This document shows positions 1-43,070 of a stretch of 43,070 nt of DNA, in pieces. The notes under the pieces are model-generated. The model saw nothing but the letters and a program-made list of their open reading frames with translations, did not search any database and had not been told where the DNA came from. This DNA comes from Nitrosopumilales archaeon UBA218 (GTDB taxonomy: Archaea; Thermoproteota; Nitrososphaeria; Nitrososphaerales; Nitrosopumilaceae), in contig DAMC01000041.1 in assembly GCA_002499525.1 (NCBI GenBank), forward strand, positions 11,862 through 54,931, written 5' to 3'. The translations under genes and the position numbers were made by a program. Numbering within the stretch: the stretch's first letter is position 1; each line of letters opens with the position of its first letter.

Positions 1-1310
1 TTATACCATCGATTTTCAAGGCTGACAGTATTAGGAACCACTGGCTTCATTGATGCGGTCCAGTACAACGTATTGTTGAATCTTAGAATATCGTTGTCTC
101 CAAACGTGATGTATGGGATTAAGCCTATCTCGGGTTTGAGTTTAGCAAATGCGGCCTCCCAATCCCAAATTCTAATCGAATCAAGAACATCCTTATTGCT
201 TTCAATATAGCTTTTGATATTATTTGGGGAGACAGAAGTTAATTTCACATCATTAGGAGTCACTTTGACTTTGTCAAGCTCAGCAAGGTATCTGTTAAGT
301 GAGATTTGTTGTTGAGTATAAGGTCCGAGATACTCTATTTTTCTTGTGTCAGCAATACTGTTGTTGACTGCCATAATAGAGCCTGCGATGATACCAATTG
401 CGATAAGTGCAAAGATTCGGATGTAAAGATCTCGTTTAATCGGATGCGTGAGAACCTTGGAACGAATCTTATCAAAGATAGAAAATCCAACAAGTGCAGA
501 ACCTGCTGCCAAAGTTCCGCCAATTACATATTTTGTGTTGTAGTCAATTTGTTCTGTAAAAAACATGTTGATGCCAGCCCAAATTATTCCAATTCCGATT
601 ACTGCCTCTATGGTGGAGACATAATTGAGAAACTTGGGTTTACCTTGTGAAGAATCATAGATGTATGAAGTGAGAACACGAATTATTGAATGGAAGCCAA
701 CATAGATCACTAATCTTATTCCAATTACTCCTAAAATTGGCGGAATTATCAGTGTGAGTGTTGGAATTAATTCAATTACAGTTTGAGCACCGTCACTTCC
801 TTGCGGGGTACCAAATGGTAGTGAGAATAATTCTGGCAGTTTGTTAACTCCCAAATCATTGCCTTCTAGGATGTAAGTCAATCCCAAACCAAACATAATG
901 TTCACAAAGAATGCACCAAAGAGGAAAATCTTGGTTAATTGCCATATTGTAAATTGAGGAATACTCATCTTGTATTCCCTGAAGCTGGAAATGTTCTTAG
1001 ATACAGGATCGCTTCTTGACCTGTTTAGAAAAGTAATCATCACGTTAATAGAATACCAAACTACAGAAGAGCGATTTTTTACATCGACATTAACTAACGC
1101 TATTGCTGCAAGTACAACTGCAGAGATTAATGAGTATTGTAGTGGTTTTGTGAATTGAGAACCAAACTCACTCATATTCATTGATAATATGACTCCCTGA
1201 TTGCCAATCATTATCAGCACGGCAATACCAATAGCTACAACAATCCCAAAACGGATTAGCTTACCTGCATTTGGGGGTGGGCCATTAGATTGTGAAGAAG
1301 AATTATACAA
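1..1310 (-). CDS. UPF0182 family membrane protein, N-terminal part (runs off the window start)
   Basis: Not in the ORF track because it has no stop inside the window. My translation from TTG at 1310 reads MYNSSSQSNGPPPNAGKLIRFGIVVAIG... with several hydrophobic TM segments, then ...IRIWDWEAAFAKLKPEIGLIPY..., and stays open to position 1. Family assignment is by recognition. Confidence 0.75.
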   Translation of the reverse strand, partial: MYNSSSQSNGPPPNAGKLIRFGIVVAIGIAVLIMIGNQGVILSMNMSEFGSQFTKPLQYSLISAVVLAAIALVNVDVKNRSSVVWYSINVMITFLNRSRSDPVSKNISSFREYKMSIPQFTIWQLTKIFLFGAFFVNIMFGLGLTYILEGNDLGVNKLPELFSLPFGTPQGSDGAQTVIELIPTLTLIIPPILGVIGIRLVIYVGFHSIIRVLTSYIYDSSQGKPKFLNYVSTIEAVIGIGIIWAGINMFFTEQIDYNTKYVIGGTLAAGSALVGFSIFDKIRSKVLTHPIKRDLYIRIFALIAIGIIAGSIMAVNNSIADTRKIEYLGPYTQQQISLNRYLAELDKVKVTPNDVKLTSVSPNNIKSYIESNKDVLDSIRIWDWEAAFAKLKPEIGLIPYITFGDNDILRFNNTLYWTASMKPVVPNTVSLENRWY

Positions 1311-1363
1311 ATTCAATTTCTCTGATTTTTGGATAAATTAATGTCTTAGGGGGGAATTTGCGC

Positions 1364-2482
1364 CTAGACTACACTAGCACAGCCCTTACAGAGAAGATAA
1401 ACTGCTGCATACTTTGGTATTGTAATCCGTTCTTTTTGGTAAGGCCCGAATTTTTTGTTTTTCAACTTGAACGAAACTGGGCAATTGGCCTCAACTGTGA
1501 CATCACTTTCATCGATAAAACAGGCATCCAATCCAGGATTGAATTTTGAAATATCTGTACAACGCATTTTTGTGAGACCAGACTTGGAGTTTATAGTACC
1601 ACCTAATCGAAAAATACGATGAACGTCAATTGTCACATTTGGATCTATCTTAACTCCAATTTCCTGTTGTAGTGATTCAATTTTTTTCTTAAAAGAAAAG
1701 TAACCATCAGATATAATTTGTTTTGATATTTTCTGTTTGTTTGATTTGGAGTTAAAAACTGCTCTTGAAACACGTCCAAGCCAACCTCGATCATCAAGAT
1801 CTGGAAAAGTGGATTTGGTAAAGTTGGTTCTTGCTCCAAATGTTTCAGGGATTGCTCCTCGAAATGTCAAATAATCAACTAATTCTGCTCTATGCCGAGA
1901 ATCTAGCTTTTCATATTCTGGAACTGATGCGTGAATGTGAAAGCCCTCATTACCGGAATAATACACGATAATATTTTCAGAGTAAATACCAAGATCTGTT
2001 GTGAGTATTGAAATTAGTTTGGTTACTTCTTTTTTTGCACCCAAGATGCATTCATTGCAGAGTAATGAGGTTGTCTCAAATTTTGTTGAATTACATTGTG
2101 GGCATGAATCTGTATTTGAAAAAACAGATGAACAGATACTACATTTTTTTGTAGTGTGACTAACACGACAAGGTAAATGAAGATCTTTTGCATCAATATC
2201 AAAAATCAAATCAGCATTTTGCCAGTCTTTTTCAGCCATTGGGAGATTTGGAAATGAATATTTTGCATTTGAACAATAAACATCAGATGGAATGTTCTTC
2301 ATTAGCATGAGATGCAATTCTTTATCTGATTTTAGAGAGATGTGTCTATTCATGCCAGAATTAAATTTTTGATAGCCAAACTCTCTCATCTCTGGGTTTT
2401 TTGGTGTGTGAATTAGATCAAAATGTTCAAAGTAGTATTTTTTGAAAGCATCCTCAAGAAATTTTACGTCCTTCTCATGCAT
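1364..2482 (-). CDS. priS: DNA primase small (catalytic) subunit
   Basis: AEP motifs REFG, LIFDIDAKD, YYSGNEGFHIH and IDPNVTIDVHRIFRL; overlaps priL. Confidence 0.95.
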   Translation of the reverse strand: MHEKDVKFLEDAFKKYYFEHFDLIHTPKNPEMREFGYQKFNSGMNRHISLKSDKELHLMLMKNIPSDVYCSNAKYSFPNLPMAEKDWQNADLIFDIDAKDLHLPCRVSHTTKKCSICSSVFSNTDSCPQCNSTKFETTSLLCNECILGAKKEVTKLISILTTDLGIYSENIIVYYSGNEGFHIHASVPEYEKLDSRHRAELVDYLTFRGAIPETFGARTNFTKSTFPDLDDRGWLGRVSRAVFNSKSNKQKISKQIISDGYFSFKKKIESLQQEIGVKIDPNVTIDVHRIFRLGGTINSKSGLTKMRCTDISKFNPGLDACFIDESDVTVEANCPVSFKLKNKKFGPYQKERITIPKYAAVYLLCKGCASVV

Positions 2483-3482
2483 TGGTAATCTTTTTCCTGC
2501 CGAATTGAAGTGGATTTACGATGTTTGCACATTCTGGTGTTGCAAAACAAAGGTTTTCACTTTTCAGCTTCTCACATGAAGGGCATGCGTATTTGGTGCC
2601 GCTCCCAAAGTTTCCTGCCAAATGTTTGAGTTGATAAAGTGTGATTTTTTCGTTGTAGTCAGGTGCATTTTTGAAAAGCGGTGCTACTTCTTCAATTGTT
2701 TGTCCCTTGTTTAGCAGATAAGTAGCCAACATGAATCTACCAGAATGAGGTAAATTTTCTCCCTTGGAGAGAATTTCAAGGGCGTGTTTTACACATGGGG
2801 GTTGCTCGGTTGTTTCAATAATTTGAACCTTGAATTTTTTTGCTAAATCAAGTAGTGTATTGATTGAGCTTCTAAAAGATTCTGGGAGATCAGGAATGTT
2901 AGCAGAATTAATTTTTTTGCTGATATAATTGTCAAGCTCTTTTCTAATGAGTCGAACTGCTTCATGAGCAGATAGGAAGACGTTGCCGCCATCGACTAGT
3001 CGATTGACAAGTTTCCATTCCTGCTCATGGAAATGTACTGCGTGCATCAGATAATCAGATGCAGGAATTACAAAATAATCTCCAGATTTTGTTACATTCA
3101 TGGAAAATAAGTCTTTGATGATCTTAATTGCCAGCTCATCGTTTGTGTGTAAATTAACAAGATCTTTTTCCAAGAATTTTTCCGCACGCCGAGCCTCTGA
3201 TAGGGAAAATCGTTTGATCAAAGTGTTCATTCCGGATTGCTTTAGTAAGATTACTGCAATAAGAAACGAGAATACTTCTTTATCTAAATTTTTAATAGAA
3301 AAATCAGAGTTGAATATTTTTCCATCAGCTGCAGTTTGTATTCTATTAATAGCCAGTTCAATTATGGGTTTTAAATCAGAATCACTCCCAAATTGTTCCA
3401 GAGTGAATCCTTTTTCGCGCAGATAATTCCCTGCCTCTGTGAGAAACGGATATTTTGCAATTTCTTCCGTCCCTAGTTTCAT
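2475..3482 (-). CDS. priL: DNA primase large subunit
   Basis: C-terminal Fe-S domain: PPCVKH...LPHSGRF...YQLKHLAG...YACPSCEKL...C...C; adjacent to priS. Confidence 0.95.
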   Translation of the reverse strand: MKLGTEEIAKYPFLTEAGNYLREKGFTLEQFGSDSDLKPIIELAINRIQTAADGKIFNSDFSIKNLDKEVFSFLIAVILLKQSGMNTLIKRFSLSEARRAEKFLEKDLVNLHTNDELAIKIIKDLFSMNVTKSGDYFVIPASDYLMHAVHFHEQEWKLVNRLVDGGNVFLSAHEAVRLIRKELDNYISKKINSANIPDLPESFRSSINTLLDLAKKFKVQIIETTEQPPCVKHALEILSKGENLPHSGRFMLATYLLNKGQTIEEVAPLFKNAPDYNEKITLYQLKHLAGNFGSGTKYACPSCEKLKSENLCFATPECANIVNPLQFGRKKITNA

Positions 3483-3563
3483 AACTTCATTACAAAATTT
3501 CTAGTTAAAAATTAGTCTTTGAGATTGATTTTGGTTTAAATTATGAGAAGGTATCATTCTTGT

Positions 3564-4403
3564 ATGCGAGTAGGATTGCATGTTTCAATTTCGGGCTCGC
3601 TCTCGGCTGCCATAGATAATGCTGTAGAAAGAGAATGTAATGCTTTTCAGATATTCACCCGTAGTCCCAGAATGTGGACTGCAAAAGATATTCCTAAGAA
3701 AGATTCGCAGGAATTTAGGGAAAAACTTGCCGCTAGTGGAATTGACAAGTTAGCAACAGTAGCACATATGCCCTATCTACCAAATTTGGCATCGCCCAAT
3801 CCAGCAACACATGCAAAATCTGTCTCTGTTTTAGTCAAGGAGGTTCAGAGATGCGGAGAATTAGGCATACCTTTCTTGGTTGCACATCTAGGTAGCCATA
3901 TGGGTGAGGGGGAAGACAAAGGTATTTCGCAGTTGGTAAAGGCATTTGATAAAGCTGCCGAGACAAAAAACGATGTAATGATATTATTAGAAAATACTGC
4001 TGGACAAAAAAATTCTGTTGGTTCTGAATTTATCCAGTGGGCAGAAATTTTTTCTAAACTCAAGTCCAAAAACAGATTTGGTGTGTGTCTTGATACTTGT
4101 CATGCGTTTGCATACGGTTATGATCTAAGAACGGAGAAAGATGTTTCTGATACTTTTAAAAAATTTGATGATTCTATTGGATTTGAAAATCTAAAGATTT
4201 TGCACTTGAATGACTCTAAAGGTGAATTAGGTTCAAACCTAGATAGACATGAGCACATCGGATTAGGTAAAATTGGTGAGAAGGGAATTGCAGCAGTGGT
4301 AAAGTTAATGAACAAAAAAGATATTCCGATAATTTTGGAAACACCGATTGATGATACGCGTGATGACTTTGGAAATATTAAAAAGGTAAAAGAGATTGCA
4401 TAG
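3564..4403 (+). CDS. nfo: Endonuclease IV (AP endonuclease)
   Basis: Motifs GLHVS, HMPYLPNL, HLGS, LLENTAG, CLDTCHAF, HLNDSK, DRHEHIGLG and LETP. Start moved to ATG 3564, about 24 nt after TTTAAA at 3535-3540. Confidence 0.95.
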   Translation: MRVGLHVSISGSLSAAIDNAVERECNAFQIFTRSPRMWTAKDIPKKDSQEFREKLAASGIDKLATVAHMPYLPNLASPNPATHAKSVSVLVKEVQRCGELGIPFLVAHLGSHMGEGEDKGISQLVKAFDKAAETKNDVMILLENTAGQKNSVGSEFIQWAEIFSKLKSKNRFGVCLDTCHAFAYGYDLRTEKDVSDTFKKFDDSIGFENLKILHLNDSKGELGSNLDRHEHIGLGKIGEKGIAAVVKLMNKKDIPIILETPIDDTRDDFGNIKKVKEIA

Positions 4404-4438
4404 CTTGAAATTTATTCCAATGATATAGTTGAGCTATT

Positions 4439-5896
4439 ATGAATTATGATACAGTAATGCAATTAGCACTTGAACGTGGTTTCTATTTTCCAAGCTGTGA
4501 AATTTATGCTGATGCACAAGCAGGATTTTGGGAATATGGTCCGTCTGGTGTCTCGATTAAAACTAAATTCATAGAGTTATGGAGGCGCGAATTATTGCGT
4601 CGCGATGGAATGTTGGAAATTGACGGTTCACAAATCATGTCAAAATCTGTATTTGAAGCGTCAGGTCATTTAGCAAGCTTTGCAGATCCTGTGGTTCGCT
4701 GCATTAGTTGTAAACTAAATTACAGAGTAGACAAGCTGATCTACGAGCAAACAAAAATAGAAATCCCAGAGAGTTCAGATTTAGTAGAATTTGATAAGAT
4801 TGTGACTGAAAAAAATATTCGTTGCCCCAAGTGTAAGGGTGAATTTGAAAGAACACGAAAATTCAACATGATGTTCAAGGTTGAAATTGGTCCAGAAGCA
4901 GAAGCTGCGTATCTTAGGCCTGAAACATGTCAATCCATTTTTGTTGATTTCCCACGTCTATTCAAAACTATGAGAGGTAAGCTTCCACTAGGGGTTGCGC
5001 AAATTGGAAAAAGTTTTCGAAATGAGATCTCACCACGACAATCTTTGTTGAGACTAAGAGAATTTTATCAAGCAGAAATTGAGGTTTTTTGTAATCCTAC
5101 AAAACTAAATGAGCTGGAAAGATTCGAGGAAGTCAAAAACACTGTGATTCGATTATGGATTGATAATTCTCTCAAATCTATGACATGCCAAGAGGCAGTA
5201 GAATCAGGAATCATACCTAACAAGTTTGTTGCATATTATCTTGGTTTATTGACCGAGTTTTATGAGCGAACTGGAATAGATGTAACAAAATCTAGATTCC
5301 GAAGACTAGGAGAAAAAGAAAAGGCATTCTATGCTAGTGTGGCATTTGATTTTGAAGTACAGACCACGATTGGTTGGTTGGAACTTGTGGCTTGTAATTA
5401 CAGATCTGATTATGATCTGATGAGTCATGCCACAAAATCTAGAGAAAAATTTGAAGTTATTGATGAAGAACAAAAAGTATTGCCACATGTATTTGAGATT
5501 TCAATGGGAATTGACCGTTCATTGTATACTATTTTGGAACATGGTTTACGAGAAGAGAAAGAGCATGATAGAACTGTATTGTCCATCAAGCCATATTTGG
5601 CACCAATTCATGTCGGAGTTTTGTCTTTAGTCAAGAAGGATGGATTAAAGGAAAAAACTGATGAGATATTTATGAAAATTAAAAGAAAATATGATGCATT
5701 TTTAGATCATTCTGGAGCAATTGGTCGTAGATATAGAAGATTGGATGAAGTAGGCGCTCCATTTGCGATAACTGTAGACCATCAAACATTACAAGACGAA
5801 ACAGTTACTTTGAGAAGACGGGATTCTATGGCGCAGGAAAGAATCAAGATCTCGGATTTAGATTCAGTTCTATCCAAAGAGGTATCTTTTCCATAA
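4439..5896 (+). CDS. glyS: Glycine--tRNA ligase (homodimeric archaeal/eukaryal type)
   Basis: YLRPETCQ, GKSFRNEISPRQSLLRLREF and anticodon domain SGAIGRRYRRLDEVG; CxxC/CxxC insertion. Confidence 0.97.
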   Translation: MNYDTVMQLALERGFYFPSCEIYADAQAGFWEYGPSGVSIKTKFIELWRRELLRRDGMLEIDGSQIMSKSVFEASGHLASFADPVVRCISCKLNYRVDKLIYEQTKIEIPESSDLVEFDKIVTEKNIRCPKCKGEFERTRKFNMMFKVEIGPEAEAAYLRPETCQSIFVDFPRLFKTMRGKLPLGVAQIGKSFRNEISPRQSLLRLREFYQAEIEVFCNPTKLNELERFEEVKNTVIRLWIDNSLKSMTCQEAVESGIIPNKFVAYYLGLLTEFYERTGIDVTKSRFRRLGEKEKAFYASVAFDFEVQTTIGWLELVACNYRSDYDLMSHATKSREKFEVIDEEQKVLPHVFEISMGIDRSLYTILEHGLREEKEHDRTVLSIKPYLAPIHVGVLSLVKKDGLKEKTDEIFMKIKRKYDAFLDHSGAIGRRYRRLDEVGAPFAITVDHQTLQDETVTLRRRDSMAQERIKISDLDSVLSKEVSFP

Positions 5897-6030
5897 TAGC
5901 ATTGATGAGTATAGATCTGATTATTACTCTAACTTTTAATTAGTATTTACAAGATAATTATTTTATTCAAAAAAAGAGATAAGATAGATCTTAGAAATAA
6001 AGAAACAAAAAGAATTTCGTCTGTCAAACT

Positions 6031-6681
6031 CTATTCGTAAGTAGAGGAGCTTGATTGGGACGAAAGTCCAGATGGTGAGGGGACGGATGGAAATCTGTCT
6101 CCAATTTGTTGTTCTGCAACTGCTGATGCTTCTTGTAAGATCTTTTCAGTTTCTTCGCTAGAAACGTCAGATCCGACGTTGAATGCATCTCCTGCAAGTG
6201 AGTCCATCATGAGACCGCTGAGTGTTTGTGTCATTGCATTTAGTTCAGCATCTGCTTCAGGCATAAATCGTCCTAGAGATGATTTGAGGCCCTTCATTGT
6301 CGACATTGCTGGACCTATTGCTACCATTGCATCACCCAGATCATGGATGGTGGTAAGGCGCAATTGTACTTGCTCTAGTGCCATTCTTGCATTGCCTAAC
6401 ATTTTTGTGACTTTGCGAATTTCAGCTAGTTCGTTTGATAAGACGCGACTTGCACTTGTGTCGTGCTGTTGCATTGCAGTTACGATTCGTTTGAATAGTT
6501 GAGCATCACGTTCATGCAATTTATTTAACATTGAATCCATTTTTGAGATTTGTAGTTGCAGTTTGTTGACTGCGGTTTGAATTCTTGGTTTCAATGCTCC
6601 TTGTGGTTTAACAGAGTCTCGAAGTCTGTCTGCCACGCTTGCAGTGTCCTGACGTGCCCAATTTTTCTCGAAGCCGGTCAT
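6031..6681 (-). CDS. cdvB: ESCRT-III / Snf7 family protein (short CdvB paralogue)
   Basis: Snf7 core (LSNELAEIRK...ALEQVQLRLTTIHDLGD), acidic helix EETEKILQEA and MIM2-like FPSVP; clearly paralogous to the gene at 30672-31313. Confidence 0.9.
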   Translation of the reverse strand: MTGFEKNWARQDTASVADRLRDSVKPQGALKPRIQTAVNKLQLQISKMDSMLNKLHERDAQLFKRIVTAMQQHDTSASRVLSNELAEIRKVTKMLGNARMALEQVQLRLTTIHDLGDAMVAIGPAMSTMKGLKSSLGRFMPEADAELNAMTQTLSGLMMDSLAGDAFNVGSDVSSEETEKILQEASAVAEQQIGDRFPSVPSPSGLSSQSSSSTYE

Positions 6682-6787
6682 GAAGCAGAGTTTTAGATTT
6701 TCTTCTTAATAGAAATAGTGTATTTTAGTGAGCTAGAAACTAAATTTAGCTAACAAGATGTAAATTTACTCGATTAAAATTTACTTC

Positions 6788-7528
6788 ATGAAAATAGCAG
6801 TATTTGATTCTGGCATGGGATCCTTGTCGATAATTAAATCCATCCAAAAAGTCACTAAAGCGGAAATAATCTATTTTGCAGATCAAAAAAATTATCCATA
6901 TGGAAAAAAATCAAAATCAGAGCTCAAGAAAATAATTCAAACAACTATCACAAAGATTAAACAAAAATTTGAACCAGACATGATTATTATTGCATCAAAC
7001 ACTCCATCGATTTTATTTTCCGAATTTTTGAATGGTGATATAATTGGAGTATTACCACCAGTTAAATTAGCTTCAAAAATATCAAAAACAAAAAATATTG
7101 CCATTCTTGCTACATCTGCAACAATAAAAAGTAAGGAACTTAATTTATTTATCAAAAAAGAATCAATTGGTGTTAACGTAAAAAGAATTGATGCATCAGA
7201 GTTGATAGATCTTGTTGAGAGTGGAAAATTTTTAACAAATAAAAAATTTTGTAGAAAAATTATTCGTAGTATAGGAAAGCATTTTGAAGGAATCGATGTA
7301 ATAACATTATCAAGTACTCATTTACCTTTTTTATTACCACTACTAAAAACAGAGTTTAGATCTATCAAGTTTTTAGATCCGGCAGAATCTATAGCAAAAA
7401 AAATTTCTCTTAGGATGAAGAAATCAAAACGAAATAGGTTAAGAATTTACACATCAAAGGAACCGAAGATTTTACAAAGAAATTTACAAAGAATTGGAAT
7501 TAAAAATAGGGTTAATTTTTTGGCTTAG
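6788..7528 (+). CDS. Glutamate racemase (MurI)-like Asp/Glu racemase family protein with Ser at both catalytic Cys positions
   Basis: MurI motifs FDSGMG, YFADQKNYPYG, IAILAT and LVESG. Canonical ACNT and GCTH read ASNT and SSTH. Confidence 0.85.
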   Translation: MKIAVFDSGMGSLSIIKSIQKVTKAEIIYFADQKNYPYGKKSKSELKKIIQTTITKIKQKFEPDMIIIASNTPSILFSEFLNGDIIGVLPPVKLASKISKTKNIAILATSATIKSKELNLFIKKESIGVNVKRIDASELIDLVESGKFLTNKKFCRKIIRSIGKHFEGIDVITLSSTHLPFLLPLLKTEFRSIKFLDPAESIAKKISLRMKKSKRNRLRIYTSKEPKILQRNLQRIGIKNRVNFLA

Positions 7529-8279
7529 CCTTTCTATATCCGTGACTAAATGTTTTATCGTATAATTTGGAATACTCGTAAGATTTAGGTTGAATTACGT
7601 CTCCAACTATTACAATTGCAGTACGAGAAATTTTTTCTGCCCAAACCTTTTTGGTGATATCCTCCAAAGTGCCTATGAGAATTTTTTGATCCGGCCAACT
7701 TGCACGATATACTACGGCAACAGGCGTGGTTTGTGGGTATCCTCCCTTGATTGCTTCTTTTACTATGTCAGAAATGAGGTGGACACTTAGATAGAAAATC
7801 ATGGTGGCTTTGTGCTTGGCCAACTCTGAGATTTGTTCTTCTTTTGGTACCTTGGTGCGCTTTTCTGCACGTGTAATAATCATGGTTTGAGTGACTCCGG
7901 GCAGGGTTAGCTGTAATCCTAGTGCAGCTGAAGAGGCAAGAAATGATGTAACGCCTGGTACGACAATACATTCGATTCCGTCTTTTTGTAAGTTATCAGT
8001 TTGTTCTCTGATTGCTCCATATACAGCAGGATCACCATCATGTAGACGTATGACTAGTTTTCCTTTTTCTGCATTTTTTTTGAGAATATCAAAGATTTCT
8101 TCGCGTACTAGACTGGCAGCATCATGAGTTGTTGCTTTTTTACATAGTTTCATTATTTGAACTGGAATGAGAGATCCAGAGTAAACTACAACATCTGCTT
8201 TTTGTAGTAATTTTTTGGCTTTAACTGTGATCAATTCTGGATCTCCAGGTCCACATCCGACAAAGTATACTCTAGACAC
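7512..8279 (-). CDS. cobM: (Cobalt-)precorrin-4 C11-methyltransferase (CobM/CbiF)
   Basis: VYFVGCGPGDPELIT, YSGSLI, RLHDGDP, LTLPGVTQT, VVYRASWPDQ and YSKLYDKTFSHGYR. Confidence 0.95.
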   Translation of the reverse strand: MSRVYFVGCGPGDPELITVKAKKLLQKADVVVYSGSLIPVQIMKLCKKATTHDAASLVREEIFDILKKNAEKGKLVIRLHDGDPAVYGAIREQTDNLQKDGIECIVVPGVTSFLASSAALGLQLTLPGVTQTMIITRAEKRTKVPKEEQISELAKHKATMIFYLSVHLISDIVKEAIKGGYPQTTPVAVVYRASWPDQKILIGTLEDITKKVWAEKISRTAIVIVGDVIQPKSYEYSKLYDKTFSHGYRKAKPKN

Positions 8280-8994
8280 GTTTTACCACCATTATTGAGA
8301 AATATTTTGTAGTCATTGTATTTTCATTGACTTCACCTAATGTCATTTTTCTTACAATTTCATTTGGCGTACCCAAATCTTGACCTATTGCAAATATGGA
8401 ATCGTTGGAGAATCCAGCTTCTCTTAGTAATTTTATAACTTGATCAAAATATCTTCCATCTTTTAGAAATATCATTGTATCACAGTTTTTTGCAGTTTCC
8501 TTTACTCTAGATAGATCATAACAGGATGGTATCACTGCCATTGTCTCGGCTCCTTCTGCCAAACTGATTCCTGCCTTTGATGCAAACGTAAACATGGAAA
8601 CAATTCCAGGGATGACATTAATTTTGATTTCTGGATATTGTAATTGCAGTTGTCTGTGCAGGTATATCCAAGTGCTATACAGATATGGATCTCCTACGGT
8701 TAGATAGACTACCTTTTTTCCTTCTAAAACTTTACGTGCTAAAATTTTTGTATTTTTATCCCAGGTTGTTTCAAGTGTGTCTTTGTCTTTTACCATTGGA
8801 AAAACTAGATTTACGATTTCGGGCATTTTTGATTTATCTAATAATGATTCTACGACAGACAAAGCAATACTAGGCTTATCCTCTTTGGCAGTAGGACATG
8901 CAATGATTTCTGCTTCCTGAATTGCTTTAACGCCCTTTACAGTGAGTAACTCGGGATCCCCAGGACCACATCCGACACATATCAAATCATGCAT
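8272..8994 (-). CDS. cobI: (Cobalt-)precorrin-2 C20-methyltransferase (CobI/CbiL)
   Basis: GCGPGDPELLTVK, LVFPM, YLTVGDPYLYSTW and C-terminal YFSIM. Start set at ATG 8994. Confidence 0.93.
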   Translation of the reverse strand: MHDLICVGCGPGDPELLTVKGVKAIQEAEIIACPTAKEDKPSIALSVVESLLDKSKMPEIVNLVFPMVKDKDTLETTWDKNTKILARKVLEGKKVVYLTVGDPYLYSTWIYLHRQLQLQYPEIKINVIPGIVSMFTFASKAGISLAEGAETMAVIPSCYDLSRVKETAKNCDTMIFLKDGRYFDQVIKLLREAGFSNDSIFAIGQDLGTPNEIVRKMTLGEVNENTMTTKYFSIMVVKRV

Positions 8995-9028
8995 GGTAAC
9001 CAAAAAATTTTCCTAGTTAAAAGCGAAT

Positions 9029-9619
9029 CTAGGTTTTTGTTGCAGAGATAATTGTCACTGGATTTCTTGCTAACATCATTGTCCCAGTTTTGGTCTTTTT
9101 ACTTTTCGATATTGTAACTTGAGTGATGTCAATCTCTGAAAATCCTATTTTATTTACTATATCCAATACTGAGTAGAGTGTCTCAATTAGTATAATCCCA
9201 ATTACAATTCTAGATCCAGGTTTTAGCTTGGAATTACATAAATTTACAATATCTTTGGTATCACCACCTGTTCCACCAATGAATATTGCATCGGCCATAG
9301 GAAGTTCCATGATTTTTGCTTTGGCATCTGATAATATTACGTCCACATTTGTCAAGCCAAATTTTGAGATATTTCTTTTTGTCAGATCAACAGCTTTTGG
9401 ATCAATATCCACCGCGTAGATTTTTCCTTTTTTTCCAATTTGAAGGGCAGCTTCGATGGTGATAGAACCGCTGCCGCAACCAATGTCATAAACAATATTT
9501 TCTTCAGAGAGTCTTGCTTTACTGATTTGTATAACACGAACTTCCTCTTTTGTTATTGGAACTTCATCAGTTCTATCAAACTCTTCGTCTGGAATTCCGG
9601 GAGTCTTATAGTTCCACAT
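9029..9619 (-). CDS. cbiT: Cobalt-precorrin-6B C15-methyltransferase (decarboxylating)
   Basis: PITKEEVR, YDIGCGSGSIT, IFIGG and MLARNPVTII; part of the cobalamin cluster. Confidence 0.93.
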   Translation of the reverse strand: MWNYKTPGIPDEEFDRTDEVPITKEEVRVIQISKARLSEENIVYDIGCGSGSITIEAALQIGKKGKIYAVDIDPKAVDLTKRNISKFGLTNVDVILSDAKAKIMELPMADAIFIGGTGGDTKDIVNLCNSKLKPGSRIVIGIILIETLYSVLDIVNKIGFSEIDITQVTISKSKKTKTGTMMLARNPVTIISATKT

Positions 9620-9620
9620 T

Positions 9621-10034
9621 TTAAATTGGTTTTAGTGTAGTAACGCCTGTTGAAGGCAGATGTACTAGCGTGTATGATAGAATCCACATGAACAAATACA
9701 AGAACACGTAAGTACCTAATCCCGTAGTTACAATTTTTTTTCTATCCGAACGTGGTAAACCTATTTTGAGACCTTTACCAACTATAGCAGATCCAATAAA
9801 TACCAAAATCATAAATCCGATAGATGCCCATCTGCGTTCTTCACCCTCAATTGATTCAAACAAGAATGTGGCAATCACACCACCAATAGCTGCCATACCA
9901 ATTCTAATCCAGAAAAGTTTATCGAGTAGTTTTTTTCGTCTTTCAATTTCGTCCTGAGTATCCACTGGTGCAACATTTGGTGTATTATCATCAACCGGAT
10001 CTGTGGAATCCGGTTTTTTCTTTGGATGTTTCAA
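9621..10034 (-). CDS. Small 3-TM membrane protein, EMC6/Rab5ip-like
   Basis: Three hydrophobic segments with the pattern WIRxxxAxIGG...GLGTYVFLYLFMWILSYTL. The family call is by resemblance only. Confidence 0.55.
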   Translation of the reverse strand: MKHPKKKPDSTDPVDDNTPNVAPVDTQDEIERRKKLLDKLFWIRIGMAAIGGVIATFLFESIEGEERRWASIGFMILVFIGSAIVGKGLKIGLPRSDRKKIVTTGLGTYVFLYLFMWILSYTLVHLPSTGVTTLKPI

Positions 10035-10132
10035 TGAAATTTCTAAGGATGACTCGACTGTGTCAGGTTTAAAATGTTTGGTCGCATTCAGTTCATTAGT
10101 GAGGATATGGTTGTGGTATTTAGCGGATTGTT

Positions 10133-12061
10133 ATGGGCTTAGCTGGTATAGAACTCGCATTTTTGGTAAAAGAAATATCTGAAAGAACTGCTGGTTACTA
10201 TGTCAACAATATCTATCCGATAAATCAGAATAGTGTTCTTTTCAAGTTACATCATCCAGACAAACCAGATCTATTCTTAGTAATTTCATCTATCGGGATG
10301 TGGTTTACCGGAATTAAAATTGACGCTATTGAAGATAACAAACTGGTGAAAAGATTGCGTGATGATCTTTTACGATTAAAGATTGTCAGAATAGAGCAAA
10401 TAGGAGTAGAACGAATAGCATATCTTACATTTTCTGGATTTGATAAAGAATTTGTATTAATTTGTGAGTTTTTTGGAGATGGAAATATTATGTTATGTAA
10501 TAAAGATCTCAAAGTTCTGGCATTATTGCACTCAATTGCAGTAAGGCACCGAGAGATACGTGTTGGATCGATCTATGCTCCACCACCACAAAAAGGTCTC
10601 AACATCTTTGATATTTCATCAGAAAACTTTACAGAAATAAAATCAATCTCAACACCAATCGCAAAATGGTTTGGGAGAACGTATGGGCTGCCAACTAAAT
10701 ACGCTCAAGAAATACTGAGAATCGCCAACGTTGATTTTGATTTGGTATGTCAAAACATTACTGATCAACAGATAGAGCGGATCATTTTAGCTTCAAAGAC
10801 TCTTACAAATGACATTGTATCTGGTAATCATAATCCAGTAATTGTCAAATCCGATGATGAATTTGACGTATATCCAATCTCCTCCACCATACAAGATACT
10901 ACACAAGAACAGATCCCCAGCTTTATGGAAGGTTTAGACAAAATATTTTCCAATATTATTCTAGATAAAGGAAAGCTAGTAAAATCAGGCTCAATTGATA
11001 AGAAGATTGCCGATCTTCAATCTAAAATTGATGAACAAACTAAAGCGATTTCATTAGTTAAGGAGAAATCTGAAAAGATTTCCAGTGTAGCAAAATCTCT
11101 TTACTCTTTTTCTTCATATGGTGTATCAAGTATACTAGACTCACCAGTTGCTCAGATTCTCAAGGCAAGCAATGCTGAACTTATCAAGGATCGAGGAATT
11201 TTATTTCTTAAAATAGACGATGAGAAAATTCAGATAAATTCGGAGTCATCATTTCCAGCAATCGCTTCAACAATATTTAACGAGGCAAAAAGACAATCAT
11301 CTGCTATCGAATTAATTGAATCTCTTAAAATCAAAAATCTAAAAGAACTGGAAAAACTCAAATCTCAATCACAAGAAACTAAAAAAGCAGTTTTTTTTAC
11401 GGAATTCAAGAAAAAAGAATGGTTTGAAAGATACAGATGGTTCAACACATCTGATGGATTATTAGCCATAGGTGGCCGGGATTCATCATCAAATTCTGCA
11501 ATCATACGAAAACAGCTGACTAAAAATGATAAGGTATTTCATGCGGAGATTTTTGGTTCCCCGTTCTTTATTCTAAAAGATGTACCTGATTCTTTACCAT
11601 TTGATTCCTTAAATGAAGTTGCTCAGGCTACTGTATGCTTTAGTCGAGCTTGGAGAGAAGCAATGTATGGCATGAGTGCATATTGGATTAATCCTGAGCA
11701 AGTAAAAAAAGCAGCCCCTAGCGGACAATTTCTTTCAAGGGGCTCTTTTGTTTTAGAAGGGCATAAAAATTTCATCAAAGCACCTAATCTCAGATTAGCA
11801 GTAGGGGTACAATATCACGATGAGCGATATATCCTTACATGTGGTCCTCCAGAACCAATAAAGAAGAATTGTATTTGTTATGCAATTATTGAGCCAGGCT
11901 TGGATGAAATGACGGATTGTGCAAAAAGAGTGAGAACGGAATTCATAAAGCTTCAAGAAGATATTGCAAAACAGTTTGATATTGACGATTATGTTAGAGT
12001 ATTACCAGCAGGTGAAAGTCACATAGTAGAATCGGGCAATACCAAAGTTGAACCCGCCTAA
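10133..12061 (+). CDS. rqcH: Ribosome quality control protein Rqc2/RqcH (NEMF, NFACT family)
   Basis: NFACT-N (EQIGVERI, EFFGDGNIML), coiled coil, and NFACT-R (WFERYRWF...IGGRDSSSN...FHAEIFGSP...FSRAW). Confidence 0.9.
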   Translation: MGLAGIELAFLVKEISERTAGYYVNNIYPINQNSVLFKLHHPDKPDLFLVISSIGMWFTGIKIDAIEDNKLVKRLRDDLLRLKIVRIEQIGVERIAYLTFSGFDKEFVLICEFFGDGNIMLCNKDLKVLALLHSIAVRHREIRVGSIYAPPPQKGLNIFDISSENFTEIKSISTPIAKWFGRTYGLPTKYAQEILRIANVDFDLVCQNITDQQIERIILASKTLTNDIVSGNHNPVIVKSDDEFDVYPISSTIQDTTQEQIPSFMEGLDKIFSNIILDKGKLVKSGSIDKKIADLQSKIDEQTKAISLVKEKSEKISSVAKSLYSFSSYGVSSILDSPVAQILKASNAELIKDRGILFLKIDDEKIQINSESSFPAIASTIFNEAKRQSSAIELIESLKIKNLKELEKLKSQSQETKKAVFFTEFKKKEWFERYRWFNTSDGLLAIGGRDSSSNSAIIRKQLTKNDKVFHAEIFGSPFFILKDVPDSLPFDSLNEVAQATVCFSRAWREAMYGMSAYWINPEQVKKAAPSGQFLSRGSFVLEGHKNFIKAPNLRLAVGVQYHDERYILTCGPPEPIKKNCICYAIIEPGLDEMTDCAKRVRTEFIKLQEDIAKQFDIDDYVRVLPAGESHIVESGNTKVEPA

Positions 12062-12521
12062 ATTTTTTGTTGACTCGATGTTGGGCACTTTGGCAAAAAA
12101 ACTTCGAATGTTTGGCTTTGATTGTAAATATGAATCAGCGATTGATGATGACAGTTTAGTCTTGATTGCAAAAAAACAAGATAGAATTGTCGTAACAAAG
12201 GATTTGAAATTAGTAATAAATTGCCTGCAACATGATATAAAGACAATAAAGATACAAAACAATACTGATAAAGAACAATTAATCGAAATTGCACATCAGA
12301 TAAACTATAACAAATTTCAACTCACATATTCAAGATGTTCGTTGTGTAATGGACTGCTGGAAGAAATTGCAAAAAATACTATATTGGGAAAAATTCCTCA
12401 ACGCATATTAGAATCAAAAGAAAAGTTTTGGAAATGTAAAGAGTGCAATCATGTTTATTGGATGGGAACTCATATTAGTAATATTGAAAAATTTGTTACT
12501 GATTTAAATGGAAATATCTGA
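12048..12521 (+). CDS. Mut7-C RNase domain (PIN fold) protein with Zn ribbon
   Basis: FFVDSMLGTLAKKLRMFGFD, RIVVTKD, SRCSLCNG and CKECNHVYWMGTH. Confidence 0.9.
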   Translation: MNPPKFFVDSMLGTLAKKLRMFGFDCKYESAIDDDSLVLIAKKQDRIVVTKDLKLVINCLQHDIKTIKIQNNTDKEQLIEIAHQINYNKFQLTYSRCSLCNGLLEEIAKNTILGKIPQRILESKEKFWKCKECNHVYWMGTHISNIEKFVTDLNGNI

Positions 12522-13122
12522 TATCTCAGACGAAGATGGGCAATTACTAGTATCTACTGCAAGAAAAATTGTTACAGAGTTTGTTTGCTCTAAACAAAGG
12601 ATCAAACTTGGCAAAGATGTCGAAATGAAATTATCTTTTGATGCAGGATTATTTGTGACATTGAATCATAATGACGAATTAAGAGGATGCATTGGTTTTC
12701 CATTACCAAGTAAGATTATACGTGCATTACCAGATGCAGCTATTGCAGCAGCCACTGAAGATCCAAGATTTTTGCCGGTTAAAACATCAGAGCTTGACCA
12801 TATCACTTTTGAAGTTACATTGCTTACCCCACCAAAGGAAATAAGAGTAGAAGATCCTATTTGTCTTCCAAAAAAAATCAAGGTTGGTCGTGATGGTTTG
12901 ATCATAAAACAGGGACAATATTCTGGCTTACTCTTACCTCAGGTCCCAGTAGAATATCGGTGGAATGAAAAAGAATTCTTGGACCACACTTGTGAGAAGG
13001 CTGGACTGCCTGCAGGTTGTTGGATGCAAAAACATACGAAAGTGTTCTCATTTGAAGGCATAATATTCAGAGAACAAAAGCCCAATGGAGTAATTGTTCG
13101 AGAAAAATTAGAGCTTACCTGA
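12508..13122 (+). CDS. AMMECR1 domain protein
   Basis: GLFVTL...LRGCIG, AATEDPRF, GRDGL, GLLLPQV and CEKAGL. Confidence 0.93.
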   Translation: MEISDISDEDGQLLVSTARKIVTEFVCSKQRIKLGKDVEMKLSFDAGLFVTLNHNDELRGCIGFPLPSKIIRALPDAAIAAATEDPRFLPVKTSELDHITFEVTLLTPPKEIRVEDPICLPKKIKVGRDGLIIKQGQYSGLLLPQVPVEYRWNEKEFLDHTCEKAGLPAGCWMQKHTKVFSFEGIIFREQKPNGVIVREKLELT

Positions 13123-13482
13123 ATATGTGTCTAGTATCAGATTTTCGCCATTATGTAATTTTTCATATTCTTGATCTGTAGCAATTACAAGCGGTATGTT
13201 TGCTAGTGCGCAACCAGAAGCAACTGTTAGATCCACTTTTTTACAGATCATTGCGTTTGGTGCAGAATTGTTTGTTTTAATAGAATAAATGGTATATGCG
13301 CCAACACTACTTCCAACTCCATTAGGGAAAACCAGAATCTTATCTTTTAATGGAATGTCATACAAATCGTGTTTTGAATCATGTATTTTGCCGGTTTTTT
13401 TATCAACGGTGCCAAGAAAATTAATCGGATTAGATGTTTTGAGAATTTTGCCACTGGCTTTTCCTGCCACTATGACTTTCAT
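13108..13482 (-). CDS. Aconitase X swiveling subunit (DUF126); probable phosphomevalonate dehydratase small subunit
   Basis: INFLGTVD...G, LVFPNGVGSSVG and VASGCALANIP; coupled to the DUF521 gene. Confidence 0.9.
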   Translation of the reverse strand: MKVIVAGKASGKILKTSNPINFLGTVDKKTGKIHDSKHDLYDIPLKDKILVFPNGVGSSVGAYTIYSIKTNNSAPNAMICKKVDLTVASGCALANIPLVIATDQEYEKLHNGENLILDTYSGKL

Positions 13483-14633
13483 CTGGTTTCTTCCGCAATG
13501 ATTCTTGCAAGTGATTTTAAATTAACTCCAACTCCATTGGAGTTATTTAGGTAATAGGCGCCCTTGATACTATTAGTGGTGACAGAATCTATCTCATTTT
13601 TATCAACAAGTGGAGTTAGACACGTACAGCAATCAGAAAGAATCTCACATCCTGCTCGTTCTAGTTCATTAGTGTATCCTAGATTCCTTGCCTGCTCTTT
13701 TACTGAGCGTGGGCAGAAAACCATACATCTCTTGGAAAATTCTTTTCCTTTAAGTAGCCAAGACAAATCTGCTATTTCTTTGAGGCCTAATTGTGGGCTG
13801 CCCAGCGTAATGATATCACCTTTTTCTGCGGTGTTTAATTCATCATAGACTTTTTGCATTTCTTTTTTATCAAAATCAATCTTTTCTGAATTAGGAGTCG
13901 ATTCGCCCAAGACAAACTTGCCACACCGTCCAGAGGTTCCCATCCCACCGCACAAAGCTTTGCATTGACGTCTGTCGATGTCTGAAACACCAGATATTTG
14001 GACTGCATTATCACCCACCTTGCCTGCAAAGTATCCTAACATACCAAAGACTAACTCGTCAGGCTGTTCAACTTTCATTTGTATTGTAATATTTGGAGTA
14101 TCATCGATTCTGAGATCAGAGTATGGACTTTTTCCGGTTAGGGCGCTGGCTAGAGCAGAAAACGCACTTTCCTTGTTAGTCTTAAGGTGTCCAATAGAAT
14201 TTGCATAAATTGCAGCGTTACTTTCTGCAAATGATACTTGTGTTCCTTTCTCAGGCAGATCAAATATCTCATAGGGAATACAGGAAAATGAAGGGATTAC
14301 GCCCATTTTTTTGTAAGAATCGGCGATACTTTTTTGTTTTGTAATAAATTCACTAGATAGATTATACTTGGATACAGAGTCAAAATCAAATCCCATGGGA
14401 TTAACTGTTGTCATTACTTTCACTTTAGCATCTTGAGAAAGTTTTGCCAGAAATTCCTCACCTGCGTCTCCAATTGTATTATAATTGACGCCGGAGAGAT
14501 GCGCCCATTTAATCGGGATTAGTTTTTGGGCATTTGTTGCCTCTCCAGTAGCAACTAGAATTCTGTATGCAGTCTCTAATGTTTCACCATATTCACCTTT
14601 GAGTGCAAGCTCCTCTTCTCGTGTAAGCTCCAT
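13479..14633 (-). CDS. Aconitase X catalytic subunit (DUF521); probable phosphomevalonate dehydratase large subunit
   Basis: MELTREEE, AHLSGVNY, FSCIPY, ESNAAIYANS, DCCTCLTP and TNSIKGAYY. Confidence 0.9.
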   Translation of the reverse strand: MELTREEELALKGEYGETLETAYRILVATGEATNAQKLIPIKWAHLSGVNYNTIGDAGEEFLAKLSQDAKVKVMTTVNPMGFDFDSVSKYNLSSEFITKQKSIADSYKKMGVIPSFSCIPYEIFDLPEKGTQVSFAESNAAIYANSIGHLKTNKESAFSALASALTGKSPYSDLRIDDTPNITIQMKVEQPDELVFGMLGYFAGKVGDNAVQISGVSDIDRRQCKALCGGMGTSGRCGKFVLGESTPNSEKIDFDKKEMQKVYDELNTAEKGDIITLGSPQLGLKEIADLSWLLKGKEFSKRCMVFCPRSVKEQARNLGYTNELERAGCEILSDCCTCLTPLVDKNEIDSVTTNSIKGAYYLNNSNGVGVNLKSLARIIAEETR

Positions 14634-14703
14634 ATTTTGGAATGATATTTTGGTTGTATAATACTTGTTGCAAGTTTATTATCAGATTTGAATAAAAAAA
14701 ATC

Positions 14704-15357
14704 GTGAAGAAGATTATCAATGGAATGATTGATACGATGAATTCTGTTCAACCACCAAGAATGACTGCATTAAGAGAATTACGTGAATCAGAACAAGGAG
14801 ATCCGTTTGCAATACTGATAGGGACAATTCTTTCTGCTAGAACTAAGGATGAAAATACTGCCAAAGTAGTAAAATCATTGTTTACACGTTACAAAAATGC
14901 AAAGGAATTGAGTTTAGCAAAAATTAAGGATGTTGAAAAAATAATTCATTCCATTGGATTCTATCATGTGAAAGCAAAGAGAATTATCGACGTCGCAAAA
15001 ATAATTCACTCTCAATATGGTGGTCAAGTACCACAAAACATGGATTCATTGATTAATTTGCCAGGAGTAGGTCGAAAGACAGCAAATTGTGTATTAGTAT
15101 ATGCTTTTGACCAACCAGCTATTCCAGTAGATATTCATGTACATAGAATATCAAACAGACTTGGTCTGGTAGAAACAAAAACACCAGAACAAACTGAGGA
15201 AGTTTTGATGCAGAAGATCCCTAAAAAATTCTGGCTTCAAATCAATGACACATTTGTTATGTATGGTCAGAACATCTGCAAGCCTATATCACCTATGTGT
15301 GAGGTTTGTAAAATAAAGAAACTGTGTAGATATTATTCTATGAGGAACGGCGTTTAG
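14704..15357 (+). CDS. nth: Endonuclease III (HhH-GPD glycosylase/lyase, 4Fe-4S)
   Basis: ILSARTKD, LPGVGRKTAN, VDIHVHRI and C-x6-C-x2-C-x5-C. Confidence 0.93.
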   Translation: MKKIINGMIDTMNSVQPPRMTALRELRESEQGDPFAILIGTILSARTKDENTAKVVKSLFTRYKNAKELSLAKIKDVEKIIHSIGFYHVKAKRIIDVAKIIHSQYGGQVPQNMDSLINLPGVGRKTANCVLVYAFDQPAIPVDIHVHRISNRLGLVETKTPEQTEEVLMQKIPKKFWLQINDTFVMYGQNICKPISPMCEVCKIKKLCRYYSMRNGV

Positions 15358-16012
15358 TTAACAGTAACGCCAAAATCAGTGCACCTACTCCTCCTGCTAC
15401 AAAAAATGGATAATAGTGGAGTGGATTTTGTGATATATCCCCGGATAAAATCTCAATTGTAAAAGTGCCTGAATTAATTGCTGGGGGATCATTTGGGTTT
15501 TCCATCCCATAAACGCCGTAACTACCTACTACAAAGTCACTGAGTCCGAGATTGGTGACAACTATTCTTTTACCGTTACCCACTGAGAGACCTGCTGCGT
15601 CCCCGTATGCCATTATTATTTTGGAATTTTCGTACCACCCTTCTTTATCAACTCTGGTTGCAGGAAAATACCCACTATCTGGAAGATTTACAGCAATCCA
15701 TAGTTTATGATCAGGTTGGCTACCCATTCCAATTTCAACAAATTTGTTCTTTACATTAGCATCATAAAGTCTAACGATAGCATTTCCGTTCGGATTAGAA
15801 TAAAGCAATTTGTTTTCTATTGTTATTTGCCAAGAACCAGAATGACTTTTTGAAAAAGGTATGACGGTGATATTATTTTTTATTTTATTAAAATCATTAG
15901 CCGGAACATTAACTGATTGTAACACTAATGACGGGTTCGAAAACTTTTGCTCGGCATTAACAGGAATGACTGTCAGTGCAACTAACAATACTAAAATAAT
16001 TTTTAGGTTCAT
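15338..16012 (-). CDS. Hypothetical exported, C-terminally membrane-anchored protein
   Basis: N-terminal signal peptide, beta-rich middle, C-terminal TM helix followed by KRRSS; overlaps the sat stop codon. Confidence 0.75.
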
Positions 16013-17139
16013 TCTACAAACGGCTTTTTGAATGACTGAATTACCTTAACTACTTCAGGTCTCATGATAAATTCAGATGGAGATTTTCCCTCATCAATTA
16101 TTTGCCTGAGCTTAGTTCCGCTAATTTGTTCATGGAAATCTGGTGAGTGAGGACAGGCACGCTCATTTGTAAATGCGAGGCATTTTTTACAATAGTAAAA
16201 TGCTGGAAAAAACAAAGGCTTGATATCCAAATCGGGATAGTCCGAAAAGATATCTTGTGCTGCAAATGGTGAGTAGTATTTTCCAACTCCGGCATGGTCA
16301 CGTCCTATTATGATGTTGGTACATCCATAGTTTTGTCTCATTATAGCGTGATGGATTGCCTCCTTAGGTCCTGCATATCTCATTTCAGTATGAAGTGTAG
16401 CTAAAGTGCATCTATTATTTGGATAATAATTCGAAATCATGGCAAGATATGATTCTAGTATAACTTGGTCAATAAAATCACCGGATTTTTTCTTGCCAAT
16501 AAGTGGGTTAACAAATACTCCATCACAGCTGAGAAATGATTCTTTTTGCAACATTTCGTGAGCTACGTGTGGGGGATTTCTTGTCTGAAATGCAGCTATT
16601 GTTTTCCATCCAGCATCGGAAAAGGCTTTTCTTGTATCATTTGGAGTTAGTCTGTATTTACGGATAGGATCTGCATCCGGACGTTTAATGTAATCTATCT
16701 TACCACCAAGAAGATAATCATTCATTGACATTGTCTTTGCTACACCAGGGTGATTGATGTCAGTGGTTCCATACACTGCTTGAGAGGTTTTTGTTTTATC
16801 AAATGTATACGAGTCTTCAACATGTAAAATGGCAAATACTCCATGAGTTGTTTGTAATGCGATATCTTTGAAGTCTTTTGCCTTTTGCGCGGAATCTTTA
16901 TCCACGTCAAGAACTATTGGAACTGTCCAAGCAAGATCATTACTTAATCTTCCCTTCGTAATTACGCTATCAAAATCTGGTTTTGAGAGAAACCCTTCCA
17001 GAGGACTAAAAATTCCATCTGCAATATTTTCCACGTCGTTAGCAAGGTCCTCACTAACAGAAACAGAAAACATTCCGTTTGTATTCTTTTGTGTGATGCG
17101 ATTTACTAGCTTTCCTCCATGAGGTTTGATTGCGTCCAT
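16009..17139 (-). CDS. sat: Sulfate adenylyltransferase
   Basis: [44 protein letters not shown] and ISGTKLR. Start set at ATG 17139, just after the cysH stop. Confidence 0.96.
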
Positions 17140-17141
17140 GT

Positions 17142-17849
17142 CTAATGCTTCATGTGTAGGCCACACTCTTTATGTGTATCAGATTCCCACCACCATCTTC
17201 CCGCACGGAGATTCTCCCCTGGTTTGATAGCACGGGTACATGGTTCACACCCAATGCTGGTAAAGCCTTTGTCCAAGAGTTTGTTGTATGGCAAATTTCT
17301 CTCCTTGATATATGATATTACTTGTTCCCATGTCCAATCAATTATTGGATTAATCTTTACTATTCCACCATGCAGATGATCCAGCTCCACCATGGAAGCC
17401 TGAGATCTATTTTCATTTTGGTCTCTTCTGAGGCCGGTAACCCATGCATCAAGTGTAGATAGAATTTTGTTTAGTGGTCGAACTTTGCGAATCTCGCAAC
17501 ATAGTTTCCTATTGTCTACAGAATCATAGAATAGGTTTATTCCCTTTGTTCTGACCATTTCTTCAACAGCTACAGTTTCAGGAAACATTACTTCAAAATT
17601 GATATTGTATTTTTTTGCTATAGCGTCCATAACATCATAGGTTTCTTGGTTTAATCTTCCAGTATCTAATGTAAAGAATCTGGCCTTTGGATTGACCTTA
17701 ATTATCATGTCAGTAACTACACTGTCTTCAGGCCCAAAACTCGATGCTTTTGCAATTTTATTTCCGAAAGTATCATAAGCCCATTTAAGAGCATCTTCTG
17801 GAGTTTTGAGTTTGGAATTTACCTCGTCGATTTGTTCTTGTGTATACAA
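17142..17849 (-). CDS. cysH: APS/PAPS reductase (4Fe-4S APS-reductase type)
   Basis: [41 protein letters not shown] and ECGLH. Confidence 0.95.
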
Positions 17850-17932
17850 CTATAGTTATTCAATAAAATTTGTCATATAATTATTTGGAGAAAGTCAGGA
17901 GAATTATAAGCCGGTTTTTAGCATGAAAAAAA

Positions 17933-19054
17933 ATGAATGAATCTGCGTCCGTAGTTGTATTCCCAGCAATTTTTGCAAAAAATAAAAAAACTCTTTTGAT
18001 AAGCAATATTAAAAAAATTTTGAAAATCCATAATCAGCAATTTGGTAAGATTCGAATGGATGATGATGTCATAACAATCGAAGCTAATGATCCCGTTTTT
18101 GCTTCAGCGTCAATAAATAACCTCTATGGAATCGAACAGGTGTCGATTGCCAGATGTGTTGAAAATAAGTTCAACGATGTTGTTTCTACAATAGCAAAAA
18201 TTGGTACAAATCTTTTACTGCGTGGGGAAATTTTCAAAGTCAAAGTTGACGGTCATTCTTTTGGTTATCTACCAAAGGATGTTGAAATTGCAGCTACTGG
18301 AACACTGATAGAGAAAGTCATTGATCTGGAATGCAGGCCTGGAAGTGATATGAAATATGATAAACTAATTCATTGTCATTTGACTAGAAAAAATGCATAC
18401 ATTTCGATATTTCTTGAGAAGGGACATGGTGGAGTCCCCTACAATTCGCAGGGTGAGAAAATGCTTTGCTGCATATATGATGAATTATCAGCTATTTCAT
18501 GCCTTGAGACAATAAAGCAAGGATTTGATGTACGAATCTTGATTTGTTATAACACTAACGCAAATTTGATGGAGTTAGTTAAGATTACAAATAGAATATT
18601 GCCAAGACTTGTACAAACAGATATCATATTAGATTTCTGTAAAGTGACAATAAAACATAATACTGGAAAATCGATGCAACAAAAAACCCTTTTACTAACT
18701 GCCATTTTGTCTGAAATTGCAAGAAAATGTAAAATTCAGAGAATTAGTTTATCATTATCTCCTATAATTTTCCCAATTTGGTTAATTGAACAAAATTTGA
18801 ACATGATATCAAAAAATAATTTGAAACCTTGGATAGCACTTGCAGGAATCGATTCTGCATTGCTAGATACTGCTAGAGATATTGGGTTAGGTAAGTATCT
18901 CTCCAGATTAGAAAAATATGGCCTACTCAAATTCTCACAAAAAAAGCAAGACTTATCAAAAATGGTTCAAAATGCAATTGAATCTCATAAAAGCATTACA
19001 ATCAAGATTGGTCAGAACAACGTTCATGATATTTTGGATTTGTTGAATCAATGA
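17933..19054 (+). CDS. THUMP-domain ThiI-like protein with degenerate PP-loop
   Basis: N-terminal ferredoxin-like plus THUMP region (FKVKVD...), then GHGGVP as in ThiI. The SGGxDS loop reads CIYDELS. Confidence 0.7.
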   Translation: MNESASVVVFPAIFAKNKKTLLISNIKKILKIHNQQFGKIRMDDDVITIEANDPVFASASINNLYGIEQVSIARCVENKFNDVVSTIAKIGTNLLLRGEIFKVKVDGHSFGYLPKDVEIAATGTLIEKVIDLECRPGSDMKYDKLIHCHLTRKNAYISIFLEKGHGGVPYNSQGEKMLCCIYDELSAISCLETIKQGFDVRILICYNTNANLMELVKITNRILPRLVQTDIILDFCKVTIKHNTGKSMQQKTLLLTAILSEIARKCKIQRISLSLSPIIFPIWLIEQNLNMISKNNLKPWIALAGIDSALLDTARDIGLGKYLSRLEKYGLLKFSQKKQDLSKMVQNAIESHKSITIKIGQNNVHDILDLLNQ

Positions 19055-19085
19055 AAATTTATTGTTGATTTTTTGACAGTTTTTA

Positions 19086-20303
19086 ATGAAAAAAATAGGG
19101 CAGTTCATCTATTCTTGGGGAAACGGACACTATACTCGAATGATGTCATTAAATGAGGAACTTCCAAATTTTATCAAAGAATATGAAACTCATTATGCAA
19201 GTAAGGATGAAATTTATCAAAAACTTGTAGCTAGATTTCCTAAACAGATTGTCCACATGGCAAACGCTCCGACCCCTATTGATGGTAAGTACGGCCCAGA
19301 TGTATTATTATCAATGCTTAATGCATTCATACCAATACGCGGGCAGAAACCACTGATAAGTCAAGTTGTAAATTATCTAAGAGAAGAGAGAAGATTATTT
19401 GATTCGCAGAAATTTGATCTGGTCATAAATGATGGCGATATGGGACCAAATATTTTAGCAAAAAATAGAAACATACCGTCGATATTTGTTACAAACCAAT
19501 TCAAGCCCAGACTGTGGAAATCCAGATTTTATTTTTATCCAGGTGTATTGTTCATTGCTAAACAAATTGCTAAAGCGACTAAAATTGTTGTTGCAGACTC
19601 ACCTCCACCATACACAATATGTGAATACAATCTGAATTTTCCTGAGGATATTAAACACAAAGTGTTCTATGCTGGACATTTTGCATCAGGAAAAAAGAAA
19701 AGAAATTCAATAAAATCCAATTTAGAGAAACTCATTGACGGTCATAGGTTTGGCTATTGGATGAGAACTGGAAATAAGTCAACTAATGATATTACGGGGA
19801 AAAAATATGAGGAGTCTTTTTCTCAAATTAAAAGTGAGAAGCGAATTATATCTCATGCAAGAAATGATCCTACTATCGATGTCGTAAAAGATGAAAAAGG
19901 CAATACATACTCTATTTCAGATGCATTAGACAAACGAATAGACTGGATCCAAATCGATGTGGGTTTTTTGTCAGAATCTGAAAAGGAGACTGTTCTAGAA
20001 AGTTGTGATTACACTGTCATCAATGGTTCACATACAGTGATGGGAGAGATAATCGGTATTCATGGTAAACCAATTATTGGAATTCCAGTATATGATGAAC
20101 AAACAAATCAGATCCAGTGGGCAGAAGAACATAAACTTGGAATTTTGGCAAATAACTCAAAGCAATTAGTGTCCGCCATATTGAATCTAAAGCAAAATTA
20201 TGAGACATTTACGCAGGCAGTTTCAGAATATCAAAAAAACTTTGTTTCAGATGGAGCCAGAAATACTGCCAGATTAGCTGCAGAGATGTTAGAATCAAGA
20301 TAA
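19086..20303 (+). CDS. GT-B fold glycosyltransferase (GT28/MurG-like)
   Basis: N-terminal WGNGHYTR, DLVIND, and C-terminal NGSHTVMGE...GKPIIGIP...DEQ. Confidence 0.8.
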   Translation: MKKIGQFIYSWGNGHYTRMMSLNEELPNFIKEYETHYASKDEIYQKLVARFPKQIVHMANAPTPIDGKYGPDVLLSMLNAFIPIRGQKPLISQVVNYLREERRLFDSQKFDLVINDGDMGPNILAKNRNIPSIFVTNQFKPRLWKSRFYFYPGVLFIAKQIAKATKIVVADSPPPYTICEYNLNFPEDIKHKVFYAGHFASGKKKRNSIKSNLEKLIDGHRFGYWMRTGNKSTNDITGKKYEESFSQIKSEKRIISHARNDPTIDVVKDEKGNTYSISDALDKRIDWIQIDVGFLSESEKETVLESCDYTVINGSHTVMGEIIGIHGKPIIGIPVYDEQTNQIQWAEEHKLGILANNSKQLVSAILNLKQNYETFTQAVSEYQKNFVSDGARNTARLAAEMLESR

Positions 20304-20335
20304 GAGATAATAGCTTTTTTTAGTACAGTAAAAAC

Positions 20336-20404
20336 GTCTGGTACGCGGTATTTCGATGGGCGAAGTGACCGAAAGGGATGATGATATTAATCCGCGTACC
20401 AGAT
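20336..20404. ncRNA. Candidate structured small RNA (12-bp closing stem, GAAA tetraloop, C-box-like motif)
   Basis: TCTGGTACGCGG (20337-20348) is the exact reverse complement of CCGCGTACCAGA (20392-20403). The interior contains GTGA-CC-GAAA-GG-G-ATGATGA. GC-rich in an AT-rich intergenic space. Confidence 0.4.
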
Positions 20405-20456
20405 TATACTTTGTTTAGTGGGAACGCTTTTATGGAAAAATTCTTAGGCAAATTCA

Positions 20457-20747
20457 TTGGTAAATTGCCCAGAATGTGTTGCAAGAGAACGTAAAGCAAT
20501 AATTGAGCGAGAGGCTGAAAGTGGAAGCCCAGAAGGAATACAAAAACTCCTAGAGCAGATCGATATGCCAATGGAGCCTGATGTGAAGAGAAAATCATAC
20601 TATATCTGCAAACGGTGTGGTTTGTATGCAACAAGAGAACAAGTAAGCGATATTCGTGAAAGAGTAAATCGAAGAGATCCTACACGAGAAGACAAACACT
20701 TCGATTATCTTGATTGGTGGCAAAAAAGTAAAAAAGACAAAGCATAG
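20457..20747 (+). CDS. Hypothetical Zn-ribbon-like protein
   Basis: CPEC at the N terminus and CKRC in the middle; C-terminal DYLDWW. Confidence 0.75.
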   Translation: MVNCPECVARERKAIIEREAESGSPEGIQKLLEQIDMPMEPDVKRKSYYICKRCGLYATREQVSDIRERVNRRDPTREDKHFDYLDWWQKSKKDKA

Positions 20748-20757
20748 GTGACTATAA

Positions 20758-21153
20758 TTGGTAAAAAAGAAGGATGAACTCCCAGACTGGGTTTTAGATG
20801 ACATAAAGGGTGCAAAATTTGGCAAACCTGAACAAATCACGCGATTAGGCTACATTCTAGAAGTATTCGAATCGGATAAGAAGATAGATGTGCAGCTTTA
20901 CGAATCAGTTGAGGATGGAAGACGTATTATCACTTTGGACTTGCCAAAAAATATCAATACAGCTGGTTGTCAGACTGGTTCAGTATACGAATTTGTAATT
21001 AACATGTTAAAGGCGCCATTAACAAAAAAAACAGTAAACTTCCTAAAAACAGAGAAAGAATTAGAAATGAGTGCAATCTATCAATTCGAGCTACAAAAAA
21101 TGACTCTGATGGATATAGAATCGGATGAAAGTAGTACAGATAATGAAGAATAG
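20758..21153 (+). CDS. Hypothetical acidic-tailed protein
   Basis: 131-aa ORF with TTG start 10 nt after the upstream gene; protein-like composition, no family recognised. Confidence 0.75.
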   Translation: MVKKKDELPDWVLDDIKGAKFGKPEQITRLGYILEVFESDKKIDVQLYESVEDGRRIITLDLPKNINTAGCQTGSVYEFVINMLKAPLTKKTVNFLKTEKELEMSAIYQFELQKMTLMDIESDESSTDNEE

Positions 21154-21155
21154 TA

Positions 21156-21941
21156 TTATCTTTGCAATTTATTGAATGCCGCACCGACTAAAGGATTTAC
21201 TAAGAAGGGAAAAGTGTGCTTTAACCAAACTCCAATTCTGACTATATTCGGCACGATTATTTCAAGTCTAGATGATTGTGATGCTCGGATAATTGTCTTA
21301 GCTACAGTTTTTGGATCAAGTGAAGTGATAGAATATTTTGGCATTTTTGCAAATGATTTGTGTTCAAAGAAATTTGTTCTGACCATGATAGGACTAACAA
21401 CAGTAATACCGATGTTAGTATGTTTTAGTTCATGTTTGAGCCCTTCTGAGAATCCAAGCATGGCAAATTTTGATGCACAGTATGGAGCAATACCTGGCAA
21501 TCCAAATGAGGCGGCTACTGATGCAATATTGACTATATGACCAGAATTTTGTTTCTGCAAGACGGGAAGAAAATTTTTCGTGCAGTAGATCATTCCTAGA
21601 TAGTTTGTCTGAATTTGTGATTCAATTTCCTCGATAGAAAGATCTGATACATTACCATAGATCGCAAAGCCGGCATTATTGATTAAAATATCAATCTTGC
21701 CAAATTTTTGAATCACGCTATTAGCCATTGATTTAACTTGGTTTTTGTCAGAAACGTCACATGGATACACCATGATTTCATTGCCGAACTGTGAAAGTTC
21801 TTCTCTTACTAGATCCAATTTGTCCTTTCTTCTTGATATTAACACGAGTTTTGCACCGTGTTTTGCAAATTCTAGAGCAGTAGATCTTCCGATTCCACTT
21901 GATGCACCAGTAATAACTATAATTTTATCTCTAAATGACAT
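21156..21941 (-). CDS. Short-chain dehydrogenase/reductase
   Basis: TGASSGIG, INNAG and YCASK. Confidence 0.93.
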   Translation of the reverse strand: MSFRDKIIVITGASSGIGRSTALEFAKHGAKLVLISRRKDKLDLVREELSQFGNEIMVYPCDVSDKNQVKSMANSVIQKFGKIDILINNAGFAIYGNVSDLSIEEIESQIQTNYLGMIYCTKNFLPVLQKQNSGHIVNIASVAASFGLPGIAPYCASKFAMLGFSEGLKHELKHTNIGITVVSPIMVRTNFFEHKSFAKMPKYSITSLDPKTVAKTIIRASQSSRLEIIVPNIVRIGVWLKHTFPFLVNPLVGAAFNKLQR

Positions 21942-21977
21942 ATGAAGTGAAATTACCTCGTTTAGATAAGTTGTTTT

Positions 21978-22991
21978 CTAAGAATCAAGGCGTTGGTATT
22001 TACGTAGAGCCATTTTCATAAGCAGGAACCAAGCAATTGGAATTGGTAATTGGTAGGTAGCAATCCTCCAAGCAATAATAGTATTCCATTCTATGCTATT
22101 GTTTGGTAATTGCAGCTTCAACTCGTTAAGATGAGACAGATATGCCCATGTACCAAATTCTGCTAGACCAGACCCTCCGACCGTAATAGGTAGATTACCG
22201 ATTGCATTGCCTGCCATGACTGCCAGTATAGATTCTACCAGAGTTACTGCGTGAGCGCTTCCAAATGAGATCAACATGAATGAGGCTCCAAAGACCATCC
22301 ATGACAATAATGAAATAAAGAATGAGATAACAAATGCTCGTTTAGCTTGAGGAGTGTAGATATTCTGTCTAGTCATTTCACAGATGTCTTTCATCCATTC
22401 GTTTGTTTTATCCAAGTATTGTTGACCTTTTTCTTTACGAAATTTCAACACCATACCAACAAAGATTTTGGGTACTTGAAAATCGCGTTTAGCTGTTAGA
22501 AAAAATAAACCTAACCATAATCCAACCACTGGAAATGTTGTTCCAAGAACAATAATACCTATTACGAAATGTCCTAGGAGTATTGCTGATACTCCTGCAA
22601 TTATCGCTAAGACTCCTGCGGCCAAGACCTCAGTCACAATTTCAAATATTCCAAGCCATGATGCCTTGGATGTTGGCATTCCTCGCTTATTCATCCAGTA
22701 TATTCTGACCACTTCCCCACCAACAAACATGGGTGTAGTCATTGTTACAAATTCTGAACCAATTCTAACAAAAATTGTTCGCCACAGGGATTCTATTTTT
22801 CCATGAAAAGTTTTGATAATATAGTGGAATTTTACTCCCTGTAAGAATAATTTTCCCATCATTGCTGCAAATGCTGCAAGGAAATTCACAATTCCTACTG
22901 CAAAGATATCCTGGGGTTTGACATGGAACGAAATTGCGATTATTAAAAATGGAATCAGACTAGCTGTAATTGCAACGATTCGCCAGTTCAA
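21978..22991 (-). CDS. UPF0104 / lysylphosphatidylglycerol synthase TM (flippase-like) membrane protein
   Basis: Multi-TM protein with TP..VGGEVVR, LPITVGGSGLAE and WRIATY motifs. Confidence 0.85.
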   Translation of the reverse strand: MNWRIVAITASLIPFLIIAISFHVKPQDIFAVGIVNFLAAFAAMMGKLFLQGVKFHYIIKTFHGKIESLWRTIFVRIGSEFVTMTTPMFVGGEVVRIYWMNKRGMPTSKASWLGIFEIVTEVLAAGVLAIIAGVSAILLGHFVIGIIVLGTTFPVVGLWLGLFFLTAKRDFQVPKIFVGMVLKFRKEKGQQYLDKTNEWMKDICEMTRQNIYTPQAKRAFVISFFISLLSWMVFGASFMLISFGSAHAVTLVESILAVMAGNAIGNLPITVGGSGLAEFGTWAYLSHLNELKLQLPNNSIEWNTIIAWRIATYQLPIPIAWFLLMKMALRKYQRLDS

Positions 22992-23046
22992 TTCAGCAGT
23001 TTTCTGATTGAATCAAATATAAGCCAACAAGTTCAATATTTACAAA

Positions 23047-23805
23047 TTGAAAGCAATTTTTGTCGCGGGTACTGCGGGTTCTGGGAAATCGCTCCTTACA
23101 TCAAAAATCCATGAATATTATACCAGAAATGGAGCGTTCACGGCAATTTTGAATTTAGATCCTGGTGTGATTTCACTCCCTTACACACCGGATATTGACA
23201 TTAGAGACTCTGTAGATATTGTATCAATTATGAAGCAGTATGATTTGGGTCCAAATGGAGCACTAATGATGGCAAATGATCTAATTGCTTCAAAGTTAGA
23301 TGAGCTACAAGAAGAAGCTGACAAGATAAATCCAGACTATCTTATTGTAGATACTCCTGGACAGATTGAATTATTTGCATATAGAACTAGTGGTCCATAT
23401 TTTGTCAATAATTTTGTCGCTGATCAGAAGGTATCTTTATTTTTGTATGATGGAGTTTTGGTAACTACCGCAGTCAATTTTGTCTCTATGGCCTTGTTGG
23501 CAACATCGATTAGGCTGAGGATGGGTATGCCGACAATAAATGTACTTACCAAAACAGATCTTATTGCAGATAGAATATCAGAGATTCTACGTTGGACTAC
23601 CAATCTAAAGACATTAGAGAATGCAATTTCTGCTGAAGCAGACGGCGAAACCTACGTTCTGGTGACAAACATTTTGCGCAGTCTAAATCTCTCTGGGTTT
23701 GCTCAGGGGTTGATACCAGTTTCTAATGCAACTGGTGAAGGTATGGTGAATTTGGAAAGCTCCCTAAGTAGAATACTTAACCAAGGGGAGGAAACTGAAG
23801 ACTGA
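23047..23805 (+). CDS. GPN-loop GTPase
   Basis: GTAGSGKS, NLDPG, LGPNGAL, DTPGQIELF and TKTD. Confidence 0.93.
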   Translation: MKAIFVAGTAGSGKSLLTSKIHEYYTRNGAFTAILNLDPGVISLPYTPDIDIRDSVDIVSIMKQYDLGPNGALMMANDLIASKLDELQEEADKINPDYLIVDTPGQIELFAYRTSGPYFVNNFVADQKVSLFLYDGVLVTTAVNFVSMALLATSIRLRMGMPTINVLTKTDLIADRISEILRWTTNLKTLENAISAEADGETYVLVTNILRSLNLSGFAQGLIPVSNATGEGMVNLESSLSRILNQGEETED

Positions 23806-24719
23806 TGAATTCTGTTACGGCAAGAGCACCTTCATCAACTGCAAATCTTGGTCCTGGTTTTGATGTTTTTGGATTGGCATTGGATGCATTTTATGATGAA
23901 GTACAATTAACCAAGCAAAAACATGGGATTTCAATAATTACTGATGATTCAATACCTGTTTCACCGAGAAAAAACACTACTGGACTAGTTGTCGAGTATA
24001 TGAAAAAAAAATTCCGAATTAAAAGTGGAGTTCAAATTAGAATCAAAAAAGGAGTGCCGGCTGGTTTTGGAATGGGAAGTAGTGCAGCATCTGCAGCAGC
24101 TACTGCAGTTGCATTTAACAAATTATTTAGTCTCGGACTTGATGGGAACACTCTAGTAGAATGTGCTGGTGTGGGAGAACTTGCAAGTGCAGGCTCTATC
24201 CATTATGACAATGTATCAGCTTCTGTTTTAGGCGGATTCATAATTGTGAGAACCAAGCCATTGGATGTGATTAAGATTTTACCACCATCCGATTTACGGT
24301 TAGTGGTAGCAGTTCCTAAAATTACAGTTCCCAAAAAAAAGACACAGGTATCAAGAAGTGTTGTACCAAAACATATTCCACTCTCAGATTCAGTAGTGAA
24401 TTTAGCTAATGCATCTTCTATTGTAGCTGGATTTGTAAGAAAAGATTCGGAGTTGATTGGAAAATCAATTCAAGATGTAATAATAGAGCCTGCAAGAGCA
24501 CATTTAATTCCTGGTTTTTATCAAGTTAAAAAAAATTCTCTCAAGGCGGGGGCTTTAGGTGTTACAATTTCTGGTGCAGGACCATCTGTAATTTCATTTG
24601 CTACAAAAAAATCAAATCTTAAGAAAATTGCAGATGCGATGAAAAAAGGATTTGCAGATAAGAGAATTGACTCGCAAATTGTGATATGCAAGCCAAGTAA
24701 TGGTGCAAAAACGATCTAA
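23805..24719 (+). CDS. thrB: Homoserine kinase
   Basis: PSSTANLGPGFDVFGLAL, GMGSSAAS, HYDNV, EPAR and ISGAGPS. Confidence 0.96.
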   Translation: MNSVTARAPSSTANLGPGFDVFGLALDAFYDEVQLTKQKHGISIITDDSIPVSPRKNTTGLVVEYMKKKFRIKSGVQIRIKKGVPAGFGMGSSAASAAATAVAFNKLFSLGLDGNTLVECAGVGELASAGSIHYDNVSASVLGGFIIVRTKPLDVIKILPPSDLRLVVAVPKITVPKKKTQVSRSVVPKHIPLSDSVVNLANASSIVAGFVRKDSELIGKSIQDVIIEPARAHLIPGFYQVKKNSLKAGALGVTISGAGPSVISFATKKSNLKKIADAMKKGFADKRIDSQIVICKPSNGAKTI

Positions 24720-25394
24720 ATGAATAAAGCAGTTGTCATTCTCAGTGGGGGACTTGACTCATTGTGCCTTGGTGCTTATTTTGCAAAAAAGTTTGATTTG
24801 TATGGAATAACTTTTTCTTATGGACAACGCGCGTCAAGGGAGTTAGTGGCTGCAAAAAAAGTTGGTAAGATTTTACATCTCCGTGAACATAAAATAATTC
24901 CGCTCGATTTTATGAAATCATTGTACGGGTCAAGTAATGTTTTGACAAGTAGCAAGAAATCACTTCCATCAGAATTTGATTATTCGATAGTTGTGCCAAT
25001 CAGAAATGCAATTTTTATTACAATTGCATCGGCATGGGCATATTCCCTCAAAGCTTCTCTTGTTGCTTATGGAGCTCACACTGATGATACCAAGTATCCA
25101 GATTGCAGACCTGCATTTTCTAAAAAATTGGAAACTGCTTTGAATCAGGGAGAGGTTGATGGTATCAGATTAGGCATCAGAAAAAAGATTACTGTTTGGA
25201 CTCCATTTTCAGCAGGGATCTCAAAAAGTTCTCTAATCAAACACGGTTATGATGTGTTTGGTGATAAAATATTTCAAACATGGAGTTGTTATGCAAATTC
25301 AAAACATCATTGTGGAAAATGTGAATCGTGCCGAAATAGAAAAAAAGCATTTCTTAAAGCAAGTATTAGAGACAAAACATTGTATTTGTCTTAG
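24720..25394 (+). CDS. queC: 7-cyano-7-deazaguanine synthase
   Basis: LSGGLDS, YGQR, VPIRN, YPDCR, TWSCY and CGKCESC. Confidence 0.93.
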   Translation: MNKAVVILSGGLDSLCLGAYFAKKFDLYGITFSYGQRASRELVAAKKVGKILHLREHKIIPLDFMKSLYGSSNVLTSSKKSLPSEFDYSIVVPIRNAIFITIASAWAYSLKASLVAYGAHTDDTKYPDCRPAFSKKLETALNQGEVDGIRLGIRKKITVWTPFSAGISKSSLIKHGYDVFGDKIFQTWSCYANSKHHCGKCESCRNRKKAFLKASIRDKTLYLS

Positions 25395-25645
25395 TAACGT
25401 GTTTCTAAGATCTTTTTACGCAAGATCAAGTTTCGAATTATCATGTACCAACCAGCAATAATGGCAAAAATTATTCCAAAAAAGTACCAGTTTTGCATTG
25501 CAGGAGTTGCATCTTTTGCAACAATATGGACTAGTTCACGAGAACTAAAAGCACCGATTGCCAAAATTATGAAGAATTCTATTGCTAGCCATGTAAAGTG
25601 TGGCCAAGATTCTCCAGGAACATGGACATTGTTGTGTACTCCCAC
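25391..25645 (-). CDS. Small 2-TM membrane protein
   Basis: 84 aa with two hydrophobic helices; GTG start downstream of folE. Confidence 0.7.
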   Translation of the reverse strand: MGVHNNVHVPGESWPHFTWLAIEFFIILAIGAFSSRELVHIVAKDATPAMQNWYFFGIIFAIIAGWYMIIRNLILRKKILETRY

Positions 25646-25680
25646 GAAAACCTAACCTCTCATCAGTTTATTTATCTTTT

Positions 25681-26235
25681 TCAGATAAATTCTGATTTAG
25701 AGTCTCGGATCATGGCTACTACATCATCACGGTTTTCTTTTCTTTCGTAGTATCCACGATATGCTGCAGAAGTCATTGTAGCGTCATTTTTGACTCCTCG
25801 CATTTTCATGCAGAAATGTTCTGCATTTGACATTACTACTACTCCCTTAACCCCTTGGGAATATAGCTCGTCAGCAATGTCCCTTGTCATTCTTTCTTGA
25901 ATTTGAAGTCGTTTAGCATGTTTTTCAACGAGTCTTACAAGTTTGGAAACGCCAAAGACTCTACCATTTGGAAGATATCCAATACTAATTTTTCCAAAGA
26001 ATGGAAGCATGTGATGTTCGCACATTGAATAGAATTTGATATCTTTTACAACTACAGTATCTGAGTCCTCAGAAAATTGTACTGATAATTCTGAATCAGA
26101 GTCATATCCTGCAAATATTTCTTCATACATGTCTGCTATTCTGTCTGGTGTACCACGTAATCCTTCACGAGTAGGATCCTCGCCAAGCTCGATGATTAAT
26201 TCTCTAACTAATTTACGGACTCGTTCTTTGTTCAT
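25681..26235 (-). CDS. folE: GTP cyclohydrolase I (FolE type)
   Basis: REGLRGTPDR, SMCEHHMLPFFG, SKLVR, RLQIQER and HFCMKMRG. Confidence 0.96.
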   Translation of the reverse strand: MNKERVRKLVRELIIELGEDPTREGLRGTPDRIADMYEEIFAGYDSDSELSVQFSEDSDTVVVKDIKFYSMCEHHMLPFFGKISIGYLPNGRVFGVSKLVRLVEKHAKRLQIQERMTRDIADELYSQGVKGVVVMSNAEHFCMKMRGVKNDATMTSAAYRGYYERKENRDDVVAMIRDSKSEFI

Positions 26236-26945
26236 GGAGCACCTATGAGTTTGTGTAATTGCGGAACAACCCGTACATCTGAAAAGTATGGATACACCAC
26301 GTCATAAAAGTTCAAAAGTTGTTGCAATGTTGGTTCTGCTATACCATATGTTGGTTGTATTATAAAACCGTTGAGATCGCGTGGATTAGTAATTTTGAAT
26401 ATTTTTTGTGTAAGATCAGTAAATGTTTCGAGGTCTGTTTTTGCAGACACAACAATTTTGACATATGTGGGTTTTTTTGCTGATATGGATTTTTTTAGAC
26501 AGTCTAATGCGTTTTCTATAAGTGTAGAATAATGCTTTTGATCAACGAAATCCGAATCTTTAGTTTTTAGTTCTACTTTTACGAAATCAATATGAGGTAA
26601 AACTTTTTCAAATTTTTTAGAATCATAGCATGAAGACTCTAGATATGTGGGAATTTTTTTGGAATGGACAAATTTCGCCATCTCAATTACTGCATCCGTC
26701 TGAACTAGTGGATCGCCTCCAGTGAAATTTACTTTGTAGGTTTTATCCTTCAAGTTTTTTTCAATTAACTCACAGGCATCGGTAATATCATATTCATTCC
26801 CTGAATCCATTGGAAGTGATTCTTTAGTATCACAATAAAAACAGGTAAATGGACATCCTGCAAGTCTGACAAAAAGGGTTTTTGTGCCGTAGAGAATGCC
26901 TTCACCTTCTAATGATGTGAATATTTCAAAGAGTCTAACTTTCAA
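26232..26945 (-). CDS. queE: 7-carboxy-7-deazaguanine synthase (radical SAM)
   Basis: EIFTSLEGEG, FVRLAGCPFTCFYCDT, FTGGDP and PQLHK. Confidence 0.92.
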   Translation of the reverse strand: MKVRLFEIFTSLEGEGILYGTKTLFVRLAGCPFTCFYCDTKESLPMDSGNEYDITDACELIEKNLKDKTYKVNFTGGDPLVQTDAVIEMAKFVHSKKIPTYLESSCYDSKKFEKVLPHIDFVKVELKTKDSDFVDQKHYSTLIENALDCLKKSISAKKPTYVKIVVSAKTDLETFTDLTQKIFKITNPRDLNGFIIQPTYGIAEPTLQQLLNFYDVVYPYFSDVRVVPQLHKLIGAP

Positions 26946-26981
26946 GTAGACGTTCTATCTTGTATCAATATTTAATTCAGA

Positions 26982-27176
26982 CTAGGAAGTAACAGGTTGT
27001 TTTGCATACAACAATCCCGCAACAAAAAATATCACACCTAAGATTCCTATTAGACTTCCAACAAATTGTATAGTTTCAATCCATTCGGTATTTGTTGGTC
27101 CCCATAAAAATGCCATAAAAGCACCAACAATAACCATTGGAATTCCAACCCCAAATGATATTTGCTTTGATGCCAT
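26982..27176 (-). CDS. Small 2-TM membrane protein
   Basis: 64 aa with two hydrophobic Gly-rich helices. Confidence 0.7.
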   Translation of the reverse strand: MASKQISFGVGIPMVIVGAFMAFLWGPTNTEWIETIQFVGSLIGILGVIFFVAGLLYAKQPVTS

Positions 27177-27224
27177 GCGATTAGAAAATCTTCAAAATGT
27201 ATATGAAGTTTTGTGGGAGTAAAT

Positions 27225-28397
27225 CTAGTTGGATTTAGTCTTTGAATTTGATTTTTTATCGGTTGTCGTAGGGTCGTTTTTCTTTAAAGATTCTTGTTTT
27301 TGTTCTGTTGGTGATGGTTCACTTTGAGGTTTTTGCTCATCAGGACTAGTTTTAGTATTTTGAGAGTTTTGTTGTGATGCCAAATATGTCTCAATCTCTT
27401 TGATTATAGAGTCGAGTTTCTTAAGTTGCTTGATTTTATCGTCAGAAGATTCAGGGTCTTTAACTGAGATTAGGATTGATTTTGCCGTGTCAAACTTTGG
27501 TCTAATATTTTCATCAATTTTTGTCTCAACAAGTCCTAATCGAGTTTCTTGTTTGTTGATTTCAGAAAGAATTTTTTGATTCTTTGCATCTATGATATCC
27601 GAGTTAATAAGATAGACTTGTTTGATTTTAATAATTAACTGAGTCGAGTTTCCATTGGAGGCCAGTTCTTCCCTCGCGGTTTGTAGTTTAGAGGTTTGAT
27701 CTTCTGATAATCCTAATTCTTTGGCTTGTAATAGAACCGAATCAATTTTGGCAATATACTTACTTGTGAAAGAGGCTGCTCTCTTATTGGATTGCTCTGC
27801 GACAAGATCCTTGATAGTTGTTTGAAGGTTAACTCCCTCAGCTTTAAGTTCCGTGAATGTTCTATTGAGTGCGACCATGTTTCCGGTTGAGAGATTTGAT
27901 TTTGTAATTTGGAGCAACTTGTCAAATTTACTAAAATCTATTGGAAGTTTATTTTTGGTTGCAACTGATTTGAGAATTCCAATATTTGTTTCAAATCGTT
28001 TTAGTGCATTACCGTAATCAAATTCTGATGATTGTGGATTTGGTTGAACGGATTGAGATGATGTAATTTTTTCTGTAGATGAATCTGTAGCTTGTTCAGA
28101 GAAAAATTGGGTGATCTGTCTGAACGCATCCATAGCTGCCAAAAAGTGTTTTTTAGCAGACAAGGCATCGCCTTTCTTTACTGATTCGGTTAGCTGGTCG
28201 GTTTCTGAATCGCCTAGCGAATAAAGTGATTTAACATCATCCGTGACATAAGACATTTTATCAAGATGTGATTTCACCTGAGTTCTTGCTTGAGTAGCCA
28301 GATTCACAAATGAGTCTAATTTAGAATCAGCAAATGCTGGCACAATAATAAAACCAGCCACCAAGCCAAGTAATGCAATGGATAGTATTACTTTCAT
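27225..28397 (-). CDS. Secreted alpha-helical/coiled-coil hypothetical protein
   Basis: Signal peptide ending in AFA, amphipathic helical body and Q/S/K/P-rich tail; start overlaps the upstream stop (ATGA). Confidence 0.8.
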   Translation of the reverse strand: MKVILSIALLGLVAGFIIVPAFADSKLDSFVNLATQARTQVKSHLDKMSYVTDDVKSLYSLGDSETDQLTESVKKGDALSAKKHFLAAMDAFRQITQFFSEQATDSSTEKITSSQSVQPNPQSSEFDYGNALKRFETNIGILKSVATKNKLPIDFSKFDKLLQITKSNLSTGNMVALNRTFTELKAEGVNLQTTIKDLVAEQSNKRAASFTSKYIAKIDSVLLQAKELGLSEDQTSKLQTAREELASNGNSTQLIIKIKQVYLINSDIIDAKNQKILSEINKQETRLGLVETKIDENIRPKFDTAKSILISVKDPESSDDKIKQLKKLDSIIKEIETYLASQQNSQNTKTSPDEQKPQSEPSPTEQKQESLKKNDPTTTDKKSNSKTKSN

Positions 28398-29614
28398 GCT
28401 AAATCACCCTTTTTTCTAAGTCTGACTAGGTTTTGAAAATCCTTTTTTTCTATCTCTATTACACCCTGTCTCTCTAATCTTTTAACCGCTCTCCACATTG
28501 TAGTTCGTGGTAAAAGGAATTTTTTTCTCAAATCACGCTCAAATGCTTGTCCACCGTTTTTCTCCAAGAAGAGGACTAGCTGTTTGTCATCCTCCCTCAT
28601 TTCTTGAGTGATAATGTCATCTGATTCTGGAGATTCTGTATTGACATTCTCATTTTTATTTAGCAAAGGCGCCATTGTTTTTTTGACTGCATTTTTGGTC
28701 TTTTTTAGAAGAAGTGTCAGTGCAGATACGGCACCACCAATTGCAACAATAGAAGTAGCAATTCCAGCAATGTTATCTTTGAACCAATTTACAGGGTTAT
28801 TTTGGGAATTTACATTGTTTTCTGAAAAATTATTGATTTCTTTTTGTGCAATAGATTTTGCTTCTGAAGCAAGGGTTAGTGCATCATTGTATTTTTTATC
28901 ATCATATGCAATTGCTGCTAAATCTAATTTCTCTTGTGCCAGTTTTACATCAATTTTCTGATTAACGGCTTGCGATATTATTGATTTGGCTTCATTAATT
29001 GCATTTTGGGCGGAAAGTGCTGGACCCGAAGTAGTGAAAAAGTACTCTATCTGATTTTTTCCTTTGAGTAATGAGATTTGTTTATTGTCAATTGAATCAA
29101 TATTATCCGGATTAGTTATGTCGACCACAGTAGAATCATCTGGCATTGTAACAGTATAATCAACCTGAGGATCTACTGCAAAAGTCCAGATTTTACCTTT
29201 TTTTGAAACCAGATCGTAACTATCATAGACAATTGAGACGGAGGAAGCACCAAAAGTCTGAATCGTAAGAGCTTTGTTATCCATCTCAGATGACAAAAGT
29301 TTACCGTCCTCATCCTGGATAACTAGATTATCAATGGTTTTTCCATAAAGTGGAACCTTTAGAACAGGTTCTGATGAATCAGCACCAAGTTGTTGCGATA
29401 CGTGAGTTGTCCCGTCTGCATATATTATAAAATCAAGAGTACGGGTGAATCCATACGTTTGTGTAGGTAGTACTATTGCAAGAACAAGTCCAATAGCCAA
29501 AATAGGTGCCCTGACCATTCTAAAGAAGATATTCGAGATCCTTACAAAAATCATTGCTTCCAGGTTAGGAACGATTTCCTCTTGTGTGCAGAGTACTACC
29601 TTACGGTTATCCAT
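28394..29614 (-). CDS. Membrane-anchored winged-helix protein (exported beta domain, TM helix, cytoplasmic wHTH; COG2512-like)
   Basis: Hydrophobic signal-like segment (ILAIGLVLAIVLP), TM helix IAGIATSIVAIGGAVSALTLLL, and C-terminal EDDKQLVLFLEKNGGQAFERDLRKKFLLPRTTMWRAVKRLERQGVIEI. Alternative start at ATG 29518. Confidence 0.8.
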   Translation of the reverse strand: MDNRKVVLCTQEEIVPNLEAMIFVRISNIFFRMVRAPILAIGLVLAIVLPTQTYGFTRTLDFIIYADGTTHVSQQLGADSSEPVLKVPLYGKTIDNLVIQDEDGKLLSSEMDNKALTIQTFGASSVSIVYDSYDLVSKKGKIWTFAVDPQVDYTVTMPDDSTVVDITNPDNIDSIDNKQISLLKGKNQIEYFFTTSGPALSAQNAINEAKSIISQAVNQKIDVKLAQEKLDLAAIAYDDKKYNDALTLASEAKSIAQKEINNFSENNVNSQNNPVNWFKDNIAGIATSIVAIGGAVSALTLLLKKTKNAVKKTMAPLLNKNENVNTESPESDDIITQEMREDDKQLVLFLEKNGGQAFERDLRKKFLLPRTTMWRAVKRLERQGVIEIEKKDFQNLVRLRKKGDLA

Positions 29615-29616
29615 GT

Positions 29617-29904
29617 CTAATACCTCAAATTTAGTGTTTCAAGAATAGACTGGAATTTACGGAATTCTTGGACAAACTCGATGCCCTTTTCCGTTATTGT
29701 ATAGAGTCTGTTTTTTTCAGTTTTGACGGATTGAACCAGTCCTGCAGAAGAGAGCTTCTCACACTTGTCAATTACAGCATAGTGTGAAAGATTCGCTCTT
29801 CGAGAAATTGCAGAGACTATGGTTCCTTGTCTGCCCCCTTCCATGGTGACATTCAAGATATCTCCCATAATGCCCATTTCGGACCTGTATTGTTGTTTTG
29901 ACAT
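29617..29904 (-). CDS. Stand-alone winged-helix DNA-binding protein (HTH_45/ArnR1-like)
   Basis: YRSEMGIMGDIL...ISRRANLSH...LSSAGLV...YTITEKG pattern typical of archaeal wHTH regulators. Confidence 0.88.
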   Translation of the reverse strand: MSKQQYRSEMGIMGDILNVTMEGGRQGTIVSAISRRANLSHYAVIDKCEKLSSAGLVQSVKTEKNRLYTITEKGIEFVQEFRKFQSILETLNLRY

Positions 29905-29948
29905 GCTAAGTAATAGTTGTCAGTATAGTTTAGGGACATTTTGAAACG

Positions 29949-29975
29949 TCATAGCGGAACGCATAGCGGAACAGG
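29949..29975 (+). repeat. Direct repeat copy 1 (TCATAGCGGAACGCATAGCGGAACAGG)
   Basis: 27 bp identical to 30614-30640; 23-bp core identical to 30212-30234; internal 12-bp tandem unit. Confidence 0.95.
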
Positions 29976-29992
29976 CGTTCTGATGGTTGAAA

Positions 29993-30017
29993 CATCAAAA
30001 AATCGGATTTTTTGATG
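29993..30017. promoter_or_regulatory. Perfect 12-bp inverted repeat, candidate operator
   Basis: CATCAAAAAATC-G-GATTTTTTGATG, located between divergent genes. Confidence 0.5.
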
Positions 30018-30134
30018 CGGGGGAAAGGAAACCAATTCAGAAAAATGGTTTGGAAAATTTTGTTAATTGTGGGATTTTATCTTACTTTATCTTTATTAGT
30101 AATAAAATAGAACATTTGCTATTACAGATATAAT

Positions 30135-30608
30135 ATGTTTGAAAAATTTAAGAAGGCGGAAGAAGCCCTACAGGATGCAGGTATGTTAGAACAAGAAAAG
30201 CCCAAAATTGAAGCGGAACGCATAGCGGAACAGGTCAGTTCTGGTTCTGAGATAGGCATTGCAGACTTGATGAACAAGCGGGCTAAACTTGAGGAGGCGC
30301 TTGATTTCGTTGGATTGATGATAAAGAATCTCAAAGACAAAAGAACCAGACTAGTCAAAGAGATTGAGGATGAGTCTGTTGATATCCAGAACTTGAAGGA
30401 TAAATTGACCAAAGTCAGTGATTATATCGAGGAGGAAGGTAGAGGAATAAGAGACCTCTCAAACAAGCGGGCTTTAGTTGAAAAACAAGCGGATGAGGTT
30501 GGAGCCCTGATTGGCAACCTTAGAAGCAAACTTGCCAGTATTGACAGTGTAGTAGATGGCGAGGAGAACAAGGTCAAATCCATTAAGGAATCAAGGCAAA
30601 AAATATAG
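30135..30608 (+). CDS. Coiled-coil hypothetical protein
   Basis: Heptad-rich, E/K/L-rich 157-aa ORF; contains repeat copy 2. Confidence 0.85.
   Translation: MFEKFKKAEEALQDAGMLEQEKPKIEAERIAEQVSSGSEIGIADLMNKRAKLEEALDFVGLMIKNLKDKRTRLVKEIEDESVDIQNLKDKLTKVSDYIEEEGRGIRDLSNKRALVEKQADEVGALIGNLRSKLASIDSVVDGEENKVKSIKESRQKI
30212..30234 (+). repeat. Direct repeat copy 2 (intragenic; encodes AERIAEQ)
   Basis: AGCGGAACGCATAGCGGAACAGG is an exact match to the core of copies 1 and 3. Confidence 0.95.
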
Positions 30609-30613
30609 TCATT

Positions 30614-30640
30614 TCATAGCGGAACGCATAGCGGAACAGG
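30614..30640 (+). repeat. Direct repeat copy 3
   Basis: 27-bp exact match to copy 1, starting 6 nt after the coiled-coil gene stop, between convergent genes. Confidence 0.95.
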
Positions 30641-30671
30641 TTTTAAGATAATAAAATAGGAAATAGATACT

Positions 30672-31313
30672 TTAGAGGTATCTTGTCGAAGTCGCTGATT
30701 TAGTGCTTACAGGTGTTGATGGAAATTTGTCTCCAACAGACGCCTCAGCCACTGCAGCAGCTTCTTCTAGAATCCTATCGGATTCTTCGTTAGTGCTTTG
30801 GTCCATGCCAAATGCTCCCTCGCCTGAGAAGGATTCTGCCATTAGTCCATTTAGCATCTCTGTCATCATGCCTAATTCATGATCTGCTTCAGGCATAAAT
30901 TTGCCTAATGAAGATTTGAGACTTCTCATTAAGCCGATTGTTGGTGCTATTGTGACTACTGTGTCTCCTAGGTCATGGAATGTTGTTAATCTTAGTTCGA
31001 TTTGTTCTAGTGCCATTCTGCAATTACCTAGCATTTTTGAGACCTTACGGACCTCGGCTAGTTCATTTGCTAAAACTTTGCTAGTCTGAGTATCGTGTTT
31101 TTGGGTTGCTTGCACTATTCTTTGGAATAGATTTTGTTCTCGTTGCTTTAGTTTGGTCAGCATTCCGTCAAGTTTTGAGATTTGGTTTTGTAGGCTTCTT
31201 GTTGCCTGCTCAATTCTTGGCTTTAATGCGCCTTTAGGCTTGAGTGCTTCGCCCAATTTTTCAGAAATACTCGGTGTTGTTGGTTTGGACCAAGAGTTCT
31301 GGAAGTTTGTCAT
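30672..31313 (-). CDS. cdvB: ESCRT-III / Snf7 family protein (short CdvB paralogue)
   Basis: LANELAEVRK...ALEQIELRLTTFHDLGD, EESDRILEEA and FPSTP. Start set at ATG 31313 by alignment with the paralogue at 6031-6681. Confidence 0.9.
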   Translation of the reverse strand: MTNFQNSWSKPTTPSISEKLGEALKPKGALKPRIEQATRSLQNQISKLDGMLTKLKQREQNLFQRIVQATQKHDTQTSKVLANELAEVRKVSKMLGNCRMALEQIELRLTTFHDLGDTVVTIAPTIGLMRSLKSSLGKFMPEADHELGMMTEMLNGLMAESFSGEGAFGMDQSTNEESDRILEEAAAVAEASVGDKFPSTPVSTKSATSTRYL

Positions 31314-31440
31314 GGTAAATTTTATGTAATTCATTGAAATTGCAAGGTGTGAAATCTATTTTACTAAAAGATCTAATGGGTAACTTTGTATTTCACAGCC
31401 AAGGCTGGGATATTATAAAATAAAAAACAATTCGCCTAGT

Positions 31441-31539
31441 TTATTGGGCTAGAATGCTTTGTGGGTGCATCTTCTTTATGTGCGAGTGCACTCCATGAGA
31501 TGATGTGACTGCTTCGCCACATAATGGACATGTTTCCAT
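31441..31539 (-). CDS. 32-aa C2H2 zinc-finger microprotein
   Basis: Below the ORF-track cutoff. METCPLCGEAVTSSHGVHSHIKKMHPQSILAQ has C-x2-C-x12-H-x4-H spacing. Confidence 0.65.
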   Translation of the reverse strand: METCPLCGEAVTSSHGVHSHIKKMHPQSILAQ

Positions 31540-31830
31540 TTTTATAGTAGTCCGTTCTATAAATACTATTTAAGTTTTATGCTTTTAGGATTTTAGGATC
31601 GAAAGATGCTAAATTTTGATTAATTTTTCTGGAGTTTGTATTACCAAAGTTGAAAAATATTTTTCAAAAAATCGAACCGCTGATTTCATATTTGAAAAAA
31701 TATTTTTATTCTGTGCAATTTAAAATTGAAATGAAAAATTGGAAATAATTACTGGTTAAGATATAATTTCGAGCGATCATGTTGAAAAATGAATTCAAAT
31801 CTGTTTTTCATAGATAAATCTTGTGTAATA

Positions 31831-31838
31831 TTTATATA
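31831..31838 (+). promoter_or_regulatory. TATA box of tfb (probably a leaderless transcript)
   Basis: TTTATATA ends about 25 nt before ATG 31864. Confidence 0.55.
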
Positions 31839-31863
31839 GAGAATCTCGAGAAAATTCTTACTT

Positions 31864-32775
31864 ATGACACAAACAGCACGAAATAGTGATCGCTGTCCTC
31901 GTTGCGCAAAAGGTGCAATGTTAACAGACGGTAGCACTGGTGAGATGTTTTGTAACACGTGTGGATTTGTTGCAACAGAACGAGTGGAAGAGGAAGGTCC
32001 AGAGTGGCGTTCTTTCTCAAAAGAAGAGGGAGAGAATCGAACTCGAACTGGTACACCGACTTCACTTGCAATGCATGATATGGGTCTAGCAACAATTATC
32101 GGTCAAGCCGATAAAGACGCATCTGGAAAACCACTGACATCTTCTATGAAGAGCACTATTGAGAGGCTCAGAACTTGGGACTCACGAAGTCAGGTTCATG
32201 AACCAGTAGATAGAAACTTCAGGCAGGCATTTTCGGAGCTCGATAGACTAAAGGACAAGTTAGCACTTTCGGATGCAGTAATAGAAAAAACTGCATACAT
32301 TTACAGAAAGGCTCTCGATAAAGGGCTTGTTCGCGGTCGATCTATTCCAGGGTTGGTCGCTGCTGCACTATATGCCGCATGTAGGAACACTGAAACTCCG
32401 AGAACCTTAACTGACGTGGCAAATGGAATCAATATCAAGCGAAAAGACGTAGCTAGATGCTATAGATTGCTTCTACGAGAACTGGATCTTAAAATGCCAG
32501 TAGTTGATCCAATCAAAGGCGTTGCAAGAATAGCAAGTATTGCGGACTTGTCTGAAAAGACTAAGAGAAAAGCACTTGAATTCTTGAAGGAAGCAAGTAG
32601 AATTGAGGTCTCGGCTGGAAAGGACCCAATGGGTTTAGCTGCTGCAGCATTGTATTTGGCATGTGTGATGCTGGGTGAGAACAAGACTCAAAAAGATATT
32701 GCACAAGCTGCGGGCGTTACAGAAGTCACCATACGAAACAGGTACAAAGGTCTCAAAGAGGCATTAAAGCTCTAA
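31864..32775 (+). CDS. tfb: Transcription initiation factor B
   Basis: Zn ribbon CPRC...CNTCG, B-reader GPEWRSF, and cyclin repeats RGRS...ALYAACR and GKDPMGLAAAALY...VTEVTIRNRYK. Confidence 0.97.
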   Translation: MTQTARNSDRCPRCAKGAMLTDGSTGEMFCNTCGFVATERVEEEGPEWRSFSKEEGENRTRTGTPTSLAMHDMGLATIIGQADKDASGKPLTSSMKSTIERLRTWDSRSQVHEPVDRNFRQAFSELDRLKDKLALSDAVIEKTAYIYRKALDKGLVRGRSIPGLVAAALYAACRNTETPRTLTDVANGINIKRKDVARCYRLLLRELDLKMPVVDPIKGVARIASIADLSEKTKRKALEFLKEASRIEVSAGKDPMGLAAAALYLACVMLGENKTQKDIAQAAGVTEVTIRNRYKGLKEALKL

Positions 32776-32777
32776 AA

Positions 32778-32799
32778 CCTTTCTTTTTGTTGTTTTTTA
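32778..32799 (+). terminator. T-rich archaeal terminator after tfb
   Basis: Oligo-T tracts (CCTTTCTTTTTGTTGTTTTTT) directly after the stop codon. Confidence 0.45.
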
Positions 32800-32834
32800 C
32801 AAATTTTAATAGTTATTCATAAAGAATAGTTTTT

Positions 32835-33269
32835 GTGAAAAAGAAAAATATTGTTATTCTCATTTTCATTGGAGTTATAGTTTCAATTGTTTTTGGATTA
32901 ATTTTGTTAAGTCCATCAGAGAATACTGGACGTGATCAGATTTACCATGCAAGAATTGCCGAGGCAAAACAATACAAAAATGGAATTTTTTCTGATTCAT
33001 TTCCAATCAAAAAAGGAACTTATGAAATTAGATTCGTCCTAAATGGAGATAGTCCAGAAAAATTATCCGTCACAATGAAAGGATCAACCTTTTCATTCTC
33101 AGAGAATTATAGGTTGGATGGAACCATACATGGAGAATTTGGAAAATATTACACATGGAAATATTTGGGATCGAGTAAAATCGATATTCCACAGGATCAA
33201 GAATTGAAAATATCTATGGATCCACATGGAAGTTTGGAAGGGCCATTTTCAATTTACATAATAAGATAA
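32835..33269 (+). CDS. Hypothetical N-terminally membrane-anchored protein
   Basis: KKKN followed by a long hydrophobic helix, then a beta-rich domain. Confidence 0.75.
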   Translation: MKKKNIVILIFIGVIVSIVFGLILLSPSENTGRDQIYHARIAEAKQYKNGIFSDSFPIKKGTYEIRFVLNGDSPEKLSVTMKGSTFSFSENYRLDGTIHGEFGKYYTWKYLGSSKIDIPQDQELKISMDPHGSLEGPFSIYIIR

Positions 33270-33271
33270 TT

Positions 33272-33370
33272 CGGCGTGACCCGCAAGCGTAGAACCATGA
33301 GAGAACACCTCTCTAATCCATAGCGCCATGCGCATTTGAGACACAAATCAGTTCTACTGGGTCACGCGCC
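33272..33370 (-). ncRNA. Candidate multi-branched structured RNA
   Basis: Nested inverted repeats GCGTGACCC/GGGTCACGC and GTAGAAC/GTTCTAC enclose three small hairpins. G-U extensions favour the minus strand. Confidence 0.5.
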
Positions 33371-33530
33371 AGTTAGTCGATAGGATTTATGTCCTTTCGC
33401 ATTATTTATTATAGGAATTTATAATATTTAATGTTTAGTACAAAATTTCATATGAATTTACTAAAAAAATTGGAAAAATTATAAAGATACTTTTCAAACA
33501 CCAATATAACAAAAAATAATAAAAAAAGAA

Positions 33531-34274
33531 GTGAAACTGGCAGGAAAAGTTGCATTAGTAACTGGTGGAAGTAGGGGAATTGGAAAAGCGATTGCAAAAG
33601 AATTTGCCGCTAATGGAGCAAGTGTAGCAATTTCTGGAACTAATAGAAGAAATCTTGATGAAGCGGAAAAAGAGATCGGTTTATTCACAATACAGGCAGA
33701 TATGAGAAAGGAATCAGAGGTTCAGAATCTGATATGCAAGACAGTAGAAAAATTTGGTCACCTTGATATTTTAGTAAACAATGCAGGGGTTTTCCCAAAA
33801 ATCAAACTATTACATGAGATATCCGATTCTGAATGGCGTGACGTATTAGACGTAAATCTGACAGGTCCATTCTATGCCACGAAATATTCAATTCCTTATT
33901 TACAAAAAAATGGCGGAGTAATTATTAACATTGCATCATCCGCAGGGTTGAAAGCGTATGAAAATTTCAATGCTGATGCTTATTCAGCGTCAAAGGCTGC
34001 TCTAGTTTTGCTCACAAAATGTTGGGCATTGGAATATGCAAAGAGTAAGATTCGTGTCAACTGTATTTGTCCAGGAGTGGTTGAGACAGATATGACAGCC
34101 GAGTTTTTGTCCAGCCCCGCAATGCGAGATATGATGAATTTTGCTTATCCAATTGGTAGATTTGGTACAGTAGAAGATGTGGCAAAGGCTGCCCTTTATT
34201 TTGCATCGGAACATGACTCTTCATGGGTTACAGGAGCTGTTTTACCACTTGATGGTGGAGAATCTCTAAAGTAA
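33531..34274 (+). CDS. Short-chain dehydrogenase/reductase (FabG-like)
   Basis: TGGSRGIG, VNNAG, YSASK, IRVNCICPG and DGG. Confidence 0.93.
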   Translation: MKLAGKVALVTGGSRGIGKAIAKEFAANGASVAISGTNRRNLDEAEKEIGLFTIQADMRKESEVQNLICKTVEKFGHLDILVNNAGVFPKIKLLHEISDSEWRDVLDVNLTGPFYATKYSIPYLQKNGGVIINIASSAGLKAYENFNADAYSASKAALVLLTKCWALEYAKSKIRVNCICPGVVETDMTAEFLSSPAMRDMMNFAYPIGRFGTVEDVAKAALYFASEHDSSWVTGAVLPLDGGESLK

Positions 34275-34309
34275 ATCAATTTAATACCTGAGAACCCATT
34301 AAAGACACG

Positions 34310-34519
34310 ATGGAACCACTGAAAAAAAAGAGGGTCAAAACATTGATTTTGCTTGCAATAATCTGGTTTGCCATATCGATTCCTCTACCGTTTTTGTTTA
34401 ATGTACCTAAAGAGTCCACACCACAGCTTTTGACGTTAGTTCAGATTATGGGTGTAATTTCAGTTCCGTTTGTAGTTCTAGGAATTGCTTGGACTCTCAA
34501 ACCAGAATTGACACAGTAA
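34310..34519 (+). CDS. Small 2-TM membrane protein
   Basis: 69 aa with two hydrophobic helices; 1 nt upstream of cysQ. Confidence 0.7.
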   Translation: MEPLKKKRVKTLILLAIIWFAISIPLPFLFNVPKESTPQLLTLVQIMGVISVPFVVLGIAWTLKPELTQ

Positions 34520-34520
34520 T

Positions 34521-35333
34521 ATGGCAGAGAGTTTACCGTTTTTAGATCCAATTTCTGAAGCATATTTTGCAATTGATGCTGTGAAAAAGGCAAGTGACGC
34601 CGTAATGCGAGTTTACCGTGAGGATTTTTCTTCGTCTTTAAAAGAAGACGATTCTCCTATCACCAAAGCTGATTTGGAGAGTAATGAGATCATAAAGCAA
34701 ACCTTAGCATCATCAGGATTGCATATTTTATCAGAGGAAGACGATGATCAAATTATCCGGATTAATCAGGAAAAAATTTGGATTGTTGATCCGCTTGACG
34801 GTACCAGTGATTTTGTGAAAAGAACTGGAGAGTTCACCATAATGATAGGACTGGTGCAAAAACAGATCCCGATTTTAGGTGTAATAAGTAGGCCTACAAC
34901 GAACACTTTGTACGTAGCACAAAGAAATTCAGGTGCTTTCAAATTGGAGAGTGGGCGATGGTTTAAGCTAAAAGTAAGTGAAGAAAAAGACATAACGCAA
35001 TGTAAGGCTGTCGGAAGTAGGTTCCATTTATCAGAACAAGAAAAGGAGTTTTTCAAAAAGCTCGGAGTGGCTAAATTTGAGAGTCGGGGGAGTTCACTAA
35101 AAGTTGCAGAGATCTGTGAAGGTATGGCTGATCTGTATTTGACTACATCGAATAAGATAAAACAGTGGGATACTTGTGCGTCACACTGTCTGATAACAGA
35201 ATCTGGAGGAAAGATTAGCGATATGTTGGGAAATCCCATACTTTACAATACTGAAAAGTTAAATCATGAAAATGGATTGATTGTTACTAATGGACTTGTC
35301 CATGAAGAAATTATAAGAAAATATAGTCTTTAA
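34521..35333 (+). CDS. cysQ: 3'(2'),5'-bisphosphate nucleotidase (CysQ/IMPase family)
   Basis: DSPITKAD, LSEE, WIVDPLDGT, GEFTIMI, GSRFH, GSSLK and WDTCA; convergent with cysC. Confidence 0.88.
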   Translation: MAESLPFLDPISEAYFAIDAVKKASDAVMRVYREDFSSSLKEDDSPITKADLESNEIIKQTLASSGLHILSEEDDDQIIRINQEKIWIVDPLDGTSDFVKRTGEFTIMIGLVQKQIPILGVISRPTTNTLYVAQRNSGAFKLESGRWFKLKVSEEKDITQCKAVGSRFHLSEQEKEFFKKLGVAKFESRGSSLKVAEICEGMADLYLTTSNKIKQWDTCASHCLITESGGKISDMLGNPILYNTEKLNHENGLIVTNGLVHEEIIRKYSL

Positions 35334-35842
35334 GCAACATTTTTGGAGTTTAGGAAATTCACAAGTTTTTGTACTGATTGGTCAAGTGTTTCTTTATCTG
35401 TTTCGACTACGAAATCAGGATTAGTTGGAATATCGTATGGATCTGAAACGCCGGTGAATTGTTTTATCTCATTTGTTCGTGCTTTTTTGTACATGCCTTT
35501 GACATCTCTGGTTTCACATTCTTCAAGAGAACATTTTACATAAACTTCAAAGAATTTTGAATCATCTCCTACAATTTTTCGTGCATCTGCTCTATTCTCA
35601 AAGAAAGGACTGACAAGTGACACCCCAACTGGAACATTATGTTTCAATAGAAGTTTTGCTAAATGAGCCACCTTTTTGTTGTGTTCAACTCGGCCTTCCT
35701 TAGAAAAGTCTTTTGGAGATAACCATTCTCTTAGCTCGTCCCCGTCTAAAATAGCTAAATTTGGTACGATTTTTTGCATCGCCCTAACAATAGTGGTTTT
35801 TCCAGAACATGGAAGACCGGTCATCCATACAACAAATGCCAT
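35330..35842 (-). CDS. cysC: Adenylyl-sulfate kinase
   Basis: WMTGLPCSGKTTI, LDGD, VSP, RDVKGMY and FTGVSDPY. Confidence 0.95.
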   Translation of the reverse strand: MAFVVWMTGLPCSGKTTIVRAMQKIVPNLAILDGDELREWLSPKDFSKEGRVEHNKKVAHLAKLLLKHNVPVGVSLVSPFFENRADARKIVGDDSKFFEVYVKCSLEECETRDVKGMYKKARTNEIKQFTGVSDPYDIPTNPDFVVETDKETLDQSVQKLVNFLNSKNVA

Positions 35843-35878
35843 TTTCAGTTTGTATCTAAGATATAGATCTTAAAGACT

Positions 35879-36421
35879 TTACGAAATAAACCAATTTTGT
35901 TTTTCAAGGTATTCTATTTGTTGAATAATCGTTTGCATTTTTGTCGAAACTGCCATGGTGGATTGAAATTGTTCATACATTTCTTGTTCTTCTTCTTTTG
36001 AGAGAATTTCGGATTCTGCTTTATTGAAGAAATCTTCTTCATTTTTTACATGATCTGATAAATATATGAAATACGTTCTGAGATATCTTGCAACTGGTTC
36101 TCGTGAATCTTTTCCGTCTTTCCATTCTTGAAGAAATTTGTTAATATTTTTAGCAATTCTGCGAGAAAACTCATGTTCTATCATAAATTTTCTTATTTCA
36201 TCCTTGAGTGAATCATAACTAGCAACACAGGCAAAATACGAATCTTCTTCTCTAGAATAATGAATAGAATCCAAAAACTCCGTAATAATAAAATTAATTT
36301 TTTCAATATCAGAAAGAGGAATATCTTTATCTTCATAGAGTGACTGATAGCATTTTTCAATTATTTTTTCTAATCTTTTAATTTTAAGATGGTCTTGTCG
36401 AAGAAGTTCTGTGGCGCTCAT
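35879..36421 (-). CDS. Hemerythrin/HHE domain protein
   Basis: LRQDH, HYSREE..YF, EH and HVKNEE..F metal-ligand pattern. The ORF-track start at 36427 (GTG) is an alternative. Confidence 0.85.
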   Translation of the reverse strand: MSATELLRQDHLKIKRLEKIIEKCYQSLYEDKDIPLSDIEKINFIITEFLDSIHYSREEDSYFACVASYDSLKDEIRKFMIEHEFSRRIAKNINKFLQEWKDGKDSREPVARYLRTYFIYLSDHVKNEEDFFNKAESEILSKEEEQEMYEQFQSTMAVSTKMQTIIQQIEYLEKQNWFIS

Positions 36422-36423
36422 AT

Positions 36424-37068
36424 TCACAATATGAAATTGGAATTAGCCCCATCAAATGTGATTGTTATTCCGGATAGATACTTGACATTATTTTCAACTA
36501 TACCTTTGATGAAATCGCCTATTTCTCTAGGTTCTCCAAGTCTTTTCATTGGGATATTTTTTACTAAATCGGTGGACGTTCCTAGTTCTCTTAATCTATC
36601 AGTGTTTATCAATCCAGGAGCGATATTGATGCAACTGATTTGTCTTGCGGCAAGTTCCTTGCTAACAAGTTTGAAAACAGAAGTAAATGCAAGTCTATAT
36701 GCACTAGAAATAACAAGTTTAGGGTTTGGCTCTTTGATTACTCCCGATGTGATTACAAAAACATAACCCCCATCACTGATCTTTAATCTTTGAAGTATGA
36801 TGCAAAATCCTAAGAATAGTTGATTGTGATATTTTTGCCATTCCTTTTCAGTCACTTGCGAAAATGGTTTTGGTGGTGGACCTCCTGTGTTTAGAATCAA
36901 AATATCCGTTTGCTTATGTTTTTTAACAAATTTTTTGACACTTGTAAGATTAGATGTATCTATTTGTTTTCTGGAGGTGGCAACAACATTACATCCTATT
37001 TTACTAAGAGAGACGGCTATCGCACGACCAATACCTTTTGAACCTCCAAGTACGATAGCTTTCAACAA
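36424..37068 (-). CDS. Atypical short-chain dehydrogenase/reductase
   Basis: GGSKGIG, LNTGGP, NIAPG and IPMKRLG; catalytic YxxxK replaced by SxxxR. Confidence 0.85.
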   Translation of the reverse strand: MLKAIVLGGSKGIGRAIAVSLSKIGCNVVATSRKQIDTSNLTSVKKFVKKHKQTDILILNTGGPPPKPFSQVTEKEWQKYHNQLFLGFCIILQRLKISDGGYVFVITSGVIKEPNPKLVISSAYRLAFTSVFKLVSKELAARQISCINIAPGLINTDRLRELGTSTDLVKNIPMKRLGEPREIGDFIKGIVENNVKYLSGITITFDGANSNFIL

Positions 37069-37140
37069 TGTTGTTACAACGATAATTGATTTTAATCTAA
37101 TGTTATTTTAGTTCAGAAATAGCTAAATTCGTGGTGTCAG

Positions 37141-37293
37141 TTAGTTGGCTATGTTAATACCATTTTCTTTTGCTTCTTGTTTAATCTCTACTATCTGATT
37201 GTTAAGCTCTTCAATTTCAGCTACCAGTTCTGCTCTTCTATCAACTAGTGTCTTGAGCATTGCGCTGTAGAGATTAGTTAGTGTTTGACTCAT
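37141..37293 (-). CDS. 50-aa coiled-coil microprotein
   Basis: Below the ORF-track cutoff. MSQTLTNLYSAMLKTLVDRRAELVAEIEELNNQIVEIKQEAKENGINIAN shows a clean heptad pattern; TTTAAG lies about 30 nt upstream. Confidence 0.6.
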   Translation of the reverse strand: MSQTLTNLYSAMLKTLVDRRAELVAEIEELNNQIVEIKQEAKENGINIAN

Positions 37294-37487
37294 TTTGTAT
37301 TGAATACACTTGATTGAAGTGCTCTTAAATCCTTACTAATAATTTGTACTAGTGTATTGGTCAACATTCTGTTCACTGGATCAGGAAAAATTGGTTTGAG
37401 TTTGAGGGATGATTGGAATTAATACCAAAATTGGAGTTCAGTTAACAATCATAGTATCAAATGAGCGTAATTCTGGCCGTGTGTTGA

Positions 37488-37598
37488 TTATGCGGAAATG
37501 TAGTTTAGGCATCTACAGCCTTTGACAAGGCACTTACCACCATTGTCATGAAGCTTTGATTCATGAAAACACCCAGCTTGGAGGTTTTTGCAATTCAT
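37488..37598 (-). CDS. 36-aa Cys/His-rich microprotein
   Basis: MNCKNLQAGCFHESKLHDNGGKCLVKGCRCLNYISA: C-x6-C-x-H-x4-H-x5-C-x4-C-x-C. Confidence 0.5.
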   Translation of the reverse strand: MNCKNLQAGCFHESKLHDNGGKCLVKGCRCLNYISA

Positions 37599-37634
37599 AT
37601 TCGTATTAGGTATTACCAGTATATCGATTTGCTG

Positions 37635-37757
37635 TCATGCTACAGCAATACGAATTTTACGTGATTGGTGTTTACAAATGTCTTGATGCATGGCTGCTAA
37701 TGATTCCTCCTTGAATGTTAGATCGCATCTATAACATTTCCAAGCTGTTGTCGTCAT
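37635..37757 (-). CDS. 40-aa C2H2-like zinc-finger microprotein
   Basis: MTTTAWKCYRCDLTFKEESLAAMHQDICKHQSRKIRIAVA: aromatic-x-C-x2-C-x3-F-x8-H-x5-H; TTAAATA lies about 25 nt upstream. Confidence 0.65.
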   Translation of the reverse strand: MTTTAWKCYRCDLTFKEESLAAMHQDICKHQSRKIRIAVA

Positions 37758-37824
37758 AGTAGATAAAATGAGAATTTTGTATTTAACGCGAGCGTAGAAA
37801 TTGTATGAATAATTTGTACTTTGA

Positions 37825-38871
37825 TTAGATTACGCCAGTACTTTTTGCAAGTAAATATGCGCTTTTTTCATTCATCGTGAGTTGTTTTAAAACAGTATAA
37901 CGCTCTGGACGCAAAGATTGTGCAATTAACAACGCTTCTATTACAGACTCTTTTTTGATACCAATTTGTTTTGCGGTGGTAGGAGCACCTAAATTTGCCA
38001 AAGTGTGTTTAATTTTCTTCCAATCCTGACCTTGAAGTTTCGCCATCATTATGGCACCAATTCCACATTTTTCGCCATGGAGTCCAATGCCGGGGACAAG
38101 TTTGTCCAGCGCATGAGAGAAAAGATGTTCAGATCCAGAACAGGGCCTACTGCTTCCAGCAATGCATGAGGCAACTCCTGCACTGATGAGAGCTTCGACT
38201 ATTTCCCTAACATCGGGTCTTTTCTTCTTTTCAGTGGCTTCAACCAATATTTTGGCACTCATTAATGCCAGATTAGACGAATATCTGCCATAGTATTCTC
38301 CGGTATTATCTCGTCCTAACTGCCAATCCTTTACAGCGGTGATTTTTGCAATCAAGTCACCACACCCAGCAGCAAGGAGATTCTTTGGGGCTTTTTTAAT
38401 CACGTCAATGTCAACAAAGACTCCCAGTGGTGCAGTTGCAACCAAGGAATGAGGTTTTTCTCCTTTCACTGAAACAAAAGGACTGGCAATTCCATCGTGA
38501 GAAGCCGCTGTTGGAAAGCTAACAAATGGTTTTCCGAGGTTGTATGAAATCATTTTAGCTATGTCTACAGAGCGGCCACCGCCAATTCCGACAATTAGAT
38601 TAGATTTGTCTTTTCGTACAGAGTTCTCCACTTCATTAATTGATTTTTCATCATTAGTGATTGGTATATGCCATACAGCCACGATACTAGAGGATGACAA
38701 AGATTTTGAGATTTTTGTTTTTACTATTTTTTGGACGTGATTCCCAGCGATGATTGAGATCTTGGTGATTTTACCTAGATCAAGTAAGAATTTTCCAAAG
38801 TTTCCAATATTTTTTTCGCCGACTACAATCAGACGTGGAAGCTCCATAATATGTGATGGAGAAGTACGCAT
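37825..38871 (-). CDS. egsA: sn-glycerol-1-phosphate dehydrogenase
   Basis: GIGGGRSVD, PTAASHDGIASP, GCGDL, SSRPCSGSEHLFSH and HGEKCG. Start set at ATG 38871. Confidence 0.95.
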   Translation of the reverse strand: MRTSPSHIMELPRLIVVGEKNIGNFGKFLLDLGKITKISIIAGNHVQKIVKTKISKSLSSSSIVAVWHIPITNDEKSINEVENSVRKDKSNLIVGIGGGRSVDIAKMISYNLGKPFVSFPTAASHDGIASPFVSVKGEKPHSLVATAPLGVFVDIDVIKKAPKNLLAAGCGDLIAKITAVKDWQLGRDNTGEYYGRYSSNLALMSAKILVEATEKKKRPDVREIVEALISAGVASCIAGSSRPCSGSEHLFSHALDKLVPGIGLHGEKCGIGAIMMAKLQGQDWKKIKHTLANLGAPTTAKQIGIKKESVIEALLIAQSLRPERYTVLKQLTMNEKSAYLLAKSTGVI

Positions 38872-38963
38872 CAAACACTTGCCTGAGCCTCCACTTATCA
38901 AGTTGACCCCCCAAAGTTATTTAAAAGGGTTCGAGTCTTTCTAAATATCTAGGAGTATTTTCT

Positions 38964-39599
38964 ATGTCAGCTAACAGTGTAGAAGATAAAATTCTACATG
39001 GAACAACCACTGTAGGTATCAAGGCAACTGATGGTGTCGTATTATGTGCAGATATGCGTGCAAGCGCTGGTTATTTTATTGCCAACAATAACACAATGAA
39101 AGTACAGCAGATAGCGAGACATGCAGGCATGACAATGGCCGGAGGTGTTGCAGACGCACAAAACATTACTGATGTTTTAAGATATCATGCAAACATCCAT
39201 AGAGTACAAAAAAATGAAAACATTCCAATTAGATCATTAGCTAGACTATGTTCACTAATGTTTCATCAAAATAGGGGATATCCATTCATTGCAGATATTC
39301 TAATTGGTGGATACGATAAAGAGGGACCTCAACTAGTTAACGTGGATGTGTTTGGCTCTGTTGAAGAAAAAAAATACGTAACAACAGGTAGCGGGTCACC
39401 CGTAGCTTATGGTACTTTAGAAGACGAATACCGAGACAATCTCAAAGTTGAAGAGGCCAAGGTAATCGCATTACGTGCCGTTAAAGCGGCAATTGTTAGA
39501 AACATTGGAACTGGTGACGGAATCAATGTCGCAATTATTGATAAAGATGGCTATAGGCTTTTGACTAAAGAGCAAAAGAAAGCCATCATAGCTTTGTAG
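38964..39599 (+). CDS. psmB: Proteasome beta subunit
   Basis: Propeptide followed by HG|TTTVG, ADMRAS, AGGVADAQ and TGSGSP. Confidence 0.96.
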   Translation: MSANSVEDKILHGTTTVGIKATDGVVLCADMRASAGYFIANNNTMKVQQIARHAGMTMAGGVADAQNITDVLRYHANIHRVQKNENIPIRSLARLCSLMFHQNRGYPFIADILIGGYDKEGPQLVNVDVFGSVEEKKYVTTGSGSPVAYGTLEDEYRDNLKVEEAKVIALRAVKAAIVRNIGTGDGINVAIIDKDGYRLLTKEQKKAIIAL

Positions 39600-39606
39600 T
39601 GATTTA

Positions 39607-41541
39607 ATGCAGAAAAGACAACAAGAGAAGGATTCATCTACAGCCCAAAGTGTAATGGCAACCATACTGCAAAGTATTCCAAAAGAGGCCCAAGTGAGCA
39701 AAATTGACTATGAGGGTCCAAGGATAGCTCTCTATACCAAATCGCCTTCTTTTCTAATGGAGAATAATCAAATTGTATCTGATCTAGTCAATGTAATAAA
39801 AAAAAGAATCGTAGTTAGAACTGAGGAATCTATTCGTAAAAATGAAGAGGATTCTCGAAAAGTAATTGTTGAGGCTGTCCCAAAAGAGGCAGAGTTAGGT
39901 GGAACATTTTTCGATACTGCAACCGGAGAAGTTTCAGTAGAAGTAAAGCGACCTTGGATACTCCAGAACAACCCTGATTTCAATCTAGCAAAGCTTACGG
40001 AGAAGATGGGTTGGAGAATTCGAATTAGAAAGGCAACTACAATTCAATCTAGTACAATTCAGCAAATTAATTACAATCTCAAATTAACATCTTCTGAACG
40101 CTCTAAGCAGCTAAAACAAATTGGAGAGAGCATATTTAGGCCAAGACTGGCACAAAGATCCGAAGTCTCATTGATGACTTTGGGAGGATTTGGCCAAGTA
40201 GGTAGGTCTAGCATGATTTTAACTACGCCGGAAAGTAAGATTCTGATCGATTGTGGTGTCAACCCAGGGGCTCGCTCACCTTCAGAAGCATATCCTAGAC
40301 TAGACTGGGCCAACATTACCTTAGATGATCTTGATGCAGTCGTCATTGGTCATGCTCATTTAGATCATACAGGGTTTTTGCCTGTATTATGTAAGTATGG
40401 TTACAAGGGTCCGATTTACTGTACAGAACCAACATTACCTATGATGAATTTAATTCAGCTTGATGCAATCCGTGTAGCGGCAGCACAAGGAAGAGCACCA
40501 CTATATGCAGAACGGGATGTAAAACAAATCATGAAACAAACTATCACCATACCATATGGGACTGTCACGGATATTTCTCCGGATATTAAATTAGTATTTT
40601 CAAATGCAGGCCATATTTTGGGTTCCGCCACTTGTCATTTTCATATCGGTAATGGTGAGCATAATTTTGTGTATACTGGCGATATTAAATTTGGAAAAAG
40701 TATCCTCTTTGATAGTGCGTCTTGGAATTATCCAAGGGTAGAAACACTACTAATTGAGAGTACATATGGTGCTAGAGAAGACATCCAACCAACAAGACAG
40801 GAAGTTGAATCTGCGTTCATCAATGCGGTGAATAACACTTTAGTTGATGGTGGTAAAGTCTTGATTCCAATCCCAGCAGTTGGGCGTGCTCAAGAAATAC
40901 TAATGGTAATCGATCATTACATGAAGGCGGGTCAAATGGTTGAGGCGCCGGTGTTTACAGAGGGAATGATTTCAGAGGCCACTGCAATACATGAGGCCTA
41001 TCCAGAATATCTAGCTAGAGAGCTTCGACAAAAGATACTAGAAACGGACGACAATCCATTTGATTCTGAGTATTTCACAAATATCGAACATTCAGATGCA
41101 AGAGAAGAACCACTACGCGATAATACTCCATGTATAATTTTGGCTACCTCTGGCATGTTAGAGGGGGGTCCAGTTTTAGAATACTTTAGAAACATCGCCC
41201 CATCAAATAAAAATAAGATCATCTTTGTTTCGTATCAAGTCAATGGAACTCTAGGTAGACGTGTACTCGATGGCTCGAAGCAAGTCTCATTATTGGGTAA
41301 AGATGGAAAAGTGGAAGTTGTAAATGTGAATTGTTCCATGATAAAACTAGATGGTTTTTCTGGACATAGTGATTTCAATCAATTAATGTCATTTGTACAT
41401 AAACTCAGACCAAAACTCAGACGCGTTCTAGTTAATCATGGAGAAAGAAGAAAGTGCGAAAGTCTGGCAATGAATATTCGTCGACAATTCCGAGTACCAG
41501 CTCATTACCCGCAAGTACAAGAAGCGATTCGACTGTTCTAG
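39607..41541 (+). CDS. fttA: aCPSF1/FttA: KH plus metallo-beta-lactamase/beta-CASP ribonuclease, transcription termination factor
   Basis: YEGP KH region, LGGFGQVGRS, HAHLDH, AGHILGSA, IESTYG, AVGRAQE, FSGHSD and NHGE; conserved position after psmB. Confidence 0.95.
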   Translation: MQKRQQEKDSSTAQSVMATILQSIPKEAQVSKIDYEGPRIALYTKSPSFLMENNQIVSDLVNVIKKRIVVRTEESIRKNEEDSRKVIVEAVPKEAELGGTFFDTATGEVSVEVKRPWILQNNPDFNLAKLTEKMGWRIRIRKATTIQSSTIQQINYNLKLTSSERSKQLKQIGESIFRPRLAQRSEVSLMTLGGFGQVGRSSMILTTPESKILIDCGVNPGARSPSEAYPRLDWANITLDDLDAVVIGHAHLDHTGFLPVLCKYGYKGPIYCTEPTLPMMNLIQLDAIRVAAAQGRAPLYAERDVKQIMKQTITIPYGTVTDISPDIKLVFSNAGHILGSATCHFHIGNGEHNFVYTGDIKFGKSILFDSASWNYPRVETLLIESTYGAREDIQPTRQEVESAFINAVNNTLVDGGKVLIPIPAVGRAQEILMVIDHYMKAGQMVEAPVFTEGMISEATAIHEAYPEYLARELRQKILETDDNPFDSEYFTNIEHSDAREEPLRDNTPCIILATSGMLEGGPVLEYFRNIAPSNKNKIIFVSYQVNGTLGRRVLDGSKQVSLLGKDGKVEVVNVNCSMIKLDGFSGHSDFNQLMSFVHKLRPKLRRVLVNHGERRKCESLAMNIRRQFRVPAHYPQVQEAIRLF

Positions 41542-41632
41542 TTTTACTTTTATCCAATATTTTCAAAAGGATTATTGTGAAGTTCAAACCAGAAAAAATT
41601 CTGACTTTTTTCAAAGTTCCTATTCACGGAAA

Positions 41633-42058
41633 TTAATAAGGAATAGATGTCATCTCTGCGATTTTTTTGATTGCAAGCACTGCATTTTTTAATATTGGAT
41701 AGAATTGTTGATCAAAATCTTGTTTTGCATTTTGATCCTTGGGTATCCAATCTTGTAGATATGTTAGAGTTAGCTGGCCGTGTTTGTTTTCAATTTTGTT
41801 AAGAAAGTAGCCATCCAACTCCTCATTATCTACTAGTATGAATTTGATTTGGCCTGCTTTTTGATCAATTATTATTCGCTCTATGATTTCCAGTCCCGCT
41901 ACAGACATTTCTCTGAGAAATCCATTATCGTATTTTTGTAAAATTTTTACTTTTTGAACTTCACTTATTGTTTTTTCAGGATGTTCCGCTTTGTCTAATA
42001 ATAATTTCCAGAGTCTTTCTTGTGTGCAATTAATCTTTTCAGAATGTGATATAACCAC
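41633..42058 (-). CDS. SRPBCC/START-fold protein (AtaL/DUF1857-like)
   Basis: LWKLLLDKAEHPEK, beta-meander and C-terminal helix; family by resemblance. Confidence 0.7.
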   Translation of the reverse strand: MVISHSEKINCTQERLWKLLLDKAEHPEKTISEVQKVKILQKYDNGFLREMSVAGLEIIERIIIDQKAGQIKFILVDNEELDGYFLNKIENKHGQLTLTYLQDWIPKDQNAKQDFDQQFYPILKNAVLAIKKIAEMTSIPY

Positions 42059-42093
42059 GAATTTGTTAGTTTGGGTTTTCTATTTATTTTAGA

Positions 42094-43070
42094 TTAGATC
42101 TGCATTATCTTATTTTTTAGCAGGTAGCTAATACAATTTAGATATTCCGAGTCTGTAATTTTACCGTCAGTCCACCATTTTACGGGTTCTTTTACCCATG
42201 ATGGAATTATTATGCCTAGGTTTTCTATCTCAATATCATTAGAAAATGCATTGGTGTTTGTCAGTTCTGCACTCCATTCAGTCTTATTGATTCGATCATG
42301 GTATTTGACAGACAGTACTATACCAGTTTTTTTATCAATTACTTCTTGGTATTGTTTGGTTTTGTCCCATGCGATTACGGCTTCTCTTTGCTGATCTTTG
42401 AAGGAAAATACAATCTGATTTTGAGCCTGGATTTCATACCGAGATGCGATTGTCATGCCTAACTCAATTGGGGTTTTGTGAACAAATTGATAGTATTTTT
42501 CTGTACCACCAACTAAGCCGACAGAATCAATATGAAAATTATATTGTCTTTTTCCCTGCTTTGTTGTCTCTATTGATGATATTTCAGTGATTTTTCCAGG
42601 CGTACCAAATGTGTGTGTGATGATTTTAACGTCATCGGTTTGGCTATCCTTTATTGAATACTTGATAAAATCATCTTTGGAAATACAGATCTGAGCTGGC
42701 AAGCATCCAGAATGATCAGGCATTATGTTTGGCGCGTTGATCGTTTTGGCATCTACTAGATATCTTAATCCGTATGAGAAGACACTATCGTGATCTTTTC
42801 CTTGTAGCCAGCGAATTGTATCACTTTTGATCCATTGAGGAATTGTATCAGTATGGTTTGCACGATCGCGAATTATCTTTTGTGTGATCGGTTTATCCAG
42901 TATTGCGATCAATTGCTCAGTACGATCAGGCGTTGTAGAAAACCACGCAATGTCACTATACAGAGTTAGACATTTTCTAATGTTTGGCTGATGCATGTAT
43001 CTTTCATAGAATTTGGCCTTTCCAAGTGTCTCAAATTCTGGATATAGCGTTTGACATTGATCGATTATTT
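42094..43070 (-). CDS. Probable exported protein with two thaumarchaeal IPxW(I/V)K modules, 5'-truncated by the window end
   Basis: The frame stays open upstream of the track's ATG 42996 to the window edge (IIDQCQTLYPEFETLGKAKFYERY). Modules are IPQWIKSDTIRW... and IPSWVKEPVKWW...YLLKNKIMQI. Confidence 0.75.
   Translation of the reverse strand, partial: IIDQCQTLYPEFETLGKAKFYERYMHQPNIRKCLTLYSDIAWFSTTPDRTEQLIAILDKPITQKIIRDRANHTDTIPQWIKSDTIRWLQGKDHDSVFSYGLRYLVDAKTINAPNIMPDHSGCLPAQICISKDDFIKYSIKDSQTDDVKIITHTFGTPGKITEISSIETTKQGKRQYNFHIDSVGLVGGTEKYYQFVHKTPIELGMTIASRYEIQAQNQIVFSFKDQQREAVIAWDKTKQYQEVIDKKTGIVLSVKYHDRINKTEWSAELTNTNAFSNDIEIENLGIIIPSWVKEPVKWWTDGKITDSEYLNCISYLLKNKIMQI

Follow-up and report, generated by a model that had tools for sequence, protein, structure and literature searches.

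Locus and gene layout

Three copies of an identical 23-bp DNA core lie among two winged-helix (wHTH) genes, a coiled-coil gene and an ESCRT-III gene in a 43,070-nucleotide stretch of DNA (the window) from Nitrosopumilales archaeon UBA218. The question they raise is what the repeats are for and which protein would bind them. The source genome is Nitrosotenuis-like, and its assembly spans 1.01 Mb at 71% completeness. A sequence-only reading had treated the repeats as centromere-like sites, and had joined them with six genes into one machine linking chromosome, membrane and ESCRT-III.

The genes are arranged as that reading described. A minus-strand operon begins with a soluble Sso10a-like wHTH protein of 95 amino acids (29617-29904), followed after a 2-nt gap by a 406-amino-acid wHTH protein with transmembrane segments, TM-wHTH (28394-29614), the gene of which shares an ATGA overlap with that of a secreted all-helical protein, SEC (27225-28397; 390 amino acids, with an N-terminal hydrophobic segment and signal peptide). 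Both the gap and the overlap were verified. Also present are a divergent plus-strand coiled-coil gene (30135-30608; 157 amino acids), a convergent minus-strand ESCRT-III gene of the Snf7/CdvB1-2-like type (30672-31334, with a conserved start at about 31313 and no wH domain) and a minus-strand open reading frame (ORF) for a 32-amino-acid C2H2 zinc-finger microprotein with weak zf-C2H2 matches (31441-31539). An Rfam search of the window gave no match.

The repeats and a promoter lattice

Sequence shuffles yielded 0 matches to the repeat, and its three copies are the only strong ones in the assembly; in a matrix scan of the whole assembly, scores drop from 40 to 13 below them. The copies are indeed identical, but they do not bracket the coiled-coil gene as had been supposed, since copy 2 (30212-30234, plus strand) lies inside its coding sequence, at codons 27 to 33. 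Copy 3 (30618-30640, plus strand) is between the convergent coiled-coil and ESCRT-III stops. Copy 1 (29953-29975), the promoter copy, sits in the middle of a longer minus-strand element (29933-29993), a lattice of GRAAY/RTTYC half-sites about 9 to 13 bp apart that terminates at a weak TATA-like box (29924-29932, minus strand), 20 to 28 bp before the start codon of the small wHTH gene. Across 149 distinct promoters, 99% have half-sites at -13, 0 and +12 and 66% also carry an inverted half-site at +22, and the position of the TATA-like box is conserved across 42 aligned promoters. The cassette promoter appears to be leaderless, and RNA contigs of the cassette from one study end at 29741-29873. 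The last half-site overlies the BRE position, an arrangement that suits a repressor.

The position of the promoter copy is fixed. Among loci that hold the small wHTH start, it lies 48 to 49 bp from that start in 71/71 genome loci and 53/53 metagenome loci, while the coiled-coil gene is anywhere between 212 and 4430 bp away from it across the same 71 loci. It alone is conserved family-wide, copies 2 and 3 being seen only in Nitrosotenuis-like loci: copy 2 in 20 of the 30 closest loci and copy 3, above the score cut, in 7 of the 30 (degenerate in more), with neither in the 50 others. Both copies lack the inverted half-site and are direct pairs only. In copy 2, both Ala codons are GCG in 24/25 sequences, compared with a mean top-base frequency of 0.60 over 34 four-fold sites of the coding core. 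Helical phasing of copies 1 and 2 (11.2 bp) was considered and was not significant after related spacings were merged (P 0.29 to 0.43).

The cassette and the coiled-coil gene have largely been lost independently. Searches of 80 Nitrosopumilaceae genomes turned up no cassette in 8 (five of them single-contig), no coiled-coil gene in 7 and neither in three, counts for which some of the empty searches ran without a positive control. The same 8 genomes were without a small-wHTH orthologue and without TM-wHTH, and five of them keep the coiled-coil gene; four genomes without the coiled-coil gene retain both cassette and lattice. Four cassette-less loci were scanned, and none carried a site.

The element at distant loci and its candidate binder

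A half-site pattern set beforehand was applied out of sample to 40 distant loci that encode this type of TM-wHTH, none of which has the small wHTH gene. At 19 of the 40, representing 14 families, the fixed pattern preceded signal-peptide genes, although related genomes in this test are not independent. Counted by gene, it stood ahead of 27/114 signal-peptide genes and 3/184 other genes. With a spacer of either N4 or N5, sites were present in 25/40 loci and absent from 15/40; N5 taken by itself gave 7/40. The control patterns (N3, N6, swapped and reversed) each gave 0/40, as did the pattern at 40 loci with other DUF7343-type wHTH helices. Five loci of one family (f48) had no site upstream of the regulator gene, and at one distant locus the GCGGAA/GTTCCGC heptamer occurs as a palindrome ahead of a secreted gene. 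Comparison across genomes establishes the lattice, its fixed position, its loss jointly with the cassette and its presence, beside the regulator, at secreted-gene promoters throughout the phylum.

Because the element lies upstream of signal-peptide genes in 19/40 distant loci without the small wHTH, and in 0/40 controls, TM-wHTH is the likely binder. The earlier proposal that a wHTH protein binds the repeats is upheld to this extent, as a prediction. The repeats are part of a lattice abutting a weak TATA box, and we consider it probable that this lattice is the operator of a membrane-anchored wHTH, a one-component sensor of the outside that likely activates its own operon.

The soluble wHTH is a competitor. 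In that case it would be chiefly this protein that binds the GCGGAAC direct pairs, regulates its own operon and bridges the three Nitrosotenuis copies, leaving TM-wHTH to bind the flanking palindrome or nothing. Its profile matches (Sso10a-2, 2e-6; Sso10a, 2e-5; AspA, 9e-4) point in that direction, as does the description of AspA as occupying a site in front of the gene that encodes it (PMC5120986). The 8-bp GTTCCGCT direct pair is largely confined to the family in which the small wHTH gene is also present, copies 2 and 3 consist of direct pairs, and in genus g12, where the half-sites have drifted, the helix of the small wHTH has changed and that of TM-wHTH hardly at all. However, half-sites occur in 25/40 distant loci that do not have the small wHTH gene. 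Stand-alone paralogues of the small wHTH (30 to 61% identical), some with near-identical helices, have no upstream array by eye, and three of their promoters show a residual last half-site and a stronger TATA box. Moreover, one genome (G147) has plain GTTTCA half-sites at the same lattice positions with its small wHTH helix unchanged. On balance, we regard the soluble protein as an unlikely main binder.

The predicted membrane-anchored regulator and a possible mechanism

TM-wHTH is hydrophobic around residues 28 and 281 and has a C-terminal winged helix. The predicted structure places a signal/anchor helix first, then an exported beta-sandwich (56-193), a three-helix bundle (198-271), the TM helix and the cytoplasmic winged helix, which a fold search with the model assigns to the MarR/ArsR type (Z about 10) and whose recognition helix is PRTTMWR. 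The protein combines a predicted DNA-binding domain with one or more TM helices, as in one-component TM regulators, and the putative cognate site travels with the regulator to target promoters by co-occurrence (25/40 versus 0/40 loci). Pfam matches to MarR_2, HTH_24 and DUF7343 were weak and all under cut-off; at 14.6 bits against a cut-off of 27.6, the protein falls short of DUF7343 (PF24034), which at E<=1e-8 was found in 0/43 family genomes. By profile match, 195 of the 401 Thermoproteota genomes sampled have the type, most Nitrosopumilaceae ammonia oxidisers included. Literature searches with COG2512, DUF7343 and DUF4897, and with Nmar_0028 and Nmar_0030 to 0034, returned nothing relevant.

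SEC has no Pfam match but has 455 relatives at E<=0.001, and SEC-like genes lie near TM-wHTH in many distant loci. SEC is the regulator's predicted target and its possible partner. Homology of the TM-wHTH three-helix insert to SEC was considered and was not supported.

Taken together, the locus likely encodes an undescribed surface-sensing switch. Dimers of the regulator would occupy GRAAY-N4/5-RTTYC and continue head-to-tail over the lattice. On sensing an outside cue, the regulator would likely switch on its own operon, including SEC and the Sso10a-like protein; in Nitrosopumilaceae, the gene for the latter may have been recruited into the operon as a soluble output. We lean modestly toward activation of a weak promoter, as with ArnR, over a block of TFB at the BRE. 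It is our guess, and a doubtful one, that the ligands of the exported beta-sandwich are envelope polypeptides or the secreted partner and that stress on the envelope or on surface proteins provides the cue. In Nitrosotenuis, the two additional selected sites, one within and one after the coiled-coil gene, could serve as auxiliary operators, through looping or as a roadblock.

Several known systems resemble parts of this arrangement. The wHTH of ArnR is N-terminal, whereas here it is C-terminal and the sensor domain is exported. ArnR/ArnR1 of Sulfolobus acidocaldarius is described as a membrane-bound one-component regulator with TCGAC-N5-GTCGA inverted repeats just upstream of the core promoter, two boxes being needed, and as controlling surface-structure genes (PMC6396743); the archaeal membrane-bound type and the spaced inverted repeats near the core promoter are shared. 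The site here differs in being a GRAAY-N4/5-RTTYC lattice that reaches the BRE position, and the targets would be secreted helical-bundle proteins.

In ToxR, the domain order is opposite to that of TM-wHTH; the step from ToxR to ToxT, in which the output is likewise a soluble DNA-binding protein, is comparable to the layout here. ToxR/ToxS and TcpP/TcpH likewise combine a DNA-binding domain, a TM helix and an outside domain with a co-encoded exported protein, as described (PMC10269533). Unlike them, TM-wHTH has a MarR/ArsR-like wHTH and is predicted to act at an archaeal TATA/BRE promoter, with SEC a putative partner.

Sso10a is an abundant, non-specific, DNA-bridging dimer. The 95-amino-acid protein matches Sso10a and Sso10a-2 (PDB 1r7j, 4hw0) over nearly its whole length and exceeds the cut-off for Pfam HTH_45 (1e-10), but it scores 36.8 bits against the 60-bit NCBIfam cut-off for NF053610 Sso10a; it also differs in being encoded in a regulator operon.

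A binding site, a promoter layout and a target class are now predicted for an unstudied type of membrane-anchored regulator, and a single small soluble domain with a 60-bp probe would suffice to test the system.

Proximity to the origin

The locus was expected to be near the origin, and it is: the coiled-coil gene lies 3 to 96 kb from cdc6 (median, 26 kb), within 50 kb in 54/59 cases. Strong sites typically number one per genome. A unique, centromere-like, origin-proximal site therefore exists, but its location is common to the whole gene block, and the housekeeping neighbours thrB and queC occupy it too. A centromere, with the wHTH proteins, coiled coil and ESCRT-III joining origin region, membrane and division site, would also accord with accounts of archaeal centromeres as promoter-proximal repeats, namely segS and the AspA site (PMC12139799, PMC5120986), and a binder anchored in the membrane would act as a tether for the locus regardless. 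Against this, the conserved copy is fixed to the wHTH promoter, the element is a secreted-gene promoter motif elsewhere in the phylum, the full set of three copies is confined to part of one genus, and cassette and coiled coil were each not found in some genomes.

No ParA/SegA-type NTPase was found near the locus; four Nitrosotenuis genomes gave 40-position matches only and no full-length one, and the one full ParA match, in another genome (G196), is far from the locus. The flanking ORFs examined held no recognisable ParB or SegB. The likeness to AspA-ParB-ParA of pNOB8 and to SegAB, as described (PMC5120986, PMC12139799), consists of a small DNA-binding protein, a repeat or palindrome in front of the gene that encodes it, weak similarity to AspA and a single origin-proximal site; here, by comparison, the partner proteins were not found, as stated, a tenth of the genomes do without the cassette, and secreted-gene promoters carry the site as well. 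Since the element precedes distant secreted-protein genes beside related regulators, the repeats are likely TM-wHTH sites, and we judge the six-gene centromere machine very improbable. The apparent centromere is recast as a promoter element.

The repeat was also compared with origin recognition boxes, as at a second origin; two ORB-like boxes with G-strings upstream of cdc6, on contig C92, differ from it, and a second origin was rejected on that ground.

As the locus lies near the origin, a membrane tether is nevertheless possible, and whether a membrane-bound regulator at an origin-proximal site positions the chromosome is a testable question. In the strongest form, which we give very little weight, an ancient promoter operator would have turned, in Nitrosopumilaceae, into one high-affinity array lying some 26 kb from the origin, with the regulator on it as membrane tether of the origin region, the induced Sso10a/AspA-like protein spreading from the sites or bridging them, and coiled coil and ESCRT-III linking this tether to remodelling of the membrane, a motor-free, signal-controlled chromosome anchor.

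The predicted regulon and the neighbouring genes

In this assembly, the sole lattice-plus-TATA promoter found before a credible gene is the wHTH promoter. The palindrome alone occurs 42 times, against 16 to 19 in mononucleotide shuffles, with only 5 occurrences outside ORFs. In five relatives, the strict pattern gave two matches, neither at a promoter and one clearly within a gene. Neither this assembly nor, with the strict pattern, those relatives yielded another target promoter; the regulon is therefore tiny. Nitrosopumilus-type loci have a second lattice-plus-TATA ahead of an inserted secreted gene. A viral scan returned 121 stretches, 0 with a flanking half-site, which we take as chance.

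The block is syntenic, as proposed: coiled-coil and ESCRT-III gene ends lie within 400 bp in 67/76 scorable loci, and RNA contigs from one study bridge the two 3' ends. This adjacency, with the selected Nitrosotenuis sites in and after the coiled-coil gene, could suggest an envelope-stress regulon of the Psp type, with the regulator driving both genes family-wide for membrane repair. Yet outside the closest 30 loci, 50/50 are without a site near either gene except the wHTH promoter copy, and the gene pair persists where the regulator is lost. That version is quite unlikely; the fallback idea of an envelope regulon comes close to our reading, but its members would be secreted proteins and not clearly ESCRT-III.

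The coiled-coil gene is present in 73/80 family genomes, with 1 weak match among 70 others. Its product is modelled with a disordered N terminus and a single 115-residue helix (42-156); it gave no fold match, and an Atlas search returned only its own family. It was also compared with thaumarchaeal arCOG08707 (upstream of cdvC), but the genes there, on another contig (C42), differ and show no similarity. The ESCRT-III protein matches Snf7 (3e-7) and NF041005 (157 bits), and best CdvB1/B2; its CdvB profile match ends at position 196 of 260. Thaumarchaeal CdvB proteins are without a wH domain according to two reports (PMC11188069, PMC8970359), so that, with CdvB1/B2 the best match, the CdvA-CdvB wH contact invoked as precedent does not apply. 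A complex prediction for ESCRT-III and coiled coil scored 0.00, which we count neither for nor against.

The coiled-coil and ESCRT-III genes belong to a conserved block close to the origin and are separable neighbours of the switch rather than part of its core. The RNA contigs (four runs, one study) miss the zinc-finger gene and most of the divergent intergenic region, which does not imply absence. The C2H2 microprotein is a patchy neighbour, missing from several otherwise intact loci and represented by 21 distinct orthologues in the fetched loci.

Organization of the locus and its proteins

The six open reading frames of the sequence-only reading were all confirmed, as were the 2-nt gap and ATGA overlap within the minus-strand cassette. 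This encodes a soluble 95-aa winged-helix protein (small wHTH, 29617-29904), a 406-aa membrane-anchored one (TM-wHTH, 28394-29614), and a 390-aa secreted all-helical protein (SEC, 27225-28397), and it is flanked by a coiled-coil gene (30135-30608, plus strand), an ESCRT-III gene (30672-31334, minus strand), and a 32-aa C2H2 frame (31441-31539, minus strand). The closest named homologues come from Ca. Nitrosotenuis. The small wHTH belongs to Pfam HTH_45, with profile similarity to Sso10a-2 and Sso10a, and weakly to AspA. The TM-wHTH is predicted to run from an anchor helix through an exported beta-sandwich, a three-helix bundle, and a TM helix to a C-terminal winged helix. In fold searches, the sandwich matched ribophorin I and M1/M61 peptidase N-domains (Z of ~11, rmsd 2.6 to 4.0 over 129 to 167 residues). 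The winged helix matched many MarR/ArsR regulators (Z of ~10), tied with ESCRT-II Vps36 (Z of 9.6), so its role is not decided by fold alone. The recognition helix of this domain, PRTT.WR..KRLE, hardly varies in the alignment.

The coiled-coil protein is predicted to be a single long helix and had no match in the fold search; it is not the arCOG08707 protein encoded upstream of cdvC (PMC11188069). The ESCRT-III product is CdvB1/2-like and lacks a wH domain, which removes the precedent drawn from CdvB. In yeast, two Nitrosopumilus CdvB1/2-like paralogues reportedly failed to polymerise (PMC3684127). The contig carries a second CdvB1/2-type paralogue, 58% identical, at a distance of 24 kb (6031-6681, minus strand), and a third, more divergent one is on contig C53.

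A conserved half-site lattice, probably an operator

Three identical repeats do occur in the window, a 23-bp core at 29953, 30212, and 30618 that had 0 matches in 100 shuffles and no further copy in the 1.01 Mb (71% complete) assembly searched; they do not simply bracket the coiled-coil gene, as had been proposed, since copy 2 falls inside it. Copy 1 sits within a lattice (29933-29993), and the site lies 48 to 49 bp from the small-wHTH start in 71/71 genome and 53/53 metagenome loci, counting only loci with that start (9 genome and 27 metagenome loci were left out). On the transcribed strand, the lattice reads as an inverted pair, GRAAY-N4-RTTYC (strict form in 97 of 143 promoters), followed by a second GTTCCGCT, then GTTTCA, then GTYCCT, which abuts a weak TATA-like box ~21 bp from the ATG. 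In 67/149 promoters, a GCG(G/C)G box lies 62 to 64 bp from the first half-site; in the window, a GCGGGGG box follows A/T tracts that form a 10-bp inverted repeat (29993-30023).

Among the 30 closest loci, 20 have copy 2 and 7 have copy 3; the remaining 50 have neither. Both copy-2 Ala codons are GCG in 24/25 cases, whereas the commonest base averages 0.60 over 34 four-fold sites of the coiled-coil core (one of which also reaches 0.96), and this codon bias indicates selection on copy 2 at the DNA level. Copy 1-to-2 spacings in the 30 closest loci cluster near 238, 249, 260, 294, 328, and 350 bp, a close yet not significant fit to ~11.2-bp steps. L147, L167, L177, and other loci have an insertion between the wHTH and coiled-coil genes, an often broken gene for a secreted protein of 190 to 230 aa; it is preceded by a further lattice-plus-TATA promoter, weaker than the first and ~250 bp from the wHTH start.

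The half-sites often accompany TM-wHTH

Three TM-wHTH homologues in other families, none of them beside a small wHTH, have the same half-sites upstream, ahead of the TATA box. With the GRAAY-N4-RTTYC pattern already set, we collected 40 of the 98 listed matches to the TM-wHTH wH-domain profile from outside Nitrosopumilaceae, picked to combine high scores with a wide spread over families (23 represented; related genomes among them are not independent). None of the 40 loci has a small-wHTH gene. In 19/40 loci (14 families), a signal-peptide gene had the pattern at most 110 bp upstream; counted by gene, this held for 27/114 signal-peptide genes versus 3/184 other genes, mostly at 42 to 85 bp from the gene start. 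Changing the spacer to 3 or 6, swapping the halves, or reversing the pattern gave 0/40 in each case, and so did the pattern itself in 40 control loci encoding DUF7343-type proteins, most of which have other helices. Spacer 5, added only after seeing the result, occurred in 7/40 (spacer 4 or 5, 25/40). Most test-locus promoters also end in the half-site-then-TATA layout, and many target proteins matched the SEC profile, although helical composition bias can inflate such scores. The proposal that a wHTH binds the repeats is supported insofar as half-sites accompany TM-wHTH; against TM-wHTH as the binder count 15 test loci without a site of either spacer, five f48 loci with none upstream of the regulator gene, and genus g12, where site drift accompanies change in the small wHTH.

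The probable operator, with its small regulon, is a real and conserved element and apparently undescribed: we found no paper on the TM-wHTH family, its site, or the locus genes in the mainly open-access literature searched. The regulator is of an already known kind, transmembrane regulators being common in archaea (PMC10269533). TM-wHTH is probably a one-component regulator whose dimers would bind the inverted pair and spread over the lattice as far as the core promoter, both at its own operon and at genes for secreted helical proteins. In Nitrosopumilaceae, the Sso10a-like small wHTH would be the soluble output; the cue, at a guess, may be SEC or envelope polypeptides binding to the beta-sandwich. 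We lean slightly toward activation over repression because TATA and BRE are weak, because ArnR, too, is an activator that works from a pair of boxes ahead of the core promoter (PMC6396743), and because three small-wHTH paralogue promoters without the array have stronger TATA boxes; by eye, stand-alone paralogues have no array upstream. Repression would fit as well, with the last half-site covering the BRE position. In one study, RNA contigs, which give neither strand nor level, cover the cassette, one extending into queE, and others bridge the coiled-coil and ESCRT-III gene ends.

Conservation, gene loss, and distance to the origin

The block is conserved across Nitrosopumilaceae but separates into two halves, with insertions of up to several kb between the cassette and the coiled-coil/ESCRT-III pair. 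The latter gene ends lie within 400 bp in 67 of 76 scorable loci (4/80 dropped at contig ends). The small-wHTH orthologue and TM-wHTH both went undetected in the same 8/80 genomes, 5 of which keep the coiled-coil gene; this gene was not found in 7/80, 4 of which keep the cassette. The coiled-coil gene was close to cdc6, at 3 to 96 kb (median, 26 kb) in 59/59 genomes with both on one contig, a place shared by thrB, queC, and other neighbours. The origin is probably marked by a pair of ORB-like boxes carrying G-strings, together with an AT-rich stretch, upstream of cdc6 on G000:C92 (9581-10666, minus strand).

That the repeats are a centromere in a segregation module fits a single origin-proximal site, the promoter-proximal centromeres of the AspA and SegAB systems (PMC5120986, PMC12139799), and the physical tether that any membrane-bound binder makes. 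We nevertheless regard it as very improbable, and the locus as no demonstrated segregation module: the cassette is dispensable, the halves are separable, no linked ParA was found, and the same element has a phylum-wide promoter role.

Several neighbouring features were also observed. A 64-aa two-helix membrane protein (26982-27176, minus strand) follows SEC in most loci and is retained where the cassette is lost. A TFB gene (31864-32775, plus strand), transcribed away from the genes for the zinc finger and ESCRT-III, encodes a protein 98 to 100% identical among six Nitrosotenuis-genus loci; Sulfolobus division genes are driven by a TFB paralogue (10.64898/2026.09.06.749720). Genera g8 and g14 (L071-L088) carry up to 10 small-wHTH matches, several of them stand-alone paralogues adjoining other regulator-like genes. 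An 88-aa open frame at G084:C1:602470-602673 matches only the wH domain of TM-wHTH and is possibly a soluble paralogue. By eye, the L146 intergenic region seems to retain part of the sequence coding for the TM-wHTH ectodomain, along with a wHTH-like start, on the opposite strand, which suggests that the cassette was duplicated here in inverted orientation and the copy has since decayed.

What the first reader, a model, noticed from the sequence alone, without database searches (positions are those of the whole stretch)
29949..30640. Three exact co-oriented copies of a 23-27 bp GC-rich tandem motif before, within and after one gene
Seen: AGCGGAACGCATAGCGGAACAGG occurs at 29953-29975, 30212-30234 and 30618-30640 (start-to-start 259 and 406 bp), and copies 1 and 3 share 27 bp. 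Each copy is a head-to-tail dimer of CATAGCGGAAC(G/A) with a 12-bp period. The middle copy is in frame (AERIAEQ) and uses GCG and CGC codons, which look atypical for this AT-rich DNA and imply DNA-level constraint. Copy 3 lies between two stop codons, where a promoter operator makes little sense. Inference: parS-like or iteron-like protein-loading sites, looping operators, or recombination sites. The AGCGGAA core loosely recalls archaeal ORB elements, but there is no cdc6 here.
Basis: seen in the sequence. Interest (0 to 1): 0.8.

Follow-up and report, generated by a model that had tools for sequence, protein, structure and literature searches.

The report
Conserved operator array in ammonia-oxidising archaea
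A short DNA repeat sits at a fixed spot before the same small DNA-binding-protein gene in most genomes examined from a major family of ammonia-oxidising archaea, with extra copies inside and after the neighbouring gene in one genus; it is likely the docking site for a regulator made at this locus, not a replication or recombination signal.

Summary
The three exact 23-bp copies are real, occur nowhere else in the genome and far exceed chance. The organism is Nitrosotenuis-like. Copy 1 is the core of a longer array of YGRAAC half-sites. Its dimer starts 49-50 nt upstream of a 95-aa winged-helix (wHTH) gene in 86 of 89 non-redundant Nitrosopumilaceae loci. That gene precedes a membrane-anchored wHTH gene. 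Motif and both wHTH genes go missing together: 17 of 101 family genomes lack all three. Copies 2 and 3 appear only in Nitrosotenuis-type loci. Copy 2 is constrained at DNA level (Ala codon GCG 31/32 and 24/25, versus 4/214 elsewhere in these genes). It is not an ORB: the real ORBs lie beside cdc6 on another contig. No motor gene is adjacent, and no deletion joints were seen. Best reading: a main operator for the wHTH module plus Nitrosotenuis-specific auxiliary operators, as with Sulfolobus Ss-LrpB. Binding, the binder and the sign of regulation are inferred; 0 of 32 dispersed wHTH paralogues carry the array. An earlier scan note described this gene cassette in another genome, but not the motif.

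The parts
29932..29993 (.). Main half-site array (copy 1 in context): AGGGAC 29932-29937, TGAAAC 29942-29947, the 12-bp-period dimer 29953-29972, an inverted half-site at about 29977-29982 (GTTTCA in most relatives) and TGAAAC 29988-29993; likely main operator of the wHTH module
   Evidence: Column conservation in 86 anchored loci; coordinates; all 89 non-redundant operon loci have 3-6 half-sites 30-100 nt upstream
30212..30234 (+). Copy 2, in frame in the disordered N-terminus of the 157-aa protein; likely auxiliary operator, Nitrosotenuis-type loci only
   Evidence: Synonymous positions fixed; dimer in 25 and at least one unit in 33 of 34 genus-type genes, 0 of 66 others; pLDDT <50 at residues 12-30 and 32-37
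30614..30640 (+). Copy 3, between the convergent stop codons of the coiled-coil gene and cdvB; likely auxiliary operator, labile
   Evidence: Dimer in 11 and at least one unit in 20 of 34 genus-type loci (33 had 40 nt or more downstream), 0 of 66 others
29617..29904 (-). 95-aa winged-helix protein (Pfam HTH_45, Sso10a-like), Nitrosopumilaceae-specific clade; leading candidate binder
   Evidence: PF14947 E 1.3e-10, above cut-off; NF053610 36.8 bits, below its cut-off of 60; wHTH fold; clade 100/100 on a long branch
28394..29614 (-). 406-aa predicted membrane-anchored protein with ectodomain and C-terminal wHTH, 2 nt downstream of the small wHTH gene; second candidate binder
   Evidence: Hydrophobic segments 31-49 and 285-303; weak MarR_2 hit at 345-389; not found in the same 17 genomes
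27225..28397 (-). 390-aa predicted secreted protein, likely third gene of the module
   Evidence: N-terminal hydrophobic segment 3-21; overlaps the stop of the membrane gene; poorly conserved
30135..30608 (+). 157-aa protein with a disordered N-terminus and one 115-residue helix; hosts copy 2
   Evidence: AlphaFold model; no Pfam family; only weak coiled-coil hits
30672..31334 (-). ESCRT-III CdvB1/B2-type paralogue converging on copy 3
   Evidence: Snf7 PF03357; NF041005 E 3e-46, below cut-off

Best explanation
The repeats are likely binding sites for a winged-helix regulator encoded next to them: copy 1 likely serves as the main operator of the small-wHTH / membrane-wHTH / secreted-protein module, and copies 2 and 3 likely serve as auxiliary operators that appear only in Nitrosotenuis-type loci. 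Shown: fixed position, family-wide conservation, joint absence with the module, and synonymous constraint on copy 2. Inferred: several wHTH protomers would load cooperatively on YGRAAC half-sites about one helical turn apart (10-13 bp), just upstream of and partly over the position where the BRE and TATA box of the minus-strand promoter should lie, and so set the module's transcription. The small soluble wHTH is the likelier binder (about 60:25 against the membrane-anchored one; remainder both). In Nitrosotenuis, where the coiled-coil gene usually faces the array directly, the extra sites about 250 and 660 bp away would raise local concentration or loop the DNA and could couple the coiled-coil/cdvB pair to the same switch. 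Activation versus repression is not determined.
For: Dimer at index 51-52 (49-50 nt upstream of the wHTH ATG) in 86 of 89 non-redundant loci, while the distance to the gene on the other side varies from about 150 to over 1000 nt. Mostly one site per genome across 101 family genomes; in the genus 37 of 41 genomes match, reversed-pattern control 0 in all 41. All 17 of 101 genomes without the wHTH orthologue also lack the membrane wHTH and any perfect dimer; 3 of 5 tested keep the coiled-coil gene without the motif. Divergent orthologues (51-76% identity) keep variant arrays of the same half-site: 14 of 15 have 3 or more, versus 0 of 57 other HTH_45 genes. Copy 2 tolerates amino-acid changes (A>V, A>T, R/H/Q) but not synonymous ones. 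Precedent: Ss-LrpB binds three promoter boxes plus two ORF boxes 392 bp away (PMC3597646, passages).
Against: No binding data. 0 of 32 dispersed paralogues of the same wHTH clade, many with near-identical recognition helices, carry 3 or more half-sites; only 2 of 32 have one palindrome. So the array does not travel with duplicated genes, which weakens simple autoregulation. Membrane-wHTH homologues in other families have at most 1 half-site upstream (18 of 19 loci scorable). No further regulon sites in G000. Helical phasing of the copy 1-2 spacing (best period 11.2 bp) is not significant once lineages are collapsed (p 0.26). Promoter modelling could not place the TATA box firmly. Co-occurrence is expected of any cis-element of the operon, whoever binds it, and related genomes are not independent.
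Confidence: 0.65

Rival explanations
1. The array is an operator of the module, but is read by an unlinked factor (another HTH_45 or other regulator, or a TFB paralogue) rather than by the adjacent wHTH proteins.
For: Dispersed paralogues lack the array. HTH_45 proteins are numerous (2-39 matches per genome in 41 genomes). A different HTH_45 subfamily in family f4 has its own GGAAY repeats next to its TATA box.
Against: A global factor should have other targets, but the dimer is confined to this locus. Motif and both wHTH genes are missing together in 17 of 17 cases.
Confidence: 0.13
2. The array is a centromere-like or membrane-tether site: the small wHTH spreads from the iteron-like repeats (as TubR or AspA do) and/or the membrane wHTH anchors this origin-proximal region to the membrane near a CdvB paralogue.
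For: The layout of direct repeats upstream of a small wHTH gene matches tubC/tubR (PMC6009700, passages) and AspA (PMC5120986, passages). TubR is the top but weak sequence hit (E 0.039) and AspA a fold hit. The locus is 22-62 kb from cdc6 in 33 of 33 measurable genomes of 37 searched (distances worked out by hand; genomes chosen for good assembly). Some copies lie inside and after genes, where promoter action is unlikely.
Against: No ParA or TubZ is adjacent; in 5 genomes the ParA-like and tubulin/FtsZ hits lie far away or are fragments. The whole 40-kb block is syntenic near cdc6. The module is missing from 17 of 101 genomes. Fold hits are tied with many MarR and PadR regulators.
Confidence: 0.1
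3. The element acts as RNA, for example repeated protein-binding sites in a leader, antisense RNA or 3' region.
For: Position 8 of the spacer matches between copies 1 and 2 in 21 of 23 loci, and one genome shares a private AG variant in both copies, as complementary pairing or gene conversion could produce.
Against: No Rfam match. The only strong fold near copy 1 is the hairpin at 29993-30017, outside the repeats. The covariation is largely a two-clade split. Inverted half-sites at fixed spacing fit double-stranded DNA recognition.
Confidence: 0.05
4. The copies are recombination or excision sites, or scars of a copying process.
For: Exact co-oriented 23-27 bp copies; copy number varies from 1 to 3 within the genus.
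Against: No joints, deletions or circles in 8 runs (contigs only; rare variants would be dropped). No recombinase nearby. Single copy in most of the family. Gene order is intact.
Confidence: 0.04
5. The sites are degenerate ORBs bound by Cdc6/Orc1 (secondary origin or initiator-controlled promoter).
For: Core similarity AG(C/T)GGAA to the ORB core; a G-run follows copy 1 in many loci.
Against: True ORBs sit beside cdc6 on G000:C92 (10959, 11021) and score 44-45 bits, while the copies score -14 to -20, below more than 9000 genome positions. All 37 genomes searched have cdc6, but 17 of 101 lack the motif.
Confidence: 0.03

Closest known systems
Ss-LrpB autoregulatory operator of Sulfolobus solfataricus (three promoter boxes plus auxiliary Box4/Box5 in the ORF; PMC3597646)
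   Same: Several regularly spaced sites upstream of the regulator's own gene, plus auxiliary sites a few hundred bp away in coding DNA; looping proposed, by analogy with lac O1/O2.
   Different: The candidate binder is an Sso10a-like wHTH, not Lrp. The sites are mostly direct half-site repeats. The auxiliary sites are near-perfect copies in and after the divergent neighbour gene, not weak sites in the regulator's own ORF. Binding has not been shown here.
TubR/tubC (type III partition) and AspA of Sulfolobus plasmid pNOB8
   Same: Small wHTH gene with its repeat or binding site directly upstream; TubR also represses its own operon; weak sequence and fold similarity.
   Different: No adjacent TubZ, ParA or ParB; chromosomal and missing from 17 of 101 family genomes; followed instead by a membrane wHTH and a secreted protein.
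ToxR/TcpP-type membrane-tethered wHTH regulators
   Same: A membrane-anchored wHTH with an outside domain and a partner gene, acting on multiple promoter sites (PMC6733452 passages; PMC10629549 listing and abstract start).
   Different: Archaeal, unrelated wHTH family, with an extra soluble wHTH; homologues of the membrane protein in other families lack the array.
Archaeal ORB elements of oriC
   Same: Loose AG(C/T)GGAA core; a nearby G-run and A/T-rich DNA.
   Different: Not next to cdc6, fails the lineage's own ORB profile, and the real origin is elsewhere.

Membership tests
Autoregulated archaeal TF operator with auxiliary sites (Ss-LrpB-like) | Several regularly spaced sites at fixed distance upstream of the regulator gene | tested here: met
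   86 of 89 loci at fixed offset; 3-6 half-sites in 89 of 89
Autoregulated archaeal TF operator with auxiliary sites (Ss-LrpB-like) | Auxiliary sites in coding DNA a few hundred bp away, under DNA-level constraint | tested here: met
   Copy 2 synonymous positions fixed; genus-restricted
Autoregulated archaeal TF operator with auxiliary sites (Ss-LrpB-like) | The adjacent regulator itself binds the sites | not testable with these tools
   Indirect only: joint absence 17 of 17 for; 0 of 32 paralogues with an array against
Autoregulated archaeal TF operator with auxiliary sites (Ss-LrpB-like) | Helically phased spacing consistent with looping | tested here: inconclusive
   Period 11.2 bp, p 0.027 on 17 unique spacings, p 0.26 on 12 lineage-collapsed values
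Archaeal replication origin (ORB) | Adjacent cdc6/orc1 gene | tested here: not met
   cdc6 on G000:C92; 22-62 kb away in 33 relatives
Archaeal replication origin (ORB) | Match to the lineage's ORB with G-string | tested here: not met
   -14 to -20 bits versus 44-45 for true ORBs
Partition centromere (TubZRC, AspA-ParBA, ParABS) | Repeats or site upstream of a small centromere-binding protein gene | tested here: met
   Layout met; fold is generic wHTH
Partition centromere (TubZRC, AspA-ParBA, ParABS) | Cognate NTPase motor gene in the cassette | tested here: not met
   None among 48 window proteins; ParA-like and tubulin-like hits distant in 5 genomes
Partition centromere (TubZRC, AspA-ParBA, ParABS) | Origin-proximal position specific to the site | tested here: inconclusive
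   Proximal in 33 of 33, but so is the whole syntenic block
Site-specific recombination sites | Recombinase gene nearby | tested here: not met
   None among 48 window proteins scanned
Site-specific recombination sites | Joined or excised forms in sequence data | tested here: inconclusive
   None in 8 runs, but these are contigs, which drop rare variants
Sso10a chromatin protein family (candidate binder) | Score above the curated family cut-off | tested here: inconclusive
   Above Pfam HTH_45 cut-off, below NF053610 cut-off, 36.8 versus 60
Known structured RNA family | Rfam match | tested here: not met
   29000-32000 gave one chance hit below gathering score, outside the repeats

The most novel reading that the evidence does not exclude
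The half-site array and its intragenic copies are a chromosomal anchor: the soluble wHTH nucleates on them and the co-encoded membrane wHTH tethers this origin-proximal region to the membrane beside a coiled-coil / ESCRT-III gene pair, giving ammonia-oxidising archaea a motor-less, centromere-like link between chromosome position and Cdv division.
Probability: 0.08. Interest if true: 0.85.

Novelty: new member of a known kind. Interest (0 to 1): 0.42.

Why it matters
None of my 9 literature searches (an open-access library only) surfaced this element or a binding site for this regulator family in ammonia-oxidising archaea. The element gives a sharply defined regulator-site pair, conserved across most Nitrosopumilaceae examined, that can be tested in vitro without genetics. 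It would be an entry point to an unstudied membrane-sensing module next to a cell-division paralogue. It also shows auxiliary operators arising in one genus by reuse of a disordered protein segment. If the tethering reading held, it would bear on the open question of how these archaea segregate chromosomes.

Tried and rejected
Second genomic sites: near-matches in some Nitrosotenuis genomes (L011) and in genus g26 (L278-L280) fall inside conserved ORFs, and other near-matches are in coding DNA; treated as coding coincidences. Regulon search in G000 with palindrome, direct-repeat and single-unit patterns gave no convincing intergenic site beyond the locus. A relaxed triple-repeat pattern in 67 genomes outside the module-bearing set gave chance-level counts against the reversed control. 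Origin proximity as evidence was rejected because of block synteny. Promoter modelling from G000 upstream regions was too weak to place TATA/BRE or to call activation versus repression; the bacterial promoter scan is not applicable. RNA-library contigs cover the wHTH and cdvB genes; X16 has no cover over 29863-30223 but X15 does, and contigs cannot show starts or strand, so nothing is drawn from them. The ESM Atlas gave only unnamed Nitrososphaerota clusters for the coiled-coil protein. A homodimer prediction for the wHTH was not available, so its dimer geometry is untested. The paper mapping the N. maritimus origin was not held, so I could not check whether it mentions this site. Four of 41 genus genomes lack the motif: in G016 the contig starts at the wHTH gene, and G006, G019 and G024 (56-78% complete) lack the orthologue. 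L219 and L197 were dropped from upstream tallies (no hit or no ORF); 19 of 125 loci were dropped before one search's count for lacking the gene or 130 nt upstream, and 17 as duplicates.

Full report
Observation. The 23-mer is exact at 29953, 30212 and 30618 and the 27-mer at 29949 and 30614. These are the only copies in the 1.01-Mb, 71%-complete assembly, even at 5 mismatches. The longest three-copy exact repeat in 30 shuffles of the window was 11-13 nt, against 23 observed. Single contigs of DNA runs X7, X9 and X13 bridge all three copies; none of the 8 runs laid showed a joint or indel; X13 differs at one spacer base of copy 3. The feature is real.

Setting. The closest named relatives of the coiled-coil protein (85-90% identity) are mostly labelled Candidatus Nitrosotenuis, and more distant ones Nitrosopumilus, Nitrosarchaeum and Nitrosotalea. 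Left of copy 1, on the minus strand, lie three genes: a 95-aa winged-helix gene (Pfam HTH_45 above cut-off; wHTH fold with AF1382, AspA, MarR and Sso10a among near-tied hits), a 406-aa protein with two hydrophobic segments and a C-terminal wHTH, and a 390-aa protein with an N-terminal hydrophobic segment. Right of it lie a 157-aa gene predicted as a disordered N-terminus plus one long helix and a convergent CdvB1/B2-type ESCRT-III gene.

Copy 1 is the ancestral element. Of 125 loci, 106 had the wHTH gene with enough upstream DNA and 89 were non-redundant. In 86 of these the dimer begins 49-50 nt upstream of the wHTH start codon. It is embedded in a longer conserved stretch: AGGRAC, TGAAAC, the two GCGGAAC units and an inverted RTTTCA. 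The other three loci carry variant arrays of the same half-site. The distance to the gene on the other side varies widely, and other genes intervene outside Nitrosotenuis. Among 101 family genomes the dimer is mostly single-copy and the wHTH orthologue is present in 84. All 17 genomes without it also lack the membrane wHTH and have no perfect dimer; their 1-2-mismatch hits are at control level. Three of five such genomes tested keep the coiled-coil gene without the motif. Of 15 divergent or variant orthologue loci, 14 have three or more half-sites 30-100 nt upstream, versus 0 of 57 other HTH_45 genes. The element therefore belongs to the promoter region of the wHTH module.

Copies 2 and 3 are genus-level additions. 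In the genus, 37 of 41 genomes match, with 1-3 copies per genome clustered as at this locus, and the reversed control is zero in all. Among 34 Nitrosotenuis-type coiled-coil genes, copy 2 is a dimer in 25 and at least one unit in 33; copy 3 is a dimer in 11 and at least one unit in 20; none of 66 other genes has a unit at either place. At copy 2 the Ala codons are GCG in 31 of 32 and 24 of 25 and the Glu codons GAA in 34 of 34 and 26 of 26. GCG makes up 4 of 214 Ala codons in the rest of the same genes, and other conserved Ala columns vary freely. Amino-acid changes occur. Two other N-terminal Glu columns are also fixed at GAA, so the Ala result carries the weight; related genomes are not independent. 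The spacing of copies 1 and 2 clusters near 238, 250 and 261 bp (best period 11.2), which is suggestive but not significant after collapsing lineages (p 0.26). A spacer position matches between copies 1 and 2 in 21 of 23 loci, largely along two clades.

What it is not. The true origin signature, two G-string ORBs and an A/T-rich stretch, lies upstream of cdc6 on G000:C92 and in three relatives; on a profile from those 8 ORBs the copies score -14 to -20 bits against 44-45. The locus is 22-62 kb from cdc6 in all 33 measurable genomes of 37 searched (hand-computed), but the surrounding 40-kb block is equally syntenic in the five genomes compared. No ParA, TubZ or recombinase is adjacent. There is no Rfam match.

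Mechanism. Inferred: wHTH protomers load on YGRAAC half-sites about one turn apart, just upstream of and partly over the expected BRE/TATA position of the module's promoter. In G000 TATA-like boxes peak 27-28 nt before ATG, but the model was too weak to place this one. The extra Nitrosotenuis sites would act as auxiliary operators. Evidence against simple autoregulation must be weighed. None of 32 dispersed paralogues of the same clade has the array, and only 2 have one palindrome. Membrane-wHTH homologues in other families have at most one half-site upstream (18 loci). No regulon was found. The binder is thus not identified; I put the operator-of-the-module reading at 0.65. The dimer geometry of the wHTH remains untested.

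Comparison with known systems. It works most like the Ss-LrpB operator, three promoter boxes plus ORF boxes 392 bp away, compared there with lac O2 (PMC3597646, passages read), but the protein family differs. The layout also recalls tubC/TubR (PMC6009700, passages) and AspA (PMC5120986, passages), but the motor gene is missing, so it is not filed as a partition system. ToxR/TcpP are the bacterial analogue for the membrane partner (PMC6733452, passages; others seen as search listings only). PMC3684127 (passages) and PMC10936438 (passages) discuss thaumarchaeal CdvB paralogues; the passages read do not mention this site. PMC4010727 (passages) reports a single origin in N. maritimus. The bioRxiv TFB2 paper (passages) concerns Sulfolobus. 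Nine searches surfaced no description of the motif. The library omits most subscription papers, the primary origin-mapping paper was not held, and I opened no supplements.

Verdict. A real, selected cis-element: a new member of a known kind (multi-site operator with auxiliary sites), directly testable in vitro. Interest 0.42; a membrane-tether or centromere-like role is not excluded (0.08).

Noticed in passing
G000:C92 about 10700-11800 (outside the window); also G107, G124, G136: Likely oriC upstream of cdc6: two G-string ORBs 62 bp apart, an A/T-rich stretch, and a cluster of GTTAAC palindromes around the ORBs that recurs in the relatives viewed; could be sites for a second origin-binding protein. 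A small conserved ORF lies next to it.
   Followed up: partly
L232, L236, L238 (family f4, G044/G076/G062); weaker in L234, L240: A different HTH_45 subfamily has its own GGAAY direct repeats at about 10-bp period directly upstream of a canonical TATA box, mostly followed by a large secreted-type gene: a possible independent case of the same regulatory logic.
   Followed up: partly
L056, L058-L060, L065, L067-L069 (Nitrosopumilus-type loci), about 260-300 nt from the wHTH start: The gene facing the array has a second conserved element: a TATA box followed at once by an imperfect GAACAG-N11-CTGTTC palindrome, a candidate repressor site.
   Followed up: no
window 29993-30023: Perfect 12-bp inverted repeat with a 1-nt loop, followed by a G-run; the G-run recurs about 45 nt beyond copy 1 in many relatives, the perfect hairpin does not obviously recur.
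   Followed up: partly
window 30135-30608: The coiled-coil protein is strongly conserved across the family (47-90% identity), has no Pfam family and usually sits beside the cdvB paralogue: a candidate uncharacterised Cdv-associated factor.
   Followed up: partly
window 30672-32775: The cdvB paralogue is divergent from a TFB paralogue across a 529-bp A-tract-rich spacer; in Sulfolobus a TFB paralogue drives division-gene transcription (bioRxiv 10.64898/2026.09.06.749720, passages).
   Followed up: no
G136, G162, G195, G098, G016 and others: The module's small wHTH has expanded into up to 6 matches per genome in some genera, at dispersed loci without the array.
   Followed up: partly
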